This document shows, piece after piece, positions 1-64,000 of a stretch of 64,000 bases of DNA. The first letter of the stretch is position 1. Each line of letters opens with the position of its first letter. This stretch comes from Thalia democratica (lineage: Eukaryota), in assembly GCA_965202585.1 (NCBI GenBank), contig OZ241826.1, forward strand, positions 98,394,001-98,458,000, in the 5' to 3' direction. A model generated the notes under the pieces. It was not told the origin of the DNA. It did no database searches and saw nothing but the letters and a program-made list of their open reading frames with translations. Made by a program: the position numbers and the translations under genes.

Positions 1-1289
1 ATATACTTATTATCATGTACTTTTAAAGTAAAATTACAATATATTTTCAGTTATTAATATAATTAAATAAATTTTTCAAACTTCAATTTTGTTGTTTACA
101 AAAAAAAACAACAAATTTTACTTTTAACAATATAAAAGTGTTTATAAAAAAGTTGTTCTTATCCTAGGTTTCACACTTTTCTTTCCTTTATTTCGTTTTT
201 AGTAGTTACAACTGCATTCCATACCTTGCTTAAGGAATTAAGTTTTAGAGTACTTTGTGTCTTTGAATAAAAAAGTTAATATTTAATAGTTTTTAAAATC
301 ACAAGCCACCTAGAGTTTTTTTAATGATGTTTCAAAATTTTTAGATTGTATTAGACATTAAAGGAAAGAAGAAAATGTACAAAATATCACTTTTTTTAAT
401 TTTTCACATTTTATTTTAGACAGTATGTATTATTTTAAAGTATATACTACTTTTCGAAAATAGTTTTTTTCTACTTGAATAAGTTAATGAAAATTAGTTA
501 AAGTAAAGTAAAGTTAAATAAAAGTTATAAAGAACTTGTAAAATATCAAAATACATTTAAAACCACTTTAATCAGGTTTTAAATTACTAAGCAATAAGCT
601 TAGCCTTTTAAAGTATAATATTTTATTTAAAAAATTAACAAAATATATATTAAGTTATTTTCATGAAATATTTATTTTTAGTTTTTAGAAATTTTGTTAC
701 TCTATGTATTTAACATATTGCAAGGAAAATATCCTAAAAATTTTAGGTATTTAAATCATAAAAGGTTAAAAAAAATACATTTTTTTTGATTTGTATTTGT
801 TCACTGTTTTAATTTTCTCCTCTTGTATAAAAGCTATTGTAATCTCTGTTATAAATCTGCAATATCTCAAAGCTAGTTGAAATGTTAAAAATCCGTAAAA
901 TTTAATTTGTAGCTTGTTCAAACTCCACAAATAAGATTGATTTATAAAAAAATATTTAACTTCACTATAGTCTTACTTCATAACTTTAAAAAATACTATA
1001 TGTTGAAAAGAGCTATAGCTTTATAATTCTACATCCCCTTCAGCTCATTTAAGGAAAAATAAACTTAAGGTAAAACAAAGCTTAAATGGTGGAATCTAGA
1101 TAATTAACAAAATGCATTTATTGAAAATAGAAATAATTTGGATTTATCAATAAAACTCAACTTAATTCAATTTAACCAAGGAAAGTGCTTTAGAAAAGGA
1201 TTTCTTTAATTTAAACTAATAAGTAGTATAGTTGTAAAACAACAACAAATATCTACTTATTTAAACATATCCAATTTAACATGAATTCC

Positions 1290-2800
1290 TTGTGTATTTG
1301 TTAATATCAGCAATTTGGGCCTGGGGCATTAACCTACTCAGAGCAGTTATTCTCATAGACTGTATTGTCAGCGTCTTTGGCATTGTCAAATTCCACAAAA
1401 CTTTACCCCTGCTTAAGATTAATGTAATGGATCTTGCCAAATCTCTTAAAAAAGAGCTCCATCTCAAAATATTTTTGCTTTGGGGGAAAACCCACTGATG
1501 AAAACACGTGTGCATTTGTTTGATGACACATATTTATCATTCAAATTTTCATCAATTTTAGAATGCTAATAAAGCAGCTGAGAACCAATAGTGGGAAAAT
1601 CTTTATTTATGATTAGGAGTTCAACCATTGTTTCATACGTGAGAAATTATCCAGTCGTTGAGTCGCTGACATAAAACTATTGCAGCTGACTACCTTATTT
1701 TTTTTTGTAGAAATTTCACTTACAGTAACCTTGAATGCGGCTAAAATATTTATTGGAATTTTATTAACTGCCCAAATTGGGATTGATACAGGAAGTAGGT
1801 CATTCTTATAAAACCAGCATCTTGAAAGTTTTTCCGTCCCCTAAGATTTAACAGTGCACCAGTATAAGCTAACGCACTAACCATAATAAACTTATTTGTG
1901 CCGTATTAAGTGATTTTAATTGATGCATGTCGATGGTCAAATGTCTTGGCTTTACTCAAATTTATCTGTCAAAAATAATTTTGTTTAACATAATTTGTTA
2001 ATTAGCTTGTAATGACATTACTTGTTGTTTATTCTGTTGCAAAAAAAAAACAGAAATTATCATCATGGGTTTGAACAGTACCAACCTTCTTTGACTGGCT
2101 GCGCCAACAAGAAAAACAATATCTAAAAGGTTTTACATTCTGAGTTCCTTTCACTTTGAATGGATAAAACAACTTTTTACAGCACTGCCAAGGTACAGGG
2201 ACTTATCTCCTACAAAAAAAGATTGTTTTTTCTGTCATTGAAACAAAGGTAGCGCTGATACATTCTGAGAGTTCTCTATTCCATGTCTGCCCATTTCCTT
2301 ACCCTCAATATAGGAATTTATCTCAAACAATGACCTGAACTAGATATCTTCATGTATAGAATTTCTTTGCTAATATCTTCTTCACCTATACCTGCAAGTA
2401 TCAGTTCTTTAGTTGCTATACAACTGTAACATTTTCTTTCCACATTCACACTTACTAACTGTAGTGAAACTAAAAGTTTTTGCCTTACTTAGAACATGGG
2501 TTACAAATGTTCTAAAAGGTTGTGGTATGAATTTAAGCTTATAAGTTCTGCTCTTTTGACACCAACTGCAACGTTTATGACCGCTACTGACTCCATCAAT
2601 TTAGTTACATAATCTTCTGACTTAGCCATCAACCTAAAATCATTTGCCAGCATGAGATCATAAAGTTTGTCATGCGCACATTGAAACAGTTGTATCCTTG
2701 CATTCTGGCTGCTTATGTTTGAACCAATTTCAAATGCCTCCCACCTGCGAATGATAGCAAGCCATGTATCTTGGCTGATCCGCAGGTCCACTATTGGCCT
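1290..2800 (-). mobile_element. Degenerate Gypsy/Ty3-like LTR retrotransposon remnant (gag + aspartic protease)
   Basis: ORF 2501..2791 (IRRWEAFEIGS...IQLFQCA...KLMESVAVINVAVGVKRAELISL) resembles the gag N-terminus of marine-invertebrate Gypsy-type elements. Further along the minus strand are a Cys-rich segment (WQCCKKLFYPF...PFRYCFSCWR, about 2100-2190) and a protease-like segment ALA[Y]TGA (1855-1875; catalytic D replaced by Y). These are followed, across frameshifts, by DAGF.KNDLLPVSIPIWAVNKIPINILAAFKVT and YVSDSTTG*FLTYETMVELLIINKDFP. Many stops; no LTRs located. Confidence 0.7.
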
Positions 2801-3577
2801 TATCAGTTGAGATTAGTTTGCCATTGATAAACTTTTCGATGAACCAAAATTCTTTTCATGCTCAATTTTATGTAGGTCCAGAAGCCCGCAAACTGACTAA
2901 GATGATTCATCTGGTGTTTGTTAAAATAATGATTTGTTGAAATAAGTGAATTTAATAATAATGTAAATATCTGAAACAAATTAAGTATAAACATATAAAC
3001 TAAAATGATCTAAAGCATAATAATTCTACAGCTATATCAAAAATTTGACAAAATAGATTATGGATTGTAATTAAAGTTTAGAGATTTTTTTGCTTTCCGA
3101 AGAGACTTGTTGAAGTTAATCACTTTGTTAATTAACATCTCAAAGGCACTTTGAATTCTGTCAATTGTTAATATGTCTGTGATTGATAATAAATATTAGG
3201 CTCTAATATATAACATCAATCTAAAAAAATATTTAGTTCTCTTGTCTACATTTTCTATTTGGTTTACTAAGCAGGTTTATTTTCAGTAATTTGTGTGATA
3301 CTTAATATACGTAGTGAAATTTAAAGTTGCAGTATTTATAGAAGTTATAATAAAATATTTAAAGTAGCATGTAAAAATAAAGTGTCTTAATATTTATGAA
3401 AGATTTTTTCAATGAGCTTTTTGTACTATAGTATAATTAACATAATTTTAGTGAATTGAAAATTTCAATTTTACAGAAAACATTTATAAAAGCACAATTA
3501 TAATTAAAGGAGGTGGAAAATGTTGAAGTCAACTACTCAATATACACTAAATTAAGGTAAAAAGATTTAGTTATAAA

Positions 3578-4267
3578 GGGCATAAGGGTAGGGGTGAATC
3601 TTTTTTTTTTTACAATTTGATCTTGTTTTCTAGAGTTTTAACTAAGCTACAAGATGTTTTTTTACAGGTTGTAAAAGTTCAAAATAATTTTTGAGGTATA
3701 AAAGGTCAAAGTTTAAGGCAGCAATAGGTTTCTTATGGGACACACAAACTTAAACGGCAAATAACTAGAAATCTTTTAAAATCTGCCTTTTCTTACATTT
3801 TTTTAGAAAACTACCTTAAACTTTCAGATAATGTTCCTTGCAATATTTAGTATTGCATAGATAATATATATATAATAAAATTCTGTAAGAAGGAATTTGA
3901 AAATAAATGAAAAATAAAAATTTAATAAGAAAAAAAAACTTTTTTTTGTTCCTTTTTTATTTTTAAATCTGTATATTTTAACCTTTCTGAAAGAAATTTC
4001 TCAATATTGCAAGGAAAATTTCCTGAAAGTTTAAGGTAGTTGTCTCAAAAAACGTAGAAGAAGATAGATTTTCAGTGACATATTCTTTTTTTGCTGTTTT
4101 AGATTGTGCCTCCTATACTGAACCTATTGCTGTCTCCAAATTTAACCTGCTATATCTCAAAAATTTTTTTGAGCTTTTGAAAAATGTAAAAAGCATCTTG
4201 TAGCTTACTTAAAACTTTATTAAATAAGATCAACTTGTTGAAAAAAGTGATTAACTTCCCTAAGCCC
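3578..4267. mobile_element. Foldback-like non-autonomous DNA transposon (about 690-bp imperfect palindrome, arms about 300 bp)
   Basis: The left end GGGCATAAGGG... mirrors the right end ...CCCTAAGCCC. Internal mirror blocks include ctaccttaaactttcaga..ccttgcaatatt (about 3811-3847) vs aatattgcaagg..ctgaaagtttaaggtag (about 4003-4039), and actaagctacaagatg (about 3641) vs catcttgtagcttact (about 4194). Flanks taaa/ttag are TTAA-like. Related fragments occur at about 700-975 and 61331-61520. Confidence 0.75.
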
Positions 4268-4346
4268 TTAGTTTAAATGTAAGATTAAAACATTCAAGGT
4301 TTTGAAATTTATTTTTGTAATTATATTCATGAAAATGTTAATTTAA

Positions 4347-4720
4347 CAGGGTTGCCATTTTACCTAGAATTTGACAATCTAGGCAAAAAAAACAGGCTGG
4401 AAAAACCTTGAACTTTGAACAAAATAACCAAAAAACCTGGAATTTTAAACAGTTTTTACATCTTTAGTAGAAAATTTTTGATATGCCACAAAAAATTTAT
4501 CATATCACTAATTTTTTTCGTCATTATCAAAAATTTTTTTTTTTAAACACATTTAAAGTAGCTTTACAGTATCTTTTTAATGTTTTTATACTTTTTAAAA
4601 CAATTTTTAACCTTAAACTTATTTTTAAACTAAAAATAAACCAAAAATTTGTACTTAAAAAAACTTGGAGGAATTTTAAAAACCTGAAAAAGTTTTTGAA
4701 AAAAACAAGTGGCAACCCTG
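4347..4720. mobile_element. MITE with CAGGGTTGCCA terminal inverted repeats and apparent 6-bp TSD (ATTTAA)
   Basis: CAGGGTTGCCA at 4347 and TGGCAACCCTG ending at 4720. ATTTAA lies immediately on both sides (4341-4346, 4721-4726). Internal aaaacc(t)gg-type subterminal repeats. Decayed relatives occur near 17118, 19725, 20127, 22770-23160 and 60132. Confidence 0.8.
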
Positions 4721-7700
4721 ATTTAAAATTATATGTGATTTGGTTTCATAGGTATATAAAATAGAATTTATAAGGTAAGTTATTTAAAAAAGAATACATT
4801 TTTTTTTATAAGTTGTTGAAACTTGTATGATAAAGTTATTTTATATTTCAAAACAGAAAAAGTTTGTCAGAAGTTTTGACCGTTCTGTGAAAAAAGTTTA
4901 AAAACAAACAACTTTCAAAAACAGTCATCTGGTCAGTTCTATTAAGTTGTTTTTTAGCCAGGCTAATTAGTAGCTTAATTCTTTAATCATTCAAGTAACC
5001 AATTATGTCAAAAAAAAATCAAATAAGGTTAGAATTAACAACAGAATAATACAAAATATTAATGAAAACCTTTCTTCAAATTGTTTAAATTCACATAGAG
5101 TGTGTTTCTTTTATAAATGCTACATGGAGAAACATTCCCACTCAAAACTCTAAGGTCGAATTTTAAAGTGCCATACAATTTACAAAAGGTTGTTTTCAGA
5201 AAAATTTGTTTTAACTATATTTATGCTTCTTCAAACTATCTAAAATCTTGCTCAGGGTGTTTTTGTGATTTTAGGCACATGTAAAATTGTTTCCTGCTAA
5301 AAACTCAAAGGTCCTTATTTTTAAAATCATTTTAATAAACATACATATTTTAGTACATACATATAGTTCACAAGAACAATTATTTTCATTAGTATTTTCA
5401 TAAATTGTAAAGTATCTAGTTTTATTAAAAAATCTCCTTAACTTAAGACCATTTTTCCACTCTTCATTTCAAATATTTAGTGCTGGTTCAAAGATTTATA
5501 AATGTGGATAGATTTGCAAGTTTGCTGGCTGCGATTTTTCACTTTTTACACCGTAGTGGTGCGTAGTGTACACACTAAAAAGTTATGCGAAGTATAATGA
5601 AAGTTATTGTTCTGGTGAATTATAAACAATATAATAATTACAGTTAATTTATTTACTAACTGTTTTTAAATAACTTTTTTGAAATTACAATAAAAACACC
5701 TTGTTTTCAAATATTATTATTTTTTGAAAATTTATAGTTTCAACTTTTTTGAGTTTTTCAAAACTATAAAGTAAAGTTTTCAAAATAATTTGGTTTATAG
5801 GTCAGAAAATAAGAAATATAAAATATTAATTAAATTTATGAACTTCTTACGAAATTATTTATCTAGTTTTCAACCTTATCAAGTGTGTATCAAAAGTCAA
5901 ATGATATTTTATATTTAGTAAAAATTGATTAAAGCTCATACTTTGATTTATATGTTAAGCAAAATCATTATTACTTTTTAATGCATGGAGAACAGGTTAT
6001 AAAATTTAGTTAGTTTCTTAATAAGTGAGTTTTGTAAAATCTAACTGTAATAATTTATTTAAAATATCATTTTCCAACTTTGCTATTTGATTTATTTTGT
6101 TAAATGATAATTATAATTTTTAGTCAAGCAATAAAACTATGCTTAACTAGATACTTTTCAATTGATTTTATATATACTAAATAACAGCCTAATAGTTTTT
6201 TAAAACAAAAATAGTATCTAAGTATTCTTATTGTCTTTAATACTTTTTTATAGGTCTCATTTCAATCCTGGTAAGATGGTGTGAACCTGATGTGTTTTAT
6301 CTGCCCGAGGTTCGCTCACCTGCAATTACTTTAGAGATTAGACTTTAGTCAACCACACAGTTCTAAATAATAGTTAGTATAGTTCTTATGAACAGTTTGT
6401 AAGTATTGAATGTTAAAAATAAAAAATTTTATAAAAAAATTAAAGAGTTGAGAACTTCGCTGTTTAATAAATTAAAGCTTCTTAAAAAATTATAAGACTT
6501 TAAAGTTTTCTATGTCTTAAAAAAAATTAAAAACCCCTTTTTCAGTTTTATTTTTACATAAATTACTAAGCTACAAGCTAATTCTTACTGTTGATTGAAA
6601 TTTGAAGTAACTTTTAAAATATAAGCAATCAAAGTTCAAGAGTTTAATAAGTTCATTATGGATGTAAAAATTAAAAAGGTTAATATAGATTATTTCACTA
6701 TATATTTATTTCTTCATCTTGCCATGTTTTAAGAAATAAGTTGTAAAGAATTTCTAATTTTTTTTCGAAAAATGTTTTTTTTTCAATTATAAACAAAAAA
6801 CTGACTTGATTTTCCTTTTATAGTTATAACTTTTTATTTTTTAGTTTTTATTAATTTTATGACTACAGTTTTTTTTTAAATGTTAAATAAATACTTAAAA
6901 AAATTTTTTAAGGAGACAGATTTGTGTTTTTTCATTATATTGGTTTTCTAATTCCATTGTAGAATCTAACTTTAAGCTGCTGTATCTCAAAAAATAGTGT
7001 CTATATTATTCAACTGTTAAAAGCAACGTATGTCTTAGACAAAACTCTAAAACTAAGTTTTAAAAAAAGTTATTTAATAATTAAGAACTAAAATTAATAA
7101 ACTTTTTAAGTTACATTGAAAAAAAACAAGCCTGTTTTAATCTTTAAAATAAAAAATGTTATAGAAATTTTAGTTTTAGCTATAGCATATTATATTTTTT
7201 CTTTCATGATTTATTTTAAGACTTATATGTTTTTATCTTCCCAATATACATAGTTTCGATTTATTTAGGTCAGCAATATTTTTACAAGTTTTGATATATT
7301 TCTAAAAAAATAATGAATTTGTTGCTTCAATCTTGCTTAATACTTTGGCTTAATATTTTAAAGCAACTTATGTTAAGATATATAATTTGAAAATATTTAT
7401 GTATTTTTATCTATAGATATAATGAACTAGAATAAACTTGCACACGTTTAATTTAATTTTTTTTCTGTTAGCCCTGTTTAGTTTAAGCTTACTTTCAGTA
7501 TTTTAATGAAAGTATACTGTTTTGTTTTATCAGTTATATATTGGTGGTTGTTATTATCTATACCGTTAATGTAAGTTTAAATATTTAGTTAAGTTTAAGC
7601 TAATGTGTTAAACTTATAAGTTTTGAACTTTAAGTTAAGTAATAAAATATAGTTTTAAACATTTTATTTTGTTTATATTTTAATAAAATATGTTTTCAAA

Positions 7701-9492
7701 AACAAATATTTTAGTGAAGAAGCAAAATAATCAATAAAATAACTTTTAAAATCTATGATTTACTTAGATTTGTTTTATGTACTTTAAAACATACTGACAA
7801 ACATCGTAAAAAGAAAAAGTTTTATAATTAAAAAAGTGTCATCATAACAATAATTTTATTCAAATAAGTTCATAAAATTAAAGATTATATAAGTTTTGTG
7901 CAAGGTCTTTTAGAAATATATCATATGTACTTAAAATTTGGTATAATTGTTAATTTAGTTCGTTTAAGATCTTCAAATTATGGTTTTTGTGTGAAGACTT
8001 TGCTAGCTTTACATTTTTTTTTGATTACTTCAACAAAAGTAGCCTTAGTTGTGTTGTTTGGTGATGTTGAAACTGCTTTTAACAATTTTTTGTTCAAGCA
8101 ATTCTTCTGCTTTGTTTTGAGTTATAAATATGAGTCTAGTAGTCTGTTATATTTAAAAAGTTATTTGTTTTATCTATCTATTTTTAGACCATTTTGTTTT
8201 GAAGGATTTTTATTGTTTTGAGTTTTTTTTGAATGTTAATTATTGTTAATAATACTTGTTGTAATTTTTGAAACTTTGTAAAGAATTGCAAGTAAAATTA
8301 TATTTGTGCGATTATACTGTATTAAGATTAAGAAATTTATGCTTTCACAAAAACTTAAATCAATTAAAAAATTTGCGTTTAAATTGTACTTAACATCAAA
8401 TTTTATATACTTATTAATTACTGTTTAAAGTGTTTTCAAAGGTTTTATATTTATTTTATTATTAAAAAAAAAAGTTGTAACAAAAACTCATTGTGAAAGC
8501 ATAAATTGTAATAAAAACTAAACTTACATGTAGTATTCTTTTTAAACTGTTTATGAAGAATTTTGTTTGTATTAATTAAACATATTTTGAATATTGTATT
8601 TTTGTTTTATTTTATATAAATGTTTAGAATGTCTTAAGAATCATTCCCTCGTACGGAAGAAGAATTAAAAGGGGAGAAGGACACGAATTGCCCGAACAAT
8701 ATTTTTGTTTGATATTACAGCATTATAAATTTTGTTCATTTATTGCACGTTTTTAATGCTACCTTGTTTTGTAATTTTTCAAATTATGATTACTGATTTT
8801 AATCTTAGTTCAATTATAATGTGAATATTTTTTCAGAAATATTGAAAAGTTTATGCAATTTTATAAGTTTAAGGCTTGCAAGGGTCGGCAAACTACGGAT
8901 TGCTTTGTACTTATAGTTAAAAAGTTTTTTTTTAATGTTGATAAAACTCACTGTAAGTTTTTTTATTTACTAGTTACTAGTGTTTTATTTTTGCCTGTTT
9001 TATAAAATTTATATTTTAAATGACGAATTTATTTTAATTATAGTAAATATTTTAAATAACTGCTAGCTATGAGCAATATTACTAGAAAAGTAGAATTATA
9101 TGATAATGCAAACCATCTGAGTTTCTTAAAGTTTACTGTAAAGTATACATGAATTTAATTTAAATCTCGCTTTTAAATACACTTTTTCACAGTTACCTCT
9201 TTTCAGAAATAAAATATTATCCCCCCATAGTTACAAATATTATCTAGAGATCTAGTGTATGGTTCAAATCTCTCTTCAATTATCTCTAAGATTATTTTTA
9301 TACTAATAATTACAACCTCCACAATTTTTATTGTAATTTTCAAATTTTTCTTCAATTATTTTTAAGACCGTTTTATTACTACTCCTTACATGCCATACTC
9401 CTTACAGAACAAAAAGTGTAATTATCATATCTCTCTTTATTTACCTCTAAAACATTTTCTACTTTTCATTACAAACCCCGGACCATCTAATG

Positions 9493-9787
9493 CAGGATTT
9501 CCCAAAGAGGGCGATATTGCCCCCTGGGGGCAATAATTAGTTAGGGGGAGAGGGATTTATAAAATTTGAAACCTACACTAGACATTTTTGAGTTGCAGAC
9601 GAAGAGCAAAAAAAGGAAGATTTTAAGTGTCTTTTTTAGGAATTTTGAAACTTACACTGACATTCTGAAGTTGCAGATGAAGAGCAAAAAAAGTCTGGTT
9701 GCATAAAATGGTAGTTTTGTTGGAGGGGGTAATAGCTTTTATAATTTATTTTAAGGGGGCAGTTTAAAAGACAATTGGAAAATCGCA
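9493..9787. mobile_element. hAT-like MITE with 8-bp TSD (ATCTAATG)
   Basis: The direct repeat ATCTAATG is at 9485-9492 and 9788-9795. The TIR is imperfect (CAGGATTTCCCAA / TTGGAAAATCGCA). There are two internal tandem copies of tttgaaac.tacact.gacatt...gttgcaga.gaagagcaaaaaaa. Confidence 0.75.
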
Positions 9788-12700
9788 ATCTAATGTAAGC
9801 TTGAAAATTTCTTTAGATATACCAAATACCCTTACAACCATCAGAATAACTAGTGTAAGTTCGTTTTTATTGCTTCATTAGTTTTCGCCCACTTAATACC
9901 GAACATTTTAAATTTTTTCCCTATCACTTATTATTGCCCCTTGACTTACTTTAGTCGCCCAAAAAGGGCTCATAAGCAAAATATTTTACTTGATAACTAA
10001 CATTTCTTAATTTAACTAAATCTTCTTGGTTAGCATCTAATTGGACTTTAATTCAGTTAAGTAAGACTAATTATAACTTCGTATTATGAAATAATTGAAC
10101 TTCATAATATTTTTTTTTCATATTTTCAGTTTTAAAATACTTAATTAAATGTGATCATAGCCCCCGGAAAATTAAAAAATTAAGTTCTTGAATCCTTATG
10201 TAATTTTAACAGACAACTTTTTCTTTTTGTTAAAACATTGTAAGCTCAATATTCTATAAAATGACTCCAACTACACCACACTGATACACTAACTTAATTT
10301 AATAATAACCATCAGAATTATTAAACTCCGATTTACAAACTATGAGTCCTCTTATCTATAATTTAAAAATAAAAAAAAATAGCTTTCATGTTTGTGATTT
10401 AAGATAAAAAGTTGAAAAATAGTATTACTTATATTGTGTTTTTCTAGTCTTACTAAGATTGAGGCTATAAAAACTGGATACATTATTCAGGAAAAAACAA
10501 TTGAAAAACATTTTCAAAGATAATAAATGATTCTTCAGGTAAATTAAGAAATTCTGAACTTTTCAAAGACTTGTACTGACAAGTCTTAAAACTTTTTTAA
10601 TATTACAAAAAGAAACAAAGATTTTCATTTCTTTAACATATTTTCAAACATTTGTACTGATAAATACTCGACACCAATTGCTTATTTAACAACAAATGAG
10701 CTAAAAACAGGTCCTTTATGTTTTCTTAAAATCAAAAATTTTCGAGCAATTGAACTGAATAGCAACATTTTTAGTTATTTAAACTGACATTTCCTAAAAA
10801 AAAAACCAATTAAGCTTTAATTGACTTCATCTAGACTGACATGTATGAACCCTTAAAACTTGAAATAATGTAAACTTTACTTGAAGCATTCAACGATTAT
10901 TTCCTAAAATATAAGTATATTTATTAGTAACAGGAATTTTCATACAGTAAATATATTAGTGTTGATGTATTTAAATTTATCTAAATTAAAATAAAAGAGC
11001 TAGCAATCTAAAAATAAATTAAAAAGATATTTTTAGCAGTTAAATAATAATTCAAGCTCTGAGAAACTTAAGTTTTTATGATACTTTCAGCGGTCATAAA
11101 TAAATGCAAGTTCTAAGTTGAAAAAAAAAAATTGTAGAAAGTTTTATTGTTAATAAGCTACTAAACAGCAACTTATCTAATACGTTGTTATTTTCATCTG
11201 GTTATACTAAACCGGCGAAAACAAACAGAGAGCTAGTGTGAGTCTAAATATGCAACACTTTGCGTATGAACCTTGACTTTAATTTATTGTTTGACTTTAT
11301 TTGCAAGCTAGGTGAAAGTAACAAGTTAGTTTTGTTTTTGCATTTAAAAATCTTAAGTAGGTGTTATAAAAACTTGAACAAAAATAAAAGTTGTTTAACG
11401 ATTGTTTGGATAATTAACAAACAAATGTACAACTTTTCAAAAGCTGTAATTAAAGTTTACATTGTACAGGCAAAAAAAAATTCATACGAAAGTAACTAAA
11501 ACTTGATAACAATTTCTTAAGTATGTTTAATTAAAAATATTTTGTAGCTATTAAGAATATTTTAAAATTAATGAAATTTTAGATAAGTTAATGCTTTTGT
11601 TAAAACAAAACATCTTATAAATAATATTTGCCTAAAATGTAATAGAGTATTAAGCTTATAAATATTTCTAATATGACTACTTGAAAAATTTATTAGAAGT
11701 TTTGCTTAGTCTATTTTCTTTAATGCATGTATCATGTAAGTAATTTGAAATTGTTATTTAATGATAAAAGTATTACTTTTAGAAATCAATTATTTACATA
11801 TAAATTTCAGCTTATAACAAAAACTATAAATATAAAAACTAAGCTAAGCATACTAGATAACTAATAAAACACAGATTAGGTATATCTTGTTGATCTATTT
11901 GGTCTGGTATATTTACTAAGACCCTAATCCGGCCAGATGCTAGTTTTAAAAAAAATATCAAATTAGATCATCCCGGAATATTGTTTCAAAAATAGATCTG
12001 TGCTAATTATAATGTGATTAATCGAAATTAACATTTTTTATGAAAAAACATAATGTCTGTATATATAAACTTCCTTTAGTATTCAATTCTACGAAAAAAA
12101 AGCCGTGAAGAGATACAATTAGATATCAAATATAAACAAATTCAAAGTGGTAGTTATTTATTAAGTTGTAGTTGATGGATGTTGTAGTAAATACTTATAA
12201 ATCTTCCTTCTTTACTACAAAAGTTTCAAAGACTTTTAATAAACACCAAACAAAATTTCCAGTTGGCTGTTTTCGTATATATCAATAAAAGGATTTTTAT
12301 TAACTAATTCTTACTAATTTTCCTATCTTTTTTCATAATCATATTTGGTTTTTTTGTAGTGATTTTTTTTTTTTAAAAGTTAGTTAGTCATATTTTTTAG
12401 TTTTTTTTTATAAAAACTTGGAACAATAGACTATGAATATAGTAACGCAGTTTTTTTTAACTTTGTTTATGTCATACAATTGAGTTGAAATGTTAATCAA
12501 TTTTATTTTTGTGCAAACTGATTATCATCAAAAGTTTAGCAGAACTTTACAAGCAGACCGTGTGTCATAATGAAATGAAAAAACGATCCTTACTAGGCCA
12601 GATTCTAATTTTTGTATTCAGTAGATCTATATAAAGAAAGTTGTTGATATTTTTGTACTCGGTTTGTAATAAACTGTTTTTTTTTTAATCGAAGTTTATG

Positions 12701-15700
12701 AAGTAATGAACATTAAATTTATTTTATTGGTATTGCTTAACTTTTTAATTATTAATCTAAATATGGTAATCAAACTTATACATACGTGTTTATATCTTGG
12801 TTATTTAAGATAAACTACTACAATGATGTACTTTTATCAAGTTACGAATATGTTTAACTTCTTAAATTTTGTGCTTTTTCTGTGTTATTTAAGTTGCAAA
12901 AAATTCTTAGAAGGAAAAAAGAATTTTGCATACTTCCTTTTGCATAAAAAATAGTTTCTAAAAATGTCTTCTTAGTAGGAATTTTTGAACAAAAATGACA
13001 TAAAAAGTTCGTAGAAATTAATTAACTTTGTTAATTTTCTCCTTCTGGATAAAATACTTATAAGCGACAAGTACCTTTCAAAACAACTAGTTTTATATTT
13101 CCAAAGCAGTGCTTTATAAGTACAGATATATTATTATGATTATAGATATTATCAAAACCAATTCAAAAGCAACATTACTATAATTTCAAAATATGATAAG
13201 TTGCAACCTGACTTGGCTTTTGTATCAGTTATTCCACCCAGCACTGTAGTGGGAAGACTAGTAATAACAGCCTACATAGTAACAATTTGCAACAGTCGAT
13301 AGAATACAACGTACGTCGAGTCAAACGTACATTGTATTATAAAATTGAACGTTTTTCACATTAATGAACATTTTGATAGCAGCACAGCTTCCTGAATTTA
13401 AGACTTGGTTTCGGCATTAAATCATGGCTGACGGAGGTAGGACTTGTCAGTTATTCAATTTCGGTTGAAGAAAATATTATCAGTAACCAGGTCTTATATG
13501 ATGCTATTGATGAGCATAATGATAAACAAGCAGGCCAAATTGAATAAAAAGTTGATGTGGCAGGCTGCTTTTGTTTCCATGTCAATACGTAGCATTTTAA
13601 TAATAGGGCTTTGAATTTTGTATGCTAACATTGCTGTTGTAAAGTAAAAATATACTTTTAAAGTTTATGTTAAAGCTTCAATATATCATTTTCATTTTAA
13701 GTAGACTAAAAGTATGACTATTTTATTAGCAAATTTTATATGTCACATACCGCTTTAGATAAAATTTTTTATTCTGCAATATTTCGTGTATATACTACTA
13801 AATATTTATATTTTCTTTAGTTTTTGGTAGTTTAAAAAAAACTTATATCATGCTTTGTTTTTCTAATGAACACTTTCATTGTGCAACAAAAAATTATATA
13901 TAAACAACTATTATCTATATAACATAAAACAGTAATAGGTCTAATGAAAATTTGAAGCATAAAAAATCTATGCCAGCTATAGAATACTATAAATGTTTTG
14001 TATTAAAAAAGGATAAAACAAAGCATCAGAAAAACTTTATTTAAAAAATATTTTCAAATTAAGTTTACCCCTAAAACCTATCTAAATTTAAAAGTAAAGA
14101 TTACTTTGTTTATATGTATAAACATTTTTGATCGATTCAGATCAGCACAAGTCTACAAACTGCTCGTTTGGATTAAAATATTTCGTTTGTTACTTGAGCA
14201 CTTTTGTTTAAAACTTTGAAAAAAAAAGTTTATTAGAGGGAATTGCTGAAACATTATAAATTAAAGTTATTATTATATTTCTAACTTTGTCAACTTTTTT
14301 TTGTTTAATGTTTAACCAATTACTTTGTTGCCAAAAATCGCTTTGACCTTTACATTAGGTATAATTATAGATTAAAATTTAAAATGAAAGCATTTCTCAC
14401 AGTGTAAAGAATCCGACAAGACTTAAGTTTTAATGTTTTAGATAAGACTTAAGTTTTAAATTAAAAGGTATCTATAGTGTTCGATTCGATAACCGTAAGA
14501 TTCTACATGCACTAGCTCCTAGAACTGAATATTTTGATCATTGTTTTTTTTGTCAAATAACAATATCTATTTGAAGTATTTTATGTGACTCTGTAAGTTT
14601 TTTACATCCATATTTGAAATAATAAAAAACTTTCCTAGCTACAGTTGACAGCATATAGACTTTTCTGCCAAAAAAAAAAAAACTTAGCTACATTAAAAAA
14701 AGCAAAAACTTTAATGGCCTCTGTTTCAATAAGTTAAAAGTTTTTTAGCTAGAAATAACGTATAAATAACAGTAAATCTGTTTTGGCTACATTTGTAATA
14801 AGCGCAAATAATTTATGTTATTTTTATTAAACGAAAAAAAAGATAAAATATTTGGTCTAAGAATTTATTATTCAATAAAAAATAAATAATAAAACAAACA
14901 GTGGAAAGAAAAGAAAACTTAACTAAAATTACCAATTAAGAAATATATTTACTTGAGAGTTGTATTCAAAATGTACTCAAATATTTGTGTATAATACAAT
15001 TAACAATAGAGTTTAAGCTGTAAACTTCAAAGAATTAAAGTAGTTCTAAAATCATTTTTGGACGTAAAAAATATCTACAGCTTAACTTATAAAACAAATA
15101 AACAAACAAAATACTTAAAATATTGGATTTAACTTCTTTAAAGAAGGTGAAATGAAATACGATGAAATAATTAAACATTTTATAAAAATCTTTTAGCTAG
15201 TCATATTTTATATAATAATGTAATTGAAACAGATAAAAATATTTATATTCAAACATATTTTTATTGTTTTTTTTTTAAATTTGATTTCAGCCATTAACTT
15301 AGCTTGTATAATAAAAATACATTTAAAAAGAAAAAAACTATTAACAACATTAAATATTCTACTTTTGTAAAATAGACTTTTTTATATTTCAGTGGTTTTC
15401 TAAGCCCTAAAAATGTAACTATAATAAAACAAATAATAATTTCAAACACCAAATTTCATTTAGGTTTCTACAAAAATAGTAAATTAAGTTGCTTTAAGTT
15501 AACCTTAAACAGTATACTCAGTCTACTATTTGTATACTTAAATCTTTGTAAAATATATTCATTTATACAAAAAAAATATTTTGGACATGCTTGAAAATCA
15601 GAATGAAGTTTGTAAGTTTTCTATAAAATTTATTAAAGTTAGCAAGCTTAATAAGTAATCTGAAATATGGCCAAGTAAAAATGCTACAAATTATACTGAA

Positions 15701-16571
15701 CCACTGTTACTGTAAAACAACAGTTCAACATACTAAACAAAATTTTTGGTTAAAAATTTGTGGGTGTATTTATTAAACAAAATAAAACAGTCCAGTAATT
15801 ACTTACGGCCTTGATAAACACTATCTAATGAATTAATTTTAAGTTTTCCTGAAACGTTACAAAACAACTAAGATATTTAAAAATAATGGTAGAATAGTCC
15901 ATAAATTACCGCATTGGAAGGTAAGCGATTTATGACCAATCTATTGATATTAAAATTTTCTGACGTAATGCCATTATAACCGTCTGAACTAGTGTCATTG
16001 TAAGCTACAGGTCTAATGTTGTATGTGGGGTTAAGGACACATAAGAGGGTTGGGGAATTTCAATGTTGTAATATTAACATTGCTGAAAACTAATTAATTG
16101 TATGAATATTATTTAGTTCAAAACTCTGTGAATCAGCTTCTAATGAAATGTTATAAGATCTTCGTGAAAAAAACTGTTTAAATTAAGATACCATAACAGT
16201 AAGTACTTAAAAACTTTAAAAATATTAAAAAACTCGAAAACTAATAAAGCTAGTTTTCGATATTGTTATAAAAAGTGATTTTAACTTAAACAAAGTATAT
16301 GTTACAACTACTTTCAAACAACAAAATTTTCATTTCAATTTTTGACTACAAATAGTATCTTAGGTGATAAAGTTACGTTACAGCAAAGTTTAAAAAAGTA
16401 AAATACACACTACGATTTATTAAATTAGTACATTTATATAACTACAACATAAAAAATTGTTTTAATACGAGCAAAAATCGTATTAATAATTTATTGGTAA
16501 ACTAGTTTATTTAATGTTTGATATAAAATTTAGTACTCAACCTCTAATGTGTACTCAAAATTATTTCACAA

Positions 16572-16756
16572 ACTGTAATTTTTGCACTGTATAGGCTGAA
16601 ACCTATCTTTTGGTGTCGTTTTGCGACCCTGGTACAAAAGGCTCCAATCATATACTACTGGGTATTCCCCAATCTTGATACCGGAGCCTTTTGTGCCAGG
16701 GTCACAAAATATCACTTAAAGATTGAAATTGGCCTACTATGCTCAAAAAGTACAGT
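16572..16756. repeat. Short hairpin-forming element (arms about 74 bp, 37-nt loop), probable MITE
   Basis: ttttgcgaccctggtacaaaaggctcc (ends 16645) vs ggagccttttgtgccagggtcacaaaa (starts 16683) differ at 2 of 27 positions. Weaker complementarity extends out to actgta (16572) and tacagt (16756). Confidence 0.7.
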
Positions 16757-18504
16757 CAGTAGTGTTCTTTCTAAAATTAAAACACATAAATTCAGCTTAT
16801 TGTACAGCATTCTGCCGCTTAAATACAAACTACCTCAAATCTAACAACTTTATCCTAATTGAATCTTAAAATTTAATTTTGAAAGTTCAACTGTTAATAC
16901 TTCATTACTTAAACTACATTAAAATCAAATATTTTATATATTTAAAAATTTCTCTAAAACTAGGGCAACCCTAAAAATGCTTAAAATCTTTCATTATTTT
17001 TACTTTTCATCCTCAACTAAAAATATCTATGACAAGTTTCGAATTATGTCCTTATGTCCCTTTTCAGTTTATGCCCCCTAAAGTTTCTAAAATGAGCTAC
17101 TTGAGGAAACTGTGGTCAGTGATGCCAAAAAAACTGAAATTTGACAAATTAAGAAAAAAACCTGGACATTTTATAATTTTGAAAATAAACTAGAATTTCA
17201 AACAAAATCTACAATTTTAAATTATAAAATGCAAAGTAACACAATATTGTTAGATACTAAAACTTTATCATAAAGATAAAAATTTCTTTGTATCATTTAA
17301 GATCTTTTCATTAAAAAACCCGTTTGTTAGTAACCATATTTATATAAAAACCATATTTAAATTAGCTTTATAGTATTATCAAGATTCCTATTTACCTATA
17401 AATCCCTATAGATTTGCAATATTCTGGAAAATCCCTATGAATCTCTAAAAAAATTGAAAATATTTGAAAATCCGTACAAATCCCTAGAACTAATAGTTTT
17501 TTACCCCACCATGGCCTTAATTATCAATAATAAAAAAGGTGTTATATGAACTTTCAAATATAAGTTAAAGCTTATCATTAAAATTTTTGTATACAAAAAG
17601 AATATATGTAAAATAAAATAAAGGTTTTTTAAAAAAGTTCTTTTTTGCCTTCTTTATTGTACATTTTAAACCCATTGACTTTGATAACTTACAGCTCAAT
17701 AGGCGCTTTGAATTTCGTCAAGTGGTAAAAATTGGGTGTGTTATAACATATATTAAGCTCAATAAAATAACATCAACTTGTTGAAAACAAGTCAGACTTT
17801 TACATTTTCATAAACAGCATTTTATATTTTGTTTTGTGTAAGTATAACTGTTCAAAATATAGTCTAATGCTTCTATTCTCTCATTACAGTAATTATTTTT
17901 TACAGAACCCAGTTGAAGTGTGTTGGTTCGTTGACACACAGAAACATATGTTGGTAGAATAAAGGAAGATTACTGTATAGTTTGTTTTTATTTTCTTTAA
18001 GTATTAATTTTCAGTAAAATGAGTGGTGCTATTTAAAATAAACTTAATAGCTTGTCAAAATGAAATAAATTATTTTTTTGAAATAATCAATTGATAGAAA
18101 CTGTTTGTACAATATTATTACTAACATATCTTAGATAATTTTTTATTTTAATTCTCATTTTTATAAATTTCACAGAATAACTTAAAAAAGTACACATATT
18201 TTACTCAGAAAATGATTAAACAAAAAGTACACATAAGTACATGTAAAAATAATTAGTTATTTGCTAAGATGTAACATTTATCCATTAAATGTTAGGCTAT
18301 TTTTTTGCTAGTTTATTTTTAAGAATATCGATCTATTATGTTCTGTTGTTTGAGTTTGCAGATATTTCTTAATTTAGGTAATAATTTAAAAAGTTTTAAA
18401 CAAAGACTATAAATATTTAGACTTATGATGTGAAGTTATTTTATTTGCATTTGCACTTAAGCCCGCTTGGTTAAGATCACAACAGCAGTTTCTCGCATCT
18501 AAGC

Positions 18505-18542
18505 CTGCCTAATGAGTCCCAAAAAGGACAAACCGGTCGTAG
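18505..18542 (+). ncRNA. Degenerate minimal type I hammerhead ribozyme (Penelope-like element/retrozyme type), probably inactive
   Basis: The sequence reads ctgc-CTAATGA-gtcc caaaaa ggac-AAA-CCGGTC-gtag. Stem I is ctgc/gtag, stem II is gtcc/ggac, and stem III is the palindrome ACCGGT ending at a GTC cleavage triplet. Two core lesions: CTGATGA reads CTAATGA, and GAAA lacks its G. Confidence 0.75.
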
Positions 18543-18803
18543 AATTTTAAAACAACATTAAAAGTTTAATTTGATTATTTTAACCATTTGAATAAAATAA
18601 ACAGTCTACAGTTAAAAAAAATGTTTGTAAAGAAGTATCTTTTTGTCAAAAAATTGTTTTAAAATTGTTATAAAATGTTTAATTAAATTTTTCAGTTAAT
18701 CTTTTAGCAGAGCATCTGCTCCGATGCTCCACTCCCATCCAAAATACCAAACTAGTCCTTCAAAATTTCAATACATTTTTGTTTCTAAAATATATGTTCT
18801 TTG

Positions 18804-20850
18804 CAGGGACGTAGCTTGGTAGGTTTCTGCAAAAAGCTTGCTTTTATTTCAGCTTGAAAAGACTCTGCGTTCTTAGCTTTTAGTATTCATTTATACTTAG
18901 TTATGCACTTCTGAGAGATAAATTTGACATATATCTACTCTTTAGCACTTTAAGTGTCGTAAGAATTAAACGAAAATTAAATACATCCAAATTGTAACAT
19001 TTAAGGCGTTAAAGCTTTATTTTGTCAAAAAGCTACAATGCAAAATTGATACTAAAGGAAGCTGTAGCTTCAAAAATCAAAGTCATACAACTTTTTGTTA
19101 CAAAAATTTGCATAACTTGTTGTTACTATTGACTACATAAAATGTTTTATTTTCAAAACAGTATAAGTGTTTTTGAGTTAAATTGTGATTTCTTGTACTT
19201 TTTTTTAATGAAGGTTGGGACTTTTAATGGGTAGTTTTAAGTATTGGGTACTTTTAATTGCTGCAATTTTGCAAAAAAAGTACTCAATATTTTGCATTAA
19301 CTTTACTTTGGGTAGTTTTCAAGATTAAACTTTGTGAACAAAATTGCTGTCTAGGCCTATAATAAATTCACTTTGTTTATTTTTCTAAATATGAAAATAA
19401 TTGTATCTGAATTAATCACTATGTTAACTAAATTAAGGAAATATAATTTTCAACCTTGATATTTTTTGTGTAAGTTACAGTTTTAAATGAGACCACAAAT
19501 TAAGCTATTGACTTTTAAAATTTTCATTTATAGTTTTTTGATGAATTAGAGTTATCATATTCTATAAAAATTTATTATTTTATATGTAGAAGTAGTTTAA
19601 AAATTACAGATATTTTGGTGATTTTTGTTTTAAATACCAGATTTTTTCAAATTTGTTAATTTCACAAATTCAAGGTTTATCCAGTTTTTGTTTAAACTGT
19701 CAAGTTCCTGAATTCCAGGTGTTTTGGCCACCCTGCTCAAGTTTTAAGGAAGTATTCCTTTCAATATTTATTAATAAAATTAAAAAAAAAAAAAGATGAC
19801 AACTAAAACCTACTGTACTCTCCTATTTTAATATTACATCAAAAATTGGTTTTGGTATAAAATATCTGTATTAAGATACTTGTAGTTTATTTTAAAATTT
19901 ATTAAGTGACATCAACTTGTAATAAAAGTGATCTACACCCTTCCTGTACCAAGGTGGCTCCTAAAGTTTTTTTGAAATTTCTTTCAATTTTTTTAAATTC
20001 AGCATATTTTTTAAGTGCGAGTCTTACTGACTTTTCTAGACAAAATAAGTGATCAGAGTTTCAATTCATTCTAGGATTTTATATAAAATTCCAATATTCC
20101 CATAAGCATCTAGGTTTGACGGCCATTGGCCACCCTGTTTATCTTATTTCAAAATTTAAAAAGGTAGCTTTTTTTGAAGTACATAACTTATGTATAATTA
20201 GTTCAAATTTTTTTATGACTTAAATTCATCAATGAACTATAAAAGAAAAAATTTAAAAATCATTTGTTTAACTTGTGTTTGAATTTAAAATTATAACTTA
20301 TAAAAAAATTTTTCTATAATTTTGTTAACACAAGGAAGTGTTTAGTATTGTTCAATTGTTTTATTTCAGATATGATTATTTTCATATTTTAAAAAATTAA
20401 AAAAGTGAATTTGTCATAGGCCTAGACATCAATTTTCTTTTTTTTTACTAAGTTTAAGCTTCAAAACTACCCAAAGTAAAGTTAATGACGTCATCAAAAT
20501 ATCGGGCATTTTTTTTGCAAATTTGCTGCAATTGAAAGTACCCAATATTAAAACTACCCATAAAAATTCCTCCCGTTTAATAAAATTTAAATTTTTCTGG
20601 GTTTACACAAGTGGCAAGACATAAAGAGTCATAGGGGGTGTGGAGCAAATTAAATTGCCTTGTATACAGTTATCACTCGTACTTCAACATTCCATTTTTC
20701 ATGGGTTAACATACTGCATTTTTTTATATTATATTTTAATAACATTAGAAATAGTTTAAATTGCTGTGTTTCCGCTAGTACGTTATCACGAGTTATTTCA
20801 GTGTTTTAACTTTTGCAGTTCGTATTTTTTTTGAGCTAGCTACGTCCCTG
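18804..20850. mobile_element. hAT-like non-autonomous element with 13-bp TIRs and 8-bp TSD, containing nested insertions
   Basis: CAGGGACGTAGCT at 18804 and AGCTACGTCCCTG ending at 20850. A perfect TSD GTTCTTTG is at 18796-18803 and 20851-20858. Confidence 0.85.
19210..20580. mobile_element. Foldback-like element with about 400-bp inverted arms, nested inside the hAT element
   Basis: 19210-19610 is the imperfect reverse complement of 20160-20580. Examples: atgggtagttttaa..attgggtactt vs aagtacccaatattaaaactacccat; gtctaggcctat vs ataggcctagac; cattaactttactttgggtagtttt vs aaaactacccaaagtaaagttaatg. The spacer holds two TGGCCACCCTG ends (19725-19735, 20127-20137). Confidence 0.8.
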
Positions 20851-20859
20851 GTTCTTTGG

Positions 20860-21360
20860 AAAATTATGACAAAATTACACGAAGACAATTTTCTAATAGG
20901 GGTTAATTTTGCACGGAGGGTCATTTTTTAAACGAGAATAAAAAAAAAAACAGAAAAGTATGTATTAAAAAAAACACAAAGAAAAATTTGCTGACCGAAA
21001 GTAAGGGTTAGGGGTAACAGTTATAGTAAAAAAAAATAAAAACTAATACTATAATGATATATAAATATAAATAAAATAATTAAAAATAGAAATATAATAT
21101 AAATTATAAATAAAAAAAAATAACTATAAAAAAGTTACCAGCCAGGGGAAAGTGTTAAGGATAACAATGATAGTAAAAAAAAATAAAATTAATATTACTA
21201 AAACTGTTAAAAAATAAAACTAATTAAAAAATTACAACCGTGCAACAATATCTCTGTGCAAAATTGTCTGCTCGTGCAAGTGTCTTCGTGCAAATGTATC
21301 TTTGTGAAATTTAGTCCCATTGTTCAATTTTGTCCGCTTGTGCAAGTTTGACACCTACCC
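20860..21360. repeat. Dispersed repeat with cgtgcaa-type subterminal motifs and internal taagggttaggg-containing repeats
   Basis: 20870-20955 matches the reverse complement of 46550-46650 (gggttaattttgcacg...acgagaataaaaaaaaaaacagaaaa). Repeated (c)gtgcaa motifs occur at 21240-21350. Superfamily not determined. Confidence 0.55.
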
Positions 21361-21794
21361 ATTTTCTTTTTATCGTTTTTATGATTTTAATATGTATTAC
21401 ATTTAGAGTGATTTAAAAATCATTTTTTAGATCTCATCACCTTTCAATTTTATTTTACACATTTTTTAAAACTACTGTTTTGGCATAGTTTCTTGTCACT
21501 TAAGCTTGCTTGTTCACATCATGAATAGTAAAAATATTTGTAGAAAAACTTTAAAAATTCATATTTGACTGGTGTTTAAGGTTTTGCATGTAACTAACAC
21601 AATCAATTTATTTAAAAATTTAAAATTGTTAGTCTTTTAAGTGTTTAATAAATAAAAAACTAACTGTTCTATCTAAATATAACAATATTAAGTGGTCTTG
21701 TTATGAGTTATTAGATAGTCATCAGCTTTTGTTAAAATTCTTATGAAAACATTAGACAAACTATTAACGTGCTAGACTAGTTAAAAATATTATA

Positions 21795-22445
21795 ATGGTT
21801 TTAACAACAATAAGAATCACACGGAGGACGTTTAAGGCAATAGAAATTGCGGGTAGTGATGTGTGGATAAGCTTAGAGGTTGATCTATTTGACGAAAATG
21901 ACGCTCAAATTGACAGTAGAACGATTACCTATCCAAACATTACAGAAAACAGTGTTTTAGAAGACGATTTGAAACTTTTCCGTTTGAGTCTTTGGGAACC
22001 GCATGTTGTCAAAGCTGTATATGAAATGCAACGAAACGATTCGGGCGAAGAACAAACAGCAGAAATTAAAGTGCCTCCTCACATTTCGTGCAAAACAACT
22101 CAGAAGCGCGAGGTTCAAGCATCATCAGCAACAGGGATCTCTCAGTCTGAACTGAAGCAAATGTTGGCGGCTCTCGATGGTGAAAGCGAAGTTTTGAAGC
22201 GATTTGAAGATCACAAATGTTCCGTGTGCCTCAGTGATTACAAAGAGATCATTGAAGAAGGCCATCACGTCGTCGCGCCCTCCTGTGGACACCCGCTGTG
22301 TTGCTCGTGCGCTGATAACATTGTTGAGAGCGAGAAGAAAGAGTGTCCGCAATGTAGGGAAGGGATCACTGCTCAGTCGTTCAATCTCGTCATGTTCGAT
22401 TCTGATTTGGAGACAGATGCAAGCAACCAAAAGCTGTACTTGTAA
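21795..22445 (+). CDS. Intronless C3HC4 RING-finger protein (putative E3 ubiquitin ligase), 216 aa
   Basis: Uninterrupted ATG-to-TAA ORF with a C-terminal CSVC-x17-CGHPLCCSC-x11-CPQC RING motif. Visibly GC-richer than its flanks. The N-terminal 140 aa are not recognised. Confidence 0.85.
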   Translation: MVLTTIRITRRTFKAIEIAGSDVWISLEVDLFDENDAQIDSRTITYPNITENSVLEDDLKLFRLSLWEPHVVKAVYEMQRNDSGEEQTAEIKVPPHISCKTTQKREVQASSATGISQSELKQMLAALDGESEVLKRFEDHKCSVCLSDYKEIIEEGHHVVAPSCGHPLCCSCADNIVESEKKECPQCREGITAQSFNLVMFDSDLETDASNQKLYL

Positions 22446-25400
22446 AACTCACTTTGAAAAACATTTTATTGAGAACTTAGATGTGTATATTTAAGTTTTA
22501 AATAATGTACAGAACAGAAAAATTTAAATTTTCTCTAATACATTTTTTACTTTAAGTATAAAACAAGATTTTTTTGAATGTTTTTTAAATTTAATACTAA
22601 ACATAAGTAGAAACTTACATATAATATTTTAGATTTCCTTAATTTTTTCACATACGACCGACCGAATCCACAACTCTCCATATAGTATGTGCGTATAGAC
22701 ACTGTTCTTGCAAGTAAGTAAATACTACTTTGTATGAGAAATTGAAACTTGTAGTAAAAAACCATGAATTTTGGAAAAACCAGGAATTTGACAACTTAAG
22801 TTCAAAAAACCTGGAAACCTGGATCTTAAGAAATTTTGAAAAGATCTGGACTTTTAAACAAAAATCACTAAAAACCCTAGAGAAACCTGGAAATTTAAAC
22901 AAATTAAGTAGAAAAAGTTCGATCTGACTCAAAAATTCTATTGTATAGACAAGTAATGTTTGTCATTATAATTTTTATTACACAAGCACGTTAAAATAAG
23001 CTTTAAAATGTTTTTAAACTATTGTTATGCTTATTAAAATAGTTTTGTTCAAAATAAACTTAATTTTAAACTAAAAATAGACCCTAAAACTTGTCTTTGA
23101 TAAAACTTGGAAAATATATAGAAAGCCTGAAAAAATTTGCCAAAAACATTGGCAAACCTTATAAAATTAATTTAACATTAGACTTTGAATTGCGTTTCTC
23201 TAAGATCAAATTAAATTAAAAGTTTAAGGCCAAATAGTTAGAGATTTTATTTATTGATAAAAGTTGTCATTACTAAGAAGGTTTTTATCCAAGCAATCTT
23301 TAACAGTTTAAAAAAAAATCGTTGAAGTTTTTGAAGAAGATATGACATATCATGTCAAAATTGGTTAGAATTATTTAAAAATTTTAATTTTTGTTTTTAC
23401 TCCTCTCAACAGACCTTGAAGTATCTCGTCTAGTTTAAAAATCCCCCAAAATTGTTTATATGACTATTTATTTAACTCATCATTTAAAACTTCTAGATGC
23501 CTAGTGTATTGAAAAACTTCTTTACCAAACCAGATTTGCTGACTGCGCTCTTACCCTTCATTTCGACCAAGTGTACAGTGTGTATGGTTTAAATTAAAAC
23601 GTAATATTAAGACTAATGAATTTGATAGCAACCTTCCTCTGAATTATAAACAACATAATATTTACATTTTATTTACTTACTAACTTATTTTTAAACTGTA
23701 TTTTTAACCTTTATGGAATATCATAAAAAGCATCTGGCCTTCCAGTAATTTGTTTTAGATATTTGTTATTAAAACATTCATTGTAGACCACCTTGGTGTT
23801 GCTAAAATGTAAATATTTGTATTATTTGTAGTTTTTTGTAAATTTCTTTTTAATAAAAAATATAGTTTTATTTTAAGTACTTATATTTATTTAAGTGACT
23901 AAAACAAACAAATAACTTTTTTGTATGAAAATTACGTTAAAAAGTTTTAATGTCCAAATAGTCATAAGCTTAAAAAATAAAAAAATGTTAATTTAAAATT
24001 TTACTTAATTGATAGCTTTCCAAATATGCTATATATTACCGAAAAATGACTTGTAATCACTATATCAATTAGCTTAAATGACAGTTTAAATCTAAATAAA
24101 AAATAAATGAAAATAACGTACGTTTTAATAAAAAGGTTTCTATCTCCCTTCTAAACTCAAAAAAAATTTTACTAAGTTAAACATTAGTCAAAAGTATTAA
24201 AAATATCAGAATTATATTTTTTGATATATACACGAAATGTTATTACATTTTTAAAGCGTGCAACAAGTAAACAATAATAAAACGTTAAATAGGATTTTTG
24301 TTTGCTTTATTAAAAGCCTGTTTCAATGGTTGTCAATGCGAAAATAATTTATCAAATTATCTTAGACTTTTAAAAAGTTTAGTTTGTTAAATCTTTCTAG
24401 ACCTGATAAAAGCAAAACTTTAGTTAGAAGAAAGTTGTCACTTTGTTTTTTTACTAACAATTTTGAATTTCAGGAAAAAATCCTCAAGTATAGTCTAAAG
24501 AAGAGTTTAAATTTTTTTTTTAATTTATTACAACATTTTAAAAACCCTTATATTTTTATATATTTAATTGTGGTAGTGTATAATAAGTTTTCACATGTCA
24601 AACTACATACAATCCAAAACTAACTCAACAAATTTAAATTATTTAAACTGTTTCTATCTGAAATAAATTCTTGTTTTATAGTCTGAATTCAACTAATGTA
24701 GAGCTGAGTAATTAGTATTCTGTCTAACACTTATTACTATTAGAAATTAATTTTTTTTATGTGAAGTATTAGAGCATTATTTGTATATTTTAGCTTTATT
24801 CTAATCCGGTATTTTCTCAAACTTAAGAAGTTTTTAATAAAAAAAAAACATTTGAAGGCAGAATTATTATTTTTTAATTAATATTAAATTAAAAGAGTTT
24901 TTGAAAAAAAATAATTCATTTTACTGATTCCAATGTTTTATTCTAGCAAAATATGTTTTTGTTTATAACAAAATAAGAAATACAATAAGTAAGTTTAAGG
25001 TTTTAATTGTTTTAATACTGTTTTTATTTATTAATATAAGAATTAGTGATAAATTTAAAAAATTTAACGTGAAATATTAGATTAAATCAGACTTTAATTT
25101 TAAGTGGTTTAAAAATAGTAGAGAGTAAATCTTTAAATTTTTAAGAATTATATTTTTATGACATTAAGGAAGCTTTCACTTTTAATTCAAATTAAGGTTT
25201 CGAATATTGAAAAATTTATTTTAATCTATATAAAGTAGTTCTAAAATTTCGTTTTAGCTATAGTTAAATATTTACTACCCAAATGCGCTTAAATTAGTTT
25301 ACAACCTAAAAAATTTTCTTTATCGTTCTGTTAAAGTTATTTAAAGAATGTTTTACGTTTAAAATTTATTTTATAGTTAACACGCTATACCAAAGCAAAA

Positions 25401-27374
25401 GCTTGATTAAAAAATAATAACTTATTCTCGCGAATGTTTTTTAAAATGAACAACACATTGTATCTTTTAGAGAAAATACTTATATCTTATGTAATTTGAC
25501 TAATTTAAACTACACGCGCTGTTCAGTTATCATAGTTTCGGTTCAAACAGCATACAAATTTAATTTGAGTTTAGAATAAAAATATTATATCTACTTAAGA
25601 AGAATATTTTTTTTATTAGCTTTCAGCTTAAAACTATTAGTTTTAACATTAAACGTTTTTATTTTGAAACTCTTATAATTTTAATTTACTAGATTTTTAG
25701 GATACAAACTAAAATAAAATCTGTTTCCATTAAAATTCCATTTTTCAGCTGATTAAAATTTTAGATAAACAGGTTGTGTAACTTTAAACTAAGAAAAAAA
25801 AAGTTTAATGTAATAACTTTTAAACTAGGTTATATGATCACTAAATTGTATAAAAACTTTAAGCAAATTTGCTCGTAAATATATACAAGTTAGAAATTAT
25901 TTTAGAATCCAAGTTGTTTTGTTTTATAAAATTTTTATTATGCGAATCCTTCTGAAAATAATTTAAGAAGAACTGTATAGAAATTAAATATAGTTTTATA
26001 CAAATTCTAAAAATCACGTTGATACCGGTTTTTTTTTTCTTTGTAAATTTACTTGTAAAAATAAAGTAAAAGTGATTTTAAACAACTATATTTATTAAGT
26101 TCGTCTAACAAGCTAAATTTGTTTTTAAACTTAAAGTAACTAGTTAGATTTGTTCTATAAAGCTCATTAGAAGAATTATAATATTCTGTTGTTGAGTACA
26201 TTTACGCCGTGTGATATTAAAAACTATTTATTATAATAAAAATAGATAATAGACAGTAATACAATTTACAAATCAGTTTAGAACTCAATCTTATATGTTT
26301 GTAATAAATTCGATCAATGGACAAATTTTTATAATTTCAGTTTATTTACATGTGTTAACTAAATTAATTTGGTTGAGAAGTTTAAAAAAATCATAGTATT
26401 TTATTAAAATTAGTATAAAAACTATAAGTAATATAATTAATTTGGTATTTTTTTAATCGGGGCTGATATAAACTGCCTTTTTAAAGTTTGTAAATCTCTT
26501 AGAAAAAAAAAGTTAAGTTTAAGATTATTTATTTTAATTAGTATCTCTATACAGATTTAATTATTTTACTTGTATATTTAGTTCTGTATTTGCAAATTTA
26601 ACAATTGATAAAAAATGTCACTTAAGATTGTGAATATCAATATTACAGCTATAGATAGATTGAGTAAAAATTATAATTAACTTATAATTTGTGAAAGTCT
26701 TTGAAAAAAGCAAACAATTTTATTAAAAATATTTATAGCATAGTATATTTGTTATTGATGTTATTTAACTTAATTAGTAATGCTTTAAAAATATAAATCA
26801 TTCATAAAAAAAAAAAGTTTATGCAGATTTCTGCATGTCTTTTTGGCGTGATATTATTCATTACAAAACTTTAATTAAGTTTTACTTGTTTGTATTTTTT
26901 TAGTTAATTAGAGCATATTTAAATCTAAACATTCTGCATCATTCTACATCAGATTTTCAAATAAACAAGTCAAGATGATGCACTATTTAAATTTACTTAT
27001 TGTAATAGTATTAAAGTAACAATCTGCTTAAATTACCACTAGTTCATAACAAATATAAATATAAATCACAAAACCAAGTTATATTTTCTAAAATACAGAA
27101 TTGAGATATGGAATATGTTTAAGTTCTTTTAAAGCTATTTAGCATGAATTTTTAATTTATACATTTTTAATTCTTCAAGTTTTTTGTTTTATAGTTCATT
27201 AAAATCTAGCCATGTAATATCAACTACATAAACACAATGAAACAGTAAAATTAACATTTATCTATAATTAATGCTGCTCAGTCTATTAGTGAGACTAACT
27301 ATTATAAATCAATTACGACATAAAACTTGAACAAAATTTGTTCTAGGTATTTTAATTTGTTATAAACGCTGACA

Positions 27375-30300
27375 ATGGACTCACAAAACATAAACAGTGA
27401 AACTCCTGCTGTTCCATCAGTAGAAAACAGTACTCTACAAACTCCAAACAAAAAATCCTTCGAAAAAGTTATTACTTCGGCACCTGCTAAAAGAAATCCT
27501 TCAGCCACAAACCGACTGAACTTGAAGCAAAGTAAGCCAAGTGCTCCTTACAACCCAAATCATACAACTTCACAGCTGGGGTCTCCTTTAATTCCTAATA
27601 AAAATTGTCAAATGCAGCACTACTACAACTTTGAAAAGGGCACATAAGTATATCCAGTATCCAACAACTACGCAATTTGCTGACCAACGCGGATCGATAA
27701 GCCGATATTCAGTTCACCCACAACGAAGTATTATAAACACTGAAGTGCAAAGCGCCATGAATTTTCCAACAAACAGTATGTGAAAAATATTAACAGAGTG
27801 TGAAAATTTTTAGTATTTAAGTCTAAATTACTTCTTTTTTGTAAGTTTGTCAAAAGTTTACTAAAGATTACTTAGCAATAGTATTTGATAAATGAATATT
27901 TTTCACTTTTTTAATACATGTCTAGTATTTTCATTTACTTATATTATATCAGATAGATATCTGAACAACAGACAAGCAAGCACTCTAAGTGGAGGAAAAG
28001 CAAGGAGGTAAGATAGTTGCATAAATAATAAATTGTAATAAAATTATTTAAAGCTAATAATGAATAATTATAGGCCACGAACAAGTTACACTTCAGAACA
28101 AAAGAAAGTTTTAGAGTATTTTTACCGCAATGTAACTACAAAACCAAGTTATGAGCAAAAAGTGAAGTTAGGACGGCAACTAGGCAAAGAATTTGATGTT
28201 ATCAGCGTAAGAACAAATGTTTTGTTTCAATACTTAAACCTATAAGCTTTTAATTCAAACTGCCTTCCTGAAACTTAAAATTTACTTTTTTTTGAGAGTT
28301 TTATTTTTTATTTTTTGAATTATTAGTCGTTTGATAATTATAGCTTTTTAAAAGTTGAAAAGTAAAAAAAGAAATTTATTCAATAAAAATTAATAAATAA
28401 ATTAGTAATTAGTGTTATACAAAATCTAATACAAACTAATACTAGTATGTCTGTTAAATTTTCAGGATTTTCCAACACATCATCAAATGTTAGATTAGAT
28501 TTATCATAACAACTTTTTTATACGTTACAGTGCTACTGTTATGAGATTATTAAGGTACGCACTTTGAACCAAGGCAAAAGTGCATAACTTAAAAAATTTA
28601 CAGTTTAAAGTTAATTTTTCAAATTTCACACGGAGTAATATCTTATATTTACATACTTTTTATAAAAAAATGTTTTCTTTGTAAAATTTATTCTTCAGTT
28701 AAAATATTTTCTTCAAAAGTTTGTTGAACTATTCATTATAAAACTTTGTTTTAAGTTTTTTGTAAAATTGTTAATCAAAAATTTCTTGATACTTAGTCCC
28801 TAACTTGTATGGGTGCGTAAAACTTAAAATGCGTACCTTAACGATGTTTATACTGAACATACAAATGTCTCTATTGTAGAATAAAGTCTTACTCAAGTCA
28901 GCACATTGAAAAACCCTTAGCTCAAATTAAGTAAAGATAAATTTTTAAACAATTTTGTAGTCTATAATAATTACATAAGTTAATTTTAGATCTGGTTTTA
29001 TAACCATAAAGCAAATGAAAAGAAGATGGAAAACTCTAATCAGAACAAGCAGCCAAGTGCGTACGAAATGAAGAAGAGCGAAGGTGTTTTTTTACTTGCA
29101 ACTGTTGCGATTATATTTAGTATTTAAATCTTAATTATTTCTTTTTGTAAGTGTGTAGAAAATTAAGTAAAGATTACTTAGCAACAGTATTTAATTTGTA
29201 GATATATTTTGTTGTTTCTAATACATGTCTAGTACTTTCAAATACTTATATTATTTAAGATGGAAATTCGAACAATAGACAAGCAAACACTCTCAGTGGA
29301 GGAAAAGCAAGAAAGTAAGACAAATGTTTTGAAATAAATTTAAATTACTTGCTAATGATAAATAAAATTAATAAAGATCACGAACTGTTTATACTGAAAA
29401 CGAAAGAAAAATTTTAGAGGATTTTTACCGCAATGTAACTACATTACCAAGTTATGAGCAAAAAAAGCAGCTAGGACAGCAACTAGGCAAAGGAGTTGAT
29501 GTTATCAAAGTTAGATCAAATGTTTTTTTTTTCAATGCTTAAGCTTTACTTAAACTGCTTTCCTAAAAATTAAAAGTTTACTTATTTTTGAGAGTTTTTT
29601 TTTTGAATTAATAATTTATTGATAATAAAACTTTTTAAGTGTTTACAACTGAAAAATAAATTAAGTTTTAATAAAAAACAAATAAATCTCTAAATTAGTA
29701 ATGAATGTTATATGAAATATAATTATATGATTAGATTTGTCATAACAATTATTTATAAATTACAGTGCTACAATTATGTGATCATTTAAGTAGGCACTTT
29801 AAACAAAGGCAAAACAGTAAAACTTATTTAAAATTTTACAGTTTTATATCAATTATACAAATTTAACACAGACTAATATTTTATATTTATTTATTTTCTA
29901 TAAAATTTTTTTTTTTATAAATTTTATTCTACAGTTGAAATGTTTTTTTCAAAAATTTGTTGATTCATTTTATAATTTTGTTTTAAGTTTGATTTTTAAA
30001 GTTGTTGATCAAACATTTTTTATACTTAAACCCTAACTTGCATAGGGCGTACATCTTATTCGTATTTCAACGATGTTTCTTCTGAACTTACAATTGTTTC
30101 TTTGTGCAGAATAAGTTCTTTCTCAAGTCAGCTCGTTTAAAAACGAACCCTTAAATGAAACTAAATAGTGATAAAAACGTTCAAAATAACTTTGTAGTAC
30201 AGAATTATTACTTTAAGTTTATTTCAGACCTGGTTTCTTAACCAAAGAAATAAAGAAAAGAAGATGAGAAACAACAAACAAACCGAACAGCTATGTGCTT

Positions 30301-31835
30301 ACGAAACGATGAAGAACGAAGGTATTTTTATTTTACATTACTGTAATTAATTATTTTTCCTTAGTTGCTTGCAAGCACAAATACATGGTTTAATTAAAAA
30401 CTATGTTGACATATAAGATTGAGTCTAGAGGCTAAGCGGTTATATGTATACTTAGTTTTTTAGTTAACTTGTTAGAATTTATGTTAAGTTTTGTTCACTT
30501 TTGATGTTTGTGGTTGTATGACTTACTGGTTGTTCAATTACAATTCTGATGTAAAAATAATTAAAGTTGTTGTAATTTTATTTAAAACATATAACATTTT
30601 TTATTTGTAAGATAAGCTTTGATTAGTAAGAAAACTTTTTTGTAGAGAATTTTATCGAATTTAAATAATATGTGAGAGTTTTTAAAGTCTTTGAAAATCA
30701 AAGTAGGTTTTTTCTATATATAAAACTGGATTAATTGTGTATATAGCAGAAAGTATCAAAAAAAAAAGTTATTACCTCTAGTTGCTAGAAAAAAAATGGC
30801 TAAAGGGGCTTAGGTTATAATTTTTATACTTTAGATATGAATCCAAAATCGAAGATGGAAAGAAACGAACAACCAAAAAGACTTCCTACACAATCTAACC
30901 CAACTCCTCAAACTCGTACTATACAGACTAGCCAAACTACCCCTCGATTTCCTAGTTAGTATTTATTAGTTGTTTTACAGTTTAGATTAAATCAGTGTTA
31001 CACTGTCTTTAATCTATTAGTATTTATTATGTATAATTTAGAATACTAAAATAAGTAACAGTACAACTTTAAGAAGTTTTGATTTATTGTTAAAAACAGC
31101 ACTTAGCGGTCATATTTAAAGGATAAAACAAATAATATTCAATATCCATGTTTGTAAAACTAAGACTTGTTATTATTGTTTCAAACATTCACATGTTGTA
31201 CGTTTGATTTTTACTTAGTCAGTCTGACCAGCTGTTACGTCAAAAACATTTGCTTTGATATAAACTAAACTTAAATAAACACTTATAAGTTTTCTAACGC
31301 TTGTACACTATATACTCTAATTTTTTAGTAGTCAAAAGTAATAACTGTTTTTACTTGTAAAATTGGAAGCAGTTTTTTACTCACCTAGATGAAATTTTTA
31401 GCAGCATACGTAAAATAGCTTTATGGTTAAAAGCAATTTTCAAAAATATCTTTGTTTAAAATATTGATACCAATTTAAACATGTATAAATACTAAAACAG
31501 TTAACTTTTGTCAACTACAATACGATTGGGGATTTTATCACTACCTCAACTTTTTGGTTCAAAATCAATTTCAAATACCTCCTTGCGGTACTACTCAATG
31601 GTAAGTGTTAGTTAGAAACATATGCATTAACATTAAAAAAAAATTTCATAAATGCGTTGCTTATCTTAGCTCATTTAGTTTCTTCTTAGCGAGATCAAAT
31701 AATTATGCCATTTTTATTACTTTCAGCTGTGCAGCTTGCCCAAGGAAAATAATGAACTTGCAGTTGCAGTTACATTCAGCAATGCTTCAAAACCTCACCT
31801 CTTCGCAAACTCAACCACCTCCTGACTCACAATAA
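27375..31835 (+). CDS. Multi-exon double-homeodomain protein (two divergent PRD-class-like homeoboxes)
   Basis: GT-AG exons splice in frame: ..27775 | 27953-28007 | 28074-28206 | 28990-29083 | 29260-29314 | 29377-29509 | 30228-30321 | 30835-30954 (or stop at 30959) | possible last exon 31735-31835. HD1 is ARRPRTSYTSEQKKVLEYFYRNVTTKPSYEQKVKLGRQLGKEFDVIS^IWFYNHKANEKK. HD2 is ARKSRTVYTENERKILEDFYRNVTTLPSYEQKKQLGQQLGKGVDVIK^TWFLNQRNKEKK. Both have a phase-0 intron between HD positions 46 and 47, typical of the PRD class. The 5' end is uncertain: ATG 27375 needs a one-base frameshift near 27590-27645, or the start is the in-frame ATG at 27757. The 3' end is also uncertain. Confidence 0.85.
27800..30330 (+). 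repeat. Intragenic tandem duplication of a three-exon unit (period about 1.24-1.31 kb), introns included
   Basis: Paired exons have identical lengths (55/55, 133/133, 94/94 nt) and phases. The introns are also alignable (e.g. taaagattacttagcaa.agtattt and taatacatgtctagta.tttca at about 27860-27950 and 29170-29258). Confidence 0.9.
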
Positions 31836-34800
31836 GGATGAATTACAGTTTTAGTTTTCTTATCGTGGACAAAATCTTAAACTGTATCCATTGAGTATAA
31901 ATCGATAACCGTAAAGTTTCTTTTTTTGTACGTCAAATTGACTTTTCAAACATTTTTTTATGTTTTTGTTCAATAAACAGTATATAGATTATATGCTTCT
32001 TCATTTAGGTTTTGTACTGTGTTTATATTAGGTTTATGCAACTTAAAAACACTTTTTCGAATACAGTGATAAAATATAAAGTATAAAAATAAAATTAAAA
32101 TAAATTGGTTAAACTAAATTTAATTTCTATTTATATTAATACCTTACTGCAATTAAATATGTATACGAGTTTTTGTCGATAAGTAAAATCTTAGAATAAG
32201 TTCATAGAAGAAAAAACTGTTCCTTGAAAAAAAAAAAAATGTTGAAAAAGAGGTTGAAAAAAGGCAGATGCGTTCAGATATTAAAATATACTAAACAACC
32301 AATTTTAAAATTCTATCACATAGTAAAAATTTTTTGCTAAAGTTTTTTGCATACGAACTAAAGCTAATAATATTTAGTACTTTTTCCGGCTATGATAACT
32401 TATATGCTATATAAAAGTGCTTGCATCTAGAGAAATGAAATTATTTATAAAAACGTGTTATATGTATGTGAGATATTCATCAAAAGGTCAAAACGAAAAC
32501 TGATAAATCCTTACTAGCTTTCGTTTTATTGATGTCTTTTACGCAGAGGTGCAGGCTAGCTAATGTTAATATACTAACTGAATACTTGAAAGTGTTTAAC
32601 ATAAAATGTTTTGTTCGTAAGAATTATCTGATTAAAATCTGGTTACTATGTTGTTACAAGTACAAGACATCAGCTTGATTTTATGAAGAAATTTAGAATT
32701 AAGATACTGTTAATTACTAAATATAAATAAAATATTTTCTATTTTCAGCAATAAATAACGTCTTTTCACCTTTATACAGAATAACAACTTGACAATAAAA
32801 TTAAACTACACTAAGCATGTGTGTAAAATATATGAAAGAGCGAAATAATAAACCTAGGAAAAGAGTATTTTATTAATTTTCTAAAGTTTTAGTATTGAAG
32901 ACATCATTACAAAAAATTATTCTGCTATCAACATCAACTGACCAAACTTGAACATCTTTTTATTAAACATTAATAGCAAGTAACACTTATGCAACAAGAT
33001 AGTTTAAAAAATTAAATTCGAATTGGTTTACAAATGCTTTATCGATAAAATAGTCTGGCTTAGGCTCTGTACACATTCCTCATCTTTTAATAATTTATAA
33101 CCGACATAAAAACAAGACGGATAAGTACAATAATTTAGGCAATTTAGATAATAAAGTGTTTACAAAAGTCGTTTAATAAAAAGTATTGTACGAAAAATAT
33201 TTTGTTTTATTAATTATCTTAACAAGTTTTCAACCAAAAAAAGGTTCAAAAGTTTTTTGACCAAAACCAATGTTTACATTTATGAGATAATTTTTTGCTA
33301 GAAGTCGGAAGGTGTAGAATTTTGATTCTTTGAAAACCCGATCACTTGAATAAACAGTAAAACTGTTTTTTTTTAATTGCATTAATAAATTTTAATATGT
33401 TTTTTTCTTTTTTTTTTTTTAATATTTACTTTTTGAAATTAACAAATTTAAAATTATTAGAATAAAGTTAACAAATGATGGCCTTTATTTAGTTTTGTAT
33501 AGAAAAAAAGTTGTTATCTATTAAAAAACAGCCAAAATACATTTAATTTTAAACGTTTTGAGAACCATATCTAAAAATAAAACTTATATAAGAAATTAAT
33601 CACTAGCTCCTATTTTTAAGTACAATGATTATTATATTTGATGATACTACTGTATATAATTAATGCAAGCATTCTACAGCTATTAAAATAATACAGTATA
33701 AGTCATAAAGTCAAAATAAAAGAAAAACTTTGAAAAAAAAACTACCTAATTTTAAATTTGCTTATCTTAAGATGCTTTATAATTCATTAAAATTAGAAAT
33801 AACTTAAAAAAAACTGTTCCTGACGTTAACTAGTCGTAGAAATTACATTAAACTGTATCTGTGGAGCATGACTCAATAACCTCATGTTTTCTTGTACACC
33901 AGTTCTTTAGACTAAAATTTTTGAAAGTATTTCTATCGTTCATTGAACTTGTATCCAAGTAAAGATTAAACTTTTAATAAATCTTTAAGGTTGGCTTTAA
34001 GTTGAACTTTGATTGAAACCGTGAACAAAACAAAAATATTTTTAATAATTCAAGCTGATCGATAAATTATAATAGTGGTGGTTTGTTTAGATTAATGAAA
34101 TATAATGAGAGTTTTGTGCATAATATAACTAAACAAGGTATATTTCATCCTCTTTGAATAATTGTGATTTTTCTTACCACCTTGTAGCGCAATAAAACTT
34201 TTTCTTGTTTCATATGAAACGTAGTTACGACAAAGCTAAAATAAAAAATTGTAAACAATTAAATACAAATATGCTAAATATTTGAGACAGCTAAAGTAAG
34301 TATAATAATTATGTAGGTATTTTTAAATGTCCTAGTGTTAAAAATAGTTTATAGATTAAAAAAAAGTAAAAGTAAATGCACTTAAAACTTAAATAATATT
34401 TAAAAATAAACTATCAGTTTTAGACAATACTAATTTGAAATACTTCAGAACAGTAACAACTGTAAAACTAGTTATATAAAATTTGTTATATAGAATGTAT
34501 AATTATCAATACATACTGTTATAACATTAAAGTAAATATATAGAGATAAGAGCTTTTAAAAATTTGTTTAAAAATAATTCAGACTTTATTATAAAATTGA
34601 CATCTTTACAGTCAAATAAAACAGTGTTGTAAAATTAAAAGATCATAAAATAGATTAAAGTTTAACATGATACTTAGACTATCATTATTAAAAATGGTTT
34701 TAATAAACTAAACTTTTCAATTTTCATATAATAAAAACTTAAAAGTACATACTCAACTTATCTACATACAAAAAAAGAATTATACGACACTTTAAACAAG

Positions 34801-37800
34801 TTTATTTAAGCACAAATGATTTTGATCTGTGTGTTTGGACTTCATTTTTCCACGTTTTTAGTTCTCTCCTGCGTCGTCTGTTTTTGTAGTGCTAATATAA
34901 AGATAAAAGAATATCTTTTAATTTTGTTGAAAAAAATGTTTTTTTGATTGCCTCATTTTGCAATTTGCTGGATCAACATGTTAAATTTGATGTATGTTAC
35001 TCAAATGAGCATCGGATAAATCAAGATACCATTATCAAATATCTTATATTAAATACACTACTGTAACTATTACTATGAGTACGTTTCGTTTGTTTATAGC
35101 TAAAAGTTTTAAATAGTTAAATATCGAATTACCGGTTTGTTAATTTGCAATTTAACAAGTTTGATATAAGACTTTTTTTTAATTATTTTAACAAAATTAT
35201 TAGTTTGTGCTTTGTTTATAACTTGTATCAATTCTTTCAAAATTTTGTTTCGGCGAGACCTTGATCTAAGCATAATTTATTTTCTAGTTTTCTTCACTAG
35301 TTTTTTAGTTCTTATTCAAAACAAAAATATATTTTTTATTTTGATTAATCACGAAATATTTTTGGGATTAATTCTTTTAAAAACTATGCAGAAAAATCGT
35401 ATTGAATAGTTTCACGGTTAATTTTTTAACAGCTTTTAAACATCATTTATGGTATTAGTTTATTTAAATTAGTCTGTCGACTTTATTTGTTACGACAATC
35501 TTTCAAACAAAACAGCGTCTTTTTAATCGTTACTGATTTGGTTTTTCAAAATTAAGTTGTTAAACACAACCGTTTGTTTATGGTTAAAAACTGGAAACTT
35601 TACCTGATTTAAAAAAAATCTTTTTATCGACTTGTCTTTTTTTCTCCTCTTCATGACTAATTGTATAAATTATTTGCTTGATTAACTTTGTTCTATGAAT
35701 TTTTTACAAAGGTTTTATGGATGAAAGAATGAAACAAAAAGTTTAATTTACTTTGTACGAATTTACTAACATTTTTAAAACAGTTACATATATAAATCCA
35801 TAATACACGTTGGGCTGAAAAGGGTGGTCAAGCAGAAATGGACTGAAAATTAACAGTTCAAAAGAAAATAAAACGAGTTGTTTTACATTTTCGGATAGAA
35901 CTTGATTCATTTCAAAACTGATTTTGGTTCTACATTGCATCAAGTGTAACGGAAGTTATCTGAGTTCAAATACATAAATGTTAAGATTTTTATGTTCAAA
36001 ACTTACAATAAACTCTTCTAAATTTTGTCAAAAAGTGACTCACAAATGTATAGGTAATACAAAGTTAAAACTTATTGTTTTACCATTTTTATTAAGTATG
36101 GTATTCATTGAAAATAAGGATTAGTCATTGTAAAATTTTAGTTTCTAAACTGTTTTTTTTTTGCTTTTAATAATTACTATTTTTTCTTTTTCCAATACAA
36201 CAAATATTCTTTAAAATAAACCTCAGAAAAAGTTTAGTCCCTAACTCAAAGTTTCAAAATACAAAACTTTCTATTAGATTTAATCAAGTCAGAAAAAAAT
36301 CATATTCATTTAGTGATTTTAGAGTTATTTGTTAATTGTTAAAAAGTTGTTTTAATTACAGCGCTCAAATTTGAATTAAAAGAAAACTATTTCATATCAT
36401 GCAAAAAAGATGAAACAACAACTAAACTTATATATTTCAGGAGTTTTTAACTATGGGACAGAATGCAGGCAACCGGCCATTGACATATAATTGCCACAAA
36501 AAGCTCCAACTAAAAGTTACACTTAGTCTCACTAATCGAATAGAGTCTTATAAGGTTTGTTTTAGACAAAACAAAAATAAAGTTTTGATTTTAAATGAAG
36601 CTTAAGAATTCGAATTAGGAAAAATCAATCAGCTACCTCATGAGTACTGACATTTACAACCAAAAATATTATAAGCTTAAAAATAAATTATGTTCCTAAC
36701 ACGATACACAAATGTTAAATGATTCCTTTTCATGGCTAATTTAGAAAGATTCAAAGTTTTCTGTGACAGGGGTTTTAAGAAATTTAACTTTTAAAAACAC
36801 CAGATATTGCCCAAAAACACAAATAAATTTTCGTAAAAGTTGTTTTTAATGATGAATAATGTACTTTTTTTTGTTATAAAAGGATTTTTGACTTTTTTAA
36901 ATAAAGTCTGAACCAGGGAAAATAAAAATAAAAATAAGGTATTTTAATAAAACTTTTTAGGTAACTTTTTGCATGAGTTCTAAGATTTTTTGAAATATTT
37001 TTAAACTTCAAAATCGAAAAAAAAATGCTTCATAAACTTTAAGCTTCATACCAGAATGCAGATTTCTTGCCTAGTAGACAGTGTATTAAACGTTGCACAG
37101 CAAAAGACAATGCTGACGTCACTGATCAATGCCAATGACGATCTACCGAACCTTGAGGTCTGATATCAAATTGATATTATCAACCCTTTTGTTGAAAATG
37201 TATAGCTTATACTTACATTTTCAAGCTGAAAGAGTTAACTTTTCAACTAAAGTTTTAAAGCTAATATTGAAAAAATAGAAATACTAACACTTTATTTTAA
37301 ATCTTAAACACAAAAAATGATAAAGTAGCGTTTATAATCATTACAAGTAAAAATTACGTTCGAAAATAAAATGTTTTGCTTAAAGTGTAGTTTACCTGAT
37401 GTAGTTAAAACTATCATTTCAAACAAAAGTTTTGTGTTTTTATAACCTAACTAGTTACACTACAAGACATGTTGTTTATAACAGAGCAAAAAATAAATTT
37501 TATAGGTAAAAAAAACGATTATGGAATGACAGTTTAAGCACTTACCTACATTCCTAATTTTTTCTAAGTTTATTTTTTGTGTATTTTATTTACTTACGCT
37601 TTAAGATATTTGTGACATATATTTCATTTTGTTTTATATGAAATAGTTATGAAAAAATAATAGTTTGTTTACAAATTGACTAACGTGATCTTATACTTTA
37701 AATAGTTACTCAGATATTATCAATGTTTGTTTCTTTTACCCATCTATTTTCGAAGGTTGCTTTGAATTAGTGTTGAAATAAAAAAAAAGCAGTTTTTGAA

Positions 37801-39556
37801 TGCTAACACTTCTAACTGTGAGTCTTTGTAGCCTCAAAGCTAACCGTTTTTTCGTAGAATCTAATATACTCATTCTAAACGCCTTTTTCAACCCAATTTA
37901 CTTTACTACTTTCTTGCGTACGAAATATATGATAACAAAAATTCTCTGTTTGTATTGTGGCAGTTGAGATGGTTATTCAGAAAATCAGCAACCTTAATTT
38001 TTCTGTTCATCATCGACATTCGTTTAAGGTTCCCCGGTGTACTTAAGCAAGAAGTGCTGTAGCCCGAGATGTGTGTCAATTCATTAATTGTTTTTTTTTG
38101 GAGAAAATAGTAGTGTGTCTGGTCTTCTTTTTTGTACCTTTAATACGTATTGTAACCTACAGTCATTGCAAATCTGTTAAATTTTTATCGGCAAAGGATT
38201 TATATTATCTTTTTTTGCGTCACAATCTGAACATTAAAAAATTATATCTGGCTAGTTCAGTAGTTAATTGTTCTAGTCTTATTTGTATATGCAAGCTCGT
38301 AGATCCCGTAGAATCCCGTAGAGAAAGTGAATTTTATTTTTGTAAGGCATATTTTGTTTTGTTTTAGACATATTTTACATAGCGTTTTAGTTCTGAAGAC
38401 TTTAAAACAGCAGCCTAAAAATCAAACCTGCGCAAACTTTTTCAAGCTAACATAGCTTTGTTCTTTTTCTACAAAACACAAAAATAAGCCTTTTTTTTGC
38501 CCTTAGAAGTCCGAATATTTTTTTCCTTGTTGGTCAATGTTTTAGCACAACTCAATCTTAATAAACGTAAATGTTACACTTTATTACTTTATTACAAAAA
38601 TTAAGTAAATTTATTACTTTTAATAAAGTAAACTGAGAATCATATTTTTTAAGTGAAACTACTAAAATTGAAGTTTTATAGATACTTTTATAACTTCTTA
38701 AAAAAAAACATATCTTTTCAAAATTATAATTTTAAAATGTCCTTTAAAGTATGTTTTTTGGAATGAAAATATAATGTATACCAAAAATAAGCGTTTATTT
38801 GTCTAAGTGAAAAATTCAGTAAGAAATTGGCAAAGTCACATATATTTAATTATCAGTTTATTGAGTTAGGTTTTTTTTTTTAAAGTTAACGGTTACTTTT
38901 GTAAGCCTTACTTTTATACAATCTAAAGCTGAACTGTTTTCATGCTTACAACGTTTATGCTGAGTATAATTTTTATGTATAGGTTTCTGGTATTTAAATT
39001 TATAACACTTATGCAATATCGATATTGAATACAGATTGGAAAAAGACAGTTTATTATACGATAAACATCAACAAACTTTAAACTGGAAACTAAAATTTTC
39101 ATGCAGCAACTAAAAATTTTTAACTTATAATAAAGTAAAGTACACAAATAAGTTTCATATTCCCCGTCATTTTTTACAGCGGAACATTCTGTCAATTTAA
39201 AAATGTTAGTTAGTTTGAAGTTGTAAAACAGACATAGTTTTAAGATAAGGTTACTATAAAATTTCTGTATAAGCAGTTTTTTATATGACTAACTACAATT
39301 ACTCTTCTTTTACAACTACTTATTTAATATTATTTGAAAATATAAAAGTATAAAAAGTAAAAAGCTGTTAGGATTAACTTACAATACTAAAAAGGTACAA
39401 GAATAAATATAAATATATTGTATTACAATTAATTGAAATATTTTTAATCATTATGTACTATATCTAGACGAAAATATTAATATCAAGAAAGGTTATTACG
39501 TTTATAAAAATATTTGGCAAACCTTTGAAAATGCAGTCATTTCGAATCCTAAACTC

Positions 39557-40792
39557 CTAAAACTTTAGTTCATGCAAAAATTCTACTATTTGACGTATAA
39601 AAATGTTCTTCATTTGATTAATATGTTCCCTCTGCATCCTAATAACTTCTACTTCGGCTGCTCTCAACACGTCATTTACTTCCGCTACCTTCACATCACC
39701 CTCATTTTCCTTCACTTTCTTCTCGTCAACGTTGTAATACGACTTAATCGTCGGAATAAAATTAAAAAGTATTTCTCGTACCACCTTTTTTACGCTGTAA
39801 GTGCACTCTGTCTCCACTAAATATTGAGGATCTACCATAGAGTGATGGCACAGGTAGATGAATTTGTTGCTTTTAAGAAAGCTACCACTTTGTACAATTG
39901 ACTTTTTGCTGTCACTTTCGTCATTAACATTAGCTTTCAAGTTTTTATTTTTTGTTTGGTAAAACTCAGATTCCATCCGCTGCAGAAATGGCTTGTCTGA
40001 CATATATTTCTGACATAAAGAAGAGTCTTTTTTTTTTCCTGCATCTACAAAATGTTTCCCGTTGAACTCTATTATTCTCTTTTCGATGAATCCAACCGCA
40101 CTATAAGAGCCAGGAATGTTTTTTTTCTTTTGTTTTCTAGGTGCTTTTGTTATGAACACATGTTCTAATGTCTTTACTACTCCGAGGCTAGTGCAAAAAC
40201 TACGCCCATAATTAAGAGCAAATGGGTAATAGTTTGTTAGGTAAACTCCCGGACCTTTCGTGCCTGCTTCCGACGGCAAAAATCCATCGCATAAAATTTT
40301 GTCGATGTTTTTGCTCTTGGTCCCGTGGAGAAGCAGCACAAACTCTTCATCAGTATTCTCTTGATGGTCACCAGCTTCTTGTTCTTCTTCTTTCTCTCTG
40401 CCTTCATCCTTAACCTCCATTTTAACGGGCATTACACGAAAGACTTTGTAGCTTGGCTGCGAACGGGGCTCAACGTCGAGCTTGATCTTTTTTCCAGGTT
40501 TTTCCCTTAAACCTAATGCTCGCGCCAGCAAATTGTGATCGCCGTCGTCCTCATCAAGAAGTTTTAAAGAATATCTTGGGTTCTTGCAGTTGACGGTGTG
40601 CGTCGGGGAATTCACATTTTTCGAGCTGATGAGTTCTTTGAACACGCTCATGATGCTTCTTAGTGCTTCCGGATGCTTTTCTTTTTCTTCTGAATACTGT
40701 CTTTCTCGTTCTCCAATAAAGGCTTCAACTGCAGCTCTCTTCGCTTCTGGGACGGATTGGATGTATTGATTTCTTTCTTGAGGAGTTAACAT
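39557..40792 (-). CDS. Intronless PARP/ARTD-family ADP-ribosyltransferase-domain protein (probable mono-ART), 411 aa
   Basis: LLLHGT (His codon 40325-40327), GPGVYLTNYYPFALNYG and a C-terminal FIYLCHHSMVDPQYLVE strand match the ARTD H-Y pattern. There is no Glu at the expected third catalytic position. The ORF is uninterrupted. Confidence 0.8.
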   Translation of the reverse strand: MLTPQERNQYIQSVPEAKRAAVEAFIGERERQYSEEKEKHPEALRSIMSVFKELISSKNVNSPTHTVNCKNPRYSLKLLDEDDGDHNLLARALGLREKPGKKIKLDVEPRSQPSYKVFRVMPVKMEVKDEGREKEEEQEAGDHQENTDEEFVLLLHGTKSKNIDKILCDGFLPSEAGTKGPGVYLTNYYPFALNYGRSFCTSLGVVKTLEHVFITKAPRKQKKKNIPGSYSAVGFIEKRIIEFNGKHFVDAGKKKDSSLCQKYMSDKPFLQRMESEFYQTKNKNLKANVNDESDSKKSIVQSGSFLKSNKFIYLCHHSMVDPQYLVETECTYSVKKVVREILFNFIPTIKSYYNVDEKKVKENEGDVKVAEVNDVLRAAEVEVIRMQREHINQMKNIFIRQIVEFLHELKF

Positions 40793-43093
40793 GGTTTACG
40801 TTACAACTTATTTGGGCCTAGAAGAAAAATGCGTATATAAGAAGCACCTATTGTTTAAATTATTTATTAAAAATGCATTAAAATTTTAAATAAAATATAT
40901 GCTTTTTATATTTTTTAATATACTTTGGTTTTAAAAGGTTGTAATTTTGTGTAACACTTGGCTAGTTATAGTGTGTTTTATGTGTTTACATTTGTTTAAA
41001 AATGTTGTACATTAATAAATAATAAAGAAAGAAATTTAAATAATTTGAATAAAATAGTAAATAAATCAATATAAAGTAGTTTTGTTTTAATTCTGATCTG
41101 ATAAAGAAACATATACTGAACTTTATTTAAACTTTGATTTCTTAATTTAAAATAATTGTTTTTTTTAATTAAACTAGGTATTTTTAACATAGTTAAAACT
41201 AAATATTCATAGGTTTTCATAAAAACAGTTTAAATTTGACTACGATGTATTATCTAAAGTCTATCAAATGTCATTAACATTTATTATCAACTGTTTTACA
41301 TAATACGTTTTTTAAAGGTTGTTTTAATTTTAACGTTGTACAAGCTTTTTTTAAAACCTATCATTTCATTCTAATTCTATTATTAAAGATTTTACTTTAT
41401 AGTACTAAATATAACAAGACTTCGAAAGATTTATCTGTCAAATTCTTAAACTTAATCATATCAAGATTTAACAAATTACAATAGCCTGTGTTCAGATCAA
41501 GAAAAACAAGTATTTGTTTACTTTGTAGTTGATAACCTGTAATAATTTATAGACTAAGAGCAATAAACTAGCAAAAGTTTTTTTTTTTGTGTTAGACTAT
41601 AAAAAATATATATTAACTAACATTTTAAAAGTAGCTACTAATACTTTAAGAAAAGTATTCATTACAGAAAGAAACTTAGTATAAACTGATAAAGTTCTAA
41701 CACGTTAAAGTTTTAAAAACTAAACTTAGCCAGATAGTCAAAGTAATTAAAAGGTTTTAATAATTAAATTTAAAAAATATTAATTGTTAATGAAACGAGT
41801 CAGTTAACTCAAAAACAAAATATAGATTGAAAAATTACCAAATCTAGTACAACACTAACTTTTATAGTTTTTTTCTACGATGATATCTTAAAGTTTTAGT
41901 TTGTAATTTACTTCTATTGTTAGTATAATAAAGTGTTCTTTCATGTTACCTATAAAAACAAAACAAGTTATTTAGTCTAATATTCCTTTTTACACATTCA
42001 TATTTTAAGTGATTTGTGTTCAGTGTGAATTGTTGTGTAAAAATTAAATTTGTGATTTCTTAACTTATTAGTTTTTTCTTAAAGGTATGTTTATTTCTTA
42101 TGTTTTTTAAGTGTCTGTTTGAGCATTTTTATTTAACAGTTTAATTAAAGACAAAAATGGTTTAGTTAATTTTATTAAACGATTAACCAACTAATATTTT
42201 TTTTTACACTTGAACTGGTTTTAAACTTGCAAATACAAAAGGTTGTACTATTTTTGTTAAAAATTTGCATAGTTTTCAATTTATAATATATTAGAAAGTC
42301 AAAAAACTAACTATTTGAAAATATCAAGTGTGGTATTTAAAAAATTGCAAGTGATATTTTTAACCTATTTTTTATTATCTTATGCCGTATGTTTTTAATA
42401 TGAACAAATTTGTAACCATTTTTAGAAATAATTCAACTATTCTTAATTATTCTTTTAAGAAATGAAAGTTGTTATAAACTCATCAAACTGTAGACACTGA
42501 ATTTTTTTTAAGTTAAATAAAAAGTCTAAACATTTGAACAACTAATAAGTTTTAATTAATTTTTAAAACAATAATCTGTAAATTACTTCAATATTCATCT
42601 TAAGTTATGAAACTAGTATGCAATATTACAGTTTGTAGACTAGATATATCAGTTCATACATTATAAATTATAGTAATCTAGTTAAATAGTATGAAAATAA
42701 ATAAGTTACTCATGTATACGTAAATAAAATTAAAACTTTTCATTTAGTTTAATTTAATCAAAACTGAATATCTATAAGCTTAAGATAAATTTTAATAGAA
42801 GTGTTTGAAAAAAAATACTATATACTTTAATATGTTGACAATAACTTTAATATGTTGAATCGCGTAATGTAATGTTTTGATAACAAATATTTTAAATTCG
42901 TATTTTGTTAACTATCAAAATAATGAGAAAGTAAATCTTAAGTCTATTAGATTGGATTTGTTTGAAACAATCATAACCACCAGGTTTTATTCATTGACCG
43001 TTTTATCCGATAAGATCGTTACAATAAAAAAGTAAATAAAACTAACGAAGTGTTTGTTTGTTTAAGCACTTAAAACTTATAACTTTTTTCCAG

Positions 43094-43290
43094 GAAGCTT
43101 AAACAGTCCGCTGTGATCGCGTGTGATGAGCTATGGCAGAGTGCGCTGCGTCGCGTGTTAGAGTGTCTCGCCTTGCGGACAGTCGGGCTGCGCAGTGAAA
43201 CGTGATGTTAACTGTCATGGAGCTGACTGGCAAGCCTAGACGTTAAATTGACAAAGTCTGTGCAAAAAAAGAAACATGATTGAAACATGC
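43094..43290 (+). other. Isolated GC-rich island: possible exon or structured small RNA
   Basis: It is bounded by a strong acceptor (ttttttccag, ends 43093) and a donor (gtaagt, 43291). One frame reads KLKQSAVIACDELWQSALRRVLECLALRTVGLRSET*. It also contains GTGATGA (43123) and CTGA (43223), resembling C/D boxes. The function is unresolved. Confidence 0.3.
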
Positions 43291-45199
43291 GTAAGTCAAA
43301 AAATCTACAATTATTTTTATATTGGTAACTAAGCAGCTTTTATTTACCAATTACAATTACTACATTCTTATCTTAAAAAATACTTATATAGCAAAGCTAT
43401 ATCATTTTTTCGTTGCTAAAATGTAGGACCGTTTATGATATTTAAGTGTTAAGAAAACTTATTAGCTAAATGATTAAACAAGATATTTAGAAATAAGTAA
43501 TTAAAATTTAAAGTAAATCTTGGCTAACAGAAACCTTATGATACGGAGAACAGTATACCTTTGTGTTAAAAGCTTAATTTAGTTTATTACAAGAACAACA
43601 AAGCCAAATCAAAGCAAAGTAAAACTAACAATTAAAAGAAAATATAAATATAGCTAGAAAGTATTTCGACATCTCCTCAGTATTACAAGGGAGATATAAC
43701 AATACAATAACCACGAAAACATTAAAGTTTTACAATCAACTTACTTTTCGTTTTAAATATTTTAAAAGCAGGACTTAACTTCAAAGCAAAAACACACTTA
43801 AGCTGATACAAAATTTTAATCGTTGTTTAGGCATTCATTAATTACTACTGACAAAAAAATCTAATTTAACTTCAACTTGACTTTACAGTCATGATTGAAA
43901 AAAGCTGTGATTCAGCAGCATGCTGAGGTCATGTTTTCACTGTGGTCCACTTCTAACAAATCAAAACTCTTCAAACATTTGCTCACATAACCTAGAGGTG
44001 GCAGCTTACAATAAAAGTCGGAAACAAATAGTATTATAACAGGAACTAGTAAACACTTGTTTTATTTCACATTGTACTTTAGTAAAATTTAAAATTATTA
44101 TTTTGTTTGACAAGAAAATATTTACTTAAGGACAGTTCGAGGTTATAATTTAACTTGCTTTTTTCCTTGAATTTTAGTTAAACATTAAGTTTCTAAAATT
44201 TCTGATTACAAGTGAAATAATTATGTTAAGTTTTTATTTTTACAAAATGATTTTCAAAGTGTTTTATTAAAATTTTATTAATATGTTTTTTAAACTATTT
44301 TAATTAATTTCAAGTGAGACTAATTAGTTCTTAATCGATTAATAATTACCTGTTTTTATTCCTTATAACACTCTTGCAATTACTTTACGATTATTTTATA
44401 TGTATATAAATCAAACTCTTTTTTTATATTAGCTCTGCATACAGTTGTTAAGAAAACATGAAACATATCTTGTACACTGAAATTATTTGTCTTTGCCTAA
44501 CTAGAAAAAGGTTATTTTGTAAGCTATTTTTTATATAAAAATAAATAATTTAACATTATACAAAATTTTGCAAAACAATAAAAATAAAACCTTTTTATAG
44601 TATATTTTACTTATTACCATTTATTTTTGATGTTTTAAAATTTTAATCATAAAATATGTTTAGGTTTGGAAATAGATATAACCAAAATCATCCGGTTAAA
44701 ATACAATTTTTTTGAATAGTAAACTTTATGTGTTGTAACAGAATATCAAACAATATTTTACAACTATTTTAATTTAAAGTTAAGTTTTCAGATATAGTTT
44801 ATTGAACGATAAAATAATGCTCAAAATATTTAGTCCTAGGACTTGGTGCAAGAACAACCTTTCAGTTATCGAGTCGTACACTACGGATACTTTTTAATGT
44901 CTTGACCAGGATAGATAACCTTTTTTATAGAGATAACTCGCTATCCTTGTCGAGTATAGATAACCAAAAAGATAATCTTTTTTGTCCGAGCGTGTAAGAG
45001 AAAGATTGCAAGGTCACGTGTTTAATCGATGAAACTTTGCGTTTGCACACTGCAGTCATATATAAGTGCTCATCAGATGGAGAAGGGATTCAACCGTACC
45101 ACAACCTTAACGTAGTAATTCGTCTATATTGTTTAATTATTTTGTGAAAAGATTTTGTTTAATAATGTTTTCTGCTTATAAAAGTTTCAAAAATTATAA

Positions 45200-48000
45200 A
45201 TAAAAAGTATAAGATTTATATAAAAATAGTGTGAAAAAAAAAGAGCTACTGATCAGAAAGAGACATTGAGAGGACAAAAAAGTGGGCGCTGGACAGCCTG
45301 CCTGTTTGATTTCGGCTGCCTGTTCTGCGTACCAAGTTCACGTCCCAGTGGAATTACAATCTCCCTCTGAAAAAACGACCTAACCAGGTTTACAATCTAA
45401 TGCATATCGCGCTAACAAGAGTGCTAGCAGCTAATCGCATTCTTATATACTTGCGTGGTCGTGCCCATGGAGAGCAACCACCGGGACTCGGACTCGGGAC
45501 GCACGGCCGGCATTCGCAGAAGCAAACCGCTGGGCCATACAGGCGCCCGCCTGTCTACTCTAATTACTGTATATAAACCATCTATATTCAAGAATGAATC
45601 TAAAAAAGTTTCATTTTAATGGAAAATTATAAATAAACAGTATAAGATTTATATAAAAATAGTGTGAAAAAAAAGGAGTTACTGATCAGAAAGAGACATT
45701 GAGAGGACAAAAAAGTGGGTGCTGGACAGCCTGCCTGTTTGATTTCGGCTGCCTGTTCTGCGTACCAGGTTCACGTCCCAGTGGAATTACAATCTCCCTC
45801 TGAAAAAACGACCTAACACTGTTAACAATCTAACGCACATCGCGCTAACAAGAGTGCTGGCAGCTAATCGCATTCTTATATACTTGCGTGGTCGTCCCAT
45901 GGAGGGAAACCACCGGGACTCGAGCTTGGGACGCAGGGCCGACAGTCGTGGAGGCAAACCGCTGGGCCATACAGGCGCCCGCCTGTCTACTCTAATTACT
46001 ATATATAAACCATTGATATTCACGAATGAATCTAAAAATGTTTTATTTTAATAAAAAAATTATAAATAAAAAGTATAAGATTTATATAAAATTTGTGTGA
46101 AAAAAAGGAGTTACTGATCAGAAAGAGACATTGAGAGGACAAAAAAGTGGACGCTGGCCAGCCTGCCTGTTTGATTTCGGCTGCCTGTCCTTCGTACCAA
46201 GTTCACGTCCCAGTGGGATTACAATCTCCCTCTGATTATTCCCTCTATTACGCTTAACCCTTACCCTCAGTCGCTAAATTATTATTTTATTTTTTTATTT
46301 CTTAATTTTTTTCATTTAATTTTTTCTTTTTAGTTTTTATTATTGATTTTTTTTTCTACTATCACAGTTACCCTTAAGCTTTACCCTCGGTCGGTAGATT
46401 TATTTTTAAATTAATTATTATTTTTTTTTATAAATTTGCATTAGATATTTTTTTAATTTTTACTATAACTGTTTCCATTACTTTCAGTCAATATTTTTTT
46501 ATTTGTTTTATTTAATTATCTTAAAGTTTTTTTCCTGTTGCTATGTATATTTTTTTTCTGTTTTTTTTTTTTATTCTCGTGCAAAAAATGTAACTCGTGC
46601 AAAATTAACCCTTTGTGTTAATTTGGCTTCGTGCAATTTTGTGCACTCGTGAAATTTAAACCTGATTCACTTAATACATATGATTTGAAAGAAAACATTA
46701 GTAGATTTTGATGTCTCTAATTTTAAAATTAAACAATGAATTAAATATACCAGATTTATCAAATATAAGGGTATGAACAAATAATCAATTAAAATAGCTT
46801 TTTATTTAAATTAAAATAACTCTAAAATAAATAAGTAAAAGTAACATATTTTCATGATGTTAAGGATTGTTATAAAGCACATATAATATTTGTTTAATTT
46901 TTAATTATGTTGAATTTTAATTTAATAAGTAATTTATTATTAATTGTTTAGGTTCATCCTTTATTCGGAAGTCAACACAACTCTTGTCAACAGTTTGTTA
47001 TGGTTTATCTTGATTATTTGTATTTTGACAATTGCTCACCTGAAAAGCAATAGTTTTTAATGCAATTTATAAAAAAACTGTGATTATTGTTATCCATCAA
47101 GCTAAATATTTTGTATCTTGATATTTTTTGAAATTTTTTCTTTTATTTATAAATTTATTTATAAATTTATATATATTTAGTACTCTATTTTGTTTGAAAA
47201 TTTTCTATGGCATACGATTATACTTAAGTTTTTATTCATTATTAGTGTTATTTTTTTAATTTTATTGTTGCTTTGAAGTCAAGATTTCAACAGTTTTTAG
47301 CAATAATAAGTATTTTAGCTTTCTTAAGGTGCTTCTGCTCCAATATTAAAATCCACGTAACGTCTCAGATAGACTTATTTATATAACATTAATTACTAAT
47401 TTAATTTTTTACACTTTTCAACTTTTAAAAAGCTTTATTCATCAAACAACTTTACAGGCGTCCGCCTGTCTACTCTAATTACTGTATATAAACCATCTAT
47501 GTTCGAAAATTAATGTAAAAAAGTTTTGTTGCAAAAAAAAAAACAATGAAAAAAGTATAAGATTTATATTAAAATTATGTGAAAAATATGAGTTACTGAT
47601 CAGAAAGAGACATTGAAGGGACAAAAAGGTGGGCACTGGACAGCCTGCTTGTTTGATATCGGCTGCCTGTCCTGCGTGCTGGGTTCACGTCCCAGTGGAA
47701 TTACAATCTCCCTCTGAAAAAACGACCTAACAAGGTTTGCGATCTGATGCACGGCGCGCTAACAGGGGTGCTGGCGGCTGATCGCATTCTTATATACTTG
47801 CGTGGTTGTCCCCATGGAGGGCAGCCACCGGGACTCGAGCTCGGGACGCACGGCCGGCAGTCGCAGAGGCAAACCGCTGGGCAATACAGGCGCCCGCCTG
47901 TCTACTCTAATTACTGTATTTGAACCATCTGTATTCAAGAATTAATGTAAAAAAGTTTCATTGCAAAAAAACAAAGAAAAAAAAGTATAAGTTTTTGTAT
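45200..48000. repeat. 432-bp tandem array (copies A, B, disrupted C, D); each unit is an imperfect inverted repeat of two convergent tRNA-like A/B-box heads
   Basis: GC-rich cores are at 45284-45548, 45717-45980, 46149-46235 plus 47457-47463, and 47631-47895. Periods are 432-433 bp. The minus head has an A box TGGCCCAGCGG and a T-arm CCGAG-CTCGAGT-CCCGG. The plus head in copy D has a perfect T-arm CTGGG-TTCACGT-CCCAG (47679-47695). A further fragment lies at 48913-48938. Confidence 0.85.
46236..46655. mobile_element. Repeat insertion disrupting array copy C (relative of the 20860-21360 element, opposite orientation)
   Basis: Array similarity stops abruptly after aatctccctctga (46235) and resumes at tacaggcgtccgcc (about 47453). 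The insert begins with taacccttaccc-type repeats and matches the reverse complement of 20870-21170. Confidence 0.65.
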
Positions 48001-50611
48001 AAAATTTTTAAAAAATATTTAACTTTTTGCAAAAGAAAAAAAATAGTCTAAAGATATTAATATGAATTACATATGAATTTTTTATTTTTAACAAATATAC
48101 ATTACGTTTTTACTTTTATCCGTTCTTTTTTTTATTAAGAATTTGTATTGTCCGAATTTGGATAGTCGTGCACCACGTCTGAGTAAGGTAGATTTAGAAT
48201 AAGGGTGGAAACTAGAAAAAAATAACAATTTTTAAGCAAATCAGACTGACCTTAAGCTTTAATTTCTGTTTTATACGTTATAAGTTTAAAAACCTTGTTT
48301 TATGTCAACTTTGGATCATTCTGATGCGAACAGCTCGAAAAAGATCTTTTTTAATGAGTTTTGTGTCTATTTTTAGATTATCAAGAACTTATGACTTAAA
48401 CAGATGTAAAAAAAAAATTTAAAATATTGTTCTTTAAATACAATAAGAAGAAAAATTAAAAATAGAATACAGCACAACGGGTTATAAACTTAGTAGACAG
48501 AATTTTTGTATTTATTTTTTAACTTTCAATGACATAATGATAATGAATCAGGTGTGTGTCTAGACTTGTTTTAAAGGGGGTTCACAATTTTTTTGTTATT
48601 AATTTGCCGCTCAATACGCATTTCTTAGGTACGTACTGTCAGTTAAGTACGCAACATTTAGCCGAAAAACTTTGTGTTTAGAATGTTTTTTCTGCTTAGA
48701 AATATAAAAAGAATTATAAGCAGCAGAGACATGTCTAGCTTTTTTTCAGTGAGTAGTACAATTTTTTGTTAAAAAACAAAGTATTATGTGTGGTAGATTT
48801 TAATAAAATTTTTAGAAGTTTTTATGAATGTCTATCATATAATTGTCAAAAATTTTCTTATCTAAATAAATATTTTTACTTTCAAAAAAATACTATTTAA
48901 ACAAAAAGCTAACATCGCGCTAACAAGAGTGCTAGCAGTTTTTTTATCTGATTTAACACATTTATTCATGCAAAAAATTGTAATCAGAATGTTTTAATAC
49001 GTCTTATTATAAACCAAACCTTGTTTTATACTTTTTTCAGAGGAAAAGTGAAAAACACAAGTACTTGGCAATAAAAGAAATCCAGATTAAGAAACTAACA
49101 GATACAGTTTTTATTATTAAAAAATTCAAAAAATTAACAAATGTATACATTATGTAATCATAATAGTATGAATTGCTACTAAATTTTGTAAAATTTATTT
49201 TTGAATAGTTTAATTGTTTAAATTTAATTACGAAGTCATTTTTTTCCTATTTTAAAACAAAACTAAGTTATGTGTCTAAAATTTTAGTTTACAAATGGTA
49301 TAAATGACTTATAAATACTTAGCATCTGTAATTAACAAATTTTGACTAGTTAATGTTATACAAACAATTTTTTTGAATTGGTGTAATGGAACATAATATC
49401 TACTGTTTTTTATTTATACAAGTTTAAATTAAAACGGTCGAAAAAGTGTATAATAATTTGCAAATAGTCTAGTTATAAGTTAAGTATAATATCTTAAAAA
49501 CTGCAAATACTCTTTAGAATTTCATTAATACTTTAAAAGTTCAGTTTTTATCTACTTAATTTGATGTTCTACTTTTTAAATAGACTTCAAGTAAAGTTCT
49601 TTTTTATATTTTGTAAATGTCTTTATTATATTATAAATACAAAATAATATTCTTATATTTTAGATGAAAAAGACAAATTAAATGTCATAAAATGTTTAAA
49701 AGTTCGGAAAAAACTTGACTATTCTTGTAATTAAAGCTTTTAAAAGATTCAACCAATTTAAGTCTTTTATCTATGCGATATGTGATTTTAATTTTTTTCC
49801 ACACTAGTTTATTAAAAAGCTTGTTAAAAAGCGTGCCTGTCATGTCAATTTCAATGAGTGTAATAGCTTTAGTGTATTAGCAGCCCCCATTATGTTTAGT
49901 TGAATTTACAGATAACAAACGACTCTTTCTTGTCATTTTTTGGTTCAGCAACAATTTCACATTTTTTACATGCTTTAATTAACTGTGGTTATTTATTGTA
50001 GAACTTATGTGGGTGCCTTTAAGAGGTCACCTTTGTGAAACTGTAAACCTCATAATTTGCTTAACTTTAAGAAATTTTAGAACATATTTTTAAATTTGCA
50101 GGTCTTTTCACAGTTTAGTAGCAATAATGAGTTTGAATAAAATTTTTTCTTACAGTTGCTACAATTTAAAAATATGAATGCTTGAATTAATATATCAATT
50201 TAAAGGTTGTAGTGCAAACAAAAAGGAAGTTACCACAATTTTTTCTGTTACTTTCAAAACATATAAGAAAAACACGCTATCAAATAGACATGATTTACCT
50301 TCTTGAGTATAAATCATTAAGAATTATACTACTTGTCAAGATAACTTTTAGTTTCAAGTATATATGTTTATAAAACTTAGTAAAATAAAACAACTTAAAT
50401 AAATTAGTGTGGCAAAATATCTTCTAGCTTTTTGAGGTGTTAGCAAAAAAATAAAAAGATACAAATAACTTTGATATTTTTTTATTTACGAAAATTGCTT
50501 ACAAACTGCAAATATTGTTAAGTTGGTACAATTTATTACTAATAAGTAATAGTTAAATATGCGCAATTTCACGAACAGCTTTCTAAACAATTTTAAATTT
50601 TCACACAAAGT

Positions 50612-51960
50612 TCACCTCAACTGGGAAACTTTAGCGCAACCGAACCACTTGCTGGACTTTGTCCATTCACACGACTCCGACGCCCACGTTCCATTGACGA
50701 CGTCATAAAAGAACACTTTACTCAAACGACTGTACAGCACGACCAGTCTGTCGCCGATCAAAACGGCTCCGGAAGGCAGCACCATGTTGCTGAAGCTTTC
50801 TTCGGGCGCCTTCAGCAAAACAAACTTGCCGCAGTTTGAATCGAAAACTTCGCTGCTCCTTTTCCACCCTCCGACCGCGAAAAGCTTGCTCCTCGCCGCA
50901 ACCGACTTGTGACCGCACCTCGGTTCGACCATGCCGGGCATCGGCGACCAGGCGTCGGCCGCGTGGTCGTAAGCCTCAACAGATTCGAGCGTTACGCCGT
51001 CGTGCCCGCCGCTGACAACCATCTTTCCTTGGAACGCGCAGCACGCGGAGAGCGGCCTGGCCCGGCTCACCTCCGCAACGCCCTTCCACCTCGAGTACCT
51101 CGTGTAAAATTTCCAGCACCTTCTTCCTCGCCACCCGCCGCCGACAACGTAAACGTCGCCCATGAAAGCGCACGCGCTGAAACCGCTGTTATCGTCGGGC
51201 ATTTCGCCCACTCTCCCGCTCCGCCGAGCGGCGAGAATCTTTCAACGGAAAGAACGTTGTTGCCGTCGGCACCCTTGCCACCGAGCACGAAAAGTTCTCG
51301 GTCGTTGCAAACCACTTGGAACATTGTTCGACCTTCCTTCATCTTCGGCATGGCGGTCGGTTCGTTCAAGTTGTTGGCGTTGACCCTGCGCACGTCGCTA
51401 ACGACACGATCTTTAATGTCAACGCCTCCGCAAACTACAACGTCAAATTTCATGTGGTTGCAGTACCTGCTGGCGGAAGGGGAATTTTTCAAGCCGACTT
51501 TGTCACTTTTGAGTTTTTTTATGGTAGAAGCACACTCATCGTTGACGGCAAAGCAAAAATTTGCACTTAACAAACTGCTCAATGCATGAACCGACAACAA
51601 TGAACAACGGACAGCGAACAAAAGGCGAATTGCGTATTTGGTTCTTTTGCTGAACTCGTGACACAGCCAACTGTTTGCCGCGCTTGCCACTTGCAGCTCC
51701 GAATCAACGTTCAAGCGATCGCTGGAAAACACTTTGACGACGGAAAGGAAGTCGAGCTCTCGAAATTTTCGTGAGTGGGCGATTGAGGAGAAGCGGTGTT
51801 CTAAGAAAGTCAAACATAGTTCTGACAACTTCGGGAGGCGGTAAAGCCGTGACGCGAAGTAGGCTGCTGCTGCGTTGCTTTCGTTGAATTTGTCTTCGAA
51901 GTGGATTTCGTTTTCCAAGCCTTCGCTCAGAAAAATTTTGTTTGCTTTCAAAATTGGCAT
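50612..51960 (-). pseudogene. Intronless BACK-Kelch repeat protein with a single-base frameshift (pseudogene or sequence error)
   Basis: ORF 51067..51960 has a BACK domain (ELDFLSVVKVFSSDRLNVDSELQVASAANSWL) and Kelch repeats (VVVCGG, LFVLGG). ORF 50612..51211 continues them (VYVVGG..W, MVVSGG..VEAYD...W, LFAVGG). Restoring one base between 51216 and 51217 gives SPLGGAWRVGEMPDD and joins the two. No BTB domain is evident. Confidence 0.85.
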
Positions 51961-53320
51961 AGATTTGTGCTGTTCAATTTTCAGGCATCGTAAATTTGGT
52001 TTAATGAAAAAAATTTAGATATCGATACACTCATCAGTATTTTAAAGAATTTAAACAAATAGATTTTCATTAATCGTTTTTTTTTTCATTTCATTAACAA
52101 AATCAAAAGAATTAACCTAAATTGCATTGAAATAGTTTATGTCGTTTCTGACACTGTATACATGCTTTTTAAAATCTAGTGGAGTAAATTTTATACAATT
52201 GTAAAAAAAACAATTATACTGACAAAACTAGTAGTTTACTTTTATACTTACTTCTTTCTACTTACTTACTACTTCGCGTGTTTTGTCTGGTTTCCTGTTT
52301 CCTGTGAACCCCCTGAAAAAAAAATAAAACAAAAGAGAAAAAAACTCTTAGAATATCACTAAAAACGTTGTTTATTGACTATGTTTTAATTTTTTGATAA
52401 TCTTAAAATTATGTGGGTTAAATTTATAACACTGAAAGATTAAAAAGTTGCAGCAACAATTTTGTTTTTTTTTAATTTTGTTTAGTAAAAATATGTTCCT
52501 GAAATTTCTTTTTATTTTTATAAATTGTTTAATTAACTGTTAAAAGGATATTTTGAGCTAAGAGCTAATAATTCGGTCTTTGTCTAAATGTTCGAAATGT
52601 TAATAATCTTGTATTATTGAAAATACTCAAAATATTTAAAAATTGTTTTACTATAAAACAAAGCGGGTAGTTTTTGTAGTATATTTATAGAACGTTTTTC
52701 TACTTCAATTAGCGTTTTTAGATGTTGTGAATCTGGCATTTGCGAACGAAGCCAATTTTATATACAGAGAATTAAATTTAATGACGCTTTAAATTTCATT
52801 ACACTATGGTAAAACAAACTATAAATTTCTTTTAGCCTACTGGTTTTGATTAAAGATAGTTATCACTAGCATTAAATTAACTTATTTACGCATGTCTCGC
52901 AGTTGTTAAACAAATTAATCAGTAGCAAAGATAAGAATATTTTTTGATAATTGTTACTCAATTCGATTTAATTAAATTTAATCTAAAAGATTTTACCTTA
53001 AAATTGACGGAGTTTTATATATAAAATTGATTAAGTTTAACTGAGATTTAAGCTCATTCTATGAAAAATTAATCGAAACATACTTAAATTTATACTTTGT
53101 TTATTCATATACAACGACTACAACAAGTAAAAGAAGAAAAAAACTATTTATAAATTTTATTGAAACAAAGTTTAAACCGAAGCAGAATTAAAAATTCAGT
53201 TTAAAATATTTTAAATAAGTAATACAATAAAAAAGGAAAGTTAACATTTGTTATACAAGCAAAAACTTTCTAAAGTACCTCAGAGTAATTTTTCAATATA
53301 TAAACGAAAGGAGAAAATAT

Positions 53321-54617
53321 TCATCCTACAGAATCAGACCCGCTTAGAATATGACTTTCGTAATGCGAGCGTTTCGTGTTCGTGTAAAACATGATATAAA
53401 GCTCACCGCTGTCGCGAAAACAAGGCTCATCTTCTTCAAACCACTCATCATCGTCGAACTTGTACCAATTTCCATTCGACACGTTCTTGCATTTGGCAGT
53501 GTAATGATATATCTCTCCATCCAGCGGTATGAAGTTGCATACACCGTACAAATCGTACTTGTCTATTTCTTCATGTCCTTCGTAAAAAGCGTTCATATCA
53601 AGGCCGTTCACAGGGAACTTAATTTTTTCTCGGTCATTTATGTTTGTCCGAGGAACAAAAAAAAATTATAACTGGTGGCAGTCGTGAGATGGTCTTATGG
53701 TTACTTTGTTGATCACCATATTTTAGTGCTAACATACGTTCTAGGTCTAAATATTCACCTGTTTTTTTCGTTTCATCACGCACAAGTCTCACAAACATGT
53801 TTGAGTTTCAATACATATCACCGGGACAAGGTTTGTTTGTTACGAGTTGAAAAATTCTTTGGACTTCAGACGTAATATTTTCACCGCGGCCATCAAATTC
53901 TGAATTTAGATGATTGTGCAAACCGTCATTCAAAAAATAATCACAGAATTGTTTAGCACATTGCGGACCACCGTCCATTAGATTTTCTTCTACAGATAAT
54001 TCTTTAAAGCACTCTCTGAAGTCTATTGGTTCTAGATAGCTATATTGACCGGTCCAAAATCCTTTCAACAAAACGGCAAAACATTGTGCAAGTCTACCAT
54101 TTGTATTACTGTTTCGGTTCAAGTTTTTTTTGTAGTCATTGGATTTAAAATACTTTGCCAGTTCAACCGTTTTAAACATGCATTGGAGTACACAGTTCAT
54201 AAAGCATGAGTTGTCCAAGTTTTTCAAGCCACAAACCCCCTTTTCTAAACTTAAACCGATTCTGTTTTGCTTCACTACGTTTTCTACGTCATCAGATATA
54301 TTTTTATTACCAATTTCCACTTCTTGTTTCTCGTTTTCGCTGGTTTTAATCTCTTCATGACATTTTTTTCAGTTTCGTTCGAAACAACAAAGTTGCTTTT
54401 CAACTCAACTGTACCATTTTTTATTCTCCTATAAAGTAGTTGTTGTTTTTTGATGGAACCCAACGTATTTTCGTATAAAACTTCATCAGGTTGCATGACC
54501 AGCTCTTCTATCACGCTGATGACGTCATCAAACGGGCTTTCGTCGACGTACTTGCACAGACTGTAAATTGATTTGTAAATTCTGAACGTTTTCGTTTCTT
54601 TCTATTCTCACTAGCAT
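53321..54617 (-). pseudogene. Intronless, compact USP (peptidase C19) deubiquitinase with frameshifts and an internal stop
   Basis: Cys box GLKNLDNSCFMNCVLQC (Cys 54204-54206), QQD-like box PQCAKQF...DGLH, then TISRLPPVIIF / KIKFPVNGLDM and a His box YDLYGVCNF...YHYTAKCKN...WYKFDD...YIMFY. Lesions: TGA at 53808-53810, +1 in an A9 run (53657-53665), -1 in a T7 run (54363-54369), and a probable further shift near 54600. Confidence 0.85.
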
Positions 54618-57600
54618 TTCATGAGTTGTATTTAGACTTGAAATTTCGTATCTACGTTTTAAACCTTAACCCACTTTTAGCAGTTCATTTAATGCAGAAG
54701 AGAGGCTACAATGTTTTACTTGAGAATCAATGATTGGATTGTGTTTCACAAAGTTTGTAAGACTCCTGTAAAAGTTAGTTTTTATAAATTTGTTTAGCTG
54801 TTAAAACAAAACTACAAGCTCTCATTTTTCAAAGCCTAGTACTGTAGTTATTAACTTATTCTAGTTCTTACGTTTTATGTTCTCAAATTTAAAATTAAGC
54901 AAGGTTATAAAACAAAAATATATTTAATTTATATTTCTAATTATGATATTATATGGGTTGAAATACATTGTACAAAAGCTCTTAAAAAAACTTTAATAAA
55001 AAAAAGAAAAGAGTTTTCTGTAATTTTTTATACTTTATTGTTTTTCATTTAATTTTATATGTACTTTTTTTTTTGCTTACCAGTTATGGATTTACTTAAA
55101 TAAAAAATCTTAAAGATCGCCTTAAACTTAACTTTCGACAATTTTTTCTAAGTGGAAAATCAAAATTAAGACAATATCTTTTAAGTAATTGTTTAAACTA
55201 TTTTTCATATATGAAAATATGTATAAGCTTGAAAGTTTTTTTTAAATGAATAGTTGTAATATTTCTTATATATTAACATGACTAACTTGTAAATTACTTC
55301 ATCAATATTAAAACTGGTAGTTTACTATCCATATGGTTGTTTACAAATCAAAAACAGTATGTATAAAAACTGCATGTTGAACCGATTGAAATTGGAACTG
55401 CTTAAACAAGAGGAAGATTACTGTATAAATTAGTTCAATAACTCAACACTTGAATAACTTCAATAGGAAAGAAAAGATAAACGTTTTCTTTAGTTTTAGA
55501 AAGGTTTCTATTCGTTTTCTAGCATTAAAGATTTATTACACGCTTATATTAAGCCTTAATATTTTGTATTCTAGAGCACACATTTCAAAAGCGCGCTTAT
55601 AAGCCTTTTTCAAGTTAAGAAAAATATATAAATTAAAGTTTAGGGTTTTTATATATTTTTTTCATTGATAAATAAAATGAAATTAACTTGTTAGGAGCTA
55701 TCAGACCATATATATACAAATAAAACACTTTTTCAAAGTTTTGCTTGTTGTTTGAAGTTAGCCAGCTCTCGTTTAAAACAATGTTTAGTTACAAATCAAG
55801 TAGTAAGAAAATGCTTCAATATTATTTTACAATCTCTTATTTTAAACTTAGATGCGTTGTTTTTGTTTAATCAAAACCAAAAAGAAATTTAAATCAAAAG
55901 TTAGATTTAAAACATTAAGTTTTATTTTAGTCATTAATAAGTTTAAAAAAAAAACTAAAAAGGAAAAAAGGAAATAAACGTATTTAGTATATTAAATTAT
56001 TATTCACAGATAACAACTTACTGACAATAGTTTAAAGTCACGAAAATCAGTTAAAGTTGCCGTGAAAATAAACTTTTTCAGTATTATTTGAACTAAAATA
56101 TTTTTTTTAATGTTCAATAGTTTTTTTGATTTATTTATAAAATATTTTCGACTTGTAAAACTACAAGCCCTGGTCAGATAGTCCTGTACATTACTTTTTT
56201 TTATGGTAACCTAGAATATGGTGTATGTTGAATATAAACTAATGCTTTTGAAAAGGCATAAACACAAGCTATCATTTGTTTTTCATTGTTTTTAAATCTA
56301 CAACTACATGTTTCATAACTCTGTGGTACCCTGTCTACTGTAGACTTTTTGAGTAGCTTATACTTTTACATTGTTTAATTCAGGTTAGTTAAAAGATTTT
56401 GATGAGTTTTAAAATATCATATTTCAATTTATGGCCTAAGAACCCCCTTATTTTCCCTCCCTCATCCCCAGGCTTCTTTTCAGCTCATGAACTTGATTTT
56501 GGCAAAAAAAAACCTTCAAACTTGAGCCAAAATACAAATTTTTGGTCAATTCAGATAAAGTTTTGGTTAGAAATATTTATGACATTTGATAAAATTTTTA
56601 ACACAACATCTTGTTTTCTTATTAAATAAATTTTTAGTAGCATTAATAGTATATAAGTAAATAGAAAAAATTGTATTGTATAAATCTGGAAGTCAATCAT
56701 AAAACTTTAATGAAATTTATTAAAATCCTGTGGCCACCAATTAAAGTATTAAATTTTCAAAATTTGTCTTTAAAATCTAGAATAGTACTTAACAATGCTG
56801 GATAGTTTAATTCTTTAATGAATGTTAATTATTTACAATAAAATATTTAAGATAGACATATCTGGTTTTAAGAAAGATTCATATGTGTAAAGTTAAATCT
56901 TAGTTTAAACATAAACATGAAATAAAAAATTTTGAAATAACAACATTATTATGATATACGACAGTATATAATTAAATCTACATAAGTAAACCAATGATGA
57001 AAGAAGAAATTCATTAGCTAATGCCCACCAGCAATGAAATGGGAAGAATTGATTTCCAACAGTTGTGTGAAGGTTTGTTATTCCATAAATTCTTACTTTT
57101 TTTGTAATTTGGTAACTGTTATACTAGATGAATTATAGAATTATAAGTACTAATATTTTTTAATGAATTTTCATTCTAAAGCATTTGAACAGTTTATAGT
57201 GTCTTAAATTATTTCTCAAAAATTGAGATTTAGTTTAAAAAATTTTAAATAGAATTTATATTTATTGCTATAAAGTTTGTGTAATTATCATATAAAATAT
57301 GATATGATAGTTTTGAAAAATGTAATCACTAAATAATGAAATAAATGTACTTATATAACTTTGGTCTTAGCTAAATTAAATCTCAATACATTTTATGAAA
57401 CCTTAAGGAAAATTTGTGAGGTCTATTTTGTAAATAAGTTTGTTTCAATAAAGTTTTATATAGATTAAGGTTTGTAAGGCTAACTACATTAAGGCTGCTC
57501 TGGTAACAAAAGCTAATTAAAAAAAAATTAGAAAAAAAAAATTTTATTTAAAGTGTTATTTGCAAACCTCAGCATTTTTCCTGAAATTGTTTAAGAAACT

Positions 57601-60600
57601 CCTTTTAACCAATTATTTTTGTTTAACTTCAAATTCTCTTTTAGTTGATAAATTCTATTAACTTAACTTATTTGTTGAAATTGTTGAAGCTTGCTCACCG
57701 ATAGCATTTCACTGTTGTCACTAACAATTTAACATTTGAATTTTTCTATTAAAGTTCAAATAACTCAATTCAAACAATTTTTTTCCCTACAAGAATGTCA
57801 ACTTATGTAGTATGTTTTTTAGAAATGATATAATTCTCTTTATATTGCCAAGCTAAATATAATTATGGCTAATTGGTGTCTAACATTCTACCTTAATTAA
57901 CTTAATCTTGGCTCTTAATCTTACAAGTATGATTTATAATTGTGATTTAATATAGTATATAAAATTAAAGCAACTTATTATGTATAAACATTTATGTAAA
58001 AAGTTGTTAAAACATATATACTTGTTTTTTAACTTGACAAAATCAGATTGGACAAACATAAGGTGTTTTTTAAGAAGTTCCAGAGTTGTAATATATTTAA
58101 TGTGCTAATTAGAACAATAAAAAACAAACTGGTTTGTAAATGTACATTTATCAACTCATCTGAAAATTTAAGAATTATTTTTATAAAAATTGTTTGTCCT
58201 AGAATGTTTTTGTTAATGGATAATAGTATAAAAATCAAAAGTACTTTTTTTTTTGGTTGAAATTCAGTTGCAAAAGTTTTTATATAGTATTTAGAGCTAT
58301 ATAAGTATAATAAAACTATATATTAAGAATTATATATAAACCAAATGGGTTTATAAATGTATATTTAAGAACATGTCTGCAAAATTTTAACTGCTAACAT
58401 AAAAAAGTTTTTGTATGAAATAGCACTTTGTCCATTGTATAAACACTTTGAAAAACTACAGATGGAACGTTTTTAATGGAGGCAAAATTAAAAGCCCACA
58501 AAAAATTTATCTTTTATTTTTTAAGTTTTTGACCTGTATATCTCAATGAAATCTTTTTTGTGCAATATTACAAAGAATATGTTGAAATATAATAAAATTA
58601 TTAATTTAATAGTGACAAATCTTAAGTTTGTAGAAATATAGTCTTATTATATATTTGAAGTTTTTTTCTTTTTATTGATAATGCTCTCTACATCTATAAA
58701 TTTTTATTTGTTAAAGAAAAGTGAAATATTGCATAAGTTAAGTATGTTGTTTTAACAAAATGATAATCATACCAAAAAAACCTCATACACAAGAACATTT
58801 ATTATACAGGTTTTTCAAGAAACACAATTTTATTTGTTTCAACTGTGATGTAATTAAATATTAGTTACAACTAAAAATATTAAAATAATTTGTTTACTTT
58901 GTGTTTGACTTCTTAAAAAAACAGTTTATGATTAAAAATAGTATAGTTGAGGGAGGTTGTTAGGCTGAATTGTATTTAAAATTGTTGGTACATGGTTATA
59001 CTGTACTATCTCATCAGACTTTAGTTACTTATTTGCATAAATTAGTTTTTCTTAATGGGATATAAAATAATGGTATGCTTCTTAGCCCAAAGCTGTACTG
59101 TTGCAGCCAGCTCATTAATTGTAAATAAAGTTGTTTTTAATTTTTATGTTTATTAAGGTCTTGTTTGTTCTTAGTGATTAGAGAAAAAAAATATTCATTT
59201 TGTAGAGGTTTAACAATTTAAATAGCTTAGCTATATAGTAATTTTGGGATTTATAAAAAAAAAAAAAACGAAAACTTTTTACAAAGTTGTTAAAAATAAA
59301 AATAGTTGAAATTAAATCATATTTTAGAAATCAACCAACCGTAACATCCTCCAGTGACAAAGGAAACTAGTCCTGGAAAAGTAACTAGAAACTTTGCAAA
59401 CCAAAGGGGTCCGAGATCTAAACTGACCAAACGATACAAAAGTTAGTTTACTTTGTAATTTAAAGAATTAAAAAATGTATTTATCAAAATACTTCAGTTA
59501 CTCTTGATTTTGTTTGCAAGACGTTTTTTGTTTAATTTAAAAGCACTTTTATAGAATTGAGTATTTAGATTTAAAAGTGTGTTGCATATAGAACTATAAT
59601 TATAATCTTCATATGTTGTTATAAATTAAATTAAAGGAAATTTTTAAGGAAATTTATTTTTAAGATTTTTTAAAATTTTGTTTAATTTTATTTGAATTTA
59701 TCGCTTATTTTAGTTTTTGTTTTGTTATTGTTGCTTATCTTAGTTAAATTACTGATCAACTGTTTTAAATATGTGTTTATGAATTGTGAATGTCTAATTA
59801 ATTTTTGCTCAAGTATGCTAATTAGTGGTAATTGATTTTTTCTGATGTAACCTCTAACTGTTTATGTACTCGAAATTTAATCTTAAAATTAGTTGCTAAC
59901 AAAAGTAGTTGAAAAGCGTTAGCCGAAATCGATTTTATTTGTTGTTTGCTTTAATAAAAGATGCCTTTTTTGATTAAATCCTGTCTTAGATTTTTGTACA
60001 AGATACATTTAACAGATTAAAGTTTTTATCTTGAAAAATTACGTCATAGTTAAAAAAAAAGTTTAGAAAAGAAATCTATCTTTTGGTCATATTAGAATAA
60101 GTTTCCAATAGATAAATCAGGTACAAATTAATCAGAGCTGCCTGGAATTTAACCATCCAGGCAAAAACAAAACTGGAAAAACCTAGAACTTAAAACAAAT
60201 TCACATTTAAAGTAATAAAACTTAGACTAAGTACGAAAAATCTATCATACAAGAATACTTGTATTTAAAGTAGAATCACAATATCTTTGTATTACTTTTA
60301 TGCAATTTAAGAGCTTAAATTTAATTTTTTACTAAATGTAGACTCAAAAACTTGTAACGTAAACTGTAAACTTGTACGAAAACCTGTAAAACTTTAAAAA
60401 AAATTATTGCCAATCCTGAGTAAAAGTATTTTTTATTATTGCAAGGTATTTCCTGTAAAGATAAAGTTTAAGAAACTAAACTTATTTAATAGTTTTACCT
60501 TTGAAAAATAATTTTGCTTATGGTTATTGTAGATTTTATTATTTTCAAAGTCTCTGCATTTAATTTAAATGACATTAAATATGTTTGTTAAGCCGAAACT

Positions 60601-60747
60601 TAATTTTAGGCTAAACGTTTGGCTCATTGTTTAAGTTTATTAAACGTTTTGTATTGTTACATCACTTGTTAAACATTTTTAAGTAAGTTTTTGTTCATTT
60701 CATAGTAGCCAGAATCTTAGAATAATTTAAAGCTTGTTTAAAGTATA

Positions 60748-61593
60748 CAGGGTTCGTGCGCGTCAGGCTAAGTCAGGCTAAATCAGTTTTTTTGAAAAAA
60801 GTTGAAAAACGTCAGGCTAAATCAGTTTTTTTATTTAAAAATTTGAGAATCTCAATTTTTCTCAGTTCAAATGCTTCAAAATTTTTGATTAAAAAGAATT
60901 GAGAAATCTTTTTAAGATCAAATTAAGATGTGAATTCATTTCTAAACAATGATTTAGTTATTAGAGACCAAATCAGTCAGTATTTGTAAAAATAAATGCT
61001 TAAAATCTCTATCTTCGTTATTTTGTTTTGCGTAGATTATATACGTCATAATTATGAAAATTCATAAAAAAATACATTTTAAACGTTAGAGTTTAGTTCA
61101 ACAACTTAGCTGTTTGTTTGAATTTCAATACTCGTGCAAGCATTTCATTTTAAATTTTAATAAAACACGACAATGCACACGTCGTTTTGTTAAAAATCTT
61201 CTGTTTATAATGTTTTTACTTAGTGCTTAATTAAATTGAACAATTGTGTTTAGTAATATATATTAAATTTTTACACTAGTATTAGATATAACACTTGTTT
61301 TAAAACTTATCACTGAATTTGTTATTTTAAGGGCATAGGGGGGTCAATCACCTTTTTCACAATTTTCTTATTTTATTAAGTTGTAACTAAGCTATGAGTT
61401 GCTTTTTGCAGATTTTTAAAGCTCAAAATGTTTTTGAGATAAAGCTAGTTGAAGTCGGAGACTACAATAGTAATAATTAAGACCCCTCAATATCTAAAAT
61501 GACTTCTAAGGGGATTTTCCTTACTTTGAAAAAATGTCAGGCTAAATTGGTCCCAGTCAGGCTAAATGAAGAAAAATTTGCGCACGAACCCTG
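60748..61593. mobile_element. MITE with perfect 14-bp TIRs (CAGGGTTCGTGCGC) and 6-bp TSD (AGTATA)
   Basis: CAGGGTTCGTGCGC at 60748 and GCGCACGAACCCTG ending at 61593. AGTATA is at 60742-60747 and 61594-61599. TCAGGCTAA subterminal repeats occur near both ends in the same orientation. Confidence 0.85.
61331..61520 (+). mobile_element. Left-arm fragment of the 3578-4267 foldback family, nested in the 60748 MITE
   Basis: ttaa|GGGCATAGGGGGGTCAATCA...aactaagcta..gttgctttttgca matches the left arm at 3578-3700. It is preceded by an exact TTAA. Confidence 0.6.
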
Positions 61594-64000
61594 AGTATAG
61601 TTTAATTGTTAGTGTTGACACTTTTTAGTCTTGAATTATTGTTAGAAATAATTAATTTTTATTAATTGAAGCCTTTATTCTAATACTATGTTCTTTATGT
61701 AGTACTGGTTTGTAATCGATATTCCTATTTAATAAAACTTTATTTTACAATAAGTTTTGTAAATTTAACAAAAAATAATGATTAAAAATTGTATAGTAGT
61801 ACACTTTAACAAATTTTGTTTGCTTTTATTATAACTTCCGCCAGTTTTAACTAACATTTTAAAATAAAATTAAGAGACGACTGTGAATAATCTTTTAAAT
61901 TTTTTATATAGTTGGTTGTTATATGTAGTTATTTATTACTTATTTATGATATACTAGTTAAAATTTCATAAAAAGTACCAACGTATGTAACAGAAATGGA
62001 CGACATTGAAACAACTTGGCAGACGAAAAATGACAGTTGGCAGACGAAAAATGATGGCAGCTTCTTCATTTTTTTAATTGTTTTTTAATGTTATTGTCAA
62101 TAAAATTATGATTAACTTAAAATGGCCTTTTTTTTTGTTTAAATGATAAAACTTGATTGCTCTTTTAAGGGTTTATTTATAAAATGGATTTTTTGTACCT
62201 AAGTTACTAAAATTATACATATAAGTAAATTTAGTTTAAAAGTTTGCTAATGTCATAAGTAATGTCTACCTTGTTATGAAAAGTTTTTCTTCTCGCATAA
62301 TTCAAGCAGTTATTTCTAATAAATTAAATGTAAATTCCGCTTACAAGGTTAATGAGGTTTTTTACGTAAAGCTCAAAATAAAAGGAAAACAAGAGCGTTT
62401 GAGTTTAGTTTTATCGATTGCTACATAAAATTTAATTCATAGTTAGGTATTTGAAAGACAATAATCATTAGCTACCTAATGTGATAAGTGAAAATATAGT
62501 TGAAATGTTTTTGATAGATGTAGTTGATTTTAAAAATCTGTTTTGTGGGCCGGGCTTGTTTAAATAAAGATATTAATAGACCGAGTATTTATTAAAGGAC
62601 TAAATTAATTAAACATCGTTGTACAAAAGTTCAAAACAGGGGTTTTGTATAAATTGTTGGCAAGTTTTTCTTAAAATATCTGCTCGCGTGAATTACTGTC
62701 TAGAAGAGCGTTCCGCGGGTCTTAGTTAAAATGTACGCAATTTGTTGATTCCTAAAATGAGAGTACGCTTGTTAATAATTGATAATAAAGATTATGTTTA
62801 ATCATATCGGGCTAGATATCTAGTACAATGTCTAGCAGTTAAAAAATTTGATCCGGTTAGGTCTTTTCTAAATATAGTAAAACATTTAAATGATCCAAGT
62901 TATTAGACCGTCTATAATGACTTTTATCATAATATATGACTTTTATTGTGTTCTATAAAAGTAAGTTAGCATATTTAGAAATAAGTTGAACTTATTTAGT
63001 CTGATTTTATGTCTAATAAAACTGTAGAATTATTTAAACCGCTAAGACTGATGTGAAGTAGAAGATAGTTAGCCCTACTAAACATTTTTTGTGGATGTCT
63101 ATTGATTACCGCTGAACTAACTTCTAATTTGTTTTCAAAAATATTTCTATGTACACAAATACTCATCTAAACAAAGCAGCACTTTTAAACTATTTCAATT
63201 AGGGTATAAGTTGAGTTATAGAATTGACTTTTAAAATTATGATTTTGTCTTTAAATAAACATCATTATACTTTTGTTGATTCATCACGAGCGCATTGAAA
63301 ATAAAACCTTTGAATTTTTGTTCAATCAAAATTTATTTTTGCTTATCGAAGTACATAAAGATGCAACTATAATTAGTCTGTTAAAATGCAACACTTTTGT
63401 TAAATGTATTAATGAGCTTTAAAACCGTTTTTTATTTTAAGGTTTCTGTTTTGGTTGCAAAATAACTTAAATCGCACAACTTTGTGTAAAAACTTATAAA
63501 TGTTAGAAATGAAATACCTAAGCTGGTAAATTTTTAAACTACTGACAATAACTGAATACATTTTTCTACAAAAATTTGTTTAAATAATGAACTTTCATGA
63601 TGCTTTATCGATATTATCTAAAAACAACTCTTACAAACGTAGTCTTGGTACAGTCTCAGCTGTAAATTTTAAGGTCTTGGCAACTTAAACCTGTACTAAC
63701 TTGTTTGTATTCTTCAGTTTATTACCTTTGAAAATGGTCCATGTTTCGTTAATAATGATTAATAATTCAAAATTACCATTTTAATTTCTTATTTATACAT
63801 GACTTAGAAAATACAGTTTAATATATTTTCACGATTTAATTTAAAGCTTTCAAAAACAATATTTTTATATTAAAAAATATACACCAACCTTTTTCAAAAT
63901 TCCTGAACAATAGCAACGATACGTTGAAGAATTTGAAATTGTATATACTCAAACTATAAAAAAAATAACAGTTGAAACTATACGAAAAATGGCTTAACTA

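Follow-up and report, generated by a model that had tools for sequence, protein, structure and literature searches.

The locus described here lies on the forward strand of the window, i.e., the whole 64-kb stretch of DNA that was analysed. It comprises a probable first coding exon, two tandem units of three exons each, and three putative 3′ exons. The units, each of ~1.3 kb, were delimited by repeat families D1-D20 and by segment-by-segment alignment, in which 27799-29098 matches 29106-30329. The host is a marine animal with an AT-rich genome, and the gene is flanked by a RING finger gene upstream and a PARP-like gene downstream. The features are as follows:

27375 to 27775, forward strand: probable first coding exon (exon 1), with ATG at 27375 and donor ACA/GTATGT after 27775; match to relatives L001 and L008
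27799 to 29098, forward strand: duplication unit 1, made up of exons a1, b1 and c1 with the two introns between them, preceded by part of the upstream intron; repeat families D1-D20 and alignment
27953 to 28007, forward strand: exon a1 of 55 nt, encoding a linker and the N-terminal arm of homeodomain 1 (ending in NNRQASTLSGGKAR); AG acceptor, GT donor and frame
28074 to 28206, forward strand: exon b1 of 133 nt, encoding positions 3-46 of homeodomain 1 with helices 1 and 2 and one extra loop-1 residue; PF00046
28990 to 29083, forward strand: exon c1, 94 nt, helix 3 of homeodomain 1 (IWFYNHKANEKK; Y50, N51, K53) and linker; homologous to exon c of relative L004
29106 to 30329, forward strand: duplication unit 2, with the inter-unit intron, exon a2, intron, exon b2, intron and exon c2; repeat families and alignment
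29260 to 29314, forward strand: exon a2 of 55 nt, encoding a linker and the N-terminal arm of homeodomain 2; frame and identity to a1
29377 to 29509, forward strand: exon b2 of 133 nt, encoding positions 3-46 of homeodomain 2; PF00046
30228 to 30321, forward strand: exon c2, 94 nt, helix 3 of homeodomain 2 (TWFLNQRNKEKK; L50, N51, R53) and tail
30835 to 30954, forward strand: putative exon d, in phase with c2, P/Q/T-rich; placed by splice sites and open frame only
31501 to 31600, forward strand: putative exon e, AG and GT sites, the d-e-f frame staying open; no homologue seen
31727 to 31835, forward strand: putative last coding exon f, open frame ending in TAA

Each unit consists of 55 + 133 + 94 nt, which gives 282 nt or 94 codons, and the six homeodomain exons are bounded by GT..AG splice sites throughout (12/12). 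The donor context of a1, GTAAGATAGTTG, was invariant in aligned L001 and L002 and was present in L003 too. When spliced, the six exons form 564 nt with no stop in the coding frame (187 codons), whereas 13 and 14 stops interrupt the two other frames. The entry and exit phases of the unit are equal, so that splicing of c1 to a2 would give a single polypeptide, with a predicted linker of ~33 residues between the homeodomains. In both units, the b/c intron is in phase 0 and separates the codon of homeodomain residue 46 from that of residue 47 (DVIS/IWF and DVIK/TWF). Unit 2 has neither an exon 1 of its own nor an in-frame Met ahead of the end of its homeodomain, and would therefore be translatable only when spliced behind upstream exons. 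The exon model agrees with the earlier note, which had proposed two homeodomains in one continuous frame derived from a duplicated three-exon unit, with an intron between positions 46 and 47; both of its end coordinates and its 29083-to-29260 junction are exact. It had also observed that the ORF track shows a 61-aa fragment alone, and the sole long ORF listed is indeed that at 28060-28245 (61 aa).

The identity of the domains was examined with Pfam. Exon b1 alone, which holds 44 of the 61 residues of the domain, matched PF00046 above the cut-off of 22.9 (24.2 bits, E 3e-5), with 37 residues aligned to 36 profile positions, and exon b2 alone gave 21.6 bits (E 1.9e-4). The residues common to both units and ten relatives are the core homeodomain positions R5, Y/F8, L16, Y20, P26, and L34. 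As for the helix 3 signature W48-F49-x-N51-x-R53, homeodomain 2 (WFLNQR) keeps all four residues, whereas homeodomain 1 (WFYNHK) has R53 replaced with K. The specificity positions differ between the copies, being Y50, H52, and K53 in homeodomain 1 and L50, Q52, and R53 in homeodomain 2. Pfam gave no match to c1 and c2 taken singly; exon c of L004 (IWFQNRRQKERK) does match (E 0.0019). Judged by these residues, the recognition helix of each homeodomain is degenerate (Y50 and K53 in the first, L50 in the second).

Assignment to the PRD class, which had been proposed on the basis of the 46/47 intron, was upheld only as far as that intron goes. Introns at this site are reported for many PRD-class genes (PMC2211742), and the position is suggestive but not diagnostic. 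No further support was obtained, as the exon b family profile matched PDB chains of mixed classes weakly (WOX 1.4e-3, HESX1 4.5e-3, LHX4 6.5e-3, GSC 7.6e-3); two of these top four are PRD-like, and the margins are trivial. The homeodomains are 61 residues long with one extra residue in loop 1, and the alignments to HESX1 and LHX4 need the same one-residue gap. The typical PRD domain has 60 residues, of which residue 50 is S, K, or Q, unlike the 61 residues with Y50 and L50 found here.

The start-to-start offset between the units goes from 1303-1307 nt at the 5′ end down to 1229-1238 nt at the 3′ end. At the 3′ edge of the duplication, identity falls to 41% just past exon c (29084-29105 vs 30322-30343). 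Between the units, identity is 84% in exon a (with no indels), 80% in exon b (66% at the amino acid level), and 73% in exon c, and in the introns it is 80% for the two long segments and 62% for the short a-b intron. The overall divergence is 21-22% and is the same in exons and introns. The introns had been described as still alignable and the duplication consequently as young. The inferred youth does not hold, given this divergence and a contig from a second organism, ~5-8% divergent, that covers the c1-a2-b2 junction. The duplication is therefore older than the split between the two organisms and, by its sequence divergence, the three-exon duplication is not young. A transposon origin was rejected, as neither direct nor inverted repeats were found on both sides of the gene within 15-45 kb and exons 1, d, e, and f are single-copy in the window. 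An Rfam search of the window gave no match.

Relatives of the domain came from Tara Oceans and other marine metagenomes. In a tree with six of them, units 1 and 2 are sisters with 95/95 support, hence the duplication is private to this lineage. The relative L004 has exons b and c, a phase-0 intron after codon 46, Q50, and a helix with the canonical WFQNRR sequence, but the next 1056 nt hold no further unit. These results agree with the proposal of an independent, lineage-specific origin and of a gene that is not a DUX orthologue. A search of 1.84 billion protein representatives found the domain in no protein that is long or annotated, so that annotation has missed the gene, as the note had warned; the relatives are short ORFs on marine metagenome contigs. 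A word-indexed protein search with the 61-aa ORF returned no candidate, the protein search with a six-sequence profile returned 11 short metagenome ORFs only, and the family profile run against JGI metagenomes gave 441 pattern matches, none of which was confirmed, the organism being evidently absent from those data. The locus is unannotated and probably coding.

The history of selection was assessed by comparing the two units. No indel separates them in 282 exon nt, whereas the 930 intron nt that could be aligned contain 23; at that rate, about 7 would be expected (P(0) ~9e-4), a neutral expectation that is probably too high for exons, since introns are richer in homopolymers. The probability that no stop arises after 60 random substitutions drawn from the intron spectrum is 0.017. 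For unit 2 alone, the values are 0.064 for stops and 0.010 for indels. The two units have a dN/dS ratio of 0.84, or 1.27 when the homeodomain is taken by itself, and the differences are spread evenly over codon positions (21/22/17) with no third-position excess. The ratio of ~0.85, the even spread, and the equal divergence of exons and introns indicate weak constraint at the residue level. The frame has been preserved over the long term, and the comparison indicates that selection has kept the two-homeodomain frame open while the residues change fast.

Exon 1, which is conserved in the family and whose phase is compatible with exon a1, carries a +1 frameshift as assembled, located in the A5 run at 27600-27604. 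In L001, residues 1-66 and 79-138 of a single 148-aa ORF match the window in two different frames, and in L008 both parts of exon 1 lie within one ORF. Conceptual removal of one A from the run yields an ORF of 133 codons, which is colinear with both of these relatives. As it stands, the exon gives a 90-codon ORF ending at the stop at 27647, the homeodomain frame continuing downstream, where the sole in-frame ATG is at 27758. Repair of the frame by a 37-nt intron (27581-27617) was judged unlikely, because the gene's other introns are 62-783 nt long and the frame changes exactly at the A5 run. At the other end, Pfam gave no match to exon d, the 3′ end of which overlaps a segment highly repeated in the genomic runs (11 contigs at position 30946 with a summed depth of 2239 vs ~50 for single-copy pieces). 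A contig of the second organism has a 6-nt in-frame deletion at 31767, within putative exon f, and AATAAA occurs at 31972-31977, 3′ of that exon. No second copies of exons d, e, and f were found in the 64-kb window.

Public sequencing runs were searched with the whole locus and with exon b1 alone, and three runs hold the locus. All three are genomic, as indicated by uniform depth across introns and by contigs crossing the exon-intron borders. In these runs, parts of the locus are also covered by contigs of 90-95% identity and by pieces with 4x the depth of single-copy sequence, and a mosaic contig joins 28872 to 30117. This material suggests further paralogues.

We favour, at roughly even confidence, a lineage-restricted, fast-evolving homeobox gene in which a three-exon block was tandemly duplicated internally, so as to encode a predicted two-homeodomain protein. 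The exons for the N-terminal arm, for helices 1-2, and for helix 3 with the linker would have been copied in tandem within one gene. Splicing of c1 to a2 would place both units in one mRNA, the translation of which would give an N-terminal region, homeodomain 1, the linker, homeodomain 2, and a P/Q/T-rich tail supplied through exons d-f. The product would be a putative transcription factor, with two homeodomains of differing sequence as its DNA contacts.

The strongest competitor, which we consider unlikely but serious, is a recently disabled copy: a gene that was functional for long and is now a pseudogene, as a decaying member of a multi-copy birth-and-death homeobox family. The frameshift with its early stop, the degenerate recognition helices (R53K, Y50, L50) without a Pfam match in c1 and c2, the dN/dS with no third-position excess, and the apparent paralogues in the genomic runs all fit such decay. 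However, the six homeodomain exons have neither stops nor indels and keep all 12 splice sites despite 21% divergence, the frameshift sits in a homopolymer, where assembly errors concentrate, and the ATG at 27758 could start a protein with both homeodomains.

Alternative use of the units, in which exon 1 is joined through unit 1 or unit 2 to exon d, would produce single-homeodomain isoforms instead of, or besides, the two-homeodomain protein. Both units have 282 nt and identical phases, so that the frame survives skipping of either, and exon d, like a1 and a2, begins in AT dinucleotide phase. Nothing speaks directly against this use, but with an intact c1 donor and a2 acceptor both units would be expected in the default transcript, and a three-exon mutually exclusive cassette would be unusual. 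We regard it as rather improbable. Two separate single-homeodomain genes lying head to tail, although the usual outcome when small homeobox genes duplicate in tandem, are very hard to reconcile with a block that begins in the intron upstream of exon a (27799) and excludes exon 1 and beyond, with the missing start in unit 2, and with the failure of tblastn to find a second exon 1 in the 64-kb window.

If the two-homeodomain gene is expressed, it would represent a clean, datable origin of such a transcription factor by exon-block duplication outside mammals, with the single-domain state still visible in relatives and with copies that have diverged at DNA-specificity residues. It would let one test tandem homeodomains for new composite binding sites, such as DUX4 gains, and would bear on whether animals whose embryogenesis is derived generally possess orphan homeobox families that evolve fast. 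A bolder and quite doubtful extension is that this marine animal lineage has its own fast-turnover PRD-like homeobox family, repeatedly making two-homeodomain proteins by internal duplication, convergent with eutherian DUX and ETCHbox genes and possibly used in the oocyte or early embryo.

Like eutherian DUX (DUXA, DUXB, DUXC, DUX4), the locus would encode two homeodomains in one polypeptide, as seen at the level of the reading frame. It is not orthologous to DUX, as its units are sisters of each other and its relatives occur only in marine plankton metagenomes. Residue 50 is Y or L, and a Pfam scan of exon d found no DUX C-terminal domain. The inter-homeodomain linker of DUX4 has ~15 residues, vs ~33 here. 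An intron is present in each homeobox of DUXA (PMC2211742), and DUX derives from a single-homeobox ancestor (PMC9882399).

The extra residue between helix 1 and helix 2 recalls TALE (+3), C. elegans unc-39 (+1), and plant WOX proteins, but, according to a review (PMC4901127), extra loop-1 residues have been gained repeatedly and do not define a class. No gap is needed to align the WOX protein STENOFOLIA with the family profile, at weak similarity (E 1.4e-3), and its WFQNHKA resembles WFYNHKA of homeodomain 1; since L004 has NRRQ at the same place, the NHKA motif shared with WOX is convergent. Double-homeodomain proteins have arisen repeatedly in single lineages, as exemplified by Caenorhabditis HOCHOB and Dictyostelium double homeobox genes (Burglin and Affolter, PMC4901127), the sequences and taxa of which are unrelated to the gene described here.

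The closest parallel is mouse Crxos, a fast-evolving, Tprx1-derived ETCHbox gene of the PRD class in which a unit of three exons was duplicated in tandem within the gene in a lineage-specific event, resulting in six exons with the homeobox split over exons 2-3 and again 5-6, and which has single-homeobox relatives in sister taxa; its transcripts comprise one long two-homeobox form and two short forms (PMC5787275). Our locus differs from it in belonging to another animal group with no detectable orthology, in being known from genomic sequence alone, and in its homeodomains of 61 rather than 60 residues. It shares with Crxos the internal three-exon tandem duplication, the six exons, the split homeoboxes, the fast evolution, and the single-homeobox relatives. 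Since Crxos yields a transcribed two-homeobox mRNA by the same kind of duplication, it provides a precedent for a two-homeodomain gene at this locus.

The window has a G+C content of 26% and contains no N. A repeat search located a two-copy tandem repeat, in which the region from 27799 to about 29098 (unit 1) matches that from 29106 to about 30329 (unit 2) in consistent order and with 76-89% ungapped identity. The exon model of the locus was built by sequence inspection and splice-model testing. In each unit, exon b codes for homeodomain helices 1-2, and exon c for helix 3 and the linker or tail.

Exons of the homeobox locus (window positions)
27375-27775, exon 1, homologous to the single 148-codon ORF of metagenome contig L001 and to the ORF of metagenome contig L008
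27953-28007, exon a1, AG/GT bounded
28074-28206, exon b1, AG/GT bounded
28990-29083, exon c1, AG/GT bounded
29260-29314, exon a2, AG/GT bounded
29377-29509, exon b2, AG/GT bounded
30228-30321, exon c2, AG/GT bounded
30835-30954, exon d, predicted solely from its splice sites and open frame
31501-31600, exon e, predicted in the same way
31727-31835, exon f with a TAA end, predicted in the same way

The six-exon splice model, with AG/GT at each exon, reproduced exactly the coordinates proposed in an earlier note, including the 29083 to 29260 junction. The coding length of each unit is 55 + 133 + 94 = 282 nt, or 94 codons, therefore the frame of c1 continues into a2. The spliced 564 nt contain no stop in the coding frame versus 13 and 14 in the other two, in agreement with the claimed continuous frame of two homeodomains from a duplicated three-exon unit. 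It had also been rightly remarked that an ORF listing holds only a 61-aa fragment of the gene: the six-frame listing gives 28060-28245 alone.

The Pfam Homeodomain profile, suggested as a check, gives 24.2 bits with exon b1 alone, which exceeds the curated cut-off, and 21.6 bits with exon b2 alone. At the C-terminal end, homeodomain 1 reads IWFYNHKANEKK and homeodomain 2 reads TWFLNQRNKEKK. Residues R5, Y8, L16, W48, F49, and N51 are retained in both; position 53 is K in homeodomain 1 and R in homeodomain 2, and position 50 is Tyr and Leu, respectively. Because exon b has 37 residues against 36 profile positions in the Pfam alignment, and the same one-residue gap is required to align it with HESX1 and LHX4, the domain is 61 residues long, with one extra residue in loop 1. 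Loop insertions arose many times, e.g., in unc-39, and are no class character (Burglin and Affolter, PMC4901127). A profile from twelve family exon-b sequences, run against PDB chains, matched STENOFOLIA (WOX, 1.4e-3), HESX1 (4.5e-3), LHX4 (6.5e-3), and goosecoid (7.6e-3). The proposed PRD class is consistent with the phase 0 b/c intron, which in both units lies between the codons of homeodomain residues 46 and 47, a position reported in many PRD-class genes (PMC2211742), but the mixed matches assign no class from sequence.

Among 1.84 billion representative proteins, searched exhaustively with a profile, there were only three true matches, all of them short ORF calls running from exon b into its intron, and a profile search of a 5.8-billion-protein set gave eleven ORFs of this type; no long, spliced, or named protein of the family was found in either collection. 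The relatives' contigs, at 27-28% G+C, were assembled from Tara Oceans and other marine metagenomes, and their alignment to the window extends across introns at 66-81%, which places the family in a marine planktonic animal group. One of them, L004 (2205 nt), contains exon b and, 758 nt further on, an exon c reading IWFQNRRQKERK. With exon c alone, Pfam matched L004 at E 0.0019 and neither c1 nor c2. No second a/b unit was found in L004 within 1056 nt past exon c; in the window, a2 begins 176 nt after c1. For the two window units and six relatives, a maximum-likelihood tree was computed from exons a and b with the intron between them, plus 60 nt of the intron that follows. Units 1 and 2 were sisters at 95/95 support, and the branch of unit 2 was about twice as long as that of unit 1 (0.19 vs. 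0.10). Together with the single unit of L004, this makes the duplication private to the window's lineage, as the earlier note had supposed, and the single-domain form with the canonical Q50 its likely ancestor. Another relative, L003 (1-554), has an internal tandem duplication of its own, different and about 249 nt long. It runs from the end of exon a through intron into exon b, of which the first 69 nt are present, and continues with part of the intron normally upstream of exon a and with full exons a and b; the truncated copy, if spliced in, is 124 nt and would break the frame. The arrangement may be genuine, which would make the family duplication-prone, or it may be an artefact of chimeric joining in this contig (1.9x coverage).

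The duplication had been described as young, which holds only relatively. The introns are still alignable, but divergence between the units is 21.3% for exons and 21.9% for introns. Moreover, contigs of the public sequencing run X3, which bears a second organism label, differ from the window by about 5-8%, and one piece covers 29013-29441 (the c1 end, inter-unit intron, a2, and b2 start), so the duplication predates the split from that organism.

Between the units, dN/dS is 0.84 overall and 1.27 inside the homeodomain; across the family it ranges from 0.57 to 1.50. Differences are even over codon positions (21, 22, and 17), and amino-acid constraint is weak or mixed with diversifying change. 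The exons have 0 indels in 282 nt, where the 23 events in 930 nt of aligned intron would lead one to expect about 7 (P(0) about 9e-4), and only 1.7% of simulations (60 substitutions, intron spectrum) were stop-free, with 0.064 (stops) and 0.010 (indels) for unit 2 by itself; these P values are rough, as the intron indel rate probably exceeds the neutral exon rate. All splice dinucleotides are intact (12/12). The lack of indels and stops and the intact splice sites show a protected frame and, even as rough figures, speak for two units that remained coding through most of the period after the duplication.

In exon 1, the first 66 and last 60 residues fall in different window frames. The change was located at the A5 run 27600-27604, and conceptual deletion of one A gives a 133-codon exon colinear with the relatives; one in-frame ATG is left, at 27758. 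Either a genuine, recent frameshift or an assembly error in the homopolymer could explain this. Set against the protected frame, a recently disabled copy is a possible but distinctly less probable reading of the locus. Use of the units in separate single-domain isoforms is rather unlikely. Two separate genes are scarcely credible, since unit 2 lacks its own exon 1 and any in-frame ATG ahead of the end of its homeodomain, and can be read only within a transcript starting upstream. We favor, at about even confidence, a locus encoding a two-homeodomain protein. At 27389-27507, a contig in all three public runs containing the locus omits 117 nt of exon 1 (39 codons, in frame), and could represent a paralogue or a deletion allele that keeps the frame.

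These three runs show even depth across introns, and their contigs run over exon-intron borders, so they represent genomic DNA. An AATAAA lies at 31972-31977, downstream of exon f. Over the segment 30882-31062, which overlaps the 3' end of predicted exon d, lie 11 contigs whose summed depth is about 2200 versus about 50 for single-copy sequence (about 45 times), all with A at 30946 where the window has G. Elsewhere in the genome this repeat is present in many copies; no second copy was found inside the 64-kb window. A piece over exon f (31690-31926) has about 4 times the single-copy depth, and both depths call for caution with predicted exons d and f. A 358-nt contig of about 92% identity, present in all three runs, links 28872 with 30117 before going back to 28935 (segments 28623-28872 and 30117-30166). 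This mosaic and the 4x-depth pieces look like further paralogous copies elsewhere in the genome.

Other ORFs in the window
21795-22445, + strand, RING finger, long ORF with domain match
39557-40792, - strand, PARP catalytic-like, weak match (25.6 bits)
51067-51960, - strand, BACK plus Kelch, long ORF with domain match
53808-54320, - strand, ubiquitin hydrolase (UCH), long ORF with domain match

Apart from the 50-52 kb stretch that holds the BACK-Kelch ORF (44% G+C), no part of the window is G+C-rich. Arms of 79 nt at 19337-19415 and 20361-20439, separated by 945 nt and with 86% complementarity, form an inverted repeat that may delimit a small transposable element.

The nearest analogue of the locus is mouse Crxos, in which a three-exon unit was duplicated internally in the Mus lineage, one homeobox being divided between exons 2 and 3 and the other between exons 5 and 6; its transcripts comprise one long form with two homeoboxes and one per duplicate (PMC5787275). 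DUX likewise has two homeodomains and an intron inside each homeobox, but is no orthologue, as the earlier note held: the window units are sisters and their duplication is lineage-private. Double homeodomains were also invented independently in Caenorhabditis and Dictyostelium (PMC4901127). With these precedents, the kind of event is already known, and the window locus adds another case.

Follow-up and report, generated by a model that had tools for sequence, protein, structure and literature searches.

Tandem repeats built around a tRNA-related Pol III promoter are known from amphibians, and those outlined in a review (PMC10702118) include PolIII/TAN of the newt Cynops (~360 nt), OAX/satellite I of Xenopus, Rana/polIII (~250 nt) and Hy/polIII (~200 nt). 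We describe repeats from a 64,000-nt stretch of Thalia democratica DNA (the window) that resemble these, by description rather than by sequence, in three respects: their tandem units measure a few hundred bp, each unit includes a tRNA-like stretch in which Pol III promoter boxes lie, and no matching dispersed SINE accompanies them. Unlike the amphibian repeats, as far as the review's account extends, they occur in a host from a different animal group, amount to only ~140 copies, which make up numerous short arrays and no bulk satellite, have a 270-bp palindrome as their body and keep an upstream TATA within the conserved block. They also bear a T-to-C mutation footprint on one strand, of which that account of the amphibian repeats makes no mention. 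The snaR genes of African great apes are likewise small Pol III genes whose family is private to one lineage; according to PMC3045588 they go back to a mobile Pol III element, and segmental duplication accounts for most of their spread. Unlike the present family, snaR descends from Alu/7SL instead of a tRNA-type gene, and both its expression and its protein partner are known.

Array anatomy in the window

Tandem Repeats Finder reported a repeat at 45189–46235 with a period of 433, 2.4 copies and 92% matches. Four unit starts are present at the locus, at spacings of 433, 432 and 1482–1483 nt, and the array therefore consists of two full units, a disrupted third and a full fourth ending at 47895. 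The tandem array with a unit of ~432 bp proposed in the initial annotation is borne out by this layout. The features are as follows.

45276–45548, minus strand: GC-rich palindromic block of unit 1, with the RNA sense on the minus strand; G1 at 45548, terminal T6 at 45276–45281
45570–45577, minus strand: TATA box of unit 1, TTTATATA, 21 nt before G1
45527–45537, minus strand: A box of unit 1, TGGCCCAGCGG, one mismatch to TRGCNNAGTGG
45484–45494, minus strand: B box of unit 1, AGTCCGAGTCC, two mismatches to GGTTCGANNCC
45370–45375, minus strand: internal T6 of unit 1, which reads A6 on the plus strand and is predicted to terminate Pol III
45282–45369, minus strand: inverted arm of unit 1, complementary to the true head and past the internal terminator
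45549–45708, no strand: AT-rich spacer between units 1 and 2, homologous between arrays, with 4–8 times the divergence of the block
45709–45980, minus strand: block of unit 2; G1 at 45980, TATA at 46002–46009
45803–45808 and 45709–45714, minus strand: internal and terminal T6 runs of unit 2
46141–46235, minus strand: leftover inverted arm of unit 3 with its terminal T6 (46141–46146), stopping at the internal T-run
46236–47452, no strand: AT-rich DNA of ~1.2 kb that stands in for columns 11–182 of unit 3
47453–47492, minus strand: remnant of unit 3, with about the first 10 nt of the head (to 47463) and the promoter, TATA at 47485–47492
47623–47895, minus strand: block of unit 4, the most diverged copy; terminal run only T5, internal T6 at 47727–47732
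47917–47924, minus strand: degenerate TATA of unit 4, TTCAAATA

The internal T6 of unit 1 occupies about +174 to +179 (alignment columns 175–180), and the block of this unit folds at −116 kcal/mol (z −5.1). The arm at its far end is the element that the initial annotation had read as a plus-strand head. No second copy of the AT-rich DNA within unit 3 is present in the window. Unit 4 differs from the family consensus at 30 positions, 19 of which are T>C. The family consensus B box, AGTTCGAGTCC, has one mismatch to GGTTCGANNCC, and a T4 at +78 that most family copies keep is missing from those in the window. With B boxes weakened, one TATA dead and one unit disrupted, the array in the window is an old, decaying member of its family.

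Extent and identity of the family

The head motif was counted 132 times, the centre motif 138 times and the arm motif 144 times; most of these lie within the same arrays, and some are isolated fragments. The family comprises ~130–145 copies at about 45–50 separate sites, in arrays of 2–13 units on most of the large contigs sampled; truncated end units and array-level inversions are seen. Because head, centre and arm are equally numerous, the family is not a dispersed SINE and is unlikely to be a dispersed MITE. As in tRNA-derived SINEs, an unrelated body follows a tRNA-type head in which A and B boxes are present. Unlike such SINEs, the units lack dispersed single copies with flanks of their own in the hundreds or thousands, have neither a LINE-derived 3′ region nor an A-rich or simple-repeat tail, carry their upstream promoter and spacer along with each copied unit, and show head and arm in equal number. 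They share long inverted arms and a short centre with MITEs and foldback elements, and differ from these in being mainly tandem, with a constant homologous spacer, rather than dispersed insertions.

Searches of both strands against all 4227 families of Rfam 15, at gathering and permissive thresholds, returned only three chance-level, unrelated matches; vault RNA, Y RNA, 7SK, RNase P/MRP and self-cleaving ribozymes gave none. As in 7SL and vault RNA genes, an upstream TATA is combined with internal boxes and the 5′ and 3′ ends of the RNA can pair, and the first 12 nt resemble the 5′ end of 7SL (GGGCGC...CCTGTA). Unlike those genes, the repeats have no Rfam match even at E ≤ 10, a limit at which RF00017 (metazoan SRP/7SL RNA) found nothing in the region. 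Identity with 7SL was rejected, since at least 11 genuine 7SL genes (229–252 bits) exist elsewhere in the genome. A hammerhead or other ribozyme, as in retrozyme-like repeats, was rejected for want of an Rfam match; the spacer has a CUGAUCA, but not the G that is essential in CUGAUGA. ARAGORN found no tRNA gene in the window or in 17 array-holding loci, and the Rfam tRNA model had no match even at E ≤ 10.

Metagenome pattern scans yielded no relatives in other species, and the literature yielded no description of such repeats in tunicates; the ~140-unit family appears to be private to T. democratica. What the arrays do contain is head-to-tail repeats with a tRNA-like Pol III promoter segment, the arrangement described for amphibians. 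The initial annotation had recognized no known RNA family, which holds for Rfam 15, and had offered three interpretations. A SINE master locus finds no support in the motif counts, which reveal no separately dispersed head. A clustered small-RNA (Pol III) locus is the best fit, given the minus-strand promoter, the terminators and the conserved block described below.

Promoter motifs, conservation and the palindrome

On the minus strand, TTTATATA stands 21 nt before GGGCGCC and is followed by the A box and then the B box, which lie 43 nt apart from start to start, a tRNA-like spacing. The TATA box and its spacing are identical to those at the genuine 7SL genes of the same genome. A TATA-like box also precedes the mature 5′ end in 5/5 real tRNA genes examined there, and T4–T6 runs follow all five. 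The family units have a T4 at +78 and T6 runs at +175 and +269. An upstream TATA and a T6 run ~180 nt downstream, both noted in the initial annotation, are present, the latter at about 175–180 nt. Of the tRNA geometry it had assigned to the minus-strand head, only the A box, the B box and the distance between them hold up; neither ARAGORN nor the Rfam tRNA model detected a cloverleaf. Similarity of this head to the five real tRNA genes is weak (z ~1–3), and no source tRNA could be identified among them.

We consider it probable that each repeat carries one Pol III unit of the tRNA-gene type on the minus strand, which would produce RNAs of ~80 and ~180 nt from a constrained palindromic block found in short, scattered arrays, and that a transcription-linked T-to-C footprint has accumulated on it. 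The anatomy, the copy numbers, the conservation profile and the mutation asymmetry are observed directly, while transcription, the RNA ends and any function are read from these sequence features. The promoter of each unit would comprise a TATA at about −29 to −22, the A box at +12 and the B box at +55, and the T4 at +78 and T6 at +175 would serve as terminators. From these positions the main predicted RNAs would be ~80 and ~180 nt long and would stop before the inverted arm. The 90 nt after the internal T6 would be an old inverted duplicate of the head, closing with a second T6, a duplication that would make the GC-rich block of ~270 bp an imperfect palindrome. The block and its 150-nt AT-rich spacer may then have been multiplied by unequal exchange into short arrays, and these arrays scattered over the genome to give the ~140 units.

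The initial annotation had instead proposed a convergent pair of Pol III heads, one gene per strand in each unit, with overlapping antisense RNAs. The arms are indeed homologous, and the plus-strand arm still contains a B-box-like AAGTTCACGTCC. This arm, however, has three mismatches in its best B-box match and two in its best A-box match, which is misplaced in that it follows the B-like site. The TATA-like run upstream of it in the window is not conserved in other arrays, the plus strand has no conserved terminator, and the mutation asymmetry described below has a single polarity. Only the minus-strand head is promoter-like, and the plus-strand element is, judged by these motifs, an inverted, degenerate copy of it without usable boxes. 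We regard two convergent genes as very improbable. A long hairpin or dsRNA made by convergent transcription, the third of the earlier interpretations, is unsupported as well, with no promoter features at the second head and two terminators ahead of the arm.

Conservation follows the boundaries of the proposed minus-strand unit. Between array consensus sequences, diversity is 0.05 from −30 to 0 and 0.03–0.06 in the block, against 0.17–0.26 in the spacer and 0.18 past the last T6. The stretch from the TATA to the last T6 is therefore conserved 4–8 times more than the spacer, and the block, which ends in CCCAC and T6 before a spacer of conserved length, appears to be under constraint. Part of this higher conservation could come from gene conversion between arrays rather than selection. 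The inverted arm is as conserved as the part predicted to be transcribed, though it lies beyond two terminators, and a 180-nt RNA leaves this unexplained.

The palindrome itself, imperfect as the initial annotation had it, is well above chance: the local score of arm-to-arm inverted similarity is 41, against 14.5 ± 2.0 in 500 shuffles. When its 5′ half is aligned globally to the reverse complement of its 3′ half, 90 positions match and 34 do not, 16 more being gaps, and the palindrome extends right to the apical hairpin, which is present as previously noted (GCTAGCA-CTCT-TGTTAGC).

These arms raise the question of whether the functional product is instead an RNA of ~270 nt, running from G1 to the last T6 through leaky internal T runs and forming a long imperfect hairpin with paired ends. 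This RNA would act either as the structured component of an RNP or as a dsRNA substrate for ADAR- or Dicer-type enzymes. Conservation reaches exactly to the terminal T6 and then falls, and 5′ GGGCGC pairs with 3′ GCGCCC in what resembles an acceptor-type stem. The sense strand folds much more stably, at −129.7 kcal/mol (z −8.0), than the antisense, at −103.1 (z −5.4). Transition mismatches between the arms are of G.U type 14 times and of A.C type four times on the sense strand (p = 0.015), a wobble-favouring bias that hints at a full-length hairpin RNA selected now or formerly. Four of the 14 wobble pairs, however, are the T6 run itself, without which p = 0.09. Such an RNA would need read-through of two oligo-T terminators, and runs of T4 and T6 follow the tRNA and 7SL genes that we read in this genome, so that little polymerase should reach the arm. 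The T-to-C load, moreover, collapses beyond +180, and recent variants ignore pairing, with C variants at 20 of the 27 A-paired T sites. The longest unbroken helix between the arms is 10 bp, which is poor for small-RNA production. No compensatory changes or covariation were found in any predicted helix among 61 distinct copies, a check made uninformative by their similarity (97% mean column identity). On balance, a functional ~270-nt RNA seems to us unlikely.

The T-to-C mutation footprint

On the RNA-sense strand of the block, T-to-C changes exceed A-to-G by ~10:1. With the direction of substitution polarized by an outgroup clade, the counts are 20 and 21 for T>C and 2 and 2 for A>G, with roughly as many C>T as G>A changes; the mutation pattern of the spacer is symmetric. 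The T sites that have changed number 20/23 in positions 1–81, 16/32 in 82–180 and 4/13 in 181–268, so that the load drops stepwise at +81 and +180, where the two predicted terminators lie. The asymmetry tracks unit orientation in two adjacent, oppositely oriented arrays. Among the mutated T sites, a 5′ C is favoured and a 5′ A avoided.

Several sources of this pattern were rejected. Tolerated change from G.U to G:C conflicts with the C variants at the A-paired T sites counted above, and gene conversion from arm to arm with the finding that only three aligned arm positions have T against C. The reverse polarity, C>T deamination of the non-template strand, was rejected by the outgroup polarization and by the youngest arrays, and a replication-strand bias by the adjacent inverted arrays. 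UV-type damage is unlikely because C>T equals G>A.

The footprint also bears on whether the repeats are satellite-like or foldback DNA that is no longer transcribed, their Pol III motifs being relics of an ancestral tRNA gene, their uniformity the outcome of concerted evolution and their T>C bias that of a DNA-level process tied to the palindrome. Tandem organization, truncated end units, array-level inversions, the palindromic body and, in the window, weakened B boxes and a dead TATA are all in keeping with such DNA. Yet the limits of the asymmetry are those of the predicted start and terminators and do not follow the symmetry of the palindrome, whose two arms behave differently. Concerted evolution alone could hardly produce conservation that breaks off so sharply at the TATA box and the last T6, and the TATA stands at exactly the distance used by active gene classes. 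We think it quite unlikely that the repeats are of this kind.

Under the preferred reading of one minus-strand Pol III unit per repeat, the footprint would be linked to transcription of the part that bears it. In direction, with T>C and not A>G in excess on the sense strand, the footprint is the reverse of those transcription-linked asymmetries that are known to us, so the link to transcription is drawn from its boundaries alone. The 5′ C preference at T sites corresponds to a 3′ G preference on the template strand, and 3′ G is the known preference of ADAR. ADAR enzymes deaminate adenine on the DNA strand of RNA:DNA hybrids in vitro (PMC5389660). Two genes of the T. democratica genome carry the deaminase domain. 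That these are active, selected Pol III genes whose footprint records heritable deamination of template-DNA adenines within RNA:DNA hybrids is a speculation to which we give little credence; if true, Pol III genes would be edited through R-loops in the germline, a natural source of mutation that could be read straight from the genome.

The stakes of the window alone are modest, its copies being degenerating members. The kind of repeat is known from amphibians, in which tRNA-type Pol III tandem repeats have so far mainly been described, and the family provides a chromosome-scale example in a distant marine animal. What sets it apart is the long imperfect palindromic body and the one-strand T-to-C footprint over the predicted transcribed part. 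Its clean unit boundaries, its conserved block from TATA to terminator and its presence at some 45–50 sites show that such repeats can behave as the members of a gene family do, and not as a bulk satellite. The mutation pattern is the more unusual result. If confirmed in population data, it would offer a sequence-only read-out of where Pol III travels and would also point to a mutational process that is tied to transcription and runs against the classical polarity.

Unit structure and promoter

Tandem Repeats Finder placed an array at 45189-46235 (period 433, 2.4 copies, 92% matches). A repeat finder located the starts of four units, at intervals of 433, 432 and 1482-1483 nt. Each unit consists of a GC-rich block of ~270 bp and, after it, ~150-160 bp of AT-rich spacer. 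The coordinates and period in the initial annotation were correct, but the array is split at unit 3 by 1.2 kb.

Units of the array
45276-45548, minus strand: block of unit 1
45709-45980, minus strand: block of unit 2
46141-46235, minus strand: unit 3 remnant, left 95 nt
47453-47492, minus strand: unit 3 remnant, right end (first ~10 nt plus promoter), 1.2 kb further on
47623-47895, minus strand: block of unit 4

In unit 3, columns 11-182 (counted along the RNA-sense, minus strand) are replaced by 1.2 kb of AT-rich DNA (46236-47452) that has no other copy in the window. The replaced stretch is almost exactly the predicted transcribed part, and the break lies at an internal T-run. An inverted repeat is also present at 3759-4091 (arms of 92 nt, 77% complementary, 149 nt apart).

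On the minus strand, every block starts with GGGCGCC, with TTTATATA exactly 21 nt upstream. The genuine 7SL genes of the genome (at least 11 copies, 229-252 bits) carry the identical TTTATATA, likewise placed 21 nt ahead of the 5′ end, and terminate in a T6. The head (the 5′ part of the block) contains an A box, TGGCCCAGCGG, with one mismatch, and a B box, AGTTCGAGTCC, with one mismatch in the family consensus and two in unit 1; in units 2 and 4, the alignment gives AGCTCGAGTCC, with two mismatches. The plus-strand arm, which had been annotated as the second of two convergent Pol III heads, lacks an A box at the homologous place, has a B-like site with three mismatches and has no TATA conserved between arrays. 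Each unit thus has a single credible Pol III promoter, on the minus strand, instead of a convergent pair. The 7SL genes themselves (L042 and L043; G000:C10:11.57-11.71 Mb, C4:49.69-49.73 Mb and C2:48.92 Mb of the same assembly) form small clusters of oppositely oriented copies, and their promoter combines TTTATATA, 21 nt ahead of the RNA start, with a conserved upstream segment.

The absence of a known RNA family held for Rfam 15, which gave no match in the whole window at gathering thresholds and just three chance-level matches to unrelated families in the array region at E <= 10. These tests exclude 7SL, vault RNA, Y RNA, 7SK and a ribozyme. The tRNA geometry ascribed to the head did not extend past its promoter boxes: ARAGORN found no tRNA, and likeness to the genome's real tRNA genes is confined to the boxes.

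Conservation, terminators and the palindrome

We aligned 64 full periods and compared one consensus from each of 13 arrays. Pairwise diversity is 0.17-0.26 in the spacer, 0.05 from -30 to 0, 0.03-0.06 across the block (+1 to +268) and 0.18 beyond the terminal T6, so that the conserved segment, sharply bounded, starts at the TATA box and ends at the second T6. This pattern suggests purifying selection acting on a Pol III unit; its source may instead be gene conversion limited to the block. Oddly, the inverted arm (the 3′ part of the block, complementary to the head) is conserved as much as the predicted transcribed part, despite lying past two terminators.

The sense strand of the family consensus has T runs at +78 to +81 (T4), +175 to +180 (T6) and +269 to +274 (T6). 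All five tRNA genes examined have a TATA-like box upstream of the mature 5′ end and T4, T5 or T6 runs after them. Because T4-T6 runs follow the tRNA and 7SL genes of this genome, family units would be expected to yield RNAs of ~80 and ~180 nt, with the inverted arm behind the predicted terminators. In the window copies, T-to-C changes have destroyed the T4, and their first terminator would thus be the T6.

The imperfect palindrome reported earlier is real. Read on the minus strand, the block's 5′ part matches the reverse complement of its 3′ part with a local score of 41, far above shuffled sequences (14.5 +/- 2.0), and the similarity extends to the apical hairpin already annotated. Global alignment of the arms gives 90 matches, 34 mismatches and 16 gap positions; with arms that differ by ~27%, against 3-6% between family copies, the palindrome is old. 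A consensus-like copy folds at -129.7 kcal/mol (z -8.0) on the sense strand and -103.1 kcal/mol (z -5.4) on the antisense strand; the first 180 nt alone give -66.1 kcal/mol (z -2.5). Transition mismatches between the arms are of the G.U type in 14 cases and the A.C type in 4 on the sense strand (p = 0.015; p = 0.09 without the four pairs from the T6 run itself). The family alignment contains no compensatory change in any helix, and recent variants do not spare pairs. Taken together, these structural results are compatible with a full-length hairpin, selected once or still, and do not establish it.

A T-to-C mutation footprint

Sense-strand variants relative to the consensus include T>C at 41/74 T sites and A>G at 7/58 A sites. 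Two clades make up the family: a 1-nt indel at column 78, together with a linked change at column 30, tells them apart, and each served as outgroup to the other. Derived T>C changes number 20 and 21 in the two clades and A>G changes 2 and 2; C>T (12, 13) and G>A (14, 17) occur about equally often. No such asymmetry marks the spacer (0.52 versus 0.50 per site). In two adjacent arrays of opposite orientation, the bias follows unit orientation (8:0 and 9:1), which rules out a replication-strand effect.

Mutated T sites fall from 20/23 (+1 to +81) to 16/32 (+82 to +180) and 4/13 (+181 to +268), and T>C occurrences from 97 to 54 to 5. In clade A, none of the 20 derived T>C changes is found past +180 (p = 0.007). 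Each step falls at a predicted terminator, which is the best of the indirect evidence that Pol III may transcribe +1 to +81 and to +180, seldom beyond. Mutated T sites favor a 5′ pyrimidine (26/36 versus 5/19, p = 0.0016), a context that fits the neighbor preference of ADAR enzymes.

The polarity was unexpected. The mammalian asymmetry favors A>G over T>C on the sense strand. At human tRNA genes, the signature associated with transcription consists of excess C>T and G>A (PMC6130373). ADAR enzymes deaminate template-strand adenines within RNA:DNA hybrids in vitro (PMC5389660), a reaction of matching polarity, and we hypothesize that it could underlie the footprint. An adenosine-deaminase (A_deamin) domain is encoded by two genes of this genome, at G000:C7:19657995-19663369 and C7:15488599-15497429; stop codons in 3/4 matched pieces of the latter may reflect introns or a broken copy.

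The family across the genome

Units match the 800-Mb assembly at dozens of sites, with 90-95% identity. Arrays in sampled DNA hold 2-13 units, repeat every 419-433 bp and have truncated end units. Two arrays stand head to head in one sampled case: at G000:C9:43539995-43540258 (locus L032), arrays of nine and seven full units join inside a unit, with columns 150-276 on both sides, and the pair forms an array-scale palindrome. Searches with three 26-nt motifs (<=2 mismatches; reversed-pattern controls gave 0 matches) found 132 head, 138 center and 144 inverted-arm occurrences, mostly in common arrays with a few isolated fragments. The family is medium-sized. The thousands of dispersed copies that the initial annotation associated with an ordinary SINE or MITE are not there, and the near-equal counts in shared arrays argue against either element.

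All three full copies in the window fall in the older clade, and T>C at both T positions has weakened their B boxes; unit 4 no longer has its TATA and shows 19 T>C changes. With unit 3 disrupted as well, the locus looks like a decaying member, not a master copy.

Separately, weak tRNA-model matches recur every ~16.03 kb across 1.4 Mb at G000:C6:22746503-24124559 (sampled by loci L046-L068), on the minus strand first and then the plus, as a large array of 16-kb units in two inverted blocks; ribosomal DNA, or an organelle genome copied into the nucleus, could account for it.

We found no description of such a family in tunicates in the literature. Primate snaR genes (PMC3045588) offer a parallel, as a family of Pol III genes that is likewise private to one lineage and was multiplied by DNA duplication. 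Tandem repeats with a tRNA-like Pol III segment include PolIII/TAN of newts, OAX/satellite I of Xenopus, Rana/polIII of water frogs and Hy/polIII of Hydromantes (PMC10702118). The Thalia family is of the same kind. It stands apart by its host group, copy number and array pattern, by a palindromic body and a conserved upstream TATA and, as far as the accessible part of that review goes, by its mutation footprint.
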